DNA from: an uncultured bacterium
GTDB taxonomy: Bacteria; Krumholzibacteriota; Krumholzibacteriia; LZORAL124-64-63
Length of the DNA stretch: 64,000 bases
NCBI GenBank assembly: GCA_963732385.1
Contig: CAVSZB010000007.1
Coordinates: 320,001-384,000 of the forward strand
Reading direction: 5' to 3'
The notes under the pieces are model-generated. The model made no database searches. It had not been told where the DNA came from and saw only the letters and a program-made list of their open reading frames with translations. Positions 1 through 64,000 of this stretch are shown here, piece after piece. The first letter of the stretch is position 1; every line of letters starts with the position of its first letter. The translations under genes were made by a program, and so were the position numbers.

Positions 1-74
1 ACGCCGTGCCGCCCGGCCCGGCTGCGGAGCGGCTGCTGGCGCTGGCCGCGCGGCTCTGGAATCGGGATTGCTGA
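1..74 (+). CDS. 3' end of upstream gene, probably polyprenyl (farnesyl diphosphate) synthase IspA
   Basis: Frame 3 reads AVPPGPAAERLLALAARLWNRDC* (TGA 72-74). It resembles IspA C-termini and fits the common ispA-DUF212-dxs gene order. Confidence 0.45.
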   Translation, partial: AVPPGPAAERLLALAARLWNRDC

Positions 75-90
75 CGGCCGGGGGAACAGC

Positions 91-531
91 ATGCGGGAAT
101 GGCCGATCTGGGCGCTTGTCTTCGCGTGTGGCGTCTTCAATCAGGTGGTCAAGTTCGTGGCTGCCTCGCTGCTGGGCCGGCGTCTGATGCTGCACGCGCT
201 GACGGAAAGCGTCGGGCTGCCGAGTCTGCATGCCTCCGTGCTGTCCTGCTGCACCGTGCTGCTGGGGTTGCGCGCGGGGTGGGCCGCGCCCGAAACGTCG
301 CTGGCGCTGGTCTTCGCCGTGATCGTCATCCACGACACCGTGCGCTTCAAGGGCTCGGCCCAGGAGCAGAGAACAGTCCTCTATCGGCTCGTGCAGGCCC
401 TGCCGGAGGACGAACGGTTGCGGCGGCGGACGTCGTCGCTGTTGCAGGTCTGGGCCCATCGCCCGTTCCATGTTGCGGCGGGCGTCCTGTTCGGTCTACT
501 TTTCGCCCTGATATGCGGTCTGCCTGTCTGA
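91..531 (+). CDS. Divergent PAP2 family (DUF212) membrane protein
   Basis: GLPSLHAS (cf. GMPSSHS), HD..R and AHRPFHVAAG (cf. GHTP.EV.AG) motifs; hydrophobic helices; upstream of dxs. Confidence 0.8.
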   Translation: MREWPIWALVFACGVFNQVVKFVAASLLGRRLMLHALTESVGLPSLHASVLSCCTVLLGLRAGWAAPETSLALVFAVIVIHDTVRFKGSAQEQRTVLYRLVQALPEDERLRRRTSSLLQVWAHRPFHVAAGVLFGLLFALICGLPV

Positions 532-562
532 TTTCCCGCAGGCCCGGAGGAAGCACGACGCC

Positions 563-2473
563 ATGGACCCCATCCTGCCCCGGATCGACGGGCCTGCACC
601 GCTCGCGGCTCTGAGTCGCGGGGAACTCGAGCAACTCTGTGCGGAGTTGCGCGAGGAGATCATCACGACCGTTTCGTGCACGGGCGGGCACCTTGGCGCC
701 AGTCTGGGCGTCGTCGAACTGACCGTGGCGCTGCACCATGTCTTCCGTTCGCCGGAGGACAGGATCGTCTGGGATGTCGGCCACCAGGCCTACGGGCACA
801 AACTGCTCACCGGGCGTCGCGAAGCCTTTCACACCCTGCGCCGGAAGGGGGGGGTGAGCGGTTTCCCTCGCCGCTCCGAGAGCCCTCACGACGCCTTCGG
901 CGTGGGACATGCTTCCACCTCCATCAGCGCTGCGCTCGGCTACGCCAGGGCGCGCGACGCGCGCGGCGAGAAGCACCACGTGATCGCCGTCGTTGGCGAT
1001 GGCGCGCTGACCGGCGGGCTCGCCTACGAGGGACTCAACAACGCGGGGCAGCTCCAGACCGACGTACTCGTCGTCCTCAACGACAACGAGATGAGCATTT
1101 CTCCGAACGTGGGAGCGATCGCCAAACACCTGACGCGGATCACCTCCGGCCGGACCTATACGCGGCTCGAGGGGGGGATCTGGTCGCTGCTGGGCCGGGG
1201 ACCGTGGGGGCGCCGGCTGCAGATCCTGGCCGGACGCATCAAAGAGAGCCTGAAGCACCTGGTCGTTCCGACCATCCTCTTCGAAGAGCTCGGCTTCAAC
1301 TATTTCGGTCCGATCGACGGCCATGATCTGGGCCTGGTGATCGACACCCTCCGCGCGGTGCGCGAGCTCCACGGTCCGGTGTTGGTGCATCTCATCACAC
1401 GCAAGGGCAAAGGCTATGCCTTCGCCGAGCAGGACCAGCTCCGCTATCACGGCGTCGGCAGTTTCGACAAGGCCGAGGGGATCAAGAGCGCGCCGACGCC
1501 GGTACCGACCTACACCGAAGTATTCGGGCGGGCGCTCGTGGATCTGGCGCGCGCCGATCCGCGGGTGCATGCGATCACCGCGGCCATGCCTGAGGGGACC
1601 GGGCTCAACGCGTTCCGCAGCGAGTTCCCGGGCCGTTTCTACGACGTCGGCATCGCCGAGCAGCACGCCGTAACGTTCGCCGCCGGTCTTGCCTGCGCCG
1701 GACAGCGCCCGGTGGTGGCGGTCTACTCGACGTTTCTGCAGCGGGCCTTCGACCAGGTGATTCATGACGTGGCCCTGCAGGGACTGCCGGTGGTTTTCGC
1801 GATCGACCGGGGCGGGCTGGTCGGGGAGGATGGGCCCACCCACCATGGTGTGTTCGACATCTCCTATCTCCGGCTCATTCCCAACCTCGTGCTGATGGCG
1901 CCGAAGGACGAGAACGAACTGCGCCACATGCTGGCCACGGCGCTCGCCCGCGATGAGGGACCGACGGCGCTGCGCTATCCGCGCGGCGTTGGCCTGGGGG
2001 TGCCGCTCGCAGGGGCGCCGTCCGTGCTGCCGATCGGTCGCGCCGAGGTCCTCCGCGAAGGGGATGACGTCTGCCTGCTGGCGCTCGGCACGATGGTGCG
2101 GCCGGCCGTCGAGGCGGCACAGTGGCTGCAGCGCGCCGGCCTGTCCGCGACGGTGGTCAATTCCCGCTTTGTCAAGCCGCTCGACGAGGAACTGCTGGAA
2201 CGGCTGTGGGAGCGGCACAGGTTCGTCGTCACGGTGGAGGAGAACACGGTCTGCGGCGGGTTCGGATCGGCTGTGCTCGAGTGGGCGGCCGGTCGCCCGC
2301 TCGCATCGCCGGTGCGCGTGCTTACGCTCGGCGTGCCGGACCGTTTCATCGAGCAGGCGTCGCGCGAGGACCAGCTTGCCGAGGCCGGCCTGGTCGGCGA
2401 ACAGATCGGCGCACGCATTTTGCAGGAATTAACCAGCGCGGCCCCGCCGCGCCAGGCGCGGTCGGCATCCTGA
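563..2473 (+). CDS. dxs: 1-deoxy-D-xylulose-5-phosphate synthase
   Basis: GGHLGASLG, WDVGHQAY, GDGALTGG..EGLNN, GIAEQHAVTFAAG, DRGGLVGEDGPTHHG motifs. Confidence 0.98.
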   Translation: MDPILPRIDGPAPLAALSRGELEQLCAELREEIITTVSCTGGHLGASLGVVELTVALHHVFRSPEDRIVWDVGHQAYGHKLLTGRREAFHTLRRKGGVSGFPRRSESPHDAFGVGHASTSISAALGYARARDARGEKHHVIAVVGDGALTGGLAYEGLNNAGQLQTDVLVVLNDNEMSISPNVGAIAKHLTRITSGRTYTRLEGGIWSLLGRGPWGRRLQILAGRIKESLKHLVVPTILFEELGFNYFGPIDGHDLGLVIDTLRAVRELHGPVLVHLITRKGKGYAFAEQDQLRYHGVGSFDKAEGIKSAPTPVPTYTEVFGRALVDLARADPRVHAITAAMPEGTGLNAFRSEFPGRFYDVGIAEQHAVTFAAGLACAGQRPVVAVYSTFLQRAFDQVIHDVALQGLPVVFAIDRGGLVGEDGPTHHGVFDISYLRLIPNLVLMAPKDENELRHMLATALARDEGPTALRYPRGVGLGVPLAGAPSVLPIGRAEVLREGDDVCLLALGTMVRPAVEAAQWLQRAGLSATVVNSRFVKPLDEELLERLWERHRFVVTVEENTVCGGFGSAVLEWAAGRPLASPVRVLTLGVPDRFIEQASREDQLAEAGLVGEQIGARILQELTSAAPPRQARSAS

Positions 2474-2488
2474 CAACGCGGAGGCGGG

Positions 2489-3376
2489 ATGGGGATCCGG
2501 ACCCTCGGTCTGTTCGGCGGCTCGGGGCGGCCCCGCGGCGAGATCGCCGATGCGGTGGCGGTGATCATCGGGCGCTGCGCTGTAGCCGGCGTGCGTGTGA
2601 TCTGCGGCACGGAACTGGCGCAGGCCGTGTCCGACTCCGACCCGGGGCTGGCGGCCGCCGATCTGGTCCGCGAAGCTGACGTGGTGGTCGCGCTGGGCGG
2701 CGACGGGACGATGCTCCAGGCGGCCCGCGCAATCGGTGATTCGTGCCGACCGCTGCTCGGCATCAACCTCGGCTCGCTGGGCTATCTCACAGATGTGCCG
2801 CTGGACAACCTGCCCGAGGCGATCGACCGTCTCCTCCGCGGCGACTACTTTCTGAGCGAGCGGTACCGCGTCAGCGCCCAGGCTTGGCGGGGGAAAGACC
2901 GGCTCGCGGCCCTGTCGGCGCTCAACGACATCGTCGTGAACATGGGGCCCCGGCCGCGCGCGCTCGACATGGAGGTGCGCGTGGACGGCGCCTCGCTGAG
3001 CCGCTTCCTCGGCGACGGCCTCATCGTCAGCACGCCGACCGGCTCCACGGCCTACAATTTGGCGGCGGGTGGTCCGATCTGCCATCCCGCGGTGGCGGCA
3101 ATCCTGGTCACGCCGATCTGTCCGCACAGCCTCGGGATGCGGCCCCTGATCGTGCCGAACGAGAAGGACATCGAACTGGTGCTCCACGAGGTCGGCTCAC
3201 GGGCCACTCTCACGGCGGACGGACGGCACGCGGTGTCGCTGCAGGCCGGGGACCGGGTTGTCTACCGGCTGGCTGATGACTGGGTCCATCTCGTGAAGTT
3301 TGACCAGAGCAATTTCTTTGAAGTCATGCGGAGCAAACTCAACTACGGCGCCCCTTCCCGCCACGGCAAGAGCTGA
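2489..3376 (+). CDS. nadK: NAD(+) kinase
   Basis: GGDGTML, GINLGSLGYL, LND, DGLIVSTPTGSTAYNLAAGGP motifs. Confidence 0.97.
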   Translation: MGIRTLGLFGGSGRPRGEIADAVAVIIGRCAVAGVRVICGTELAQAVSDSDPGLAAADLVREADVVVALGGDGTMLQAARAIGDSCRPLLGINLGSLGYLTDVPLDNLPEAIDRLLRGDYFLSERYRVSAQAWRGKDRLAALSALNDIVVNMGPRPRALDMEVRVDGASLSRFLGDGLIVSTPTGSTAYNLAAGGPICHPAVAAILVTPICPHSLGMRPLIVPNEKDIELVLHEVGSRATLTADGRHAVSLQAGDRVVYRLADDWVHLVKFDQSNFFEVMRSKLNYGAPSRHGKS

Positions 3377-3377
3377 C

Positions 3378-5096
3378 ATGCTCAGTGAATTGCGCATCGG
3401 CCGGCTGGCCATCGTCGACGAACTTACGATTCCGTTCGGGCCCGGTCTGACGGTGCTGACGGGGGAGACCGGCGCCGGGAAGTCGCTCGTGGCTGGCGCG
3501 CTCGCCCTGCTGTGCGGCGGCCCTGTGCCCAAGGGGCTCATCCGCGAGGGGGAGGAGTGCGGCTGGGTCGAGGGTGTGTTCGATCTTGGCGAGGCGCCGG
3601 CGCAGCGCGAGGCGATGGCCCGGGCCGGCATTCGCGTGGGGGCCGACGGCGTGCTGGTCCTGCGTCGCGAATTGCGGCTGCTGGGGCGCAGCCGGGTGCT
3701 GATCAACGGCTTGATCTCCTCGGTCGCCCTGCTGGAACAGATCGGTCCCCGCCTGCTCACGATCCAGAGCCAGGATCAGCAGCGCGAGTTGGCGGATGCC
3801 TCGTTCGCGCGCGATCTCCTGGACGAGATGAGCGGCGCGGGGGCGTTGCGCGAGGAGGTCCGGGAGTCCTGGGGGGCGTTCCGCGCCGCGGAGTCGGTCC
3901 TGGCTGGCAGACGCAGCGAAGAAGCGCTGGCGGCGGGGCAACTCGACCTCTGGAGTTACCAGTTGCGGGAGCTGACGGAGGCTGCCCTGGAGGAGGGCGA
4001 AGAGGAGGCGCTGGCGGAGGAATTGATCGTCAAGCGGCACGCCGGAGCGCTCCAGGGTGGTTGCGAAGCGGCTCTCGAACGCCTTGACGGGGCCGAGTCG
4101 CCCGCGCGGGAAGACTTGGGAGCCGCCATTTCCGCGCTGCGTGCATTGAAGGGCAAGAGCCGGCGCGTGTCCGAGGCGCTGGGCGATCTCGAGGGGGCGG
4201 AGGACGCCCTGTCGGGGGCGGTGACTAAATTGCGTCACTTCCTCGATGCGCTCGAGCTCGATGCCGCCGGTCTCGATGAGATCGAGACCCGCAAGGCGCT
4301 GTACGAGGAGCTGCGTCGGAAATACCGCCGCGATACGTCCGGGCTGCTGCGGCTGCGGGACGAACTGCAGGAACGGGTTGCGCGTCAGGATACGGCCGAC
4401 CACGATCTGGCGCAGCTGGCCGCCGCGGTCGAGAACTGCCGCGGCCGGCTCTGCGCTGCCGTGACGCTTCTGCACGACCGACGCCTGCAGCAGGCGCCAG
4501 CCATCGCGCGGCGGGCGGTTGAACGGATCCGGCCACTCGCCCTGCCGGCGTTGGAACTCACTTTTGCCGTCAAGCCCCGCACCGCGACCGATGGGTCGAT
4601 CGAAGTGGAGGGCCGGCGCTGCGACGTGGGCCCGGACGGCGCCGACCGGGTCACGATGCTCGTGCGGACCAACCGGGGCGAACGCATGGGGGAGGCGGGC
4701 GCCATCGCCTCCGGCGGTGAGCGCTCCCGCATCCATCTCGGTCTGGTATCGCTGCGGCGGGGCGGTCCGGAGCCGGGCCTGCTGCTCTGCGACGAAATCG
4801 ACGCGGGGCTGGGGATGGACGCCGCGGGTCCCGTGGCGCAGCTCCTGCGCGAACTGGCGGCGACCGGGCCGGTTGTCTGCATCACGCATCTGCCGACGCT
4901 GGCCGTCTACGGCGATGTCCACCTCTGCGCGGCCAAGGTGGAGAGAGATGGCCGCACCGTCCTGACGATCACGGCACTCGAGGACGAGGCGCGGGTGATC
5001 GAGATCGCGCGCCTGCTCGGCGGCGAGGGGGCGGCCGCGGCCCCGGTGCGTCGTTCGTATGCGGAGGCGCTGCTGGCGCAGGCTGGCCGGGAGTGA
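3378..5096 (+). CDS. recN: DNA repair protein RecN
   Basis: Start ATG 3378 (MLSELRI); Walker A TGETGAGKS, coiled coil, SGGE signature, DEIDAG Walker B, CITHLP; follows nadK. Confidence 0.95.
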   Translation: MLSELRIGRLAIVDELTIPFGPGLTVLTGETGAGKSLVAGALALLCGGPVPKGLIREGEECGWVEGVFDLGEAPAQREAMARAGIRVGADGVLVLRRELRLLGRSRVLINGLISSVALLEQIGPRLLTIQSQDQQRELADASFARDLLDEMSGAGALREEVRESWGAFRAAESVLAGRRSEEALAAGQLDLWSYQLRELTEAALEEGEEEALAEELIVKRHAGALQGGCEAALERLDGAESPAREDLGAAISALRALKGKSRRVSEALGDLEGAEDALSGAVTKLRHFLDALELDAAGLDEIETRKALYEELRRKYRRDTSGLLRLRDELQERVARQDTADHDLAQLAAAVENCRGRLCAAVTLLHDRRLQQAPAIARRAVERIRPLALPALELTFAVKPRTATDGSIEVEGRRCDVGPDGADRVTMLVRTNRGERMGEAGAIASGGERSRIHLGLVSLRRGGPEPGLLLCDEIDAGLGMDAAGPVAQLLRELAATGPVVCITHLPTLAVYGDVHLCAAKVERDGRTVLTITALEDEARVIEIARLLGGEGAAAAPVRRSYAEALLAQAGRE

Positions 5097-5174
5097 GCGG
5101 AGGGGTGGCGTCAGGAGCGAATTGAAGGTTGATTTAGGTACCTGCGGCGACGATACTACCGTCGCGGTCCGGGT

Positions 5175-5251
5175 GCGCCCGTAGCTCAGCTGGATAGAGC
5201 ACCAGCCTCCGGAGCTGGGGGTCGGAGGTTCGAATCCTCTCGGGCGTACCA
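5175..5251 (+). tRNA. tRNA-Arg (anticodon CCG)
   Basis: Cloverleaf GCGCCCG...CGGGCGT-ACCA; anticodon arm CCAGC-CTCCGGA-GCTGG; TTCGAAT T-loop. Confidence 0.97.
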
Positions 5252-5288
5252 CCTCTTTCCCGCAATCGTTCCGTGACCAAGAATCGCC

Positions 5289-5672
5289 ATGCTGCTACCG
5301 AAACCCACTTCTGTGCGCCGGCCCCGGCTCGGCTTGCACTCCGGGATTCTGGATCGTGGGGGCGATCTGCCGTTGCGGCAGTACCGGCGTTGCCGTCAGG
5401 CCCTGTGGAGCGGCACGACCCAGGCGGTGGTCCTGGGGGCTTTGGCGATCTCCCTGATGCTGTTCGCGCGGAGTCTCCTGACCCTCTTCGCCAGCCATGG
5501 GTCGGGAGGCAATTCGTGGCATCCGTGGCTCGTTCTGGGCCTCCTTGCGGTCGTCATCCTGATAACCCTGCGGCGACTTTTTAACCGCCTGCGGGAATTA
5601 CGCGCCCTCCGGGTCGAACTGGCCGCGTTGAAAGCGCAGGTGCAGGGGGATCCCGGCGCTCCTGAGGCCTGA
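5289..5672 (+). CDS. Hypothetical membrane protein (2 TM helices plus C-terminal coiled coil)
   Basis: ORF fills the gap; two hydrophobic segments then LRELRALRVELAALKAQV; start uncertain. Confidence 0.55.
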   Translation: MLLPKPTSVRRPRLGLHSGILDRGGDLPLRQYRRCRQALWSGTTQAVVLGALAISLMLFARSLLTLFASHGSGGNSWHPWLVLGLLAVVILITLRRLFNRLRELRALRVELAALKAQVQGDPGAPEA

Positions 5673-5695
5673 TCCGGCCCCAGGAATCCCCCTTC

Positions 5696-5711
5696 TGGCA
5701 CCTTCCTTGCT
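5696..5711 (+). promoter_or_regulatory. sigma54 (-24/-12) promoter
   Basis: TGGCAC-CTTCC-TTGCT with exact GG-N10-GC spacing, ~40 bp upstream of the GGDEF gene. Confidence 0.75.
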
Positions 5712-5752
5712 CATTCGCGGGGGGCCAAACGCGCCAGGCACGGGGGATGTGC

Positions 5753-6796
5753 ATGTCCGACACGAAAAATGTCGACCTGCTTTTCGACACTTTCCTTGAA
5801 ATCTCGAGCCTGATGCGGGCCGGGGGCAACAAGGAAGCGATTCTGACCCAGACTCTGCGCTGCGCGCATCAACTGCTGGGCTCTTCGCTCATCCATCTGC
5901 TTATTCTGGAAAAAGATACGGTTGTCAGATACATCCTGGCGGAGGACCAGGGCGGCAAGGTCAGCATCACCATCGAAAGCCTCGAACAGCGGCCGGGGAT
6001 CGTGAACTGGATCGTGCACGAGCACACGGCTGCCCTCTGGGGATCGGAGGGTGGCAATTCGATCGTACCGATTCCGGCGGTCGGCTGGTTGCGGATTCCC
6101 CACGACAAGAGTCTGATCACCGCTCCCCTTAGCACACGGACCCGGCGACTCGGCATCATGATGGCCTTTCGGGAAAGCGGATGTTTCACGCGTGAGGACC
6201 TGAAACTGCTCAAGGTGCTGGCCGGCCAGGTGGCCGTGGCGGTCGAGAATGCGGAACTTTACAAGCAGATCGAAGAGCAGGCGATCACTGACGGGCTCAC
6301 GCGGGTCTTCAACTACCGGTACTTCATGGAGGTGCTCGGGCGCGAGATCGAGCGTGGAAAGCGTTTCCAGGAGGGACTCTGCCTGCTGATGCTCGATGTC
6401 GACAATCTCAAGACGTACAATGATGCTTTCGGGCATCTGGCCGGCAGCCGGTCCCTGAGCGAACTGGCGGACCTCCTGCGGCTGGCGGCGCGGAACGTCG
6501 ATATTCTGGCCAAGTACGGTGGCGACGAGTTCGCGATCATTTTGCCGCACACGGAGGCGGACGGCGCCGTCCAGTTCGCTCGCCGGGTGATCGAGGCGGT
6601 TGGCGCGCATGCCTTCGAGGGCGATCCCCGAAAGCGGTTGACCATCTCCATGGGCATTGCTACGTTCCCACAGTCCGCTCAGGACGGCACCAATCTGCTG
6701 AAAATGGCTGATAGGGCCCTCTATCAGGCCAAGCACAACGGGAAAAATCGCTACGCGGTCATCTATAGCCCAGCCGTTGATGTCGTCTACACGTAA
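5753..6796 (+). CDS. GAF-sensor diguanylate cyclase
   Basis: GAF domain (LKVLAGQVAVAVENA) then TDGLT..N, LDVDNLK.YND.FGH..G and an intact GGDEF motif; start at 5753 ATG or 5747 GTG. Confidence 0.93.
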   Translation: MSDTKNVDLLFDTFLEISSLMRAGGNKEAILTQTLRCAHQLLGSSLIHLLILEKDTVVRYILAEDQGGKVSITIESLEQRPGIVNWIVHEHTAALWGSEGGNSIVPIPAVGWLRIPHDKSLITAPLSTRTRRLGIMMAFRESGCFTREDLKLLKVLAGQVAVAVENAELYKQIEEQAITDGLTRVFNYRYFMEVLGREIERGKRFQEGLCLLMLDVDNLKTYNDAFGHLAGSRSLSELADLLRLAARNVDILAKYGGDEFAIILPHTEADGAVQFARRVIEAVGAHAFEGDPRKRLTISMGIATFPQSAQDGTNLLKMADRALYQAKHNGKNRYAVIYSPAVDVVYT

Positions 6797-6833
6797 GGGT
6801 GCTCCGGAGTGGGCACGTCGTGGAAAGGACCGC

Positions 6834-8129
6834 ATGGATACGCGCGCGAAATTCGAGAGCCGAGAATCGCATCTCGGGGTGATCGGGCTGGGCTACGTCG
6901 GTCTGCCCCTGGCCATCGGCTACGCCAAGGCCGGTTTCCGCGTCACCGGTTACGATCTGGTCGCCGAAAAAGTCGACACCCTGATGCGGGGCGACAGCTA
7001 CATCATCGATGTACCGGCGGCGGATGTGGCCGAGATGGTCAGGTCAGGCCGTTTCCGCGCCACCACCGATCCGGCCTTCCTGGCCGAAGTGGACAGCGTG
7101 AACATCTGCGTGCCGACCCCGCTGAGCAAGACGCGCGATCCGGACATCACGTACATCCAGAACGCGGTGGAGGCGATTGCGCCGCACATGCACCGGGGCA
7201 TGCTGATCATCCTCGAGAGCACGACTTACCCCGGCACGACCGAGGAGATCATCCTGCCGCGCCTGGCGGAATCGGGCCTGAAAGTGGGCGAGGACTTTTT
7301 CCTGGCGTTTTCGCCCGAGCGGGTCGATCCGGGCAATCCCCGGTTCAACACCATCAACATTCCCAAGGTCGTGGGCGGGATCACCCCGTACTGCACGCAG
7401 GCCGCGGTCGCGCTTTACAGCCAGGTGATGGAGCGGGTGGTGCCGGTCTCCTCGGCTCGTGTGGCGGAGACCGTGAAACTGCTGGAGAACACGTATCGCA
7501 GTGTCAATATCGGGTTGGTCAACGAAATCGCCATCATGTGCAAGTCGCTCGATATCGACGTGTGGGAGGTCATCAGGGCTGCCGCGACGAAGCCGTTCGG
7601 CTTCATGCCGTTCTATCCCGGACCAGGGTTGGGGGGGCATTGCATCCCCATCGATCCGTTCTATCTGGCCTGGAAGGCGAAGCTGGCCGGTTCGGAGGCG
7701 CGCTTCATCGAACTGGCGGGTCAGATCAACGGTGGCATGCCGCGCCATGTGGTCGGTCTCGTGGCCGAAGCGCTCAACCGTCAACGCAAACCGATCAACG
7801 GCAGCCGAGTGCTGGTGGTCGGCGTGGCGTACAAGCCGGACATCGACGACGTGCGGGAGTCGCCATCCCTCGATATCATGGAGTTGCTGCACAAGCAAGG
7901 GGCCGCGGTGCAGTGGTACGATCCCCTGGTGACGGGCCTCGAGGGGACGTTCGCCGGCCACAAGCTCGCCGTTTGGGACAAGGCCACGCTGGCGCGCTTC
8001 GACGCCGCGGTCATCGTGACCGCGCACAAGGCGGTGGAACACGACCTGCTGCTGCAGGCTGGCATCGCCGTCGTGGACACGCGCAACGCGCTGTCAGGTC
8101 ACGAGGCGCCGCAATTGGTCCGGATCTGA
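6834..8129 (+). CDS. Nucleotide sugar dehydrogenase (UDP-GlcNAc 6-dehydrogenase, WbpA/TviB-like)
   Basis: GLGYVGLP, CVPTP, ESTTYPGTT, FSPERVDPG, GGHCIPIDP, D.RESP; GGAAAGGA RBS before ATG 6834. Confidence 0.93.
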   Translation: MDTRAKFESRESHLGVIGLGYVGLPLAIGYAKAGFRVTGYDLVAEKVDTLMRGDSYIIDVPAADVAEMVRSGRFRATTDPAFLAEVDSVNICVPTPLSKTRDPDITYIQNAVEAIAPHMHRGMLIILESTTYPGTTEEIILPRLAESGLKVGEDFFLAFSPERVDPGNPRFNTINIPKVVGGITPYCTQAAVALYSQVMERVVPVSSARVAETVKLLENTYRSVNIGLVNEIAIMCKSLDIDVWEVIRAAATKPFGFMPFYPGPGLGGHCIPIDPFYLAWKAKLAGSEARFIELAGQINGGMPRHVVGLVAEALNRQRKPINGSRVLVVGVAYKPDIDDVRESPSLDIMELLHKQGAAVQWYDPLVTGLEGTFAGHKLAVWDKATLARFDAAVIVTAHKAVEHDLLLQAGIAVVDTRNALSGHEAPQLVRI

Positions 8130-8162
8130 CCAGCGGGCGCGCCGCGCGCGCCGGGGGGGACG

Positions 8163-9101
8163 ATGACACGAGTTCTGGTGACGGGCGGAGCCGGCTTCAT
8201 CGGTTCGCATCTGGTGGATGCTTTGGTCGAGCGGGGCGACGAGGTTGTCGTTCTCGACAACCTCTCCACGGGCAAGCTGACCAACCTCGCGGTGGTGCTT
8301 GACCGGCTCCGTTTTGTCGAGGCCTCCATCACGGACCTGTCGGCCGTGAAGGAGTGCTGCGCCGGCGTCGACACAGTGTTCCACCAGGCGGCGCTGGCCT
8401 CCGTGCCGCGCAGCGTCAACGATCCGATCGCCTCGAACGAGACGAACGTGACCGGCACGCTTAATGTGCTGTGGGCCGCGAAGGAGTGCGGAGTCCGGCG
8501 GGTAGTGTACGCCGCCAGCAGTTCGGCTTATGGCGACACGGAGGTGTTGCCGAAGCGCGAGGACATGCCGGCGGATCCGCTCTCGCCCTATGCGGTGAAC
8601 AAATATGTCGGCGAACTCTACTGTGCGGTGTTCGACCGACTTTACGGTCTTAGCACCGTCGGTCTGCGCTATTTCAACGTGTTCGGCCCGCGGCAGGATC
8701 CGCAGAGTCAGTATGCCGCGGTCGTGCCGATCTTCATCACCCGTCTGCTGGCCGGCGAGGCGCCGGTCATTTACGGTGACGGTGAGCAGTCGCGCGATTT
8801 CACCTACATCCGCAACGTGGTGGCCGCGAATCTGCTTGCGGCTGCGGCCCCGAAAACCGGCGGGCAGACCGTGAACATCGCCTGCGGGGACCGCATCAGT
8901 CTGAACGATCTCTTCGCCAGGCTGCGCGGCCTTGTGGGGAGCGAACTGTCGCCTGTTTACGGCCCCGCGCGCGCTGGAGACGTGAAGCACTCGCAGGCCG
9001 ACATCGCCGCGGCGGCGCGACTGATCGGCTTCCGGCCCGAGGTGGGGGTTGAGGAGGGGTTGCGGGAGACGGTGGCGTGGTACCGGGCGCAAGGCGTATG
9101 A
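8163..9101 (+). CDS. NAD-dependent epimerase (UDP-GlcNAc/GlcNAcA 4-epimerase, WbpP/TviC-like)
   Basis: TGGAGFIGSH, HQAALASVPRS, YAVNK (YxxxK), RYFNVFGPRQDP, GDGEQSRDF. Confidence 0.93.
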   Translation: MTRVLVTGGAGFIGSHLVDALVERGDEVVVLDNLSTGKLTNLAVVLDRLRFVEASITDLSAVKECCAGVDTVFHQAALASVPRSVNDPIASNETNVTGTLNVLWAAKECGVRRVVYAASSSAYGDTEVLPKREDMPADPLSPYAVNKYVGELYCAVFDRLYGLSTVGLRYFNVFGPRQDPQSQYAAVVPIFITRLLAGEAPVIYGDGEQSRDFTYIRNVVAANLLAAAAPKTGGQTVNIACGDRISLNDLFARLRGLVGSELSPVYGPARAGDVKHSQADIAAAARLIGFRPEVGVEEGLRETVAWYRAQGV

Positions 9102-9136
9102 GCGCGACGGGACGACCGGCGCGGGGAGGTCGCGAC

Positions 9137-10093
9137 ATGGGGAAGGAACGGACGCGGATGCACGGCCTCATGGTGGGGATCCTGGTCCTGGCCTGGCTGG
9201 GCGCGGGGACCACCCTGGCCCAGGATGTCTCCGGTTACCGGCTCGGCATCGGCGATCAGTTACAATTGAGCGTGCTCCAGCAGGCCGATCTGGACCGTGC
9301 GATCGTCGTGCGACCGGACGGTTCCGTCATCGTGCCGCTGGTGGGCGCGGTGCCGGTCGCGGGACTCACGATCAGCGACGCCGAGGAGTCGATCCGCCAG
9401 AAACTGCGCCTGTTCAACCGCGAAATCAGCGACGTGTCGCTCACCGTCACGCAGTTCAACGCCCTGCGGATCGCGGTGCTCGGCGCCGTGGCGAATGCGG
9501 GCGAATATACGTTCCAGAAACCTCCCGGATTGTGGGAGGCAGTGCGCGCCGCGGGCGGCGCTCTGGGCACCGCGAATCTCGCGGCCGTGCGCGTGGTTCG
9601 CGTGGAGGGCGGGCAGGTGCGCGCCCGGTTCTACGACATCTCCGCGATCATGACCGGCGAGGGCAGCGTCGATGCCTCAGTTCTGCAGGCCGGTGATTCG
9701 GTCGTGGTGCCGACGCTGGAGGAAACGGCGGCTTCCCCGACCGGCAACGCCGTGCAGGTCATTGGCGGCGTCGTCCGCCCGGGCAGCCTGCCGCTGAGCG
9801 AACCACTCCCGCTGGTGTCGGTTCTGCTGCTGGCGGGGGGGCCGGTCGAGGCCGGTGATCTGTCCAGCGTCTGGTGGGTCCATAGCGAGGCTGGTGGCCG
9901 CAATCGCGCGACTCGCGTTGACATGAACGCCTTTTTCAAGCGGGGCCGTGTCGTGGGGAACCCGCTCGTCCATCCGGGCGACACCGTCCGGGTGCCGTAC
10001 GCCGGGCAGGGTTTTTTCCGCAGCGTGTGGCCTATCCTGCTCAGCACGGCCACCGTTACCACCGCGGTGTTGCTGGGCACGAATCGCAACTGA
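9137..10093 (+). CDS. Polysaccharide export protein (Wza/Poly_export plus SLBB domains)
   Basis: Signal peptide; YRLGIGDQL, VRPDGSVIVPLVG, two SLBB repeats; GGAGGT RBS before ATG 9137. Confidence 0.88.
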   Translation: MGKERTRMHGLMVGILVLAWLGAGTTLAQDVSGYRLGIGDQLQLSVLQQADLDRAIVVRPDGSVIVPLVGAVPVAGLTISDAEESIRQKLRLFNREISDVSLTVTQFNALRIAVLGAVANAGEYTFQKPPGLWEAVRAAGGALGTANLAAVRVVRVEGGQVRARFYDISAIMTGEGSVDASVLQAGDSVVVPTLEETAASPTGNAVQVIGGVVRPGSLPLSEPLPLVSVLLLAGGPVEAGDLSSVWWVHSEAGGRNRATRVDMNAFFKRGRVVGNPLVHPGDTVRVPYAGQGFFRSVWPILLSTATVTTAVLLGTNRN

Positions 10094-10096
10094 GTC

Positions 10097-11083
10097 CTAA
10101 GGCGCGGGCGTGTCGGGTGCGGTCGCGACCGGCGACCGCTCCAGGAACATCCGGCGCCGGCCCAGGAAAACCGCCATCCCGATTGCCACCGCCAGCCACA
10201 GGGTCGCCAGCCGCACCACCAGCGCGGCAGCCACCGCGGTCCCGCCCGCCAGACCGGCGGCGCCAAGCAGGAAGATGATCGTGCCCTCCGTCCCGCCCAG
10301 GCCTCCAGGCAGGAAGATGAGCGATCCGGCCAGGGTGGCGATCGCGTAGACGAAGGTGGCGGTGAGTGGCGACACGGGTGCGTTCAGACTGCCGCAGACG
10401 AACCAGAGGCTGAGACACTCCGCGGCCCAGGCAATCAGACTGAGAACGAAGGCAGCCGCGGCGGTGTGGACCGTGGAGAGCCGCTGGAGGGCGTCGAGCG
10501 CCTCGCCGAGCGCCGCGCGGCAGGCCTGCAACCGGGGGGCACGGGTGGCGACGGCGAGCAATCGGGCCTGCAGGCGACGTGAGCGGAGCGACAACAGCAA
10601 CAGCAGGATCATGGTGGCGACCGCCAGGCTGGGCCGCAGACCGGCCAGCGGCCCGTGCCAGGCGGCGAGTCCGGCTCCGGCCAGGGCGAGGACCGCCAGA
10701 AAGTCGAGCACCCGCTCCGCGATGAGGATGGGGATCCCGGTCGACAGGGGAACACCGTGCTTCTCCCGGAGATAACCGGCCTTGTACAGCTCGCCCACCT
10801 TGCCGGGCGTCACGACCATGGCGAAGGTCGCCAGGAACAGGGCCAGGCTCTCCCCGAAGCCGAGAGGGACCCGCAGGCTGCGGCGATAGAGTTCCCAGCG
10901 CCAGAACCGCAGAGCATAATTGAAGAGCGAGAGGCCGACGAGGGTCGGGATGAGCGAGGGCGAGAGGTGTGACAGGGCGCGTCGCGTATCGTTCCAGCCG
11001 GCGGTCAGAGTGATCAGCAAATAGAGGAGGGCCGCGCCTGCCACGATCACGAACGCTTTCCCCAACCGGCTTGATTCGGACAT
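10097..11083 (-). CDS. Lysylphosphatidylglycerol synthase TM / UPF0104 flippase-like membrane protein
   Basis: LRFWRW, TPGKVGE..K, ERVLD, PGGLGGTE, RLATLW motifs; multiple TMs. Confidence 0.88.
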   Translation of the reverse strand: MSESSRLGKAFVIVAGAALLYLLITLTAGWNDTRRALSHLSPSLIPTLVGLSLFNYALRFWRWELYRRSLRVPLGFGESLALFLATFAMVVTPGKVGELYKAGYLREKHGVPLSTGIPILIAERVLDFLAVLALAGAGLAAWHGPLAGLRPSLAVATMILLLLLSLRSRRLQARLLAVATRAPRLQACRAALGEALDALQRLSTVHTAAAAFVLSLIAWAAECLSLWFVCGSLNAPVSPLTATFVYAIATLAGSLIFLPGGLGGTEGTIIFLLGAAGLAGGTAVAAALVVRLATLWLAVAIGMAVFLGRRRMFLERSPVATAPDTPAP

Positions 11084-11177
11084 CGATTTTCCTCACCGTT
11101 CGGAATCATGCCCGGTCGGGCCCCGGGCAGACATCTGATTTTGAGAAGCGTTTTGCATATGAAACGCATTATTTTGG

Positions 11178-11206
11178 TTGCGAACAGACCCAATATATAG
11201 TACAAT
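11178..11206 (+). promoter_or_regulatory. sigma70-type promoter of the sugar transferase gene
   Basis: TTGCGA-N17-TACAAT in an AT-rich intergenic region; inverted repeat GCGTTT-N8-AAACGC at 11148-11167 just upstream. Confidence 0.6.
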
Positions 11207-11384
11207 TTGCAGCCATGGTCATCCAGGAGGAAGGGGACCTCCTGAATATTTGACCGAGGTTCACTTGGGGTTTCATCAGTGGATTTGCGAAGCTGAACGC
11301 TGGCAGTCGTTTAGATGAATGCTTTTGTCAGGGAAAATACAAGACGATATCAGATCAACTTACACAGCAAGGATATCCTCGCCG

Positions 11385-12203
11385 ATGCCTCGCAATGAAG
11401 AATCGAAAATCTCCGCGTTCGAAGAGCGAACGGTCCTCAGCACAGGCGGTCCCGGGAGCGAAGGCAATATCCTTCGTCTTCCCTATTTCGCGCAGCCGCG
11501 GCCTGAAGCATCAGTGGCGACTCTGGCCGAGTATCTGGCCGCGAACCGAAGTAGTCCGGTGGCTCTGCTCTGGAAACGGGCCGTAGATGTCACCGTGGCA
11601 CTGCTAGCTCTCTCTTGCTTCATCGCGCTGCTTCCGCTCATCGCCTTGGCGATCAGGCTCGATTCGCGCGGTCCGATTTTCTATTCGCAGACGCGGATCG
11701 GGATCAACCGTCGCCGTCGGCGCGTGGGTGGCTATGGCGAAGTGGATCAGCGCAAGGTGGTTCAGCCGGGGCGGCCGTTCCGCATCCTTAAACTGCGGAC
11801 CATGCGAGTCGATGCCGAGCAGAACGGACCGCAGTGGGCCGCCCGGAACGATAACCGGATCACCCGCGTGGGGCGTTTTTTGCGCCAGACCCGTCTGGAT
11901 GAGGTGCCGCAGTTCACAAATGTCCTGCGCGGGGAGATGAGTCTGATCGGCCCGCGCCCCGAGCGGCTCTGCTTCATCCACAAGCTCGAGAAGGAGGTTC
12001 CGAACTATCGGGACCGGCTGCTCGTGCTGCCCGGCATCACCGGTCTCGCCCAGGTCATCAATGGCTATGACGACAGTACCGATTCGGTGCGGCGCAAGGT
12101 CGAACTGGATCGACAGTACATCCGCAGTCTCAGCCTCTGGACCGACCTGCGCATCATCGCTCACACCGTGCGGGTCGTTTTGACCGGTGAGGGCGCCGCC
12201 TGA
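11385..12203 (+). CDS. Priming sugar transferase (undecaprenyl-phosphate sugar-1-P transferase, Bac_transf)
   Basis: KRAVD, DSRGPIFYSQ.RIG, KLRTM, RITRVGRFLR.TRLDEVPQF.NVL.GEMSLIGPRPE, PGITGLAQV; start uncertain (11319 or 11385). Confidence 0.92.
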   Translation: MPRNEESKISAFEERTVLSTGGPGSEGNILRLPYFAQPRPEASVATLAEYLAANRSSPVALLWKRAVDVTVALLALSCFIALLPLIALAIRLDSRGPIFYSQTRIGINRRRRRVGGYGEVDQRKVVQPGRPFRILKLRTMRVDAEQNGPQWAARNDNRITRVGRFLRQTRLDEVPQFTNVLRGEMSLIGPRPERLCFIHKLEKEVPNYRDRLLVLPGITGLAQVINGYDDSTDSVRRKVELDRQYIRSLSLWTDLRIIAHTVRVVLTGEGAA

Positions 12204-12231
12204 GCCGGACCGTCAGCGTTTTCGATCCCGC

Positions 12232-12264
12232 AGCCGTGGCGCCTCCGAGGCGCCGCGGCTTTTT
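12232..12264 (+). terminator. Rho-independent terminator
   Basis: AGCCGTGGCGCCT-CCG-AGGCGCCGCGGCT stem followed by TTTT. Confidence 0.75.
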
Positions 12265-12391
12265 CCGGGGGGCCAATTCCCTTGTCAGCCCGTCTTGTGC
12301 ACGGGATAATACGCGCGTTCGCGCAGTTCATCTCCAGCCGGCGGTCCGGCCTTGCGCCGGACCCGCTGTCTCCTGTGAGGACCGAGGACCC

Positions 12392-12931
12392 ATGATTTCA
12401 CCGACTGACGGTGGCCGGCGGCGACGGGCGGCTGGCGCCGGCCTGGGACTGCTCGCGGCGGGGTTGCTCGCATGGGGCGGCTGCGGGATCTACTCGACCA
12501 CTTCGGGGCGGCTGGACCCGACGCTGCGCCGGGTGGCGGTGCCATTCCTGGAGAACCAATCGACCGAGCCGAACATCGAGATAGAATTGACGGACGCCAT
12601 CGTGCGGGCGCTGCAGGACGACAACACCCTGAAGGTGACCGACGAGCCGCACGCCGACACGGTTTTGTCCGGCAAGGTGGTGCGTTACAAGCTCAAGGAG
12701 GCATTCGCGCGTGCGGATCTGCAGGTGGACGAGTACCAGGTGCAGATAATGGTGGAGTTGAGCCTCGTCAGGCGACTCACCAACGAACCGCTGTTCGCCA
12801 AGCGACGACTGACCGGCACCGGCAACTTCATCCTGAACGATCCGAACGGAAGCACGGAGCGCACGGCGCGGACCCAGGCCGCCGCGGAGATCGTGCGTCA
12901 ACTGGTGGCCCTGGTCGTGGAGGACTGGTGA
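12392..12931 (+). CDS. lptE: LPS assembly lipoprotein LptE family
   Basis: Lipobox-like LAWGGC-G-IY, VAVPFLENQS.EP.IE..LT, ADTVLSG.V, C-terminal DW; directly upstream of holA. Confidence 0.75.
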   Translation: MISPTDGGRRRRAAGAGLGLLAAGLLAWGGCGIYSTTSGRLDPTLRRVAVPFLENQSTEPNIEIELTDAIVRALQDDNTLKVTDEPHADTVLSGKVVRYKLKEAFARADLQVDEYQVQIMVELSLVRRLTNEPLFAKRRLTGTGNFILNDPNGSTERTARTQAAAEIVRQLVALVVEDW

Positions 12932-12934
12932 AGC

Positions 12935-13972
12935 GTGAACGCGCGCGCGCTGAAGGGACGTGAGCCGGGATTCGGGGATCTGCGCGCCGAACTGAAGGCG
13001 CTGCAGATCCGGCCGGTCTACGTGATCGAGGGGGATGACCGCCACCGGGTCGAGGAGACCGTGCGGTGGTTGCGCGACAAGCTGCTGGACGCGGCGGCGC
13101 AGGCATTCAATTTCCATCTGCACGCCGGTGATGGCGCTGATCTCCGGATCGTCCTGCAGCAGGCGCGCAGCTACCCGATGCTCGCGGCGCGCCAGGTGAT
13201 CTGGGTGCGCGATTGCGACCGCTGTTCCCTGGCCGAGGGGCGTGAGGCGGCGTTGGAACGTTATCTCGCCGAACCGGTCCCCGAGACCGTGCTGATTTTG
13301 TCGGCCGAGAAGCTCGACGGGCGCCGTCGGTGGGTGAAGCTGGCGCGGGAGGGGGGAGGTTGGTATCGCTTCAACCCGCCGGAGGGGGCGGACCTGGTCA
13401 AATGGGCGCGTGCGACCGCCGAGCGCGAGGGGCTCGCCCTGGACCAGGATCTGGCCGCGGACCTGTGCGAGAGGGTGGGTAGCGATCTGCGCGCGCTCGG
13501 CGGAGAGATCGCCAAGCTGGCGCTGGCTGCGGGCGAGAAAGGTTCGTGCCTGAGCGCGGCGGAAGTGCGGGAACTGGTGTTGGCGCAACGCGACGTCGAT
13601 CCGTGGGAACTGGTGGGGGCGCTCTCCGGCCGCGACCCCACGACGGTTTTGCGGGTCTGGCGCCGCCTGGCCGGCGACGGCCACACGGCGCAGGAGGTCT
13701 TCCCGCTGCTTGTGTTCAAGATCCGCCAGTTGGCGCTGGCGGGCGCGCTGCTCGCCGAGGGGATGAACGAGGGCGCGGTGGCGAAGAGGGTCGGCCTCTG
13801 GGGCCGCTCGGCACCCGACGCCTGGAGGGTCATCCGTGAACTCGGGCCGATCGGCCTCGCCCGGGCGCTGGAGGCTTGTCGCAAGGCGGAGGGCGCGCTC
13901 AAGAGCAGTCCTCTCAAGCCGGAACTGATCTTCGAGAAGGCGTTGCTGGAAATCTGTGGCGGACCCGCGTAG
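12935..13972 (+). CDS. holA: DNA polymerase III subunit delta
   Basis: PVYVIEGDD, AFNF, SYPMLAARQVIWV, VGSDLRAL..EIAKL, LKSS; lptE-holA order. Confidence 0.9.
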   Translation: MNARALKGREPGFGDLRAELKALQIRPVYVIEGDDRHRVEETVRWLRDKLLDAAAQAFNFHLHAGDGADLRIVLQQARSYPMLAARQVIWVRDCDRCSLAEGREAALERYLAEPVPETVLILSAEKLDGRRRWVKLAREGGGWYRFNPPEGADLVKWARATAEREGLALDQDLAADLCERVGSDLRALGGEIAKLALAAGEKGSCLSAAEVRELVLAQRDVDPWELVGALSGRDPTTVLRVWRRLAGDGHTAQEVFPLLVFKIRQLALAGALLAEGMNEGAVAKRVGLWGRSAPDAWRVIRELGPIGLARALEACRKAEGALKSSPLKPELIFEKALLEICGGPA

Positions 13973-14029
13973 ACTGCCGCCGGCGAAGACCGACAACCCG
14001 CAACCCGAACGCGGCAGAAAGGACGGGCC

Positions 14030-14356
14030 ATGTCCGGTCCCCTGATGGAGCTGGCTGACGCCGACTTCGGCGCCAAGGTGCTCAAGAGTGAACTCCCGGT
14101 GCTGGTTGATTTCTGGGCGCCGTGGTGCGGCCCGTGCAAGCTGCTGGCGCCGGTACTCGAGGAACTGGCCGGTGAGCTGGCCGGCCGACTCGTCATCGGC
14201 AAGCTGGACATCATGCAGCAACAGCAGACCGCCGCCACCTATGGCATCCGTTCGATCCCGGCGCTCCTGTTATTCAAGCAGGGGCAGGTCGCCGACACGA
14301 TCGTCGGGAACATGCCGAAGCAGAAGCTCCGGGATCGCCTGCTGAAGGCGCTGTGA
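14030..14356 (+). CDS. trxA: Thioredoxin
   Basis: VDFWAPWCGPCK, YGIRSIP.LLLFK.G. Confidence 0.97.
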   Translation: MSGPLMELADADFGAKVLKSELPVLVDFWAPWCGPCKLLAPVLEELAGELAGRLVIGKLDIMQQQQTAATYGIRSIPALLLFKQGQVADTIVGNMPKQKLRDRLLKAL

Positions 14357-14360
14357 TCCG

Positions 14361-14636
14361 ATGAGCGCCGAACTGGTCGTCAACGCGCGTCATTTGTCCG
14401 GCGACGGGCCGCTGTGGATGCTGTACGAGGCGGCGGCTCGGGGACCCGGCGAGCGGCTGCGGCTCATCGTCAGCGACGAGCCTACTGCGCAGGCGGTGTT
14501 GCGGGCGCTGCACGGTTGTGGCCTGACGGCCAGTCTCGATCCGATCGGCGAGGAGTACCACGTGCTCTGTCACGCCGATCGCTCGGCGCGCGACGCCCTG
14601 CGGGGATGGCTCGATTCTCCGCCCGATTTGCGCTGA
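14361..14636 (+). CDS. TusA/SirA-like small protein lacking the CPxP cysteine
   Basis: VVNARHLSGDGPL aligns by eye with D.RGL.CP.P; GERLRLIVSD and final beta strand match the TusA pattern. Confidence 0.5.
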   Translation: MSAELVVNARHLSGDGPLWMLYEAAARGPGERLRLIVSDEPTAQAVLRALHGCGLTASLDPIGEEYHVLCHADRSARDALRGWLDSPPDLR

Positions 14637-14676
14637 GAGGCGCGGTGGCAAGTGGCGGCGGCGGGGTTTCTCCCTA

Positions 14677-14704
14677 GCTTAACATAATATACATTATGCG
14701 CAAT
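14677..14704 (-). other. dif: dif site (XerC/XerD chromosome dimer resolution site)
   Basis: Minus strand ATTGCGCATAATGTATATTATGTTAAGC vs E. coli GGTGCGCATAATGTATATTATGTTAAAT (24 contiguous identities); intergenic between convergent genes at the strand switch. Confidence 0.93.
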
Positions 14705-14780
14705 TCGATCTGCAACTCATTCCAGGGCTGCAGCCACGATTGTTGCCAGAGCGGCCCCACGAGCCCCGCTCCCCGCTACA

Positions 14781-15146
14781 TTATTGGGCGTGGATCGGCA
14801 CCTTGTCGGCGAATTCGTCCAGGAACGGAACACGCCATTCCTCGCCTGAGAGCGCCTTGACGAAGCCGATGACCGAGAGTCCGAGGCAGAGCAGGAAAAA
14901 CACGAGGTGCAGCAGGATCGAAACCAGAAGCCCAAGGATCGGGATCTGCCCTACCGTCTTGTCGATGACAGCGAGCACCAGGAAGATGACCACTTCCGCG
15001 AAGAATAGCGCGAACCCCTGCCGGCAGTGCCGAGCCAGGAATTCGCTGCGCGGTCGCGCGAAGATCGGCACCACGACCAGAAAATTCAAATAGCAGACCG
15101 CTCCGAGCCATCGGTCGTTGACGTACGCTTCCTTCTCCAAGGTCAA
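14781..15146 (-). CDS. DUF4870 (Tic20-like) membrane protein
   Basis: LGAVCYL, SEFLARHCRQGF, IPILG, GFVKALSGEEWRVPFL. Confidence 0.8.
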   Translation of the reverse strand: MTLEKEAYVNDRWLGAVCYLNFLVVVPIFARPRSEFLARHCRQGFALFFAEVVIFLVLAVIDKTVGQIPILGLLVSILLHLVFFLLCLGLSVIGFVKALSGEEWRVPFLDEFADKVPIHAQ

Positions 15147-15175
15147 CCTCCGGCTGCGACCCGGGCCGACCGAAA

Positions 15176-15865
15176 TCAGCCGGCCAGCGCCTTCAGCAGC
15201 TGGATGCGGTTTTCCAGATCGCGGGCCTCGAGGTCGAGAGCGCCGCTGTCGATTTCCTTCTGAAGCGTCGTCAGTAGATCCGCAGCGGCCCCCGGCTTGC
15301 CGTCGAGGCGGAGCAGGTCGGCCAGCAGCAGCGTGCCGTCGTAGCGCTCGCCAGCGCCGAGACCGGGCGTCTGCAGCAGATCGCGCACGGTTGTCTGGGC
15401 TTCCGGGAATCGCTTCATCGATCCGAGAACCGAAGCCTTCAGCAGACGCAGCGCATTCTTGAGACCCGCATCACCGCCATTGCCGGACAGGGCCTTGTCG
15501 ATCGTGTTCAGCGCCGCGTCGTTCTCGCCCAGGGCCGCCTGAGCCTGCGCCAGATCGAAATTGCCCTGCGCGGCGAACTTGTTGCCGCCGAAGTTGTCGC
15601 GCAAATCCTGAAGCGGCTGTTTCGCCGCCGCGAACGCCCCACGCTGCAGCAGCGATTCGCCCTGGAAAAGCAGGTAAGACGCCTTCTGCGCGGAGCGCGT
15701 CTGCCCCTGCTGCATGAAGCGTACACCGAATACGACCGCGATCACCACGAGCAGGCCGATGCCGACCCGGGAGTAATTCGCCTGGAGAAAATCGGTGGCG
15801 CGGGCCGTTCCCTCCATGAAGCTGTCGTGTTTGAGTTCCTTGCGCGTCAGCTTGTGGGTAGGCAC
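15176..15865 (-). CDS. Single-pass membrane TPR protein (YfgM-like)
   Basis: GTG start with AGGAG RBS; HKLTRKELKHDSF N-terminus, one TM, TPR-like helices. Confidence 0.8.
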   Translation of the reverse strand: MPTHKLTRKELKHDSFMEGTARATDFLQANYSRVGIGLLVVIAVVFGVRFMQQGQTRSAQKASYLLFQGESLLQRGAFAAAKQPLQDLRDNFGGNKFAAQGNFDLAQAQAALGENDAALNTIDKALSGNGGDAGLKNALRLLKASVLGSMKRFPEAQTTVRDLLQTPGLGAGERYDGTLLLADLLRLDGKPGAAADLLTTLQKEIDSGALDLEARDLENRIQLLKALAG

Positions 15866-16013
15866 TCCAGGATCTCCTGTCACGTTTCGAAGGTAAGCCA
15901 ACAAAAGATTCATGCACCGTACGCGCCTGCGCGTCAGGTGCTGCGTGCGCGAATATAGATGAACAGGGCGGAAAATTCCACTACTGCGGCACCTTCGCTG
16001 GCAGACGGCGACA

Positions 16014-16042
16014 TTGACAACGGAATGAGTCTTGATTATCGT
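16014..16042 (+). promoter_or_regulatory. sigma70 promoter driving the candidate ncRNA
   Basis: TTGACA-N17-TATCGT; predicted +1 at about 16049. Confidence 0.65.
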
Positions 16043-16048
16043 GCCGCC

Positions 16049-16180
16049 ATCAGGGGACGGTGGCAAGCCTGTCGCATCGTGATCCCTCGGCTCTGGAGCC
16101 CGATTCGGATAATCTCTGCATGAGGGCCACTGCAGGGCGCTAGAGACACGTCACGCACGCGGGTTGCTCCGCCCCCTGAT
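16049..16180 (+). ncRNA. Candidate structured non-coding RNA (6S/SsrS-like rod or novel family)
   Basis: Ends pair (ATCAGGGG/CCCCTGAT); nested helices CGG/CCG, GCAA/TTGC, CCTG/CGGG, CGTGA/TCACG, CTCTGGAGCCC/GGGCGCTAGAG; starts at the predicted +1; no convincing ORF. Confidence 0.55.
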
Positions 16181-16252
16181 AAACAAGTATCTGTGACGGT
16201 GTCGCTCAAGATTTCTGGCGCCCTCTCCCTGAATCTTGACGATGTTTGCGAG

Positions 16253-16278
16253 GCGAGCCGCCCACGGGGGCGGCTCGC
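16253..16278. terminator. Strong hairpin between the convergent ncRNA candidate and tRNA-Arg
   Basis: GCGAGCCGCCC-ACGG-GGGCGGCTCGC, perfect 11-bp stem; weak U-tract. Confidence 0.55.
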
Positions 16279-16287
16279 TGCGTTGGG

Positions 16288-16364
16288 TGGTGCCCCAGAC
16301 AGGACTCGAACCTGTGGCCCCAGGTTTAGGAAACCTGTGCTCTATCCACCTGAGCTACTGGGGC
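16288..16364 (-). tRNA. tRNA-Arg (anticodon CCT)
   Basis: GCCCCAG...CTGGGGC-ACCA; anticodon arm CAGGT-TTCCTAA-ACCTG. Confidence 0.97.
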
Positions 16365-16454
16365 AAGAGACTATAATTCAATAACTTGCGCACGTATGTT
16401 CAGAACGGACATCGCCCTTGGACGGTGGGTCCCTGCTCTCAATATGACGCGCCG

Positions 16455-16967
16455 TCAGTAATTGACAAGGGAAAAGACCTCGGCGCCTTTCAACTGCGCC
16501 CGACCCGCCAGCGCTTCCAGCTCCACCATGAACAACCAGGCGGTCACCACTCCCCCTTGCCGGACCACCAGTCGACCCGCGGCGGCTGCGGTGCCGCCGG
16601 TGGCGAGCAGGTCGTCCACGACCACCACCCGTTCGCCAGGGGCGAGTGCGTCGGCGTGCATCTGCAGTTCGGCCTCGCCGTACTCCAGCGCATAGCGCTC
16701 GGCGACCGTGGCCGCCGGGAGCTTGCCCGGCTTGCGCAGGATGATGAGCCCCTTGCCGAGCTCCGCCGCCAGCGGGGCCGCGAACAGGAATCCGCGCGAT
16801 TCGATGGCGGCGAACTTGTCGAAACGCAACGGAGTCAGCAGGTCGCGCAGCCCGGAGAGGGCCGCGCGAAACGCCGCGGGATCGGCCAGCACTGGCGTGA
16901 TGTCCTTGAACAGGATTCCCGGTTTAGGAAAATCCGGGACGTCGCGGATGATTTGCCGCAGATCCAT
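16455..16967 (-). CDS. apt: Adenine phosphoribosyltransferase
   Basis: IRDVPDFPKPGILFKDIT, ESRGFLF, RKPGKLP, YALEYG, VDDLLATGGT. Confidence 0.97.
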   Translation of the reverse strand: MDLRQIIRDVPDFPKPGILFKDITPVLADPAAFRAALSGLRDLLTPLRFDKFAAIESRGFLFAAPLAAELGKGLIILRKPGKLPAATVAERYALEYGEAELQMHADALAPGERVVVVDDLLATGGTAAAAGRLVVRQGGVVTAWLFMVELEALAGRAQLKGAEVFSLVNY

Positions 16968-16982
16968 GCCCCTCCCCCTTGA

Positions 16983-17684
16983 TCAGCGCAACAGCCGCGT
17001 CGGGCGCACTGCCTGACGCCCCTCGCGTAATTCCACGTGCAGGTAGGGGCGCGGTCCCTCGTGCGGTTTGCCGACCCGGCCCAGCTCGTCGCCCCGCAGC
17101 ACGATCTCTCCGACCCGGCAGCGACTCGTGTCGGGCTCGACTGGCGCCAGCACCGTGGACCAGCCGGAGGCGTGCTCCAGGATGATGACCGTGCCGAACC
17201 CTTCCTGAGGGCCGCAGTAGCGCACCACGCCGGTGGCGGGCGCGTGCACGACGGCGCCCAGCGGGACGGCGACATCGATGCCGGTGTGTGGCACGTGCCC
17301 GCCCGAAAGCTGCCTGTGCGCACCGAACCCGCGCAAAACCGGGCCATGGCGGATGCCGAGCGGCCGCCGCCAGCGCAGGTCCGCCACCTTGAGGCGGCGC
17401 AGCGGATCCGTGATGCGCAACCGCTGGTCGGGGTGCAGCAAGGCGCCGATGACGGGGTTGTCGCGCAGCACCTGTTGCGCCGGCACGCCAAGCAGGCGGG
17501 CCACCTTCGCCACGGAGTCGCCTGGACGCACGGTATACCAGGCGGACGGCGCGGCGCCGCGAGCCGGCGAAAAGAGCAACAGCAGCACAGCCAGCAACAG
17601 CCCGCTGAGCAGCCGGCGGTCCGACAGGAGACGGATGGGCGTGCGCAGTCGCGTGATCATGACCTCGCGTAACGGTTTCGACAT
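16983..17684 (-). CDS. LysM plus M23 family peptidoglycan hydrolase/activator (NlpD-like)
   Basis: Signal peptide, YTVRPGDS LysM, HTGIDVAVPLG, YLHVELR; downstream of surE-pcm. Confidence 0.85.
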   Translation of the reverse strand: MSKPLREVMITRLRTPIRLLSDRRLLSGLLLAVLLLLFSPARGAAPSAWYTVRPGDSVAKVARLLGVPAQQVLRDNPVIGALLHPDQRLRITDPLRRLKVADLRWRRPLGIRHGPVLRGFGAHRQLSGGHVPHTGIDVAVPLGAVVHAPATGVVRYCGPQEGFGTVIILEHASGWSTVLAPVEPDTSRCRVGEIVLRGDELGRVGKPHEGPRPYLHVELREGRQAVRPTRLLR

Positions 17685-17727
17685 CAGCGGTTCAGGTTGC
17701 CCGAGCCGTGCCCGCGATGCAAGACCG

Positions 17728-17760
17728 AAAAGACAAAGGGGCTCGCCCTGCGGCGGCCCC
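17728..17760 (-). terminator. Terminator after tRNA-Pro(CGG)
   Basis: GGGGCCGCC-GCAG-GGCGAGCCCC followed by TTTGTCTTTT on the minus strand. Confidence 0.65.
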
Positions 17761-17775
17761 ATGCGAGAAATAGTT

Positions 17776-17853
17776 TGGTCGGGGCGGAGAGATTTGAACT
17801 CTCGACTTCCTGGTCCCGAACCAGGCGCGCTAACCGGGCTGCGCTACGCCCCG
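17776..17853 (-). tRNA. tRNA-Pro (anticodon CGG)
   Basis: CGGGGCG...CGCCCCG-ACCA; anticodon arm CCTGG-TTCGGGA-CCAGG. Confidence 0.97.
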
Positions 17854-17916
17854 ACCGAAACGACCCTGTAATCTACCCAACGGCGGGCGATAACGCAACC
17901 GCTGATCAGCGTTCCG

Positions 17917-18582
17917 TCAACGCGACGGGGCGGCGGCGGCCAGCCCCCTCAGCAACGGCACGAATCGGCAGGGCACGGAACGCTCGATCGCCGGGCGTCC
18001 CTCCCGGCGCTGGAAACGATAGAGGGTCTGGCTGCCGTCCTGCCCGAGGAGCGGGATGATCAATCGCCCTCCCTCGGCCAGGCGCCGGTAGAGCGCCTCG
18101 GGGAAGCGGTCGGCGCAGGCGGTGACCACGATGGCATCGAACAGCAACGGCTCCGGCGGCGGCTCGCAGCCGTCGTGCAACTGCACCGTGACGTTCGTGA
18201 TGCCCTGCTCCGCCAGCGTGATGGCGGCGCGCCGCGCCAGGGGCTCCAGCCGCTCCACGCTCAGCACCGTCCGCGACAGCCGCGCGAGGATGGCCGCCTG
18301 GTAGCCGGAGCCGGTGCCGACCTCGAGCACGGACTCCCCGCCCGTCAGCTCGAGCAGGGCGGTCATCAGGCCCACGGTGAACGGCTGGCTGATGGTCTGC
18401 CCGTAGCCGATCGGCAGCGCGCACGCCTGGTAGGCGCGGTGGCGGATCAGGCGCGGCACGAACAGATGGCGCGGCACCTCGCGCATCGCCGCCAGCACCC
18501 GCGGGTCGACCAGCCCGGCCCCGCGCAGCTGCTCGGTCACCATGCGGCCCCGCGCGACCCGGTAATCGTTCTCGCCGCTCAT
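17917..18582 (-). CDS. pcm: Protein-L-isoaspartate O-methyltransferase
   Basis: VPRHLFV, ALPIGYGQTISQP, VLEVGTGSGYQAAILA, FVPL; ATGA overlap with the surE stop. Confidence 0.96.
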   Translation of the reverse strand: MSGENDYRVARGRMVTEQLRGAGLVDPRVLAAMREVPRHLFVPRLIRHRAYQACALPIGYGQTISQPFTVGLMTALLELTGGESVLEVGTGSGYQAAILARLSRTVLSVERLEPLARRAAITLAEQGITNVTVQLHDGCEPPPEPLLFDAIVVTACADRFPEALYRRLAEGGRLIIPLLGQDGSQTLYRFQRREGRPAIERSVPCRFVPLLRGLAAAAPSR

Positions 18583-19376
18583 GCGGGCGCCGCCGGAGGC
18601 GGGATGAGCGGTCCCTCGCGGTTGAAGTCGCCCAACGATCGCAGCAGTTCGTGATGGGTGAGATCGATCAAAAGCGGCGTGATGACCACGAAGCCCTGCT
18701 GCGAGAGGACGAAGTCGGTGTCGGGCGTGTCGGCCCAGGTCGGGCCGGAGCCGCTGATCCAGAGGAACGGACGGCCGCGCGGGTCGACCTGCTGCGTGAC
18801 GACGTCCTGGTATACCCGCGAGCCGAGCCGCGCCACCCGCACGCCGCGGATCTCGTGCGGCGGCCGCTCCGGGATGTTGATGTTCAGCAGTGCGCCGGGG
18901 CCGAGCGGCCGGGCGAGCAGGTCCGGCAGCCGCTCCCGCACGAACGCCGCGGCGCCGCTCCAGTCGCGCGGATGCCAGGCGGCAAGCGACAGCGCCACCC
19001 CCGGGATGCCGAGGATCGCTCCCTCCATGGCGGCCGCCACGGTGCCGGAGTAGGTGACGTCCTCTCCCATGTTCGGCCCGTGGTTGATGCCGCTCAGCAC
19101 GACGTCGGGCGGATCGGCGTGCAACAGGTGCTCGATCGCCACGAGCACGCAGTCGGTCGGCGTGCCGGTGACGGCGTAGCGCCCCTCGCCATGGTCGATC
19201 ACCCGCACCGGCATGGTGAGCGTGAGCGAGTGGCTCGACGCGCTCTGCTGGTCGGCTGGGGCGACCACCGTGATCCGGTAGCGCCCCATGCCGCGCAGCG
19301 TCTCCTCGAGCACCTGCAGGCCGCGCGCCTGGATGCCGTCGTCGTTGGTCAGCAGGATGTGCAGCGGTCGTGGCAT
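18579..19376 (-). CDS. surE: 5'/3'-nucleotidase SurE
   Basis: ILLTNDDGI.A.GL, VVAP..QQSA.SHS, GTPTDCV, SGINHGPNMG.D..YSGTVAAA.EG. Confidence 0.97.
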   Translation of the reverse strand: MPRPLHILLTNDDGIQARGLQVLEETLRGMGRYRITVVAPADQQSASSHSLTLTMPVRVIDHGEGRYAVTGTPTDCVLVAIEHLLHADPPDVVLSGINHGPNMGEDVTYSGTVAAAMEGAILGIPGVALSLAAWHPRDWSGAAAFVRERLPDLLARPLGPGALLNINIPERPPHEIRGVRVARLGSRVYQDVVTQQVDPRGRPFLWISGSGPTWADTPDTDFVLSQQGFVVITPLLIDLTHHELLRSLGDFNREGPLIPPPAAPA

Positions 19377-19397
19377 GATGCCTCCGGATGTCCGCCG

Positions 19398-20075
19398 TCA
19401 GGCCGCCCGGTCGCGCAGCAGAAGCGCGACGAGCCGGAAGAACCGGGCGGTGTCCCGCAGCGGCCGGATGGCGCTGCTCTCCGTCCCGTAGACAGAACTG
19501 ACCGGCGCCGCCCCGATTCGGCACCCCCGCCGCGCCAGCCGCACCAGGATCTCGGACTCGGTGTCGTAGCGGCTCGTGACCAGCCGCAACCCCGCGAGCT
19601 TCGCCACCCGGAACAGCCGGTACCCGCACTGCGAGTCGGGAATCCGCTGTCCCGCGATCCCGCTCACGACCGCCGACGTGAACCGGTTCGTCGCCCGCCG
19701 GATCCATGGCATGCCGACCGGGTTGTCCATGCGCGAGCCGACCACCACGTCCCAGCTGCCGCCCGCCGCCACTTCAAGGAACCGCTGCATCTCGGCCGGC
19801 AGGTGCTGCCCGTCCGCGTCGAGCGTCCAGGCCCACTCCCACCCCGACTCGAGCGCCCGCGCGAACCCCGTGGCGAGCGCCGCCCCCTTGCCGCGGTTCA
19901 CCGGATGGGCGACCACCTCGGCCCCGTGCGCCGTGGCCACCGCCGCCGTGCCGTCGGTGCTGCCGTCGTCCACGACGAGCAGCGCCACGCCCGGCTGCAC
20001 CCGCCGGATCTCGTCCAGCAGCGCCGGCAGATGCGCCGCCCCGTTGAGGGCGGGAATGATGGCTCCATTGATCAC
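19398..20075 (-). CDS. Glycosyltransferase family 2 (DPM1-like)
   Basis: IIPALN, VVDDGSTDGT, NRGKGAAL, DADGQH, DSQCGYR; GTG start with GGAG RBS. Confidence 0.92.
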   Translation of the reverse strand: MINGAIIPALNGAAHLPALLDEIRRVQPGVALLVVDDGSTDGTAAVATAHGAEVVAHPVNRGKGAALATGFARALESGWEWAWTLDADGQHLPAEMQRFLEVAAGGSWDVVVGSRMDNPVGMPWIRRATNRFTSAVVSGIAGQRIPDSQCGYRLFRVAKLAGLRLVTSRYDTESEILVRLARRGCRIGAAPVSSVYGTESSAIRPLRDTARFFRLVALLLRDRAA

Positions 20076-20232
20076 GGCTGCTCTCCAGGATCGAGGTCGC
20101 CAGAAACTACACGGCGGGCGGATGGGCGGCAAGGGGTTCGCGCCGCGATTGCCACCGGGCAGCCCCCCTGCTAGCATCACCCGGCCCGGCGCCCCTCGCG
20201 CCGTCGCGACTCCCCGCCCCGGAGGTGTCCCG

Positions 20233-20505
20233 ATGCCGTGCCTGCTCGCCCTGCTCGCCCTGGCCACCCCGCGCCTGGTCGTGGTGTTGCTCTGGCTGTT
20301 CACCGGCTGGTTCCACGGCATCTTCCGCGCCGCCCTCTGGCCGGTCCTCGGCTTCATCTTCCTGCCCACGACGCTCCTCTGGTACTGCGCCGTGCACCAC
20401 TGGTTCGGCGGCCACTGGGGCCTCTGGCCGGTCATCGGCCTGGTGATCGCACTCTCGATCGACGTCTCGCCGGCACGCCACAAACGTCGGCGCAAGTCGG
20501 ACTGA
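20233..20505 (+). CDS. Small conserved-type hypothetical membrane protein
   Basis: GGAGGT RBS; MPCLLALLALATPRL...WPVLGFIFLPTTLLWY; about three TM segments, basic C-terminus. Confidence 0.75.
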   Translation: MPCLLALLALATPRLVVVLLWLFTGWFHGIFRAALWPVLGFIFLPTTLLWYCAVHHWFGGHWGLWPVIGLVIALSIDVSPARHKRRRKSD

Positions 20506-20664
20506 CGGCGCTTCGCAACAGGCGACCCGTCCGCGGCGCGGATTGCTTGCGATCGGTTTGCCTGTGCCGATCGAACAGAAGCAAAACCTCCCGGCATGCA
20601 AACGGGGCCTCCACCCATATTTTCATTTCAGCAATGCCCCCGCATTGCCCCAGCCATTTCCCCC

Positions 20665-20703
20665 AAAGAAAACAGCGGGCCACCTGATTCGGTAACCCGC
20701 CGT
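20665..20703 (-). terminator. Terminator after tRNA-Pro(GGG)
   Basis: ACGGCGGGTTACC...GGTGGCCCGCTGT stem plus TTTCTTT on the minus strand. Confidence 0.65.
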
Positions 20704-20719
20704 CATCATTCAGCTTAGT

Positions 20720-20797
20720 TGGTCGGGGCGGGGAGATTCGAACTCCCGACCCCTTGCACCCCATGCAAGTGCGCTAACCGGGCTGCGCTACGCCCCG
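20720..20797 (-). tRNA. tRNA-Pro (anticodon GGG)
   Basis: CGGGGCG...CGCCCCG-ACCA; anticodon arm CTTGC-ATGGGGT-GCAAG. Confidence 0.97.
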
Positions 20798-20884
20798 ACC
20801 AATAAGGGGCCGCGGCGTGGGACCGCGGCGACCACACAATCTAGCATCCGATGGGGGTTGCGACAAGCGGTTTCGGGGCGCGGA

Positions 20885-21301
20885 TCAGCGCGGACCGGGG
20901 CATTTCGGTCTGGCCAAACCGCGCACTAGATCCAGTATCCCGGTCAGTTCGCCGCGCAGGTGGGCGATCTGGCCGGGGCGGTCGAGCTGGGCGAACGGGA
21001 GATCGAGCTGCGGTTCGGGCGGCGTTGCTTCCACTGGCTTCGCGTTGGTGGCGTGCGCTTCGCGTCGCAGTTTGCGCGCGCCGGCGATGCGGAAGCCCTC
21101 CTTGTAGAGGAGGTCGCGGATGGTTTCGATTTCGGCGATGTCCTTGAGGCGGTAGCTGCGGCTGCCGGAGCGGCCTTTGCGGGGGCTGAGGGTGGGGAAT
21201 TCGCTCTCCCAGTAGCGCAGGACGTGGGGCTTGACGCCGGTCAGGGCGGCCACTTCGCTGATGCTGTAGTAGAGTTTGGTAGGATGTTCGCCGTCTGTCA
21301 T
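20885..21301 (-). CDS. MerR family transcriptional regulator
   Basis: KLYYSISEVA.LTGVKPHVLRYWESEF..L.P.K..SG.R.Y...DI, LLYKEGF.IAGAR. Confidence 0.93.
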   Translation of the reverse strand: MTDGEHPTKLYYSISEVAALTGVKPHVLRYWESEFPTLSPRKGRSGSRSYRLKDIAEIETIRDLLYKEGFRIAGARKLRREAHATNAKPVEATPPEPQLDLPFAQLDRPGQIAHLRGELTGILDLVRGLARPKCPGPR

Positions 21302-21323
21302 GGCCGTGCCTCCCCCGGTCCGG

Positions 21324-22352
21324 TCAGTCGGCTTCGTCGCGCGGGGCGCGCTCCATCAGGCTGCGCATGGCCGCCACGGGCGGACGGCCGGAGAATATCA
21401 CATCGTGAACTGCTTGCGTGATAGGAAGTTCGATACCGAACTTCAGACCGAGCTTCAAGGCGACCTGGGCCATGGCGACCCCCTCCACGACCTGCAGGGA
21501 GGCGGCCTGGACCGCCTGGGGATCGCGTACGCCGCGCCCGACCTCCTCGCCGAAATTGCGGTTCCGGGAGAAGCGGCTGGTGCAGGTGGTGATCATGTCG
21601 CCGATGCCGGCCAGGCCATAGAAGGAGTGCGCCTGTCCGCCGAGCGCCTGGCCAAGTCGCGCCAGCTCGGCCAGGCCGCGGGTCATGACGGCGCCCCGGG
21701 TGTTGTCGCCGAGGGCGAGGCCGTCGCACAGGCCGGCCGCGATGGCGATGACGTTCTTGAAGGCGGATGAGATTTCCACTCCCGGCAGGTCGTCGTTCGT
21801 GTAGACGCGGAAAGCGGGGCTGTTGAGCCGGCGACGCAGTGGGACCCAGTCCACGCCGGAGCGGCCCGCCAGGACCACCGCGGTCGGCAGGCCGCGCGCC
21901 ACCTCCTCGGCGTGGCTCGGTCCAAGCAGCACACCGACCGGATGGTCGTGGTTGGCGTCGTCGCTCCCGGTCTCCTCCTCGAGGACTTCGCTCAGGCGCA
22001 GCAGGGTGGCCAGTTCCATTCCCTTCGCGAGGCAGATGACCGGCGTGCCGGCCGGCAGCCCGGCGGCGCCGAGCGCGTGCCCCACGTCGCGCACCGCCTG
22101 GCTCGGCACCACGACGAATGTCGTGTCGGCGCCGGCCACCGCCTCGGGGAGATCCAGCGTGGCCCGCACGTTCGGCGGCAGCATGACCCCCGGCAGGTAG
22201 ACCGGATTCTCGCGCGTCTCGTTGATGAGTCGCACCTGCTCGGGCACGATCCCCCACAGCATGACTTCCCGCCAGGTGGTGGCGAGGTGCCGCGAGAATG
22301 ACGTGCCCCACGAACCGGTGCCGAGCACGACGGCCCTGCCTGCCTGGCTCAC
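21324..22352 (-). CDS. gpsA: NAD(P)H-dependent glycerol-3-phosphate dehydrogenase
   Basis: GTGSWGT, AKGME, GPSHAEEV, FKNVIAIAAG, GLAGIGD..TTC.S..SRNR; GTGA overlap with the plsY stop. Confidence 0.96.
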   Translation of the reverse strand: MSQAGRAVVLGTGSWGTSFSRHLATTWREVMLWGIVPEQVRLINETRENPVYLPGVMLPPNVRATLDLPEAVAGADTTFVVVPSQAVRDVGHALGAAGLPAGTPVICLAKGMELATLLRLSEVLEEETGSDDANHDHPVGVLLGPSHAEEVARGLPTAVVLAGRSGVDWVPLRRRLNSPAFRVYTNDDLPGVEISSAFKNVIAIAAGLCDGLALGDNTRGAVMTRGLAELARLGQALGGQAHSFYGLAGIGDMITTCTSRFSRNRNFGEEVGRGVRDPQAVQAASLQVVEGVAMAQVALKLGLKFGIELPITQAVHDVIFSGRPPVAAMRSLMERAPRDEAD

Positions 22353-23053
22353 GACCGGCCCCCTTTCGCGGTGCGCCGCGGCGCGTCGGCGGCGGACTGC
22401 GGCGAGGGGCGCTTCCCCTCGCGCAACTGCGACTCGGTGCCGTCGGCCAGCCGCCGGATGTTGGCGCGGTGCTTGAACAGCACCCAGGCCACGATGACCA
22501 GCGTGAAGCCGAAGATCGTCTTCGAGAAGCTCTCCGAGCGCCATTCGAAGAAGGCGACCGCCACCGGCAAAACGATCGTGGCGCAGAGGCTCGCCAGCGA
22601 GACGATGCGGGCGAAGGCGAAGGCGATCCCCCATACGGCCAGCACCGTGATCAGCGGGTACGGGGCCAGGACGGCGAAGGCGCCGGCGGTCGTGGAGATT
22701 CCCTTGCCGCCGTGGAAGCCGACGAACGGCGACAGCGTGTGGCCGATCGCGGCCACGAAGCCGGCAGTGATGCGCAGCACGTCCGGCGGCAGATGCAGCG
22801 GCAGCGGAGTGTGGGCGGTGCGGACGCTCAGCAGCACGGACATCAGCAGGACCGGCACCGCTCCCTTGAGCATGTCGAGCAGCAGCACCAGACCGCCCCA
22901 CCAGCCGCCGAGCGTGCGGAAGACATTGGTGGCGCCGAGGTTGCCGCTGCCGTGCTCGCGCAGGTCGATGCCGGCGACGCGGCGGGCGATCCAGTAGCTC
23001 GTGGGGATCGAGCCGAGAAAGTAGGCCAGGACCAAACAGACCACGTAGAGCAC
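22349..23053 (-). CDS. plsY: Glycerol-3-phosphate acyltransferase PlsY
   Basis: YFLGSIP, DLREHGSGNLGATN..R, DMLKG, GH..SPF..F.GGKG, HRANI.RL..GTE. Confidence 0.96.
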   Translation of the reverse strand: MLYVVCLVLAYFLGSIPTSYWIARRVAGIDLREHGSGNLGATNVFRTLGGWWGGLVLLLDMLKGAVPVLLMSVLLSVRTAHTPLPLHLPPDVLRITAGFVAAIGHTLSPFVGFHGGKGISTTAGAFAVLAPYPLITVLAVWGIAFAFARIVSLASLCATIVLPVAVAFFEWRSESFSKTIFGFTLVIVAWVLFKHRANIRRLADGTESQLREGKRPSPQSAADAPRRTAKGGRS

Positions 23054-23065
23054 GCCGTCACTCCC

Positions 23066-24376
23066 CTAGTGCGCCTTGAGCTTGATGAAGATGCGGCTGC
23101 CGAGGAAGCCGTAGGTGTCGCGCAGGCGGTTGTTGAGGAAGCGCAGGTAGTGGCGGGCGAAGACCGCCGGGTCGTTCACCGACAGCACGATGACCGGCGG
23201 CGCCACTCCGGTCTGCGTGGCGTAGTAGACCCGCCCGGTGCCGCCTTCGTGCGAGCGCGGCGGCTGCTCATCCATTACTTTCTTGAGGAAGCGGTTCAAC
23301 TCGCCGGTGTCGATGCGGCGCTGGCGCGCCTCGTGCACCTCCCACGCCTTCTCGATGACGCCGCCGCTGCGCTGGCGGGTCAGCGCCGAGAGGGTCATGA
23401 AGGGTGCATAGGAGACGAACGGCACCTCCATCTGGAATTTCTCCCAGAGTTCCAGGTGGGTCTTGTGATCCTTCTCGACCAGGTCCCACTTGTTGAAGGC
23501 GATCAGCATCCCCTTGCCCTGATCGTGGATCATCCCGGCGATGCGGGCGTCCTGCGCCACGCCGCCGGCCGAGGCGTCGACGATCAGCACCGCCACGTCG
23601 CACTCCTCGATGGCCCGCTCGCTGCGCAGGACGCTGAACACCTCGACCGCCTCGTCGATGCGCGAGCGGCGGCGCAGGCCGGCGGTATCGACCAGGCGCA
23701 GCACGCGCCCCTGCCAGCGCAGGTCGGTGTTGATGGAGTCGCGCGTGGTGCCGGGGATGTCGCTTACGAGCGATTCCTGACGCCCCACGAGCAGGTTGAG
23801 CAGGCTCGACTTGCCGACGTTGGGCCGGCCGACGATGGCGATGCGGCAGTCGCACGGGGTTTCCGCCGCATCGGTGGGGAAGCCGGCCACGACCAGGTCG
23901 AGCAGGTCCCCCACGTTCTGGCCGTGCAGCGCGCTGATGCCGGTCGGGTCGCCCAGGCCGAGCTTCCAGAACTCCGGCACGGCGAAGAGGTTGGTATCCT
24001 TTTCGATCTTGTTGACCGCCAGCACCACCGGCTTGCCGCTCTTGCGCAGCAGGTTGGCGATGTGCTCGTCCCAGGCGGTTACTCCGGTCTGGCCATCGAC
24101 GAGAAACAGCGCCACGTCGGCCTCGGCGATGGCGTCGAGGGCGATGTCGGTCACGACACGGTCGAACTGGGAGACGGTCTCGCCGAACGGCACAATGCCG
24201 CCGGTGTCGAGCAGCAGGAACGGATGGCCCGCCCAGTCGGTGCGCTCGGCGATGCGGTCGCGGGTGACGCCGGCGCTTTCGTGGACGACGGCGCGCCGCT
24301 CCCCCACGATCCGGTTGAAGAGCGTCGACTTGCCGACGTTCGGTCGCCCGACGATGACCACGGTGCGCAGGGACAC
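23066..24376 (-). CDS. der: Ribosome biogenesis GTPase Der (EngA)
   Basis: Two GRPNVGKS G-domains, GVTRDR/GTTRDS, DTGG/DTAG, NKIE/NKWD, KH-like C-terminus. Confidence 0.98.
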   Translation of the reverse strand: MSLRTVVIVGRPNVGKSTLFNRIVGERRAVVHESAGVTRDRIAERTDWAGHPFLLLDTGGIVPFGETVSQFDRVVTDIALDAIAEADVALFLVDGQTGVTAWDEHIANLLRKSGKPVVLAVNKIEKDTNLFAVPEFWKLGLGDPTGISALHGQNVGDLLDLVVAGFPTDAAETPCDCRIAIVGRPNVGKSSLLNLLVGRQESLVSDIPGTTRDSINTDLRWQGRVLRLVDTAGLRRRSRIDEAVEVFSVLRSERAIEECDVAVLIVDASAGGVAQDARIAGMIHDQGKGMLIAFNKWDLVEKDHKTHLELWEKFQMEVPFVSYAPFMTLSALTRQRSGGVIEKAWEVHEARQRRIDTGELNRFLKKVMDEQPPRSHEGGTGRVYYATQTGVAPPVIVLSVNDPAVFARHYLRFLNNRLRDTYGFLGSRIFIKLKAH

Positions 24377-24446
24377 GTTGAACCACCCGCGACGCTGACG
24401 CCGCAAATTGCCTGTTTACAAGCAGATCGACCGGAACTGCTCGAAA

Positions 24447-25748
24447 CTACTCCAAAGCGGCCCAGAAGTCAACCAGACCGTCCTCCGGTGGCACGAGCAG
24501 CTCGTGCGGGGAGCCTGCGGCGATGGCGGCGAGGTCGAGATCGTCGAGCGTGACCTCGTTGGCGTTGAACATGCGCGGTGGCAGGAGCACGGTGCGCCGC
24601 GGCTCGGGCGGCAGCGCTTGCAGGGTGCGGCGGACGTCGCCGCCAGCGAGCAGCCCCGCCACCGTGACGGTGGCGCCGTAGAAGCGGTTCTCCACCGCCA
24701 GCACCTCCACCGGCGGCGCGCCGGCCGCGGCGAACAGCGGCAGCAGCTCGCGCGCGAACCCCTGCGCGCCGAGGCGTCCGGTAAGGATCGTGAGGGGGCG
24801 GGTCGGCGCGCGGCCGCGGTCGCGCAGGTCGTCCAGCGCTTCGCGCCAGGAGTCGCGCAGGTGGACGGTCAGGCCGATGCCGTTGTCGACCTGCGGGAAG
24901 TCGTCGTAGACGGTGGCGTCGGGAAAAGGATGGTCGGCGAGCAGGTAGAATTCGTCGCTGAGGTGGACGAAGGTTTCCCCCGTCCCGGCGCGCGCGCTCT
25001 CCTGCCAGGCCGACACCTGCGCGATCACCGCGCGGGCGATGGCCGGGGTAACCGGATCGAGCCGCCTGAGTTCTTCGCGGTGCGCCGTCAGTCCGACCGG
25101 CACGATCGCCAGCGACCCCACCCCCGGGTGCAGCGCCAGCAGCTCGCGGATCGACTGGTCGAGGATGGCGCCGTCGTTGAGGCCGGGACAGAGCACGATC
25201 TGCGTGTGGACGTCGATGCCGCCGTCGACCAGCTCGCGCAGGATCGGCAGTACGTCGATGCGCCGCTTGATGCCGAGCAGCCGCGTGCGCACGTCGGTGT
25301 CGGTGGCGTGCACGGAGACGAACAGTGGCGACATCTTCTGCTCGAGGATCCGCTTGAGCCCCTTGCGGCCGAGCGAAGTGAGCGTGATGTAGTTGCCGTA
25401 GAGGAAGCTGAAGCGGTAGTCCTCGTCCTTCACGTAGATCGGCGCCCGCATCCCCTGCGGGTTCTGGTCAATGAAGCAGAAGACGCAGTTGCAGGCGCAG
25501 GTCCTGAATTCCATCGGCGCGAACGCCTGCGTGACCTGGTCGAGCGCCGTCGGCGGCACCGCCACCCGCAGCTCGCTGCCGTCGCCCCGGCGGATCGTGA
25601 GCATGGTCCGCTCGCCCTCGGGCATGTAGTAGTAGAGGTCGAGCATGTCTTCGATCAGACGACCGTCGACGGCAACCACGGCGTCACCCGGCGCCCACTT
25701 GTGCAGGCGGTCGAGCGGGGGCGGGAACGGTGAAACCAGCTGGATCAT
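24447..25748 (-). CDS. DUF512 radical-SAM-like Fe-S protein with N-terminal PDZ-like region
   Basis: CACNCVFCFIDQNP (CxxxCxxC), KDEDYRFSFLYGNYITLT, VPVGLT, SDEFY, NGIG. Confidence 0.92.
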   Translation of the reverse strand: MIQLVSPFPPPLDRLHKWAPGDAVVAVDGRLIEDMLDLYYYMPEGERTMLTIRRGDGSELRVAVPPTALDQVTQAFAPMEFRTCACNCVFCFIDQNPQGMRAPIYVKDEDYRFSFLYGNYITLTSLGRKGLKRILEQKMSPLFVSVHATDTDVRTRLLGIKRRIDVLPILRELVDGGIDVHTQIVLCPGLNDGAILDQSIRELLALHPGVGSLAIVPVGLTAHREELRRLDPVTPAIARAVIAQVSAWQESARAGTGETFVHLSDEFYLLADHPFPDATVYDDFPQVDNGIGLTVHLRDSWREALDDLRDRGRAPTRPLTILTGRLGAQGFARELLPLFAAAGAPPVEVLAVENRFYGATVTVAGLLAGGDVRRTLQALPPEPRRTVLLPPRMFNANEVTLDDLDLAAIAAGSPHELLVPPEDGLVDFWAALE

Positions 25749-25911
25749 GCGGCGCACCCCGGGACGGAGGTTCGGGGACCATTAACGCACGGATCGTCCG
25801 GAGGGGCAATATCGCGGCTCGTGCCGGGCGCGGCCACGCCGTAAAGTGGGAAGCGCCTCGACGACAGCCGTCCGGCGGACGTCGTCTCTCCCGCGCGCGA
25901 AGGACCACGCC

Positions 25912-26337
25912 ATGCCGCCCTGCCCCGAACCCACTCCGGACATCGTCTACGGCACCTACTGCTCCGCGCGGAAGCGCCCCGACGCCGGGCTGTTGCCAGC
26001 GCTCGCGCGCTACGACAGCGCCCGCCTGCGCGAGGTGGCCCGGCTGGCTGCGGCCGACGGCGCGCGGCTGCTGATCCTGTCGGGCCGGTTCGGCCTGCTC
26101 ACGCCCGGGGCGGAGATCCCGTGGTACGACCAGCGCCTGCTGGCGGAGGCGGCGCCGGAGCTGACGACGCGCGTGGCAATGCAGTTGCGCGACGAGCGGG
26201 TGGCGGTCCTGGTTTGGTTCACGGTCGATCCCGCGGTCGAACCCGGCGTGATGCCGTACCGCGAGGTGATGCGGGGCGCCGCCGCCGCCGCGGGCGTGGC
26301 GTGGCGCGAGCGGATCGTGGACGACACCGGAGATTGA
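25912..26337 (+). CDS. DUF6884/YaaA-like small protein
   Basis: CSARK...PA..RYDS, LILSGRFGLL.P...IPWYDQRL motif pattern; AAGGA RBS. Confidence 0.65.
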   Translation: MPPCPEPTPDIVYGTYCSARKRPDAGLLPALARYDSARLREVARLAAADGARLLILSGRFGLLTPGAEIPWYDQRLLAEAAPELTTRVAMQLRDERVAVLVWFTVDPAVEPGVMPYREVMRGAAAAAGVAWRERIVDDTGD

Positions 26338-26360
26338 GCGGACGCCCGCAGGTCTGCGGT

Positions 26361-28007
<1,647 letters not shown>

Positions 28008-28052
28008 CGGCCGACAGTAACCCCGGCGGGCGGGATCGGCAAATCGGGTACG

Positions 28053-31000
28053 TCACGGACCGAACAGCACCTCGACCGCGTGCTCGCGCTGGTCGTTGAT
28101 GAGCTGCAGGGTCCCGTCCGGCAGCGGTCGACCGTCGAGCGTCAGCCGGATCGGGCCGTCGTGCGCCGGCGCCTGCGTGAACACGAGGTGGTAGAAGGTC
28201 TGGTAGTAGCGGTAGTGCAGCTTGAACTCGGTCCACGAGGCCGGAACCCGCGGCCGGAAGCGCAGCGTGTCCGCCTGCCGGTCGATGCCGAGGACGACCT
28301 CGTGCAGCAGCCGGTAGAACCAGGCCGCCGAGCCGGTGTACCAGGTCCAGCCGCCGCGGCCGGCGTGCGGGGGCTGGCTGTAGACATCCGCGGCGAGCAC
28401 GTAGGGTTCGACCTTGTAGCGCTCGACCGCCGACGGGTCGAGCGCGTGGTTGATCGGGTTCAGCAACGAAACGAGCGCCGCGGCCTGCTCGCTGCGGCCG
28501 GCCATCGCCAGGGCCAGGGCCGCCCAGACCGCGCCGTGGGTGTACTGCCCGCCGTTCTCGCGCACGCCCGGCGGGTACCCCTTGATGTAGCCGGGCTCGA
28601 GGATGGAACTGATCGAATGGCGGGGTGAGGAGCTGGACGATCTGGAGATCCTGGCGCACCAGCCGGTCCCACATGGAATCGAGCGCCAGCCGGCGGCGCT
28701 CGGGAGTCGCCGACGCCGGCGATCGTGGCCCAGCTCTGGGGCAGCGAGTCGATCCGGCATTCCGCGTTCGCGCGCCGAGCCCAGGGGCTCGCCGTCGTCG
28801 AACCAGGCGCGACGGTACCACTGGCCGTCCCAGGCGTGCTCCTCGATCCGGGCCGCCAGTTCGCTGGCGGCGGCCAGGCAGTCGACGGCGAAGGCCGCGT
28901 CCCCGCGCCGCCGAGCCAGGGGAGCGAACTGCGACAGCACTTCGTGCAGGAAGAACCCCAGCCAGACGCTCTCTCCCCGCCCGAGATGACCGACCCGGTT
29001 CATGCCGTCGTTCCAGTCCCCGCCGCCCATCAGCGGCAGGCCGTGGCTCCCGAACTCAAGGCCGTTGCGGATGGCCCGCGTGCAGTGCTCGTACAGGCTT
29101 CCGGTCTGATCGGAGCGGCCCGGCAGGTCGTAGTAGCTCTCCTCGCGGTCGTTGAGCGCCCGGCCGGTCAGGAACGGGATCTGCTCGTCGAGCACGCCGG
29201 TGTCGCCGGTGAAGGCCACGTACCGGGCGACGGCGTACGGCAGCCACAGGTAGTCGTCCGAGCAGCGGGTGCGCACGCCGCGTCCGGCCGGCGGGTGCCA
29301 CCAGTGCTGCACGTCCCCCTCGACGAACTGCCGCCCGGCGCAGCGCAGGAGATGCTGCGCGGCACAGGTCGGGCGCCTCGTGCAGGAGGGCCACGCAGTC
29401 CTGCAGCTGATCGCGGAAGCCGTAGGCTCCGCCCGACTGGTAGAAGCCGCTGCGGCCCCACATGCGGCAGGACAGCACCTGGTACGGCAGCCAGCCGTTC
29501 ATCAGCACGTTCAGGGCGGCGTCCGGCGTCTCGGCGTGGAGCACGCCCGAGCTTCTCATTCCAGAACCGCCAGACCTCCTCCAGCGCGACGCGCGCGGCC
29601 CCGACGCCCCGGTGGCCCTGGATCAGCGCGATCGCCTCCGCGGTGCTCGTCGCCGGCGCCGAGGATGAAGACGATCTCCCGCTCCGCCCCCGCGGCGCAG
29701 CTCCAGCCGCGCCTGCATCGCGGCGCAGGGGTCCAGGCCCGGACCCAGCCGCCCGCTCAGCCGCCGCAGGCGCAGCGCCGCCGGGCTCGACGGGTCGCCA
29801 TTGCGGCCGAGGATCTCGGTGCGGTCGCCGCTGACGCTGCGCACGGTCTCGCTGCAGTCGAAGAAGGCCACGGCGCCGGCGAACTCGCCGTTGTAGCTGT
29901 TGCGGGCGAGAATCGCGCCGGTCAGCGGCTCGAGCTCGGTCACGACGTGCATGGCCTGCCGGGAGCGCAGGTCGCCGAGCACCAGGTCGACGGAGGCGAG
30001 GACGCTGACGGTGCGGCTGCGCGCGCTCTGGTTCCTTGATCTTCAACGCCAGGAACTTCACCGGCGCGGCGACCGCCACGTAGGTCGTCAGCTCCGTCTC
30101 CAGCCCGTCCTCGCGCGTGCTCGAAGATGCTGTACCCGAAGCCGTGCCGGCAGGCGTAGGCCGTGTCGCCGGCGCGCGGCCAGGGCATCGGGCTGAAGAA
30201 CCGCCCGCTCGATTCGTCGCGAACGTAGATGACCTCGCCGCTCGGATCGCTGACGGCGTCGTTGCTCCACGGCGTCAGCCGGCAGAGCTGGGCATTGCCG
30301 TACCAGGTGTAGGCGCTGCCGCTCTCGCTGACCACGGTGCCGAGCCGCGGGTTGGCGATGACGTTCACCCAGGGCAGCGGGCGTGTGGCGGCCCGGCGGC
30401 AGGTCGACGATGTACTCGCGCCCGTCCCGCGTGAAGCCGCCGGTGCCGTTGGCGAAGATCAGGTCGTCGCGCGGGCGTCGAGCGTCGCGGCCTCTCCTGC
30501 CGGCGGCGCGCATCTGGCGGGCCGGGGCCAGCAGCGAGGCCCGCGGCGGCAGCGTCGCCCGCTGCCAGCGGTCCAGCTGCTGGTCGAGCGGGCCGTCGAC
30601 ATCCCGGATGACGATCCGTGCCACCGCCTGGAGCAGCACGCGGTCCTCCTCGGGGAAGCTGTCGATGTGCCGCACGAACACGCCGCCCGGCTTGTCCACC
30701 AGCTGGGCCTCGGTGCCCGCGGCGATGAGCCCCAGGATCTGGTCGTTGAGCACGCGCCGGTAGCCCGAGGCGTCCTCGTTCCAGATCACCAGGTCGGTCG
30801 ACAGGCCGCGCATCCGCCAGTAGGCGTGCGCCCGGAGCAGGTCGCGCACCAGGTGCAGGTTGTCGGCGTCGCTCACGCGCAGCAGCACGATCGGCAGATC
30901 GCCCGAGATCGCGTACCCCCAGAGGCCCGACTGACCCTTGCGGTTGCGGCGCAGGATGCTGCCCGGGGCCCGGTAGGCGCTGACCGGGAAGATCACGGCG

Positions 31001-34000
31001 GACGCCAGCTGCCCGTAGCATCTGGGCCTCGGCCTCGCTGACCCCCAGGTGGCCCAGAACGGCGCGGCTGTGGGTCGCCGCGACCTCGAACACGCGGTCG
31101 GCCATCCGGTGGTCCTGGTACTTCGACATCAGCGCCAGTCGCGGCCTCGCGCGTCGGCGCGGCGCCGATGATCAGGTCGAGCTGCGCGGTGCCGTCGACC
31201 GCCAGCTCCACCGTGCGCCGCAGCGCCACGCAGGGGTCCAGCACGGCCCCGGCCGTTCCGGACAGCGGGCCCCAGTCGTCGAGCGCGGCGGGCTGACGCG
31301 CGCTGCGGCCCCGGCCGATGAAACGCGCCCGGTCCGTCTCGTAGCTGCACGCGCCCGATTCCGTCGCCTGCCGCCAGCAGCATGCAGAACATCCAGGGGG
31401 GCTGCTCCTCCGCCGAGCGCGGCCGGCGCGTCAGGAGAATGGCGCTGTGGTCCGGCGCGAGCTCCGCCTGCACGAACAGGTTGCTGAACGCCCGGTGCAG
31501 CTCGTCGGTCACGCCCGGCGCCAGCACGACCTCCGCGTAGCTGGTGACCAGCAGCGAGCGGGCGGTTGCCGACGCGGTTGGTCAGCCTGATGCGGCGGAT
31601 CTCGAGATCGTCCTCCGTCGAGACCGCGATCTCGGTGTGCGTCTCCACCCGATCGTCCTGGCGCCGGAACTCCGCCCGCCCCGCCGTGAAGATCGCCTCG
31701 TACTGCCGGCCGGCGCGCAGCGTCGGCTGGAACGCGTTCGACCACCCGTGGCGCGTCTGCCGATCGCCGATGAAGACAGAAGACGCCGAACGACTCGGAG
31801 GTGGGGTCCTCGCGCCAGCGGGTGATCGCCAGGTCGTTCCAGCGGCTGTAGCCGGCGCCCGCGGCCGACACCATCACGTGGTAACGGCCGTTGGAGAGCA
31901 GTTGCACCTCCGGACTCGGCGTGTTCGGGTTGGTGAAGACGCGCAGGTGCGACGGCGCGGCACGTCCCGCGACCCGGCGCGAGGCCTGCGCCTCGCGCAC
32001 GTGCGGGGCCAGGATCGCGGTCGCCCTCGGGATACGCTCCTGAAGCAGCAGGGCCGCCGCCCGGAAATCTGGGTTGCGCGAGGAAGCGGCTCCTGCATCC
32101 GCGGGCCCAGCACCGCCTGCCCCAGCGCCAGCAGGCTCATCCCGTGATGGTGGGCCATGAAGGCCGGCACCACCGTCCCCCGCTCCCCCTCCGCCGCGCG
32201 GGCCGGCGTGAAGTCGATCGCCTCGTAGAAGCCGTAGGGGCCGAGGCAGGACTCGCCGGCCAGGCGCCGCAGGTTGGCGCACGCGCGCTGGGGATCGACC
32301 AGCAGCGCCAGGACCGAAGCGTACGGCGAGACGACCAGATCGTCGCCGAGCCCGCGTTGCAGCCCGAGTCCCGGCACGCCGAAGGCGCGGTACTGGTAGG
32401 TGCCTTCGGCATCCGTCACGTTGTAGCACGACTCGGAGATGCCCCACGGCACGCCTCGCTGCCGGCCGTACTCGATCTGGCGGGCCACGGCCGCGTGGCA
32501 GGTCTGGTCGAGGAGCGTGCCGCGGAAGTCGGGCATCACCAGGAGCGGCATCAGATACTCGAACATCGAGCCGCTCCAGCTGAGCAGCACCTGGCGGCCG
32601 CGCGCCATCGTCAGGCGCCGGCCGAGCGCGAACCAGTGGTCGAACGGGATCTGGCCGGAGGCGATGGCCACATAGCTGGCCAGTCGCGCCTCCGACGCCA
32701 GCAGGTCGTAGATTGCTGTTGTCGAGCCGGCGATCCGCGACCCAGTACCCGATGACCAGGAGTTTTCGCCGCGGATCGTAGAGGAACGAGAAATCCGCCT
32801 CTGTCAGGCCCGCACAGCGTGCGGCGAGGGTTTCGACCAGGAGGATGCGCGCCGAAATGCGCTGCGCGCCCAGTCTGAAGGCTTCGGCCCGACGGCCTCC
32901 ATCATCGTCGCCAGGGAACGTGCCCCGCACCTCGGCGGCCAGGCGCGCCAGACTGCCGAGCACCTGCAGGCTCGGAGCCCGGTCGATGTCGGCGGCGAGG
33001 CGCGGCGTCAGTCCCCGGAGCGCCGCCGCTCCGCCCGCGAGCCACGGCGCCAACTCGGTCAGACTCCGCCAGGAAAGCGCGCGCCTGACGGTCGAGCGAC
33101 TTCGCCCACCAGAGCGCCTCGGGGTTTTGCTGCTGATCGAGCGACTCGGCCAGTTGCGCGGTCGCAACGGCGAGGTCGCCCAGGCGGGACGCCCAAACCG
33201 CAAGGGAGTCGATGGGGGCAGCCAGGAGTCGCATGATCGGCTCCAGGGCCTGACCGGGCCGACCTGCCCGGCCAGCACGCGCACCGTGTCGCGCAGCCCT
33301 GCGAGCGCCCCGGCCGGCAACACCGGCCGCGCGGGCAACTCCAGCAGGCCGCTGCGCAGCACTCTGACGTGCCCGATCAGGTTGCCGCTGTCCACGGTGG
33401 AGACGTAGAACGGCCGCAGCGCCTTGCGGGTGATGGTGTCGTACCAGTTCAGGAAGTGGCCCCGGTGGCGCTCCATCTGCTCCATCGATTCGATCGCGCG
33501 GGTGGTGCGGTCGAGCAGTTGCGCGCCGCTCAGGTACCCGAGGTCGTGCGCCGACAGGTTGGCGAGCAGCGCCAGCCCCATGTCCGTCGGACTGGTGCGA
33601 TGGGCCACGCAGTGAGTCGGCCGCTCCTGGAAGTTGTCGGGAGGCAGCCAGTTCTCCTGCGGCCCGACGAAAACCTCGAAGTAACGCCAGGTGAGCCGGG
33701 CGATGCCGCGCAGGAAGCGCACGTCGCCGACGTCGAGCACCGTCGTGTCGGACGGCAGCGGCCGGCTGACCCACCAGGCGGCCAGAGGCGACAGAAACCA
33801 CACTACCAGGAGCGGAGCCGCCGAGGCGACGGCACGCGGGGCTGCCAGCGCGATCAACAGGGCCGCGACCGCCGTGGCCAGGGCCGGGCAGACCCACATC
33901 CGGGCGAGGACGTGCCCCATCCCCGCCGGCGCAGCACGCTCGACCGCCGCGGCCGTCTGCCACTCCAGCAGGTGCCGCCGGCTGAAGCCGATCCGCCACA

Positions 34001-36794
34001 GCGAACGCAGGGCGGCATCGACGGCGATCGTCGCCTCGAACGGCAGGAACGTCAGCCACAGCGCGACTCTGGTGAGACGACGGGCGGTCGACCTGGCTAC
34101 GGTCGCGACGTGCAGCGATAGCGGAAGTTTCGGCGGGCGGCGGGCCAGTTCGGCCAGTCCCGGCAGCAGTTCGGGAACGAACAGCAGCGAGAGGACCGCC
34201 AGCGTCCACGTCAGGGGCGCCGGCAGCACGAGCCAGCCGAGCGGCCAGCAGGATCAGGTACGCGGGGGACACGAGAGCCCGGCGCAGGTTGTCGAAGATC
34301 TTCCACCAGCCCAGGACGGCGAGCGACGGGGAGATCCTGCGGCCGGTGGCGTCGCTGACCCGCAGGCCGAGCCAGGGGGCGATCTGCCAGTCGCCGCGCA
34401 TCCAGCGGTGACGGCGGCTGACGTCGGCCAGGTATCCCGATGGCGCGTCTTCGAGCAACTCCACGTCGCTGCACTGGCCGGAGCGGGCGTAGCACGACTC
34501 CAGCAGATCGTGGCTCAGCACGGCGTTGTCGGGGAAGCGGCCGTCGAGCAGCCGGCGGAAGGTCCGGACGTCGTAGATGCCCTTGCCGATGAAGGAGGTC
34601 TCCGCGAACAGGTCCTGGTACAGGTCCGAGACCACTCGGGTGTAGGGATCGAGGCCCACCTCGCCGGCCAGCAGCCGGGAATAGCGGCTCTGCACGGCGC
34701 TGCGCAGCGAGATGCTGACACGCGGCTGGAGGATCGCGTAGCCACGGGCCAGGCGCTGGCCGGCCGGATCGAACGCAGGGCGGTTCAGCGGGTGGGCGGC
34801 GGCGCCCACCAGTCGCCAGCCGGTCCCCCATGGCAGGTCGGTGTCGGTGTCGAGGGTGATGACGTAGCGGATCGAGGTGAGCTGCGAGACGTCGCCCACG
34901 ATCCGGCTGAAGCTGGCCCGGTCCTCGCCGCAAAGTAGCGCGTTGAAGTCCTCCAGCTTGCCCCGCTTGCGCTCGCGGCCCATCCAGCAGCCTTCCTGCG
35001 GGTTGTAGAGCCGGGGCCGGTGGAAGAGAAAGAATCGTCCGTGGGTGCCGTTGCCGTACTTTCGGTTCAGCACCTCGATGCCGTCGGCGGCCAGCGCCAG
35101 CAGCGCCTCGTCGCCCTCGACGTGCTCCTCGGTCGGCGTCGCGGAAGTCGGTCAGCAGTCCGAACCACAGGTTCGGATCGCGGTTGGCCAGGTAGCGGAG
35201 CTCCAGGCCCTCGAGGATCGCGCCGATGCGTCGGGGACCCGCGAGGAGCGTCGGCACGACGGCGATCGTGCGACAGTGCGTCGGGGATTCCGTGCTCGAA
35301 GTCCATCCGGGGCAGGGTCCGCGGCCTGCGGATGAGCGAGGCGAACCAGTTCACGGCCGCGATGGCGCACTGCGAGGCCGCCAGGACCGCGCCGAGCAGC
35401 CAGCACGGGCCAGGCGAGAGCGGGCGCGCCGTCGCGCCAGGCACGACCAGCCAGATGACGCCGGCGGCCGAGAGCAGCGCGACCGGCCCGAGATAGGCGA
35501 GCAGCCTCAGCCCCCGCAGCAGGTGCCGGGGGAACAGCCCCGCTGGACCGCTGCCCGCGCAGCGCCCGCTCGAGATGCTGGCTTCCGTCATCGACGAGCA
35601 GGTAGCCGACGTGGGCCGCCACGTCGGCGCTGCCGCGCGGCGTGACGCGCGGCGGCCAGCGACACCGCCGTCCGGGCCACCTCCTCCTCGTCGATGCGCA
35701 GCCGCCGCGCCGTGGACTCCACCACGTGGCGGTACTCGTCGCGGGTCGTGAAATCCATCCGGCGGTACACGCCCGGCGGGATCGCCGCGCAGGATCTCCT
35801 CGGTGGCGCTGTTGGCCTCGACGAACTTGTGCCACTCGGTGGCGTTGACGAGCCGCAGGCTGGCGATGCTGTTGGCCATCGAGGCCTGGTCGGCCGCCTG
35901 GCTCTGGCTCTCGGCGCGAACGACCTCCTCGATGGTCTGTCCCCGTTCGGCCAGCCGCTGCTCCAGCCACGCCAGCACGAAGGTCGTGGTCGCCCCGCGT
36001 CCCTGCAGGGCCTGCGTGAACTGGGCGACGAACGCCGTCGACAGGGGCGGGTTCTCGCGGACCATGTCCGCCAGCACGAGGAGGGCGGCGTCGTGCTTGT
36101 CCGAGGGGGCGTCGATCCGCTGCGCCCACGCCAGGGCGCGGTCCCGATGCGCCCGTTGCCAGCTGATGCTCACGGCGACGCGGCGAAGGTTCTCGATCAG
36201 GGCCAGCCGCAGCATGATGGCGACCGACCACAGCTCTCCCAGCGTCAGATGCGTGACCGACTGGTAGGCCGCCACGTAGCGGGCCAGCGCTTCGTCGTCG
36301 ACCCGCCCGTCGACATGCGCGATGAACTCGCAGGATGAGGTCGTAGATCCGAGGCCGGCCGGCCGCATCGTCCCCCGCCAGCCGCGGCAGCTGGCGGCTG
36401 TAGCCACGCGGGAAAGTGCTTCCGCGCCAGGTGGACCTGCTCTTCGATGAGGTAGTGATTGTCGAGCAGCCATTCGGCGGCCGGCATGAGGCGGCGTCCC
36501 GCGGCCTGCGCCCGCGACATCAGTTCGTGGCAGCGGGCGATCACCCGCTCCGAGTCGGCCAGACGCCGCAGCAGCTGGTCGTCGCCCCGTCGCCGGCCGG
36601 GTTGGTGGGCGGCGGCCAATCGCCCCGGCGTGCAGTTCCAACTGCTCGATCGCGAAGACCGCGCCGCGCAGCGGCGGATCGGCGCCGTCGGTCCGGTAGA
36701 GATCCTCGGCCCAGCCGGAAAGGTCGGCCGACGACAGCGGGCCCGGCGTGCCGCCGGACCCGGGAAGCCATCCGCGCAGGCGACTTCGCGCCAC
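28053..36794 (-). pseudogene. ndvB: Cyclic beta-1,2-glucan synthase (NdvB/ChvB/Cgs; GT84 plus GH94), broken by many frameshifts (pseudogene or sequencing errors)
   Basis: Collinear fragments over ~8.7 kb: [109 protein letters not shown]; at least 15 frame switches. Confidence 0.92.
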
Positions 36795-36796
36795 CG

Positions 36797-36943
36797 CTAC
36801 ACGGGCCGCCGGCCGGAGATGACCCGGAGCAGGACCGCAATGACGGCGATGACCAGCAGCAGGTGGACGAGGCCGCCTCCGATGTGCCCGACCAGTCCTA
36901 GCAGCCACAGGATGATGAGAACGACAGCGATCGTGTACAACAT
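36797..36943 (-). CDS. lmo0937 family small membrane protein (48 aa, not in the ORF track)
   Basis: MLYTIAVVLIILWLLGLVGHIGGGLVHLLLVIAVIAVLLRVISGRRPV*; GGAAGGAA RBS. Confidence 0.88.
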   Translation of the reverse strand: MLYTIAVVLIILWLLGLVGHIGGGLVHLLLVIAVIAVLLRVISGRRPV

Positions 36944-36999
36944 GGCCAGGTTCCTTCCCAATCAGTGCGTTCAGCCACGGGGCGCGATTCGTCCCGCGG

Positions 37000-37212
37000 T
37001 CAGGCCCGTCGCTTCTGCACCACCAGCAGTGTCATGCCCCCCGCCAGGGCGAGTGCCCCGAGGATGGGCGACAGCGGGAAGCTGTGGTGCTCGGTGGCCG
37101 TGGCCTTCAGGTCGCCGATCTGCAGAACGGTCCGCTGGCGGTTGTAGCCGATGCCGCCGTAGACCAGCGCAACGATGCCGAGAACCACTAGTGCGACAGC
37201 CAGTATTTTCAT
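37000..37212 (-). CDS. Small membrane protein (DUF3185-like)
   Basis: TM-GG..Y...TVLQIGDLKAT.......P.SP..G-TM pattern; GAAAGGA RBS. Confidence 0.75.
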   Translation of the reverse strand: MKILAVALVVLGIVALVYGGIGYNRQRTVLQIGDLKATATEHHSFPLSPILGALALAGGMTLLVVQKRRA

Positions 37213-37242
37213 TTCACCCGATCCTTTCCGCCGCGGGAGCCG

Positions 37243-37746
37243 CTAGTGATAGAAGGTCCAGCCGACCGTGACCTTGACGTCCGGGATGTCGTTCAGGCTG
37301 AGTTTGGTCTCGATGAAGAAGCGGTCGCCGTTGGCGAGCCCCTTCTCGATCCCGCCGAGGATGTTGACCCCGAGGTCGGTCTTCGATTCATTGCCGTTGG
37401 GCGTGTCCCACTTCTTGATGTTGGCGCCGAGACCGCCGCCGAGGTAGGGAGTCCACACGTCCCGCCGGTCGGTGAAGCGATAGGCCGCCTCGGCGTTCAG
37501 GGTGTAGAGATTCAGATTGTCGCCGAAGCCGAACTCCACGTTCGGCTGGAAGCGGACGTGTCGCGCGAAGTTGCCGTAGTCGAAGTGGGCGCCGAAGTGA
37601 ACCTGGTCTGGGTCAGCCGACAGGCCCACCCGCGGGCCCCAGCCGCGGTAGCCGACGTCGGTATAGGGATCAGCCAGGGCCAGGGCGGGAACCAGGGCGA
37701 CCGCCAGGAGCGCGATGAGCAGGATTCTGGGCGTGCTTGACATCAT
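37243..37746 (-). CDS. Outer membrane beta-barrel protein
   Basis: Signal peptide, alternating amphipathic strands, PYLGGGLG, aromatic C-terminus VGWTFYH. Confidence 0.8.
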   Translation of the reverse strand: MMSSTPRILLIALLAVALVPALALADPYTDVGYRGWGPRVGLSADPDQVHFGAHFDYGNFARHVRFQPNVEFGFGDNLNLYTLNAEAAYRFTDRRDVWTPYLGGGLGANIKKWDTPNGNESKTDLGVNILGGIEKGLANGDRFFIETKLSLNDIPDVKVTVGWTFYH

Positions 37747-37766
37747 GTTCTCCCTCGGCTTGCCGT

Positions 37767-38414
37767 TTACCGCTGGGCCAGGACCTGGATGTTCGTGGGG
37801 GCCGTCATCAGGATGTTGAGCCGCTGGCCCACCGCGAGCTCCACCTCGTCGCCCTGGGTGGCGAGCATGAGAATGGTGCCGGCGCCCGCGCCTGCTCCCG
37901 CCCCGATCGCCGCGCCCTTCCCGCCACCGGTGATGCCGCCGACGATCGCGCCGATGACACCCCCCGCGGCGATCTTCTCGACGTCGCTGTGCGTCTCGGA
38001 GGCCGCCTGCATGGTGAGCGAACGTGCCGAAATGGCGTGCGAGGTTCCCTGGGCGTCGATGATATTGTCGAACCCGAGCGTCATCCGGGCGCGGCCGCTG
38101 ATCCGACCGGACGCCTGCACGTCGCTCAGGGTGCCGCTGATGCGCGAGCCGTCCGGCACGACGGTCTTGCCGCCGATGATGACGGGCCCGGTCGTAGTGG
38201 CGTAGAAGGAGTCTCCGGAGTGGTTGGTGCCGGTGTTGAGCGTCGAGCCGAGCGACGCGATGATGGTCGTTCCCGCCGGGAGGGTGAGCGTGGAATAGCG
38301 CGCCTTGGCGCTCGCAGTAGCCCCTGCATTAGAGGTCGCATTGTCCTTGCAACCCGCCGTGACGGCCACGGCAAGCAGCAGAACGATGCCGATGCTGACG
38401 GTCTGTCGATTCAT
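37767..38414 (-). CDS. Lipoprotein with glycine zipper / TrbI-VirB10-like beta domain
   Basis: Lipobox VTAGC; LPAGTTI..SL...L.T.....GD.F, VVPDGS.I.G; GAIVGGITGGGKGAAIGAGAGAGAG. Confidence 0.78.
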   Translation of the reverse strand: MNRQTVSIGIVLLLAVAVTAGCKDNATSNAGATASAKARYSTLTLPAGTTIIASLGSTLNTGTNHSGDSFYATTTGPVIIGGKTVVPDGSRISGTLSDVQASGRISGRARMTLGFDNIIDAQGTSHAISARSLTMQAASETHSDVEKIAAGGVIGAIVGGITGGGKGAAIGAGAGAGAGTILMLATQGDEVELAVGQRLNILMTAPTNIQVLAQR

Positions 38415-38468
38415 TATCTGGTCTCCATTGGTGGTGTGTGAGATCGGTGCCCGCGCACGAGCCGAAAA

Positions 38469-38879
38469 TCAGCGCGCCTTGCGACTTCTCCCTCCCGCCG
38501 CGCGTACGGCGCGGACTCCCCTGGCTCCCGCCTTGTTCCGCCTGGCCAGTTCCAGGGCCCGCAGGATCTCGCGCGGGTTCTGTCCCTGTGCGAGCACGGT
38601 GCGCAGCAGCCCGCGCGCTCCCGGCGTCGTGGCTGCCCATTGGCGTGTTTGGGAATCGAGCCCCGTGACGAGCCCCTCCAGTTGTTCGAACGTCGCGCCG
38701 ACCGGTCGCAGTTCGTGCGCGATCCGCCGCAGGAGCTGCTCGGACGGCCGCCGCCTGTCGTGCTCGATGTCCGAAAGATGCGCCGCGGAAACCTCGACCT
38801 TCGCGGCGAGGCCGCGCAGCGTGATGCCCGCCTCCAGCCTCAGCCTGCGAATCTCGGCGCCAAGGTGTGCTGTATTCAT
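38469..38879 (-). CDS. XRE/HTH_3 family transcriptional regulator
   Basis: LGAEIRRLRLEAGITLRGLAAKVEVSAAHLSDIEHDRRRPS. Confidence 0.9.
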   Translation of the reverse strand: MNTAHLGAEIRRLRLEAGITLRGLAAKVEVSAAHLSDIEHDRRRPSEQLLRRIAHELRPVGATFEQLEGLVTGLDSQTRQWAATTPGARGLLRTVLAQGQNPREILRALELARRNKAGARGVRAVRAAGGRSRKAR

Positions 38880-38886
38880 GTCACAT

Positions 38887-38915
38887 ATGTTAGCTAACAA
38901 AGCGTACATCGGCAA
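38887..38915 (-). promoter_or_regulatory. sigma70 promoter (likely leaderless) with overlapping 12-bp palindromic operator
   Basis: TTGCCG-N17-TAACAT-N7-ATG; perfect palindrome TGTTAGCTAACA at 38888-38899. Confidence 0.7.
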
Positions 38916-39079
38916 GTGACGGCCGCTCTCCACGGCGCACGGGGCCGAGCCGCCGCCGCCTTCCCAAATGACGTGAGGTTGTCGTTAGGAGGAGAGTCGG
39001 TTCCATCCGTCTGCGTCGCGATCCGAAAGCGGAACCGGGAATGCCCCCGGTGTTCTCAATCAATTAATCGAAAATGTGG

Positions 39080-39108
39080 GTGCAATACTCCTCTAATTTT
39101 GGTATGAT
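39080..39108 (+). promoter_or_regulatory. Extended -10 sigma70 promoter upstream of the S8 protease
   Basis: GTGCAA-N17-TATGAT with TGn extension; AT-rich upstream. Confidence 0.5.
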
Positions 39109-39293
39109 ATCCATCGGCGCATCAGGCGGGCCAAGAGAGTCCCGTCGCGGGACGTACTGCGCTAGATGCCGGCTCCGCGCAGGGAGCTGGCCGTCCCGTT
39201 GGCGCAGGCAGAGCAGAGTCTCATCCTTCCCCGTCAGCAGCGTGGCGTCAGCTACGCGTGTCGGTACATGCAACCTGTGGGGGGACCACCATC

Positions 39294-42113
39294 ATGAAGC
39301 TTAGGCAATCGTGTCTCATCGCAATGCTGATCGTCAGCGCCTTGCTGGTGCCGCTCAGTCTTTTTGCGGCTGACAGGAGCAAGCTCAGCCCGCCTGCTCG
39401 CATCGCGCTGGCGCAGCTGCAGGGCGGGGCGTCTCCCCGCGACCTGATGCAGATGGGCGCCGGCGTCAACGAGGACGGCGATCTGGACGTGTTCATCCGC
39501 GGCACCGTCAGCCGGAGTGAGCTGGAAGCCGTCGGCGTCGTGGTGCGCAGCGAGATCCCGGGCGTTGTCTTCACCGCCTTCATCCCCGCCGCCGCTGTCA
39601 GTGCCGTCGAGGCGCTGCCGGGTGTCGAGCGGATCGATGGCGCGGTCAAGTACGAGGAGAACCTCAACGCCTCCGTACCAGTCACCATGGTCGACATCCA
39701 GCGCGCGGCCGGGCCGGGCTTCGCCGGAGCCAACGGCGCCGGCGTCCTGATCGGCGACATCGACTCGGGCATCAGCTATGCCCACGGCGACTTCGATGAT
39801 GCTGCCGGAAATACGCGCATCGTGCGCATCTGGGATCAGCTCACGGCGACCGGGCCCGCTCCCGCAGGCTTTGGCTACGGCACCGAGTACCTGCCGGCGG
39901 CCATCGATGCGGGCACGGCCCAGGGCAAGGATACGAATGGCCATGGCACGCATGTCATGGGCATCGCCGCGGGCGACGGGTCGCTCACCGGCGGCCTCAT
40001 CCCGGCCCACACCTATGTCGGCATGGCGCCCATGGCCGGCATCGTCGAGATCAAGTCGGACTACACCGACACGCACATTCTCGACGGCGCCGTGTACTTC
40101 TTCGGTCTGGCCGCCGCTCTGGGCCAGCCCGCCGTCCTGAACATTTCACTCGGCGGGCAGTACGGGCCGCACGACGGCACCGGGGCCCTCTCGGTCGGCC
40201 TCGACGCGCTGACCGGCCCGGGCAGGGCCATCTGCGTATCGGCGGGCAACGATGGCGGCACGACCTCTCCGCTGAGCCACCGGCACGCGAAGGTGCTCTA
40301 CGGCCCGACCTATCCAGCCTCCGTCAGCGCGGTGCTGACCCTTTCGGGCACCGGCGTCAACCGTATTGTTGGCGTTGACGGTGTTTACGACGCCGCCGAC
40401 GCGGTGTACGTCACGATCTCCCATCCGACCTACGGCTCGTTCGGCCCCTACGCGCTGGGCACCATCAACGCCGGTTATCCCGGCGTCCCGTTCGGTACCG
40501 GCGCCACCAAGGGTTATCTCTACGTCGAGAACGGCGCCGCCACGTTCGCCGGCGATCCGGAGATCTATGTCGAGATCCGCGCCGGCACAACCACGGGCTC
40601 GACCTTCAACGGCAACTGGACGTTCACGTTCCTGCCGGCGGCGCCCGCCGGCCCGGAGAACGGCCGGATCGACCTCTGGCAATTCTATACCAGCACGGGC
40701 GCTGTCGCTAATTTTTCCGCCGGGATCGATGACGCGGTCCTGCTCGGTGGCGACATCGCGACGGCCAACAATGTCATCACCTGCGGCGCGTGGATCACCA
40801 AGACCAGCTGGACGAACTGCGCCGGCCTCAACATCTCCTACGCCGTGACGACTCCGCCGACCACGGTGAATCTCCTGGCCGCCTTCTCGAGCAACGGCCC
40901 GACCCGCGATGGTCGCCTGAAGCCGGATATTGCGGCTCCCGGCCAGGGTATCGGCGCGGCGATGACGCAGGACACCTCCCTCGGGACCTGCACGACCACG
41001 AGCACGTTCTACAGCTACCTGAACGACAACATGAAGCACCAGATGCAGTCAGGCACCAGCATGGCCGCGCCGCATGTCACGGGGGCGGTGGCGCTGCTGT
41101 TCCAGAAGTTCGGGCCGCTGACCCGCGCCGAGATCATGTCGAAACTGGCCACGCTCGCGCTGGTCGATGGCAATACCGGCGCCGTGCCGAACAACAGCTG
41201 GGGCGTCGGCAAGTTGCGTGTCGATGTGACCGATCCGACCGCGACCGTCATCTACCCGAACAGCGCCGTGACCCTGGACATCGGCACCTCGGTGGACCTG
41301 ATCTGGACCGCCAGTGACCCGATCTGGAGCGGCGTTGCCAGCGTCGATCTCGAACTCTCGCGCGACAACGGCGCGAACTGGTCGACTCTGGTCTCGGGCA
41401 TCTCGAACACCGGCCTGTTCACCTGGACCCCGACCGCACCCACGACCACGCAGGCACTGCTGCGGGTTTCGGCTCACGACATGGTCGACAACATCGGCCG
41501 CGACGTGAGCGATGTTGCGTTCTCGATTCAGGAACCGGCGGTGGCGGTGGAGATGTCGCTCTTCAAGGCTGACAACACCGACAACGGCGTCCGGGTCTGC
41601 TGGACGTTCGTCGAGGCCTCGTACTTCGCCTCCTCCTGGGTGGAGCGCGCGAACAGCGGCACCAGCAGCTGGATCCGCATCGAAGCCCCGGTCGTCTCCT
41701 CGGCTGAAGGTTTCAGCGTGATCGATGCGACGGCCCAGCCCGGCACGGCCTACGTGTATCGCGTTGCGGCCACTACCGCGTCCGGCGAGACCGTCGCCTT
41801 CGAGCCCATCTCGATCACCGCCGCGAGCACGATCACGGAATTCGCCCTCGGGCAGGTCTGGCCGAACCCGACCAAAAACAGTTCCACGGTCAGTTTCAGC
41901 TTGCCGCGCGCGACGCACGTCGGCGTAAAGGTGATCGACGTTCGCGGTCGTCTGGTGACCACGCTCGTCGATGCCAACTACGCCCCGGGCCGCTACCAGG
42001 CGAGCTGGGACGGGCGCGGACGCGACGGCTCCACCGCGCCCAACGGTGTCTATTTCGTCCACCTCGTGACGCCGGACAAGCGGCTGGTCCAGCGCGTCAC
42101 CCTCGTGAGGTAG
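39294..42113 (+). CDS. Secreted S8 (subtilisin-like) serine protease with C-terminal FlgD-Ig/T9SS-like domain
   Basis: Signal peptide; catalytic IDSG, HGTHVMGIAAG, SAGN, SGTSMAAPHV; large insert; PNP...GRYQASWDGR...GVYF tail. Confidence 0.92.
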   Translation: MKLRQSCLIAMLIVSALLVPLSLFAADRSKLSPPARIALAQLQGGASPRDLMQMGAGVNEDGDLDVFIRGTVSRSELEAVGVVVRSEIPGVVFTAFIPAAAVSAVEALPGVERIDGAVKYEENLNASVPVTMVDIQRAAGPGFAGANGAGVLIGDIDSGISYAHGDFDDAAGNTRIVRIWDQLTATGPAPAGFGYGTEYLPAAIDAGTAQGKDTNGHGTHVMGIAAGDGSLTGGLIPAHTYVGMAPMAGIVEIKSDYTDTHILDGAVYFFGLAAALGQPAVLNISLGGQYGPHDGTGALSVGLDALTGPGRAICVSAGNDGGTTSPLSHRHAKVLYGPTYPASVSAVLTLSGTGVNRIVGVDGVYDAADAVYVTISHPTYGSFGPYALGTINAGYPGVPFGTGATKGYLYVENGAATFAGDPEIYVEIRAGTTTGSTFNGNWTFTFLPAAPAGPENGRIDLWQFYTSTGAVANFSAGIDDAVLLGGDIATANNVITCGAWITKTSWTNCAGLNISYAVTTPPTTVNLLAAFSSNGPTRDGRLKPDIAAPGQGIGAAMTQDTSLGTCTTTSTFYSYLNDNMKHQMQSGTSMAAPHVTGAVALLFQKFGPLTRAEIMSKLATLALVDGNTGAVPNNSWGVGKLRVDVTDPTATVIYPNSAVTLDIGTSVDLIWTASDPIWSGVASVDLELSRDNGANWSTLVSGISNTGLFTWTPTAPTTTQALLRVSAHDMVDNIGRDVSDVAFSIQEPAVAVEMSLFKADNTDNGVRVCWTFVEASYFASSWVERANSGTSSWIRIEAPVVSSAEGFSVIDATAQPGTAYVYRVAATTASGETVAFEPISITAASTITEFALGQVWPNPTKNSSTVSFSLPRATHVGVKVIDVRGRLVTTLVDANYAPGRYQASWDGRGRDGSTAPNGVYFVHLVTPDKRLVQRVTLVR

Positions 42114-42136
42114 GCGCGGTCAGGAGCAAGGCTTTC

Positions 42137-42176
42137 AACGCAGCGGGCCCCGGTGAGAGCCGGGGCCCGCTGCGTT
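42137..42176. terminator. Bidirectional hairpin terminator between the convergent protease gene and ssnA
   Basis: AACGCAGCGGGCCCCGG-TGAGAG-CCGGGGCCCGCTGCGTT, 17-bp perfect stem. Confidence 0.8.
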
Positions 42177-42206
42177 ACTTCCCAGGCGCCAGGGGAATCT
42201 CCTGTC

Positions 42207-43529
42207 CTATTTCCTCTCCTCCATGCGCTGCCATAACCGTCGCGTTTCCGCCCTGGCGCGCGCCGCGATAACCCCGGCGTCGAAGAGCGGCTGCCTGTTC
42301 CTGACGATGAATCTTCCCGCGACCATGGTCGATGCGACCAGCCGTGAGCTCATGCCGAACGCGACGTGCCCGGCCACGTTGCCGCTCTCGAGCGGCGTCG
42401 GCGGGTCGTAATCCCAGAACGTCAGGTCCGCCTCGTAGCCGGGCTCGATCCGCCCGAAGCGCCGGCCCGGGAAATAGCGATCGAGGAGCCGGTTGCCGTT
42501 CTGGAGCATTTCGAGGTACGCGTCCATCCAGCGCGAGCCGCCGGCGTCCTTGTGCTTGAAGAAGGCGAAATTGGCCTCCTCGAGCATGTCGGAGCCGATG
42601 CCGTCGGTGCCGAGCACGGCGTTGCGGTACTGGCCTATACGGTCGTTGTAGCCGACACAGTTGTTCATGTTGGAGCGGGCGTTGTGGGCCAGGAAGGAGT
42701 CGCGAGTGTTGACCAGCTCGGTCTCGTCCGGCGTCAGGAACAGGCCGTGGCCGAGGATGGTCCGCGGACCGAGCAGGCCGGCGTCGTCGAGGCGGACGCA
42801 GATGTCCTTGCCGAAGCGGTGGCGCGAGTCGACGGCGTCGTACCGGTCCTCGGCCACGTGGATATGGAGGCCGCGGCCGGTCGAACTGCAGGCCGCCGCG
42901 AGCGCGGCGAGGGTTTCGTCGCCGACGGTGAACGGCGCGTGGGCGCCGATCGCGGCATCGACCAGCGGGGCGGCGCCGGCCTTGCGCCCGGCGTCGACCT
43001 TCCGTGCGAAGCGTTCGTTCTCGCGCACCCCGGCCCGCGCCCCCTCCATCCCGTTGCGGTCGGTCGTCTCGTAGCACAGCACGCCGCGCAGGCCGATGGT
43101 GTCGAAGCCCTCGCGCAGGACGTCGAGCGAGCCGTCGATGAATTCGGGGCTGGCGTGATGGTCGATTACCGAGGTGACGCCGACCATGGCGGCGTCTGCG
43201 GCTCCGGCAAGGCCGCTCGCCCGGACGATCCCTTCGTCGAGGGCTCGGTCCAGGCGCCACCACAGGTTCCGAAGCTGCTGGGCGAAGTCCCGGCTCGGCT
43301 GGATGCCCACCATCAGCCCCCGCGCGAGCGCCGAGTAGAAGTGATTGTGCGCGCAGACAAGGCCAGGGCTGACGTAGCCGCCGGGCGAGAGTCGCTCGGC
43401 TCCGGCGTGCTTCGCCGCGAGTCCCGATCCGACCGCGACGATCTTGCCGCCGTCGATCGCGATGTCCTGCGGCTCGGAGACGGAGCCGGGATGGAAATGG
43501 AGGACGCGGACGTTCTCTACGACGATCAT
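42207..43529 (-). CDS. ssnA: Amidohydrolase SsnA
   Basis: PGLVCAHNHFYSALARG, LWWRLDRALD, GVTSVIDHHASP, GAHAPFT, HIHVAED, HNARSNMNN.VG, LGTDG; coupled to ygfK. Confidence 0.9.
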   Translation of the reverse strand: MIVVENVRVLHFHPGSVSEPQDIAIDGGKIVAVGSGLAAKHAGAERLSPGGYVSPGLVCAHNHFYSALARGLMVGIQPSRDFAQQLRNLWWRLDRALDEGIVRASGLAGAADAAMVGVTSVIDHHASPEFIDGSLDVLREGFDTIGLRGVLCYETTDRNGMEGARAGVRENERFARKVDAGRKAGAAPLVDAAIGAHAPFTVGDETLAALAAACSSTGRGLHIHVAEDRYDAVDSRHRFGKDICVRLDDAGLLGPRTILGHGLFLTPDETELVNTRDSFLAHNARSNMNNCVGYNDRIGQYRNAVLGTDGIGSDMLEEANFAFFKHKDAGGSRWMDAYLEMLQNGNRLLDRYFPGRRFGRIEPGYEADLTFWDYDPPTPLESGNVAGHVAFGMSSRLVASTMVAGRFIVRNRQPLFDAGVIAARARAETRRLWQRMEERK

Positions 43530-46500
43530 GCCTTGCCTCCGGCCAGCAGGTAGCGGTGCGTATCGTGGATGGTCCTGGCGATCGTCAGCAGGGCGGAACC
43601 GGCCGCGGCCCGGTTCCAGTCCGCGAAGACATGGGTCGTCACAGCGGCCTGCTTGCCCGTCTCGCCGCGCACGACCAGCGTCGGGGCGGCGGCCGGGCCG
43701 GTGAACGCGAAGCCGGCGTTGTTGCTGACGCGCAGCGACGCCTCATCTCGGAACAGGGTCGGTTTGCCCGCGTACGGCTGGCCGTCGTAGGGGCAGAAGA
43801 AGCCGCAGTTGCCGCACTCGTTGCACAGATCGTCCACGTGGACGATCTGGATCGCCTGCGCCAGCGCATCGCCGGAAACGACCGGGAGCGCGATGTTGGC
43901 CCGGTTCGGGCAGACCTCGACGCAGCGCAGGCAGGCGGCATCGCACGCCAGACAACGCTCGGCTTCCCGCCCGGCGAAATCCGGATGGTCGGTCGGCAGG
44001 CCGTGCAGGATCTCCCCGCGCCGCGACAGCTTAGCGTAATCGGGAGCGCCGGGCGCCGACGGCTCGGGCGCCGGCTCGAGGCCGGCCGCGCGGAGGATGG
44101 CGCCGGCGGCGAGTCGTCCATCGGCCACGCCGGCGATGATGCTCGCGGGGCCGCGCCGGGCATCGCCGGCGGCGTAGATTCCGGGCGCCGTGGTCGCCAT
44201 CGTCCGCGCGTCGACGAGCGGGCGGCCGTCCCTGCCGACCTGCGCGCCCAGCCCCTCGAACAGGGTCCGATCGGGGCGCTCCCCCACCGCCGCGATCAGG
44301 AGATCGCACGGCATCTCGCTCACGCGCGGGGTCGGCACCGGAGCGCGTCGTCCCGACGCGTCGGGCTCGCCGAGCTCCATCTCGCGCACGCGGAGCCTGG
44401 GGAGGTCGCCGCCGCAGGCAGGAATGATGCCTTCAGGCTGGAACAACTCGGCGTACGTCACGCCGTCGGCCAGCGCGGCTTCGAATTCCTCGCGGTCGGC
44501 CGGCATCTCGGCGAGCGAGCGACGGTAGAGGATGCTCACGCGGGGCTTGCCGGGCAGTCGCGCTGCGACGCGGGCCGCGTCCATGGCGGTGTTGCCGCCG
44601 CCGATGACGACGACCGCCTGATGACCGTCGAACCCGCCCCTGTACGCGTGGGCTGCGCCCAGGAACTCGAGCGCGTCCACGACGCGCAGGCCCGTGCCTT
44701 CGAGCGGCAGTTCGCGCGGCACCGGCGCCCCGGTGGCCACGACGACGGCCGTGTAGCCGGCCGTCCTGAGCGCGGCGACATCGATCGCGCCCGGGTGGCT
44801 GAAAACGAACTCGGCGCCGAGCGCCTTGATCCGGTCGACATCGGCCGCGATGTCTTCATGGCTGATGCGGAAATCCGGAATCACGTTCGCCGGCACGCCG
44901 CCCGGGTCGGCGGCCGTGTCGAACACGGTCACGGGGTAGCCTTCGAGGGCGAGATAGTGGGCGCACGCGAGCCCCGCGGGGCCGGCGCCGAACACGGCGG
45001 CCTTCCCCTTGCCGGCCACGGGCGCCGGCCTGGCCGGAGGCAGCTGCGCCGCGCGGGCGCAGGCCAGCTTCATCGCCCGGATCTCCACGGATCCTTCATA
45101 GTCGACGCGCGAGCAGGCATACTTGCACTGGTGATCGCACAGGAGGCCGGTGATGTGCGGCAGAGGATTGTCGGCCAGGACGATCGCCAGGGCCCGCTTC
45201 GGATCCCCGGCGGCCAGGGCCTTAATGTAGGCGGGCGGCCGCTGCCCGGCCGCGCAGGCCTCGACGCACGGGGCGGCGAAACAGTCCGTCAGCGGCAGGC
45301 TCCTGCGGATCTTCGCTTCGCCCCGCTTGAAGTCGCCGCGGTAGGCGGAATCCGTGAGCGCCGCGTTGGCCAGCGCCGCGAGCCTGACGGCATCGGGGCG
45401 GGCCGGCACCCCCGCGTCGAGCGCGCGGACCGCCTCGCGGGCGAGCGGCTCGAGCCGCAGGTACCCGCCCGGCTTCAGGATGTCGGTCGCCACGGTCAAC
45501 GGGCCGAGGCCGGCGGCCAGACAGGCGAACGCGTTGTGGGCGCCGGCGCCGCCGCAGTACGAGAACGCCGGCACATCCGGCAGCGCGGCGGCGAGCCGGG
45601 CCGCAAGGCGCGTCGTGATCGGGAACAGCGGGCGGCCCGACATATAGCGTTCGCCGCCCGGCATGCGCGCGCCGTCGTTGACGTTCGCCAGCGTGTTGGA
45701 CAGCTTGACGCCGAAGCGCACCCCCCGCGCGGCCGCCTTGCCCCGCAGTGATGCCACCAGACCCAGGGCCGCGTCGAACTGCAGATCGTGCTCAAAGCCG
45801 GGGCGCTCGATGATGATCCTCTGCCATCCGGTCACATCGAGGATGCCGCGCACTTCGTCGTAGCCCAGCAGGGTAGGATTGAGCTTCACATACGCGTCGA
45901 AGCCCTTCTCTTCCATCAGATAGGCGCCGATGCGCTCGATCTCGGCGGGCGGGCACCCGTGCATCGTCGACAGGGTGACCGAATGCACCGGGGCCGTCGG
46001 CACCGCGCGGACCGCCTCGCGCGCCCGCGCCGCCCCCGCCACCCCGAACGCCTGCGCAAACGCCGGCGCGTCCACCGCGGCCGCGGCCTCGCGCAGCGAC
46101 GTCTCCCAGATCGGCGTGCCGGCCGGCGCGCGCATGCCCTCGATGAAGGCGTCCATCTTCGCGCCCTTGATGCCGTCGAGCGTATAGCCCACCGACAGGT
46201 TGAACATCACGGCGCCTGACCGGTCAGACAGCGCCGCGCGCAACACGTGGATCGCGATCCAGCCGCGCAGGTACTCCGCCCGCGCCTCGTCGAGCAGCAG
46301 CTCCGTCGACCACTCGACGTTGTGCCCCTCGTCGAGCACGTCGATGCACGGCTTCGCGATGTCCAGCCGGTCGTTCTCCTGCACGGTCTTGAGTTCGAAG
46401 ACACGCGATCCCGCGAGCCAGGCGGCAACGAGGTTCGGGGCGATCTGCGTATGGGGGCCGGCGGCCGGGCCGACCGGCAGCCCGATCGTCAGCCCGTTCA

Positions 46501-46648
46501 CAGAGAAACCGGGCGACCGCCTCTCGATCTCCAGGACCCGCCGCACCAGCGCTCCCGGAATGTCATACGCGCCATCGCGCGCCGTCCACTCGCCAACGAT
46601 GCGAGCCATCAGTTCGCTCATCGGGAGCGCTTTCATGATCTTGCTCAC
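43526..46648 (-). CDS. ygfK: YgfK oxidoreductase (annotated putative selenate reductase subunit; Fe-S flavoprotein)
   Basis: GPAAGPHTQ, ELKTVQ, KPCID..DEG.NVEWSTEL, TLSTMHGCPPAEIE, KLNPTLLG, GltD-like GAGPAG/GGGNTAMD, C-terminal ferredoxin Cys motifs; GTG start with GGAGGT RBS. Confidence 0.93.
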   Translation of the reverse strand: MSKIMKALPMSELMARIVGEWTARDGAYDIPGALVRRVLEIERRSPGFSVNGLTIGLPVGPAAGPHTQIAPNLVAAWLAGSRVFELKTVQENDRLDIAKPCIDVLDEGHNVEWSTELLLDEARAEYLRGWIAIHVLRAALSDRSGAVMFNLSVGYTLDGIKGAKMDAFIEGMRAPAGTPIWETSLREAAAAVDAPAFAQAFGVAGAARAREAVRAVPTAPVHSVTLSTMHGCPPAEIERIGAYLMEEKGFDAYVKLNPTLLGYDEVRGILDVTGWQRIIIERPGFEHDLQFDAALGLVASLRGKAAARGVRFGVKLSNTLANVNDGARMPGGERYMSGRPLFPITTRLAARLAAALPDVPAFSYCGGAGAHNAFACLAAGLGPLTVATDILKPGGYLRLEPLAREAVRALDAGVPARPDAVRLAALANAALTDSAYRGDFKRGEAKIRRSLPLTDCFAAPCVEACAAGQRPPAYIKALAAGDPKRALAIVLADNPLPHITGLLCDHQCKYACSRVDYEGSVEIRAMKLACARAAQLPPARPAPVAGKGKAAVFGAGPAGLACAHYLALEGYPVTVFDTAADPGGVPANVIPDFRISHEDIAADVDRIKALGAEFVFSHPGAIDVAALRTAGYTAVVVATGAPVPRELPLEGTGLRVVDALEFLGAAHAYRGGFDGHQAVVVIGGGNTAMDAARVAARLPGKPRVSILYRRSLAEMPADREEFEAALADGVTYAELFQPEGIIPACGGDLPRLRVREMELGEPDASGRRAPVPTPRVSEMPCDLLIAAVGERPDRTLFEGLGAQVGRDGRPLVDARTMATTAPGIYAAGDARRGPASIIAGVADGRLAAGAILRAAGLEPAPEPSAPGAPDYAKLSRRGEILHGLPTDHPDFAGREAERCLACDAACLRCVEVCPNRANIALPVVSGDALAQAIQIVHVDDLCNECGNCGFFCPYDGQPYAGKPTLFRDEASLRVSNNAGFAFTGPAAAPTLVVRGETGKQAAVTTHVFADWNRAAAGSALLTIARTIHDTHRYLLAGGKA

Positions 46649-46850
46649 CGGGACCTCCATCGGAGATGCTTTGCGAAGCGGATCCTGGCCGGGGCGCGCG
46701 GGACGGAAAAATCAGGAGCCGCGGGGCGCCTCCCGTCGCGATGTCCGGCCGGAGCAGATTGTACCCCTGATGCGACGGCGCGGCCAGCCCGGCACTTTGC
46801 GGGCCGGCGCCGTCCGCGCAACGGTGCGCCGGAACCCCCGACCCAGTCGC

Positions 46851-49800
46851 TCAGAAAGCGCACCGGGCTTCGAGGGCTTTGGCGATCGATGTCGTGAGCG
46901 TTTCCGATCTTACCGGCTTGGTCACGTAGTCGTCCATCCCGGCCTGCAGGCAGCGATCGCGGTCGCCCTCGAGGGTATGGGCGGTCAGGGCGATGATGGG
47001 CAGGTGGCGGATCGCGGTTCTTGAGCTGCGGATCCTGGCGGTAGCCTCGAAGCCGTCCATCACCGGCATCTGGATGTCCATCAGCACGAGGTCGAAAGTT
47101 TCCCTTTCCAACGCGGTCAGAGCTTCCTGACCATTGCCGACCACCGTCACGGCATAACCAGCACGCCGGAGGATTCCGGAGGCGACCTTCTGGTTGAGCG
47201 GGATGTCCTCAGCCAGCAGGATCCGCCGCGCGCTCGCTTCATCGCGCGGGTCATTGCCGCCGGCGCTGACGACGGGGGTCACGACCGCGTCCGGCGCAAA
47301 GACCGGGCGCTCGAGCGGCTGCCCGAGCTCGAACCAGACGTGGAAGCGGACGCTTGTGCCGCGGCCGAACTCGCTGGTGACCGCGATGTCGCCACGCATC
47401 ATCCTCAGCAGCTTCTGGCAGAGGGACAGGCCGATGCCGGTGCCGCCGTGGTCGCGGGTGTACGAGCCGTCCACCTGGCGGAAGCTGTCGAAGATGCTCG
47501 GCAGGTGCGCGGCGGGGATGCCGATGCCGGTGTCGCCGACCGCGAACTCCAGGCAAAGCCGCGGGATGGCCGCGTCGCCGGTCTCGCCGGCAGGGGGTTG
47601 CGCGTCCGGGCGGGCGCCGATGCGGATCGCGATCTCTCCCCGCGTGGTGAACTTGACCGCGTTGCCGACCACCTGCTGCAAAACCTGCTGCAGCCCGTCA
47701 CGGTCGCCCTTCAGGCTGGCCGGCAGGCCGGGGTCGAGTTCCAGCCGCCAATCGAGTCCCTTGGCGCGGGCCTGCGTCTCCAGTGGTCCGGTCGTCTCGG
47801 ACAGCAGGGCGGGCAGGTCGAAGTCGCGCTCGACGAAGTCGAGGCAGCCGGCCTCGATCCGCGAGAAGGCGAGGATGTTGTTCATGATCTCCAGCAGCGA
47901 ATCGGCCGACTCCCGGACGAACTCCAGTTGCTCGCGCTGCTCCGCCGTGAGCTCGGAATCGAGCGTCAGATCGGTCATGCCGATGATGCCGTTCATCGGC
48001 GTGCGGAACTCGTGGCTGATGTTAGCCAGGAACTCGCTCTTGACCTGATTCGCCTGCCGCGCCGCCTCCATGGCGCCGCGCATAGCCTCCTCGGCCCGCT
48101 TGCGGTCGTCGACCTCCCGGCAAAGCGCGGCGTTACGCAGGCGGAAGGAGCGGGTGCGCAGCCGGTGCACCGCGACGAGCAGACCGATCAGGAGGCCCAG
48201 GGCGGCGGCGCGGAACCAGGCGGTCTGCCAGAACGGCGGTGCGATGGTCAGCCGCAGGGTTCGGCCCTCGCTGTTCCAGACGCCGTCGCTGTTGGCCGCC
48301 TTGACCCGGAACGTGTAATGCCCGGGCGGCAGGCCGGTGTAGGTGGCGAAGCGTCGCTGGCCGGCCTGGTTCCAGTCCTTGTCGAAGCCCTCCATCATGT
48401 AGGCGTAGCGGTTCTCCGTCGGTGAGACGAAGTGCAGCGCGGCGAAGTCGAACGCGAAAAAGTTCTGGTCGTGCGCGAGGGTGATGGCTTCGGTGGCGAA
48501 GATGGCTCGCTCGAGCAGGACCCTGTCGCCGTACTTCCTGCCGACGCCGACCGTCTGGTTGAAGAGCTGGAAGCCGGTCAACACGACCGCCGGCGGGTGC
48601 GGGTTGTCGACGATCTGCTGCGGGTAGAAGGCGTTGAAACCGTTGATGCCCCCAAAGAGCATCTCGCCCCCGCGCGTCTGCGTGAAGGCGCCGCCGTTAA
48701 ACTCGTTGCTCTGCAGCCCGTCGCGGACGTCGTAGCTGCGACAGGTCCCGGCGCTGGGATCGAAGCGGGCCAGCCCCAGGTTCGTGCTCAGCCAGAGACA
48801 GCCGCCGCGATCCTCGAGGATGCCGTAGACCGCGTTGCTGGGCAGCCCGTCGCGAATGGTGTAGCTGGCGAACGTTCCGGCCGCGCGGTCGAAGAGATTG
48901 AGGCCTCCGGCGAACGTCCCGATCCAGAGCCGGTCTGACGCATCCCTGTGGATCGAGAAGACATGATCCTCGCTCAGGGTCGTCGAATCGCCCGGGTCGT
49001 TGCGGAAGTGCGTGAACCGTCCGGTGCGGCGGTCGAGGCGGTTCAGGCCGCCCCCCTCGGTGCCGACCCAAAGCGCCTCGCCCACCTCGTCGGGGTCCTC
49101 GTAGATGACGCGCACGATGTCGAAGCTCAGGCTGGCCGGATTGGCGGGGTCGTGCCGGAAGTGCGTGAAGACGCCGGTCCGGCGATCCAGGCAGTCGAGG
49201 CCGCCGCCGTAGGTGCCGATCCAGAGCAGGCCCGCCCGGTCCTCATAGAGCGCGCGGATCCGGTTCTCGGCCAGGCTGCGCGGATCGGCGGGATCGTTCA
49301 GGTAGCGCGTGAACCGGCCGGTGGCGCGGTCGAGGCGGTCGAGGCCGCCGCCGTTGGTGCCGAACCAGAGCTCCGAATCGCGGTCCTCAAGGATGCAGCG
49401 GACGATGTCGCAGCTCAGGGAGGTCGGGTCGCGCGGGTCGTTGCGGTACCTGGCCAACAGGCGCAGATGAGGGTCGAAGCAGTCGATGCCGCCGGTGTGC
49501 GTGCCGACCCAGAGGTTTCCGGACCGGTCCTCCTGCAGCGCCCACACGGTGGGGTTGGCGAGTCCGCCCGGTCCGGCGCGTACGTGAGCGAACGGCTTGG
49601 TCTCGAGGACGGTCTTGCCGACGCCCTGGCTGTAGGTGCCGACCCAGAGGCAGCCGGACCGATCCGCCAGCAGGCTCAGGATTTCGTCGGAGCGCGGCGA
49701 GGCCGGGTCGGCCGGGTCCGCGCGATAGTGGCTGAAGCGGCCCGCACGCGGGTCGAAGCGATCCAGGCCGCCACTGCGGGTGCCGGCCCAGAGAAAGCCC

Positions 49801-50717
49801 AGCGAGTCGGCGCAGACGGCGGTGACCGCGTCCTGGCCCAGGCTGCCCGCGTCGGCCGGATCGTGACGGAACCGGGTCCAGACCCCGCTGCGGGAATCGA
49901 GCCGGTTGAGTCCGCCCCCCTCGGTGCCGACCCAGAGCGCCCCCTGCCGGTCCTGGCAGAGCGCATTGACGGCGTCGGCGCCGCGGCTGCCGGTCGCGCG
50001 CGGGTCGTGCCGGTAGTGTTCGAAGCGCGGGAGCCTGTGGTCGGGCGATCGCGGCGTCGTCGCCGGGACGAGCCGATCGAGGCCGCCGTCGGTACCGATC
50101 CAAAGGGTCCCCTCGCGATCGACCAGGAGAGCGTGCACGCGGTCGTTTGCCAGGCTGCCTGCATCGGCAGGGTCGTGCCGCAGCACCGTGAAGGTGTTGG
50201 TGGCCCGGTCCAGACGGTTCAGCCCGTCGTCGGTGCCGACCCAGACATCGCCGCGCCGGTCCTCGACCACCGCCGCGATGCGGTCATGGCTCAGACTCCC
50301 CGGCATTCCCGGCTTCGCCTGGTAACGGACCGCCCGCCCGGTGGCAGGATCGAAACGGTTCAACCCGCCGTTGAAGGTCCCCACCCACACGTATCCCTGC
50401 CGGTCGACGCAAAGGGCCGTCATGTCGCTGTAGCTGAGGCTGCCGGAATCCTGGGGATCGTGCCGCATGATGTCGAACCGGTACCCGTCGAACCGATTCA
50501 GCCCGTCCTCCGTCCCGAACCACAGGAACCCCCGCGCGTCCTGCGCAATCGCCTTGACGATGCTCTGGGAGAGACCCTGCTCGATGGAGTAGGATTCCCA
50601 CACAGGAGGCGGCGCCTGCGCGAGAACGCACGGCGTCAGGGCCAGCACCGCCGCGATCACGGCCCCGCAAAGCACCCCGAAAGTCGCCAGCCTCCCCTTC
50701 GACGCAGACACCCCCAT
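46851..50717 (-). CDS. Hybrid sensor histidine kinase/response regulator with periplasmic beta-propeller (Reg_prop) and Y_Y_Y domains
   Basis: Many D..G.LW.GT..GGL repeats, YTGLPPGHYTFRVKAANSDG, TM, FLANISHEFRTP, HATPase G-boxes, REC domain (DLVLMDIQMP). Confidence 0.95.
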   Translation of the reverse strand: MGVSASKGRLATFGVLCGAVIAAVLALTPCVLAQAPPPVWESYSIEQGLSQSIVKAIAQDARGFLWFGTEDGLNRFDGYRFDIMRHDPQDSGSLSYSDMTALCVDRQGYVWVGTFNGGLNRFDPATGRAVRYQAKPGMPGSLSHDRIAAVVEDRRGDVWVGTDDGLNRLDRATNTFTVLRHDPADAGSLANDRVHALLVDREGTLWIGTDGGLDRLVPATTPRSPDHRLPRFEHYRHDPRATGSRGADAVNALCQDRQGALWVGTEGGGLNRLDSRSGVWTRFRHDPADAGSLGQDAVTAVCADSLGFLWAGTRSGGLDRFDPRAGRFSHYRADPADPASPRSDEILSLLADRSGCLWVGTYSQGVGKTVLETKPFAHVRAGPGGLANPTVWALQEDRSGNLWVGTHTGGIDCFDPHLRLLARYRNDPRDPTSLSCDIVRCILEDRDSELWFGTNGGGLDRLDRATGRFTRYLNDPADPRSLAENRIRALYEDRAGLLWIGTYGGGLDCLDRRTGVFTHFRHDPANPASLSFDIVRVIYEDPDEVGEALWVGTEGGGLNRLDRRTGRFTHFRNDPGDSTTLSEDHVFSIHRDASDRLWIGTFAGGLNLFDRAAGTFASYTIRDGLPSNAVYGILEDRGGCLWLSTNLGLARFDPSAGTCRSYDVRDGLQSNEFNGGAFTQTRGGEMLFGGINGFNAFYPQQIVDNPHPPAVVLTGFQLFNQTVGVGRKYGDRVLLERAIFATEAITLAHDQNFFAFDFAALHFVSPTENRYAYMMEGFDKDWNQAGQRRFATYTGLPPGHYTFRVKAANSDGVWNSEGRTLRLTIAPPFWQTAWFRAAALGLLIGLLVAVHRLRTRSFRLRNAALCREVDDRKRAEEAMRGAMEAARQANQVKSEFLANISHEFRTPMNGIIGMTDLTLDSELTAEQREQLEFVRESADSLLEIMNNILAFSRIEAGCLDFVERDFDLPALLSETTGPLETQARAKGLDWRLELDPGLPASLKGDRDGLQQVLQQVVGNAVKFTTRGEIAIRIGARPDAQPPAGETGDAAIPRLCLEFAVGDTGIGIPAAHLPSIFDSFRQVDGSYTRDHGGTGIGLSLCQKLLRMMRGDIAVTSEFGRGTSVRFHVWFELGQPLERPVFAPDAVVTPVVSAGGNDPRDEASARRILLAEDIPLNQKVASGILRRAGYAVTVVGNGQEALTALERETFDLVLMDIQMPVMDGFEATARIRSSRTAIRHLPIIALTAHTLEGDRDRCLQAGMDDYVTKPVRSETLTTSIAKALEARCAF

Positions 50718-50874
50718 GCCCCTCTCCCGTTCCGGTTGCAGCCCGACATCAGCCCTTCCGCAGGCCCGATGATTCCTGTTGGAATTTCGGTCGGAATGCG
50801 AATTGCGTTAGCCGAAATAAAAGGGCTGATCAGTTTCCAGAGGGATCGTCCAAAGGGGCAGGGCGCGGCAGAGA

Positions 50875-50900
50875 GCCTCCCCCTTGGGAGGCCCTCATCG
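50875..50900. repeat. 26-bp hairpin repeat, copy 1
   Basis: GCCTCCCCCTTGGGAGGCCCTCATCG; one mismatch to the copy at 51722-51747. Confidence 0.8.
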
Positions 50901-50954
50901 CCAAGGACGGGCCGGGAGGCCCGCCCGCGCTTCACCGCGTGGAGGCGTTGGCGG

Positions 50955-51587
50955 TCAGAAGCCCACCCCGACCGTGACCAGCCAGCCGTTGTTCTTGGCG
51001 GAGGCGCTCACGTCGGTGTCCGGCCAATCGGTCATGGCGAGCGTGTAGCGGACGTCGAAGGTGAGCGTGCTGCTCGAAAGCGCGAAGTCGAGCCCGCCGC
51101 CGAACGCCACGCCGAAGTCGAAGCCCTTCACCTCGTCGGACACGTCCGTCGAGGCGTCTTCCCCACCCGCTTCCACCTTCAGGTCAGCGGACATCTTGAT
51201 CGACCCGACGGGGCCGGCAAAAAGGTTCGGCCGGATGCTGCCTTCGGTCGGGAAGCGGTACTTGAGGAGGACGGGGATGTCCAGGTAGTCGAATTTGAGG
51301 GTGGCCGTGACGCCGCCCTCTTCGTACTTGGCGCCCTTCTGGACGTAGAGCAGTTCCGGCTGCAGAGCGAGGTTCGGCCCCAGCGCGAAGGTCAGGAAGC
51401 CCCCGGCCCCCAGTCCCATCCTCGAGTCGGGCGAAACCCCCTCCATCTCGTTGTCACTGCCGCCGAACGTGTACATCGACAGGCCGAGCTTGAGCCCCTT
51501 GCCCACCAGGCCCGTCTCCTGCGCCGCCGCCACTCCCGCCATCAACGCCACCGCCAGCACCGCCACGATAGCCAGGCACCGTTTCAT
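50955..51587 (-). CDS. Outer membrane beta-barrel (porin family / PorT-like, OMP_b-brl_2)
   Basis: Signal peptide, GLKLGL, LQPELLYVQKG, YLDIPVLLKY, terminal VTVGVGF. Confidence 0.88.
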   Translation of the reverse strand: MKRCLAIVAVLAVALMAGVAAAQETGLVGKGLKLGLSMYTFGGSDNEMEGVSPDSRMGLGAGGFLTFALGPNLALQPELLYVQKGAKYEEGGVTATLKFDYLDIPVLLKYRFPTEGSIRPNLFAGPVGSIKMSADLKVEAGGEDASTDVSDEVKGFDFGVAFGGGLDFALSSSTLTFDVRYTLAMTDWPDTDVSASAKNNGWLVTVGVGF

Positions 51588-51721
51588 CCCTGCACCTCCG
51601 TGTTTACGGATCCCCCGATCAGCAGCATCCCTGCCGGGACGCCGATCGCGAACCGAACATATACCGGAGTGTCATTCCGCCCTCTGCGGCGGGCAAGCGG
51701 TTTCTCGACGTGTGTCGGCGG

Positions 51722-51747
51722 GCCTCCCCCATGGGAGGCCCTCATCG
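51722..51747. repeat. 26-bp hairpin repeat, copy 2
   Basis: GCCTCCCCCATGGGAGGCCCTCATCG. Confidence 0.8.
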
Positions 51748-51785
51748 AACATCCTACCCGACGATCGCGCCCCGATCGATGCGGG

Positions 51786-53064
51786 CTATTCGGCCTTCAA
51801 CAACTCCACGCGCCGGTTCTTCGCGCGACCCGCGTCCGTATTGTTGTCGGAGACCGGCATGCTGGGCCCGTAGCCGTTGGCGGTGATACGGCTCGCCGCA
51901 ACGCCGTTGGCGATCAGGTAGTCCCTGACGGACTCGGCGCGCGCCTGCGAGAGCTTCTTGTTCAGGGCCGCGCTGCCGCGGCTGTCGGTGTGACCTTGGA
52001 CCTCGATCATCAATTCGGGGTAGGCCCTCAGGCTCTCGGCCACCCGGTCCAGGGTCGCGCGCGACTCGGGCCTGAGCTCAGCCTGGTTCGTTTCGAAGTT
52101 CACGCCCTCGAGAATGACGTTCTTCTTGCCCTCCTCGAAGACCTTCGGGCAACCGTTCGCGTCCACCGGCGTGCCGATGGGCGTGTTCGGGCACTTGTCC
52201 CGGGGATCGAAGACGCCGTCTCCGTCGCTGTCGACAGGCACGGGGCAGCCGGTGGCGTCGACCCGCGTGCCCTTGGGCGTGTTCGGGCACTTGTCCTGGG
52301 GATCGAAGACGCCGTCGCCGTCGCTGTCGACAGGCACGGGGCAGCCGCTGGCGTCCACCAGGGTACCGGCCGGAGTGTCCGGGCACTTGTCGAGGACGTC
52401 GGATACGCCGTCGTGGTCGCCGTCTTCGATGATCCGGCAGCCCTTGGCGTCGACCCTGAGGCCGCGCGGCGTGTCGGGGCACATGTCCAGCTTGTCAGAC
52501 ACGCCATCCCTGTCACTGTCCCTGGGCGTGCCGCCGAAGAGCCAGCTCACGCCGGCCTGGAGGCCGAAGTCCCCCACCGCGGTCTGCGCGCCGCTGTTGA
52601 GTGTCCGGTGGAGCCGGTCCACCGTACCCTCCAGCCGCAGCGACACGCGGTCGCCGGCCTTGAGCCGGAGGCCGGCCAGCGCGTCCAGGCCGTTGCCCTG
52701 CGCGTCGAAGTCGCCGCCGTACTTGATGTGGGTAAAACCGGCGCCGAGCAGCAGAGCGAGGTTCTCCGTGAGCGGAGCGTTCCAGACGAGCCGCGCGGTC
52801 AGCGGCACGACGTTCGCCGTGAGCCCGCTCGTGTGGTCGACCTGGGAGTAAGCCGCAGCCGCCTCGAGCTCGAGGTTGCGCAGGACGAAGAGGCCGAGAC
52901 GACCGCCGCCGCCCGCCCAGTTGTCTTCGAGCTGCGTCTCGATAGCCCCACATCCAGCCTCTCCAGAACAGTCCGCCCTCCACCGTGCCGGGGTCCTGGG
53001 CGAGCGCGGGCACCGCGGTCATGATGACCGTCAGCGCCAGCAGTGTCTGCATCCTGACGCGCAT
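51786..53064 (-). CDS. OmpA family protein (beta-barrel, TSP3 repeats, OmpA C domain) with one apparent frameshift near 52945-52965
   Basis: Signal peptide frame (MRVRMQTLL...GTVEGGLF) switches to IETQLEDNWAGGGGRLG...; four DSDGDGV.D..DKCP.TP-type repeats; GHTDS, N..LS..RA.SV, NRRVE. Confidence 0.88.
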
Positions 53065-53574
53065 GGCAACCTCCTTGGCGTGCGTGATCCCTCCGCCCCG
53101 CAGCCGGATCCCGCCCCTTGCGGATCAGGGTCGGGGTCCGATTCGAACCTGAAAAGCATACTCACGATGACCAGAACCGCCCGCTCGCGATTGCGCAACT
53201 GCATGATGATTGGCGAGGAGGCTCGGCTGACGAGGGGAGTTCCGACATACAGTTGCGCTGTGCGAGCGAAGGCGGAAAAGGCCGGGGCGATGGGGCTCGA
53301 AAATTTCGCTCCGCTCAGATCACTGTCCCAACGCCCCGACCGCTGACACGACCGCGAGGTGAGAGCGAAAGGAGCGTCGACCGTCCTCCCCTCCGTCGGG
53401 AACAGCGTGGCCACGGTCCGGAGAGCTCGCCATCCTTACCTGGCTCCCGCAAGTTGTTGCCAGGCGGTAGGCAAGGGGGTGTTTGGCGCTCGACGACGGC
53501 GCAGTATTTATGATATTATTATTCGTTCGTCATGACAAAAAACCTTGGAACCTCCCATTTCCTTGGAGGAACGC

Positions 53575-56500
53575 ATGTCGAAGCGACTGCGTCATTTCTG
53601 TGCGTGCATCATGTTTTCGCTCTTGGCATTGCTGCCGTCGATCGCCGGCGCCATGGGCCCGTCGCTGACGCTGCATGAGGATTTCACCACCACGCTGTAC
53701 AAGGACGCCGCGGCCACGACCGCGCTCTGGAGCACGGCCACCGGCGAGCTGAAGCTGACGCCGTTCGCGGCGGCGCGGCTGGGCAGTTATGCCGAGACCG
53801 GGTATGCCAAAGGGGTGGCGCTGGCGGGGAACGTGGCGTGCATCGCCTCCTCCACGCTCGGCCTGCTCACCATCGACATCAGCAATCCCGCCACGCCGGT
53901 TCTTCTGGGAAAGTGCGCCACCGAGGGCACGCCGCTGGGGGTCGCCGTGTCGGGCACGACGGCCTACGTGGCGCTCGGCGCGGGGGGGCTGGCCATCATC
54001 GACATCGCCCACCCCACGGCGCCGGCGTCGCTCGGACAGTACGTCACCGCGGACCTCGCGTACGGCGTGGCCGTGGCCGGACGGCTGGCCTACGTGGCCA
54101 CCATGGGGTACGGGCTGACGATCCTGGACGTGAGCAATCCCGCCGCGCCGACGCTGGTGGGCCACATCGAGCCGCTCGACCGCGCTCTCGCCGTGGCGGT
54201 GGACGGCGACTACGCCTACGTGGCCGACTATCGCGCCGGGCTGACGGCGATCGACGTGAGCGATCCGGCCGCGCCGGTGCGCCGGCGCAGCGTCGAGGCC
54301 AGCGAGCCGGCGACCGGAGTGGCGATGGCCGGCAACCTGGTGGCCCTGACCGTCGGCACGGGTGGTCTTCAACTGTACGACGTGACCTCGGCCGGGGAGC
54401 CGGTGGCGCGCGGCCGCCTCACGCTCGATGGCTCCGCCACCGGCGTCGCGCTGCACGGCGAACTGGCGTTCGTCACGACGACGACGCCTTCGCTCTGCGC
54501 GGTCGACCTGAGCGATCCCGACGCGCCGGCGCTCAAGTACAGCTTCCGTCTCGACGAGCCGGGACGCGGCGTGGCGATGGCCGGGGACCTGGCCTGGGTG
54601 GCGGCCGACCTGGCCGGCCTGGTGGCGGTCCGCGTGGCCGACACGTCGGCGATGCCGGACCAGGTCGGTGGCGCGGTGGACTTCGACCTGATCCACTATT
54701 CGCGCGGCGCGGCGATCGTGGGCGACCTGGCCTGCGTGGCGGCGCAACCGACGGGACTGGTGACCGTGTCGCTGGCCGATCCGGCCGCGGTGGCGGTGCT
54801 CGGATACATCGCCACGCCGGGCGAGGCCGTCGCCGTGGCCGTGGCCGGCGACCTGGCCTGCGTGGCGGACAGCCTGGCCGGCCTGTGCACCATCAGCATC
54901 GCCACGCCCGCCGCTCCCGTGGCGCTGGGCGGCTACGACACGCCGGGTCAGGCGGTCGACGTGGCGCTGGCGGGCGACGTGGCGTGCGTGGCCGACGGCA
55001 CGGGCGGCCTGAGGCTGGTCAACGTGGCGAGCCCCGCCGCGCCGGCGTTCCTGGGCGCCTGCGCCCTGCCGGGCGCGGCCAACGCCGTGGCGGTGGCCGG
55101 CAATTACGCCTGCGTGACGGACGGCGCGCTGCGCGTGGTCAACATCGCCAACCCGGCCGCGCCGGTCCTCGTCGGCAGCTACACCGGTCTGGGCGGCGCG
55201 GCGCGCGGCGTGGCCGTGGCCGGCAGCGTGGCCTGGGTCACCGCCGGCGCCGTCGGCGTGTACGCCATCGACATCCACAACCCGGCCGCGCCGGCGCTGC
55301 TGGGCGCCTACCCCGCGCTGCCCAACCGGTTGTACTGGTCGCCCCGGCTGTACGGCGCGCGCCTGCTGGTGCTGTCGAGATATGTCGGGGCCAGCAACGT
55401 CGATCTGCTGACCTTCGACGCGGCCAGCCCGCTCGCTCCCGTGCTGCTGACGAGCGTTGCGACGTACCATAGCACGAGCAACGGCCTGGCCGTGGGCGGC
55501 GACATCGCCCTGCTCACCACGGGGATTCCCGTTCCCAACACCTCGGGCGGGGTCGCGACCTTCCAGCTCGCGCAGAGCGACGTCAGCGGCGCGCACCAGG
55601 GCGTGGGCGCTTCGCTGAACGTGCTGGGCGACCCGCCGCCGTACATCGTGCGGTCGCGTTTCACCGCCGAGCAGGCGGGCGACGTGGAGTGGGACGTGGA
55701 CTTCGGGGCATTCCCGCGCGACATCATGCCCAACGGCACCTGGTTCCCGTGCGAGGCCGCCGACAGCCTGACCTGGAAGGCGAGCCTGCGCTGGGACCGC
55801 GCCAACCCGACCGTGACCGACCTGCGCATCGACTGGCGCCTGCGCGAGGCGCGCATCGATTCCATCGTGGACATCCCCCGCGATCAGGGGGGCTGGGTCA
55901 ATCTGTACTTCACGGCGTCGGGCTACGACTACCCGAGCATGAGCCAGCAGATCGCCGGCTACACCGTCTACCGCGAGGTGGAGAACAAGCTTCTGGCCGC
56001 CAGCGTTCTCGCCGCGCGCGACCGGCTGCCCGCGCCCCCCAAGGGGGGCGAAGCGACCGTCGAGCTCGACGGCGTGACCTATCTCGTCACCGACGGCCCC
56101 GACAAGGCGGTCCCCGCCGGCGTCTGGAGCATCATCACCAGCTTCTACGCCACGCGCCAGGACCAGTACGTGGTGACCGTGCCCACCGTCGCCGACGACG
56201 GCCCCGACGGCACGGCCTGGACGAAGTTCTACGTGGCGGCCCACACCACCACGCTCGGCCAGTTCTACGCCAGCCTCGCCGACAGCGGCCACTCCATCGA
56301 CAACATCGCCCCCGGCGTGCCCGCCGGCCTGACCGTCACCTACGCCAGCGCCGCCACCGAACTGACCTGGCTGCCGGCCCCGGAAGATGACTTCCAGTAC
56401 TACCGCGTCTACCGCGGCACGACGCCGGACTTCACGCCGGACGCGCAGACGCTCATCCAGGCCACCGCCGCGACGAGCTGGACCGACCCGATCGCCGAGC

Positions 56501-56886
56501 CGTGGCTCTACAACTACAAGCTGACCGTCGTGGACGCCGCCGGCAACGAGAGCGATGCCGCCGCGCCGCTCAGCGTGACCGGGGCCGATGGCACGACCGT
56601 GCCGAGCGCCTTCGCCCTGCGCGGGGCGAGTCCGAACCCGTTCAATCCCGCCACCACGATCAGCTATGACGTCCCCCAGAGCGCAGCCCCGCTCCGCCTG
56701 GCGATCTACGACGCGCGCGGTCGCCTGTTGCGCACCCTGGCCGATGGCGTCCAGTCCCCCGGCCGCCACGCGGTCCGCTGGGACGGGCGTGACGAACGTG
56801 GGCGCGCGGTGCCGACGGGCATTTACTTCTGCCGGCTGTTGGCGGGTGGTCATGCCCAGAGCCTGAAGATGAGTCTGGTGCAGTAG
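53575..56886 (+). CDS. Secreted LVIVD-repeat (beta-propeller) protein with FN3-like and FlgD-Ig/T9SS-like C-terminal domains
   Basis: GGAGGA RBS, signal peptide, ~13 repeats of A.GVAVAG..A.VA....GL..ID.SNP..P, PNPFNP.T.I.Y...WDGRD..G..V..GIYF tail. Confidence 0.9.
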   Translation: MSKRLRHFCACIMFSLLALLPSIAGAMGPSLTLHEDFTTTLYKDAAATTALWSTATGELKLTPFAAARLGSYAETGYAKGVALAGNVACIASSTLGLLTIDISNPATPVLLGKCATEGTPLGVAVSGTTAYVALGAGGLAIIDIAHPTAPASLGQYVTADLAYGVAVAGRLAYVATMGYGLTILDVSNPAAPTLVGHIEPLDRALAVAVDGDYAYVADYRAGLTAIDVSDPAAPVRRRSVEASEPATGVAMAGNLVALTVGTGGLQLYDVTSAGEPVARGRLTLDGSATGVALHGELAFVTTTTPSLCAVDLSDPDAPALKYSFRLDEPGRGVAMAGDLAWVAADLAGLVAVRVADTSAMPDQVGGAVDFDLIHYSRGAAIVGDLACVAAQPTGLVTVSLADPAAVAVLGYIATPGEAVAVAVAGDLACVADSLAGLCTISIATPAAPVALGGYDTPGQAVDVALAGDVACVADGTGGLRLVNVASPAAPAFLGACALPGAANAVAVAGNYACVTDGALRVVNIANPAAPVLVGSYTGLGGAARGVAVAGSVAWVTAGAVGVYAIDIHNPAAPALLGAYPALPNRLYWSPRLYGARLLVLSRYVGASNVDLLTFDAASPLAPVLLTSVATYHSTSNGLAVGGDIALLTTGIPVPNTSGGVATFQLAQSDVSGAHQGVGASLNVLGDPPPYIVRSRFTAEQAGDVEWDVDFGAFPRDIMPNGTWFPCEAADSLTWKASLRWDRANPTVTDLRIDWRLREARIDSIVDIPRDQGGWVNLYFTASGYDYPSMSQQIAGYTVYREVENKLLAASVLAARDRLPAPPKGGEATVELDGVTYLVTDGPDKAVPAGVWSIITSFYATRQDQYVVTVPTVADDGPDGTAWTKFYVAAHTTTLGQFYASLADSGHSIDNIAPGVPAGLTVTYASAATELTWLPAPEDDFQYYRVYRGTTPDFTPDAQTLIQATAATSWTDPIAEPWLYNYKLTVVDAAGNESDAAAPLSVTGADGTTVPSAFALRGASPNPFNPATTISYDVPQSAAPLRLAIYDARGRLLRTLADGVQSPGRHAVRWDGRDERGRAVPTGIYFCRLLAGGHAQSLKMSLVQ

Positions 56887-56888
56887 GA

Positions 56889-58235
56889 TCAGCTAGTCGC
56901 TGGCGCGGCGAGCAGCCATTCGTACGCGGGCAGTACGGTGATGCCGGGGGGCGTTTCGGCGGGAGCCCCGTCACGGGTCAGCGTCAGCAGTCGTCGGCGC
57001 GCGCCCGGGTACATCTTCCCCGCCTCGATGAGCGCCCGGAACTCCCGCTCGGCGGTCGCGGGATCGCTGGCGTCGGCGCATACCTGAATGAGCTCCAGGT
57101 CTCCGTCCGTGTCGCGCGCCAGAAAGTCCACTTCGTACCCGGCCGGTGTACGCACGTAGGTGACGGCGCAGCGCCGCCGCTCGAGCTCGATGAGCACCGC
57201 CGTTTCCAGGGCGTGGCCACTGTTGGCGCGCCCGCTGCGATCGAACACGGCGATCAGCGCCGGATCCACCGGATATGCCTTGCGCGGATTGACCATCCGC
57301 TGGCGCTCCGAGGTCGAGTCCATCCAGACCAGCCGCACCAGGAAGCAGTCTTCGAGGTGGGCGAGCAACTGGTGCACGGTGTCCTTGGAAATCGCCATGC
57401 CCTGACTCTTCAGAGCGGCGTAGAACTTCTCGACGCTGAAGTGCGCGGCCGCGTTGCCGAGCAGGTGACGCACCAGCCAGCGCAGCCCTATCACCTGGCT
57501 CACTCCGTGGCGCTCCACCACATCGCGCAGCATGGCCACGTCCACGTAGTCGCGCAGCAACTGCTGCCGCGAGGCGCCGTCGAGTCCCTGGGCCTCGGGG
57601 AATCCGCCGGTGGCGAGCCAGTCCCTGAACGCACGCTCCAGGCCCGCGCGCTCGGCGCCGGTGACGAAGGCCGGGTCCGCCGGGACCGCCTGGCCCCGAT
57701 GGTGCAGCGCTTCGGCGAAGCTGAACGGGTAGAGCGCCACTTCCCAGGCGCGTCCGCGCAGCGCGGTGGCGATTTCGCGGGACAACAACGCGGCCGAAGA
57801 CCCGGTCACGATCACTTCGCAGCCGCCCGCATCCAGCAACCGCCGGACGAAGCGCTCCCAGCCCGGAACGACCTGGATCTCGTCGAAACACCAGGTGACG
57901 CTCGCCTGTTCGTGCGCAGCGGGGAATCGGCGGCCATGCTCTTCCACCAGAAAACCGAGCTGATTCGCCGCCAGCCCCGCAAGCCGCTCGTCCTCGAAGT
58001 TCACGTAGGGCAGTTGTTCACGAGGCGTGCCCCGCCGCAGACGCTCGCGGCGCAATTGGTGCAGGAACGTGGTCTTCCCTACCCGCCGCATGCCGATCAC
58101 GGCGGTGACCTTGCCCGGCAGGCCGGTCGCCCCATGCACCTGTCGCGGCGTCGCCCCCGCCAGCGATCCGGCGAGCGACTCCGCCAGCTTCTCGGTCAGG
58201 GCTTCCTTGAGCTCTCGAGGCAATGCACGCGTCAT
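56889..58235 (-). CDS. AAA+ ATPase (AAA_14 plus DUF4143)
   Basis: IGMRRVGKT, YVNFEDER, FDEIQ, VTGSS, LRGR, YPFSF.E, GGFPE, RDVVERH, K.Y.VD, LET.V..EL, EVDF. Confidence 0.9.
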   Translation of the reverse strand: MTRALPRELKEALTEKLAESLAGSLAGATPRQVHGATGLPGKVTAVIGMRRVGKTTFLHQLRRERLRRGTPREQLPYVNFEDERLAGLAANQLGFLVEEHGRRFPAAHEQASVTWCFDEIQVVPGWERFVRRLLDAGGCEVIVTGSSAALLSREIATALRGRAWEVALYPFSFAEALHHRGQAVPADPAFVTGAERAGLERAFRDWLATGGFPEAQGLDGASRQQLLRDYVDVAMLRDVVERHGVSQVIGLRWLVRHLLGNAAAHFSVEKFYAALKSQGMAISKDTVHQLLAHLEDCFLVRLVWMDSTSERQRMVNPRKAYPVDPALIAVFDRSGRANSGHALETAVLIELERRRCAVTYVRTPAGYEVDFLARDTDGDLELIQVCADASDPATAEREFRALIEAGKMYPGARRRLLTLTRDGAPAETPPGITVLPAYEWLLAAPATS

Positions 58236-58244
58236 TTGCGGTTA

Positions 58245-58298
58245 TTCTCCTTGTCAGAGGGAGAATATGCGCCATAGTTCTCCCTCTGGCAAGGCGAA
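58245..58298. promoter_or_regulatory. 21-bp inverted repeat overlapping the promoter of the AAA ATPase gene
   Basis: TTCTCCTTGTCAGAGGGAGAA-N12-TTCTCCCTCTGGCAAGGCGAA (2 mismatches); minus strand TTGCCA-N17-CATATT. Confidence 0.75.
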
Positions 58299-58973
58299 AA
58301 GTCCCGCTATCGCCAGATAGGCTGGGCGGCCCTTAGTGCGCGTCCAAGTCCTGAGAGCCAAGCGCCGGTTTATATAAATGCTGCATCTGCCATTGCTTAT
58401 AAACGCTATGGACGGGGCCTATGCACCGTTGGGGTTACCTCTGTCTTTAGATGGGAACCAGCGCGGCCAACGCTTGGTGCCCTCAAGCCGCGCGAGGCCA
58501 GCTTGCGCAGACGGCCAAGAAGCCCCTGGACCCTTCGCGGGCCAAACCTGTGCACAACCTGAACGAGGTCCGATTGCGGGTTCCCTGCCGGGTCTTCGCA
58601 CAAACGCCGGTTCAGTCGTCGACAATGCCCCATGCACGGGATACGATCAACAGACGAGCATTTCTGACATGTGATCGCGTGTACGCGTTGGGAATCCAAG
58701 TGTCGGCACGCCTCCATCGTGATCATTCATGGCAGCGATAGTCAAGTTCCTGAACAGTCGCCGGGCTGTTGTGACACACCGCCCAATGCGAACAAAGTCC
58801 AATCGCCGGTTCTGCCAGGTCGGCCTGTCGGCCTCCCCCAAACGCAATTAAAGACCATGAGCATGCAATTGAGATGCTGAAGCGAGATATTAAGCTGTGG
58901 CAATATTAGGATTTATGGATTTATGCCCGCGGGGAAGGAAACGCAATCAGCGACTGCACGCAACGCAATCCAG

Positions 58974-59113
58974 CTACAGCTGCAAGCTGACCGTCGTGGA
59001 CGTCGCCGACAGCGAGAGCGACGCCGCCGCCGGCTGCGCACCCAGGCCGAGGGCGCCCAGCCGCCTGGGCGCCACGCGATCCGCTGGGACGGGCGCGACG
59101 ATCGGGGGCGCGC
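58974..59113 (+). pseudogene. Degenerate, internally deleted copy of the 3' end of the LVIVD/FlgD gene
   Basis: Matches 56508-56564 (YNYKLTVVDAAGNESDAAA vs YSCKLTVVDVADSESDAAA) joined out of frame to 56728-56807 (LRTLADGVQSPGRHAVRWDGRDERGRA vs LRTQAEGAQPPGRHAIRWDGRDDRGRA). Confidence 0.85.
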
Positions 59114-59160
59114 CCGGATCGATCGTGACGCGTCGCCGCGATACGCAGTAGAATGAACGG

Positions 59161-60117
59161 ATGCTGCCGAAGAGCTACATCGGCCTCACCGATCCGGACT
59201 GGTACCGGTTTCTGTCCGCCCAGCCGCGCGTGGACGAGGTCAATTTCTGGCAACCGCACGGCGGCCGGGCGTTCCGCGCCCTGAATCCAGGCGATCCCTT
59301 CTTTTTCAAACTGCGCGCCCCCCACAAGGCGATCGCCGGCTTCGGCTTTTTCGCGCGCTACGAGTCCCTCCCCGCCTGGCTCGCCTGGGAGTGCTTCGGC
59401 CCGCTGAACGGCGCCCCCGACTTCGACGCCATGCTCGACCGCATCGGTCGCCTCCGCCGCGACGCCTCACCGTCGGATCGCTCCGGCCAGTTCAAGATCG
59501 GCTGCATCATGATCGCCGCCCCCGTCTTCTTCCCCCCCGACGAGTGGGTGCGCCCCCCCACCGACTGGGCCAGGACGGGCATCCAGCAGGGCAAGACCTA
59601 CGACCTCGCCGCCGGCGAAGGCCTGCGCCTCTTCACCGAGTGCGCCGCCCGCGCCAACCGGCCCGACCACTACTGGAACGTCGACCGCGCCCCCGAACTG
59701 GTCGCCGCCGACGCCCCCCGCTACGGCAACGTCATCCCCGTCCGCCCCCGCCTCGGCCAGGGCCTCTTCAGCCTCGCCGTCCGCGACGCCTACGGCCACG
59801 CCTGCGCCGTCACCGGCGAACACTCCGTGCCGGTCCTCGAAGCCGCCCACATCATGCCCTACGGCCAGGGCGGCCAGCACCGCGTGGACAACGGGCTGTT
59901 GCTGAGGAGCGACCTGCACCGGCTGTACGACCGCGGCTACGTGACCGTGACCCCGGACCACGAATTCCGTGTCGGCGACCGGCTGCGGGACGAATTCAAG
60001 AACGGGAAAAGCTATTACGGCCTGAGCGGACAGCGGATCAGGTGCCCGGACACGGCGACGCTGCGGCCGCGGCGGGAATTGCTGGAGTGGCACGGGCGGG
60101 AAGTGTTCAGGGGCTGA
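59161..60117 (+). CDS. HNH endonuclease (putative restriction endonuclease, HNH_2/COG3440-like)
   Basis: RLGQG.F...V..AY...CAVTG, LEAAHI.PY, NGLLLRSDLH.LYD.G; N-terminal TD.DW..FL...EVNFW.P domain. Confidence 0.9.
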   Translation: MLPKSYIGLTDPDWYRFLSAQPRVDEVNFWQPHGGRAFRALNPGDPFFFKLRAPHKAIAGFGFFARYESLPAWLAWECFGPLNGAPDFDAMLDRIGRLRRDASPSDRSGQFKIGCIMIAAPVFFPPDEWVRPPTDWARTGIQQGKTYDLAAGEGLRLFTECAARANRPDHYWNVDRAPELVAADAPRYGNVIPVRPRLGQGLFSLAVRDAYGHACAVTGEHSVPVLEAAHIMPYGQGGQHRVDNGLLLRSDLHRLYDRGYVTVTPDHEFRVGDRLRDEFKNGKSYYGLSGQRIRCPDTATLRPRRELLEWHGREVFRG

Positions 60118-60187
60118 GTCGCACTACCACAAACGCCGGCGCAGCAATTCAGTTGATGCTCGGAAACGACCGCTAGCGTTGGCGCAC

Positions 60188-60412
60188 TCATGCAATGGAG
60201 TCTCCGGCAATCCTGGGGCGGTTCACGCACGCATCCGCGCTTGCGATTGGCGGGCGGCTTTGGGGCGTGGCGGTGTTGGCTTTGGGCGGTCCAGTCTGCG
60301 CCGCTGGCCGAGGCTTGGAGCGAAGACTCAGAATTTCGACCACCACGAGCAGCAGAATGCCAATGATCCACAAGGCCCTGGTCCGCATTGCCCTTTCCTC
60401 CGGCGGCTTCTG
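60188..60412 (-). CDS. Short hypothetical exported protein or gene fragment
   Basis: MRTRALWIIGILLLVVVEILS signal/TM; GGAGGAAAGG RBS; only ~70 aa. Confidence 0.35.
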   Translation of the reverse strand, partial: QKPPEERAMRTRALWIIGILLLVVVEILSLRSKPRPAAQTGPPKANTATPQSRPPIASADACVNRPRIAGDSIA

Positions 60413-60593
60413 CCACGCTGGATGATCGCATGGCGACCGCCCGCCGTACCAGCGCAACCCTACGGGCGGGACCGACGCGGCGGCGCCGCCCCTGCCGGCG
60501 CGCTCGGGGGGTGGACCCTGTTAGCTTGACACCGGCTCCGCGCCAGAATCTCTCCGCGTTGTTAGCCGGGCGTTAGCCCGCCTCCACCTCACC

Positions 60594-60625
60594 AAAAGAA
60601 AAACGGGCTGCCCTCGCAACCCGTT
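60594..60625 (-). terminator. Terminator after tRNA-Gly
   Basis: AACGGGTTGC-GAGG-GCAGCCCGTT plus TTTCTTTT on the minus strand. Confidence 0.75.
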
Positions 60626-60640
60626 GTCTTTATTTAAGTT

Positions 60641-60716
60641 TGGAGCGGGCAACGAGGCTCGAACTCGCGACCCTCAGCTTGGGAAGCTGATGCTCTACCA
60701 ACTGAGCTATGCCCGC
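60641..60716 (-). tRNA. tRNA-Gly (anticodon CCC)
   Basis: GCGGGCA...TGCCCGC-TCCA; anticodon arm TCAGC-TTCCCAA-GCTGA. Confidence 0.97.
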
Positions 60717-60791
60717 TCCGTGGGAGTCAAACTACCGTGCGGGCGGGGGCCTGTCAAGGGCGGAGCTGGGTCTGCAAAGGATTATCAGGGC

Positions 60792-61733
60792 TCAGGTTGC
60801 GGCGGCGGTGGTGAGCAGGAATTCCAAGGCTTTGGCGATGGCGGGGTCCTCGGGATGGCCCTGGGCGGCCTTGGGGAGGATGCGGAACCAGGTTTCCTGT
60901 CGCTTGGCGTACTGCCGCGTGGCGGCGGTGATCTTCGGCTCCAACTCTTCTGTTCCCAACTCGCCGCGCAGGTGGGCCACGATCTCGCGGTAGCCGATCG
61001 CCCGCAGGCCCCGCGCCTGCGGTCCGTACGTCGCGAGCAGTCCCGCGGTCTCCTTCATCCACCCCGCTTCGAGCATCGCCTTGGTCCTGGCGGCGATCCT
61101 CGCGTGCAGATCCGTCCTGTCCCGGCTGACCCACACCAGGGGGAACCTCAAGCCGAGCGCCGGGTCCGGCGCCTGCTCGTGGGCCTGCATCTGCTCGGTC
61201 ATGGTGCGGCCGGTGGCGAGGCAGATCTCCAGGGCCCGCTGGCTGCGGTAGCGGTCCGAGGGGTGGATGCGGGCGTGGCTGGCGGGGTCGAGGGTGCGGA
61301 GTTGGGCGCGGATCTCCTCGGTGGGGAGGCCGGTGAGGCGGGCGCGCAACTCGGCGGTCTGCGCGGGGGCCACGACCGGCATGGCGAACAGGCCCTTCTC
61401 CACGGCCGACAGGTACAGTCCGGCTCCTCCGACCAGGATCGGGATGCGACCGCGGCCGCGGATCTCCTGGCAGGCAGCGCTGAAGTCCTGGCGGAAGCGC
61501 TGGGCCGAGTAGGATTCAGTCGGCGGGACGAAGTCGATCAGGTGGTGGCGGCAGGCGGCCTGCTCTTCCGGTGTCGGCTGGGCTGTCCCGATGCGCAGAC
61601 CGTGGTGGATCTGGCGGCTGTCGAGGGAGATCACTTCGATGGGGTGACGCTTCGCCAGTGCAACGATGAGCGATGTCTTGCCGGCGGCGGTGGGGCCGGC
61701 GAGGACGGGGCAGATGGCGATTGGCGCGGACAT
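60792..61733 (-). CDS. miaA: tRNA dimethylallyltransferase
   Basis: GPTAAGKT, SLDSRQ, IGTAQP, HHLID, VGGAGLY, RALEI, AIGY.E, TRQYAKRQ.TWFR. Confidence 0.96.
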   Translation of the reverse strand: MSAPIAICPVLAGPTAAGKTSLIVALAKRHPIEVISLDSRQIHHGLRIGTAQPTPEEQAACRHHLIDFVPPTESYSAQRFRQDFSAACQEIRGRGRIPILVGGAGLYLSAVEKGLFAMPVVAPAQTAELRARLTGLPTEEIRAQLRTLDPASHARIHPSDRYRSQRALEICLATGRTMTEQMQAHEQAPDPALGLRFPLVWVSRDRTDLHARIAARTKAMLEAGWMKETAGLLATYGPQARGLRAIGYREIVAHLRGELGTEELEPKITAATRQYAKRQETWFRILPKAAQGHPEDPAIAKALEFLLTTAAAT

Positions 61734-63595
61734 CAGCGGCGGCCGAAGCGTTTTTCGAGTTCTTCGAGCGGGAACTGGATCAGCGTGGGGCGGCCGTGCG
61801 GACAGGACAGCGGCAGGTCGGTGGCGAAGAGGCGGTCCACCAGGTTCTGCATCTCGGCGACCGTGAGGAGCTCGCCGGCGCGGATGGCGCCGTGGCAGGC
61901 GAAGCTGGCGAGGAGGTCTTTGCGGCTTTCGTCGCCGGGGTCGCCGCCTTCGGCCAGGTCGTCGAGGATGTCGAGGAGCATCTGGCCTTCCGACCAGTTC
62001 TTGAGGGAGGCGGGGATGCCCTGGACGAGGATGGCGTGGCCGCCGAACGGTTGGATCAGGAAGCCCAGCTTCTCCAGTTGCTTCTCGGCGCCGAGGTAGG
62101 CCTGGATCTGGCCGGGGGCCAGCTCGAGGTTGACGGGGAAGAGGAGTTGCTGGGTGGGGACGCTGGCGCCGCCTTCGCCGAGGGCTTTGGCGGCCTCGTT
62201 GTAGAGGATCCGCTCGTGGCTGTTGTGCTGGTCGATCATGACCAGGCCGCCGCGGATCTGGGCCAGGATGTAGGTGCGGTGGAGCTGCCAGAACAGGGCG
62301 GAGCGCTGCAGGGTTTCGTCGGCCATGAGGGGGCCGGACTGGGCTGACGACGTGGGCGTGGCGCCGCTGCCGGCCGATGGCAAGGCGCCGCCGGCGGCGC
62401 GGCCGCTGAAGAGGCTGGCCTGGCCGGCGCTGTCTTTATCACTGCCACCGTCGCCGCCGAAGCGGCGTTCGTAATAGTCGCGCTCGGCAGCGGCGATGCC
62501 GCGGAGCATGCCGGCGAGCGCTTCGGGGTCGGCGGCCACGCCGGACGAGGCGGGACCGGTCACGTCGTTGGCGAGATCGAACGGGCCGGCGCGTTTCAGG
62601 TTCAGTCCGTCCTGGAGGGCGGAGTGGATCAGGCCGAAGACGCTGCGCTCGAGCAGCAGGCGCACCTCGCTCTTGGCGGGGTGGACGTTGACGTCGACCT
62701 CGCCGGGCGGCACCTGGATGAAGATGATCGCCACCGGGTGGCGGCCAGGCGGCACCACGTCGCGGTAGGCCTGGGCGATGGCCTGGGTCAGGGTGGCGCT
62801 GCGGATGGGGCGGCGGTTCACGTAGATGTACTGCTGCGAGCGGTTGCCCCGGGTCCAGGTGGGGCGCGAGGCGAGGCCCATCACCGAGAGCCCCCCCTGC
62901 TCCTGCTCGAAGCGGGCCATGTGCTCCATGACGGCGGGGCCGAGCAGTTCGCGCGCGCGGGCCGGCAGCGATTCGACCGGGAGCAGGTCGAGCAGGGTTT
63001 CGCCGTCGGCGGTGAGGCGCCAGCGCACCTCGGGGGTGGCGAGGGCGAAGGCGGTGACCAGGTTCACGATGGCGCGCCGCTCGGCCGGGGCGGTGCCCAT
63101 GAACTTGCGGCGGGCCGGGGTGTTGAAGAACAGGTCGTCCACCTGGACGGTGGTGCCGCGGGTGCGGGGGGCCGGTTCGCGACGGTCGGTGCGGCCGGCG
63201 ATCAGGGTATGCAGCCCACCGACCTCCTCCCCCTCGGCGCGCGAGATGATCGTGAGGCGGCTGACCGAGGCAATGCTGGCCAGCGCCTCGCCGCGGAAGC
63301 CGAAGGTGCCGACGCTGACGATATCGGCGGCGGAGCCGATCTTGCTCGTGGCGTGGCGCTCACAGGCGAGCGGCAGTTCGCGCCACGGGATGCCGTGGCC
63401 GTCGTCTTCGACCACCAGCGAGGCGAGTCCTCCCTCCTGCACCATGATGCGGACGCTGCGGGCCCCGGCGTCGAGCGCGTTCTCGACCAGTTCCTTCACG
63501 ACCGACGCCGGCCGCTCGATCACCTCGCCGGCGGCGATGCGGTCGATCGTCGAGCTGTCGAGCAGACGGATGGGGCGCGGCTGGGGCGCGGGCAT
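61733..63595 (-). CDS. mutL: DNA mismatch repair protein MutL
   Basis: IAAGEVIERPASVVKELVENALDAGA, HATSK, GFRGEAL.SI, DVNVHPAK.EV, DQHNSHERI.Y endonuclease motif, CPHGRP. Confidence 0.98.
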   Translation of the reverse strand: MPAPQPRPIRLLDSSTIDRIAAGEVIERPASVVKELVENALDAGARSVRIMVQEGGLASLVVEDDGHGIPWRELPLACERHATSKIGSAADIVSVGTFGFRGEALASIASVSRLTIISRAEGEEVGGLHTLIAGRTDRREPAPRTRGTTVQVDDLFFNTPARRKFMGTAPAERRAIVNLVTAFALATPEVRWRLTADGETLLDLLPVESLPARARELLGPAVMEHMARFEQEQGGLSVMGLASRPTWTRGNRSQQYIYVNRRPIRSATLTQAIAQAYRDVVPPGRHPVAIIFIQVPPGEVDVNVHPAKSEVRLLLERSVFGLIHSALQDGLNLKRAGPFDLANDVTGPASSGVAADPEALAGMLRGIAAAERDYYERRFGGDGGSDKDSAGQASLFSGRAAGGALPSAGSGATPTSSAQSGPLMADETLQRSALFWQLHRTYILAQIRGGLVMIDQHNSHERILYNEAAKALGEGGASVPTQQLLFPVNLELAPGQIQAYLGAEKQLEKLGFLIQPFGGHAILVQGIPASLKNWSEGQMLLDILDDLAEGGDPGDESRKDLLASFACHGAIRAGELLTVAEMQNLVDRLFATDLPLSCPHGRPTLIQFPLEELEKRFGRR

Positions 63596-63682
63596 GGATC
63601 ACCTTTCGCGGTGGCGCGCCGGTGGCGCAGCACGACCGGGGAAGATTAAGCGCACGACGGTGCGGCGTCAACGACGGGGGAG

Positions 63683-64000
63683 CTATTCGAGGTGCAACAG
63701 GGCGGCGGTGGCGGCGGCGAGCACGGCGCGCGGCTCGTCGTGGCGTCCGGGGTAGAGGACGTGGCCCACACTCAGCGGCAGGGTCGGATTATCCATCAGA
63801 TCCCGCACCATCGCGGCGAGGCGCCGTTCGAAGTGCGACACCAGGTTGTTCTCCTCCGGGGCCAGCACGACCAGAGTGCCGTCGGCGAGCGAACTGACGA
63901 AATCGGAGCTGCGCACCGCGCCGGCCAGCAGGCCGGCCACGGCGGCTGCCGCGATATCGTCCCAGGCGGACGCGCCGGTGGCCCGTAACGCCGTCAGCGA
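63683..64000 (-). CDS. 3' end of a protein with a degenerate GGDEF/nucleotide-cyclase-like C-terminal domain (truncated by the window edge)
   Basis: LLAGAVRSSDFV...GTLVVLAPE...LSVGHVLYP...VLAAA.AAL resembles the GGDEF fold without the GGDEF motif. Confidence 0.5.
   Translation of the reverse strand, partial: SLTALRATGASAWDDIAAAAVAGLLAGAVRSSDFVSSLADGTLVVLAPEENNLVSHFERRLAAMVRDLMDNPTLPLSVGHVLYPGRHDEPRAVLAAATAALLHLE

Follow-up and report, generated by a model that had tools for sequence, protein, structure and literature searches.

Positions 16049 to 16180 of the window, which is the whole stretch of 64,000 nt that was analyzed, are a genuine single-copy gene for a structured RNA, which is uncatalogued and occurs phylum-wide. 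The gene of this noncoding RNA (ncRNA) has a promoter of its own and is located between a divergent gene for a YfgM-like TPR protein and a convergent tRNA gene, with apt and a LysM/M23 gene as further neighbors in this genome. The phylum Krumholzibacteriota is that named by the record titles, with 208 genomes of one class, and “f1” to “f9” indicate its families, f1 being that of this genome. In the list of features, “P” indicates the helices of the ncRNA, and the percentages are the portions of the alignment cells that are paired.

16014 to 16042, + strand: sigma-70-type promoter, −35 TTGACA, 17 nt, −10 TATCGT (sequence and homologues)
16049 to 16180, + strand: ncRNA gene, 132 nt, predicted ends (fold, covariance models, homologues)
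16049 to 16074, + strand: P1, 5′ strand of the long terminal stem, pairs with 16154 to 16180 (terminal helix in 65 of 65 homologues)
16078 to 16084, + strand: P2, 5′ strand, CGUG-bulged A-UC, pairs with 16145 to 16150 (88% paired)
16090 to 16095, + strand: P3, 5′ strand, pairs with 16133 to 16138 (87 to 89% paired, double-sided changes)
16098 to 16101, + strand: P4, 5′ strand, pairs with 16124 to 16127 (92% paired)
16102 to 16123, + strand: apical region (homologue alignment, comparison with E. coli 6S)
16124 to 16180, + strand: 3′ strands of P4, P3, P2, and P1 (fold comparison)
16288 to 16364, − strand: tRNA-Arg(CCT), convergent conserved neighbor, context only (Rfam, synteny)
15176 to 15859, − strand: YfgM-like TPR gene, divergent neighbor in f1 only (PF09976, synteny)

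The promoter is positioned as the initial annotation had proposed, with TTGACA at 16014 to 16019, a 17-nt spacer, and TATCGT ending at 16042. Two such promoter sites were present in 3 kb, compared to a mean of 0.3 in shuffled sequences. The terminal helix predicted from this promoter is also there, pairing 16049 to 16056 with 16173 to 16180, with its first base 7 nt past the −10 box, and the irregular rod was found as it had been drawn, out to about 16074/16154. Genome-wide, a long-range terminal helix followed only 4 of 107 similar promoter patterns, the ncRNA site being one of these 4. Folding of the 132-nt segment was better than that of most shuffles, with an energy of −60.8 kcal/mol (z = −2.34) that was matched by only 3 of 200 shuffled sequences. 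Similarity with relatives starts at 16048. No gene on the + strand follows, in agreement with the annotation, and the next gene is that of tRNA-Arg(CCT) on the − strand; a GC-rich hairpin at 16253 to 16278, between ncRNA and tRNA, is probably the terminator of the tRNA gene. The DNA past tRNA-Arg(CCT) is often swapped for unrelated genes, such as those for OPT and MFS transporters or a family of short open reading frames (L404:5367-6300; L007-L033), which is consistent with an insertion hotspot. A dif-like site, which had been placed about 1.3 kb away, was located at about 14682 (14675 to 14702) and is single-copy in the genome; the cumulative GC skew of the contig, C7, plateaus nearby between 340 and 440 kb.

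Four metatranscriptomes were represented by contigs only, which indicate neither ends, strand, nor level and possibly derive from DNA. A 960-nt contig from one of them (X1) originates from a relative, covers 15300 to 16210 plus yfgM, and shows 92 differences and 8 gaps to the window; the contigs of the other three (X2 to X4) left 15910 to 16275 uncovered. The literature searches, mostly outside subscription journals, listed no report on such an RNA from Krumholzibacteriota. The main text of a survey of prokaryotic noncoding clusters (bioRxiv 10.64898/2026.10.21.760802) does not mention the phylum, and its supplements could list the family as an unnamed cluster.

With the Rfam models, the window yielded only tRNAs at the gathering level and the ncRNA just chance matches at E values up to 10; the same search with 20 homologues likewise gave just chance matches, and neither the ncRNA nor these homologues matched 6S at E values up to 10. 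The absence of SRP, RNase P, and tmRNA signatures agreed with this result, with copies of all three elsewhere in the genome and no match of the ncRNA to their models. The 5S rRNA copy of the genome is likewise located elsewhere, with no Rfam match here, and a resemblance to 5S rRNA was dropped because the families do not share the helix that it implies and no Rfam match exists. For a Y RNA or YrlA, there was again no Rfam match, and a search of the genome, which is 96% complete, yielded no Ro60 (TROVE, PF05731). A riboswitch or leader was rejected since the loci compared contain no consistent same-strand gene downstream.

The family was assembled by searching with DNA sequences and with two covariance models and by comparing synteny. 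The model R2, searched against 143 genomes with at least 88% completeness, matched 60 of them; one partial match with an E value of 0.49 was discarded, leaving the ncRNA as a single copy in 59 of the 143 Krumholzibacteriota genomes. By family, with the genomes being kin and the counts not independent, R2 matched 11/11 genomes in f5, 8/8 in f8, 11/13 in f4, 22/28 in f3, 1/1 in f9, and in f1 this genome plus 5 of 64 others, to which a separate model search added one further f1 copy. No matches were obtained in f2 (0/3), f6 (0/10), and f7 (0/4), and reading of the syntenic site revealed diverged copies in two of the four f7 genomes, which the model had missed. At the loci examined in f2 and f6, no copy was found beside tRNA-Arg or SpoIIE; because the model had also overlooked the two f7 copies, diverged ones may exist there. 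Conservation was found in at least seven families of the phylum and includes promoter, terminal helix, and core. Viral contigs contained no family member, nor did 80 metagenomic loci around relatives of the neighboring sigma gene or 20 loci around 6S genes in other phyla; in the phylum to which G211 belongs, 121 genomes gave two chance-level matches without promoter and no more. A motif scan of GTDB returned at least 120 stretches, at least 16 of them true, and those with a title or a checked handle were all within the phylum (40 of 120 were untitled).

The lengths of the 65 matches ranged from 118 to 145 nt and were evenly distributed over the three reading frames. TTGAC occurred at promoter distance in 58 of the 65 homologues (43 of 43 in a smaller set) and a −10 motif of TATAAT or TATACT in 37. 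All 65 possess a terminal helix of at least 5 bp, with a median of 8 bp and differing sequences, followed by a U-rich tail in 34 cases. The z value of the fold was below −2 for 51 of 66 copies. In f1, seven genomes from six genera harbor copies with promoter, terminal helix, and core.

The conserved core pairs in 89.7% of the cells of a plain MAFFT alignment of 38 homologues, a value not reached by any of 500 shuffles. A double change was found in 13 of the 21 core pairs of this alignment, with several pairs being nearly invariant and some double changes in P5 coming from misaligned f1 rows. Core pairing was 91.1% on a model-fitted alignment of 63 sequences, which leans toward the model. The MAFFT alignments misalign the terminal stem so that RNAalifold could not be used on them. 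An inner helix (16091 to 16101 with 16135 to 16145) and a CGTGA/TCACG pairing, both part of the original drawing, belong to the minimum-energy fold only and are not conserved. Their register paired in 61.5% of the cells of the 38 homologues, with 30 of 500 shuffles as high. The conserved register costs just 1.1 kcal/mol more in this genome and is energetically favored in 35 of the 38 homologues, so the inner helix was rejected for poorer pairing as well as for its energy. That the locus encodes a structured ncRNA that stands alone, has its own promoter, and is missing from Rfam is supported by the conservation in at least seven families; the inner helix is not confirmed.

Between the strands of P4, the homologues contain 24 to 32 nt, with about 3 nt on the 3′ side. 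The apex of most families is composed of an AU-rich single strand and a conserved 5-bp hairpin, P5, which is degenerate in this genome; P5 is present outside f1, and the apical hairpin motif occurs in 0 of 91 f1 genomes. Sequence conservation peaks in the loop between P3 and P4 and in the apical hairpin, which 6S RNA does not have. A 3′ hairpin induced by a product RNA (pRNA) could form in 87% of the cells, showed zero covariation, and was rejected.

The ancestral gene order is SpoIIE phosphatase and ncRNA in one direction, facing tRNA-Arg, apt, and a group-2 sigma gene in the other. In f3, f4, f5, f7, f8, and f9, the ncRNA comes after a SpoIIE-type phosphatase gene and a tiny peptide gene. 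It faces tRNA-Arg and the group-2 sigma gene in f3, f5, and f7, with apt between these two in f3 and f7; in f4 and f8, the downstream neighbors differ and the ncRNA keeps its own promoter. A rearrangement in f1 separated the ncRNA from the phosphatase and the peptide genes, which are both elsewhere in this genome. Of 143 genomes, 57 contain the neighboring group-2 sigma gene (f3, 23/28; f4, 12/13; f5, 10/11; f7, 4/4; f8, 7/8; f9, 1/1) and not in f1 (0/65), f2 (0/3), or f6 (0/10). Family by family, this distribution matches that of the hairpin-bearing form of the ncRNA, a link that rests on about two sigma losses in a quick tree. Exceptions in single genomes were seven in f1 with the ncRNA and no neighboring sigma gene, and two in f7 with the sigma gene kept and no ncRNA found. 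The models for RpoS and RpoD score about equally on this sigma factor, both below the cutoff; it is labeled “RpoS-like” because its gene stands after surE, pcm, and nlpD, which is the gene order of proteobacteria. Six families have the group-2 sigma gene between nlpD and apt; it is missing from the corresponding place in the window, 16455 to 17762. Another group-2 sigma is shared by f1 and f6 with 60 to 94% identity, and none of the remaining families tested has a close match to it. None of the three other group-2 sigma factors of this genome tracks the ncRNA in f1.

In a tree quickly built from 30 RpoC rows, with f5 and G022 left out, f1 joins f6, and the ncRNA is located on both main branches, which suggests that it is probably ancestral in the Krumholzibacteriota. 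It has probably been lost or become undetectable at least five times, four of these in sigma-less lineages. Five f1 genomes are cleanly devoid of the ncRNA beside yfgM. In the tree, at least two losses fall within f1.

The canonical 6S RNA of this genome is encoded at G000:C7:316449-316622 (L001, 61.7 bits), 3.5 kb before the window and about 20 kb from the ncRNA, and 37 of 40 relatives tested also have theirs at a separate locus, so the ncRNA is not the housekeeping 6S. It does not reach the gathering threshold of RF00013 and, with 118 to 145 nt, is no rod of about 160 to 200 nt with a two-stranded central bubble. A long apical arm with a −35-like region is absent, the 5-bp hairpin being there instead, and the score against the 6S apical arm is low. 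The likeness lies in the closing arm. Three landmarks of 6S occur in the same order and with similar spacing: a CGUG/CACG helix, a GCC/GGC helix, and then an AU-rich strand; the motif of P2 is also present in the closing stem of the 6S alignments. A covariance model made exclusively from 30 6S RNAs aligned f3 members in the conserved register, with P4 on the helix that closes the 6S central bubble and a local end replacing the apical arm. Of its matches of at least 85 nt, 10 of 11 were on the sense strand; its scores for the family were at most 7 bits, below those of many background hairpins. A profile comparison in which two modules were matched to the closing arm of 6S, devised after the resemblance had been noticed, beat 92 to 100 of 100 block shuffles in four settings of this post hoc test, and the 6S apical arm scored far below the closing arm. 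There was zero cross-match between the family and 6S with nhmmer, and aligning the profiles once, locally, gave no significant score, which was equaled by 24 of 60 shuffles in one case and 10 of 60 in the other. When sequences were tested individually, only 6 of 38 scored above all of their 12 shuffles; f1 was not represented among the 6, and just f3 and f4 showed a slight excess. The third base after P4 is a pyrimidine in 30 of 38 rows, a weak indication since the rows are related; in this genome, this position, 16104, may be the counterpart of the pRNA start in the 6S RNA of E. coli (L163). The sequence kinship of the closing arm to 6S is thus borderline. Of the initial proposal of a compact 6S-like RNA, the resemblance in the closing arm remains, and the central region that had been drawn is not the 6S-like part.

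The ncRNA shares with 6S RNA (RF00013), including second copies such as 6S-2 of B. subtilis, the stand-alone rod, the joined 5′ and 3′ ends, the bulged helices, and the motif order of the closing arm. It differs in being about 50 nt shorter, in the missing long apical arm, a 3′ bubble strand of about 3 nt, the lack of an Rfam match, and cohabitation with a canonical 6S at another locus. As described in PMC8876501, 6S has two key elements for holoenzyme binding, an arm that is −35-like and a 3′ bubble strand that is −10-like, and both are missing or tiny in the ncRNA. The same source reports that B. subtilis 6S-1 reduced to the bubble and two short arms binds and makes pRNA, with about 10-fold lower affinity. 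Such engineered truncated versions of 78 and 82 nt are, like the ncRNA, without the −35-like arm and still bind RNA polymerase and produce pRNA, but they keep both bubble strands and have two short arms, whereas the ncRNA has a long closing arm and a far smaller apex (PMC8876501). Short alphaproteobacterial 6S RNAs (156 to 160 nt; L492, L501) also possess a naturally shortened apical arm, but with a full bubble and a score above the Rfam cutoff. Ms1 and CoRP, as presented in PMC11077062, are lineage-restricted, bind RNA polymerase, and escaped 6S searches, with CoRP located among tRNA genes; in contrast to the ncRNA, which occurs beside 6S, these actinobacterial RNAs of about 300 and 516 nt are reported to be present in place of 6S.

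The leading reading, to which a probability of roughly 40% was assigned, is that of a 6S-derived RNA polymerase decoy with weak or selective binding. It is based on the stand-alone promoter with a U-rich tail in 34 of 65 homologues; on the ordered landmarks, the register chosen by the 6S model, the two-module test, and the function of truncated 6S-1; and on the ancestral synteny with the sigma gene together with the matching distribution of the hairpin form. A constitutively promoted, rod-shaped RNA of 120 to 145 nt, descended from or convergent on 6S, would have retained the downstream closing arm with P2 to P4 and with the unpaired bases at the start of the template strand, with the 5-bp hairpin in the place of the long −35-mimic apical arm. 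It would act as a weak or selective decoy of RNA polymerase, perhaps of the holoenzyme with the neighboring RpoS-like sigma factor, and might serve as a template for a short antisense product RNA. Gene, promoter signal, structure, distribution, and synteny were established by the comparisons, and 6S ancestry, polymerase binding, and sigma preference are inferred; the ncRNA is probably a variation on the 6S theme. Contained in the estimate for the 6S-derived decoy is a special case that is itself unlikely: a natural “half-6S” beside the canonical 6S, decoying the RpoS-like holoenzyme in a phylum-wide stress locus of SpoIIE phosphatase, tiny conserved peptide, ncRNA, and sigma factor.

Nearly as likely as the decoy is an unrelated new RNA family, which would bind or titrate a protein other than RNA polymerase via its internal loops and apical hairpin, with a likeness to 6S by chance. 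The highest conservation in parts that are missing from 6S, the lack of significance in most of the direct kinship tests, and the 6S already present in these cells would fit this explanation, but no partner was identified, Ro60/TROVE was not found in this genome, and the borderline match of the closing arm and the sense-strand bias would have to be coincidental. The linkage with the sigma gene could alternatively point to a base-pairing small RNA, as are DsrA and RprA, which would control translation of the RpoS-like sigma gene or of another mRNA. The ancestral linkage and co-occurrence at the family level agree with such a function, which is nevertheless improbable: most of the conserved bases take part in pairs or lie in small loops, and antisense action on the sigma leader was not supported as the duplex energies with the 5′ region of the sigma gene were no better than those of random windows in 11 of 11 genomes, with the 5′ arm being used instead of the apex in two of them.

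Because apical hairpin and sigma gene are both lost here, this genome may contain the ncRNA in a reduced or decaying state. That it is a decaying remnant of a family functional elsewhere would explain the lack of the hairpin motif throughout f1 and the repeated clean losses beside yfgM, but retention of promoter, terminal helix, and core in six f1 genera argues against it, as does the copy in the relative G001, which is 92% identical despite a diverged promoter spacer; this possibility was judged to be about as improbable as the base-pairing small RNA. Least probable is an element acting in cis or at the DNA level, such as a terminator, riboswitch, tRNA antisense unit, or dif-linked site, or a small coding gene. 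The adjacent tRNA and the distance of 1.3 kb to dif in this genome would agree with a cis element, but the ncRNA promoter persists while the downstream neighbors change in f4 and f8, and most loci have no same-strand gene downstream. Coding is disfavored by the even distribution of lengths over the three frames and by about 40% of the copies being without an open frame on a strand.

At a minimum, the ncRNA is an uncatalogued structured RNA family over most of a phylum, for which promoter, fold, and pattern of losses are defined. If the 6S-derived decoy indeed binds RNA polymerase, it would be a natural counterpart of the truncated 6S so far only described in vitro (PMC8876501). Cells with 6S would then contain a second polymerase-binding RNA of different architecture, compared to the one type per species proposed in PMC11077062, and the tuning of a 6S-type RNA to an alternative sigma factor would become a testable question.

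Directly downstream of the SpoIIE phosphatase gene, an open reading frame of 14 to 20 codons possesses a strong ribosome-binding site and is followed by a terminator-like hairpin. Its product has a near-invariant end that resembles I-D-L-L-W-W-L-R. There are 46 distinct versions in six families (for instance at L014, L075, L093, L102, L363, L364, and L367) plus one in this genome, outside the window (C7 near 176,800, L508). The small open reading frame accompanies the phosphatase and not the ncRNA, and its product looks like an unannotated small membrane peptide.
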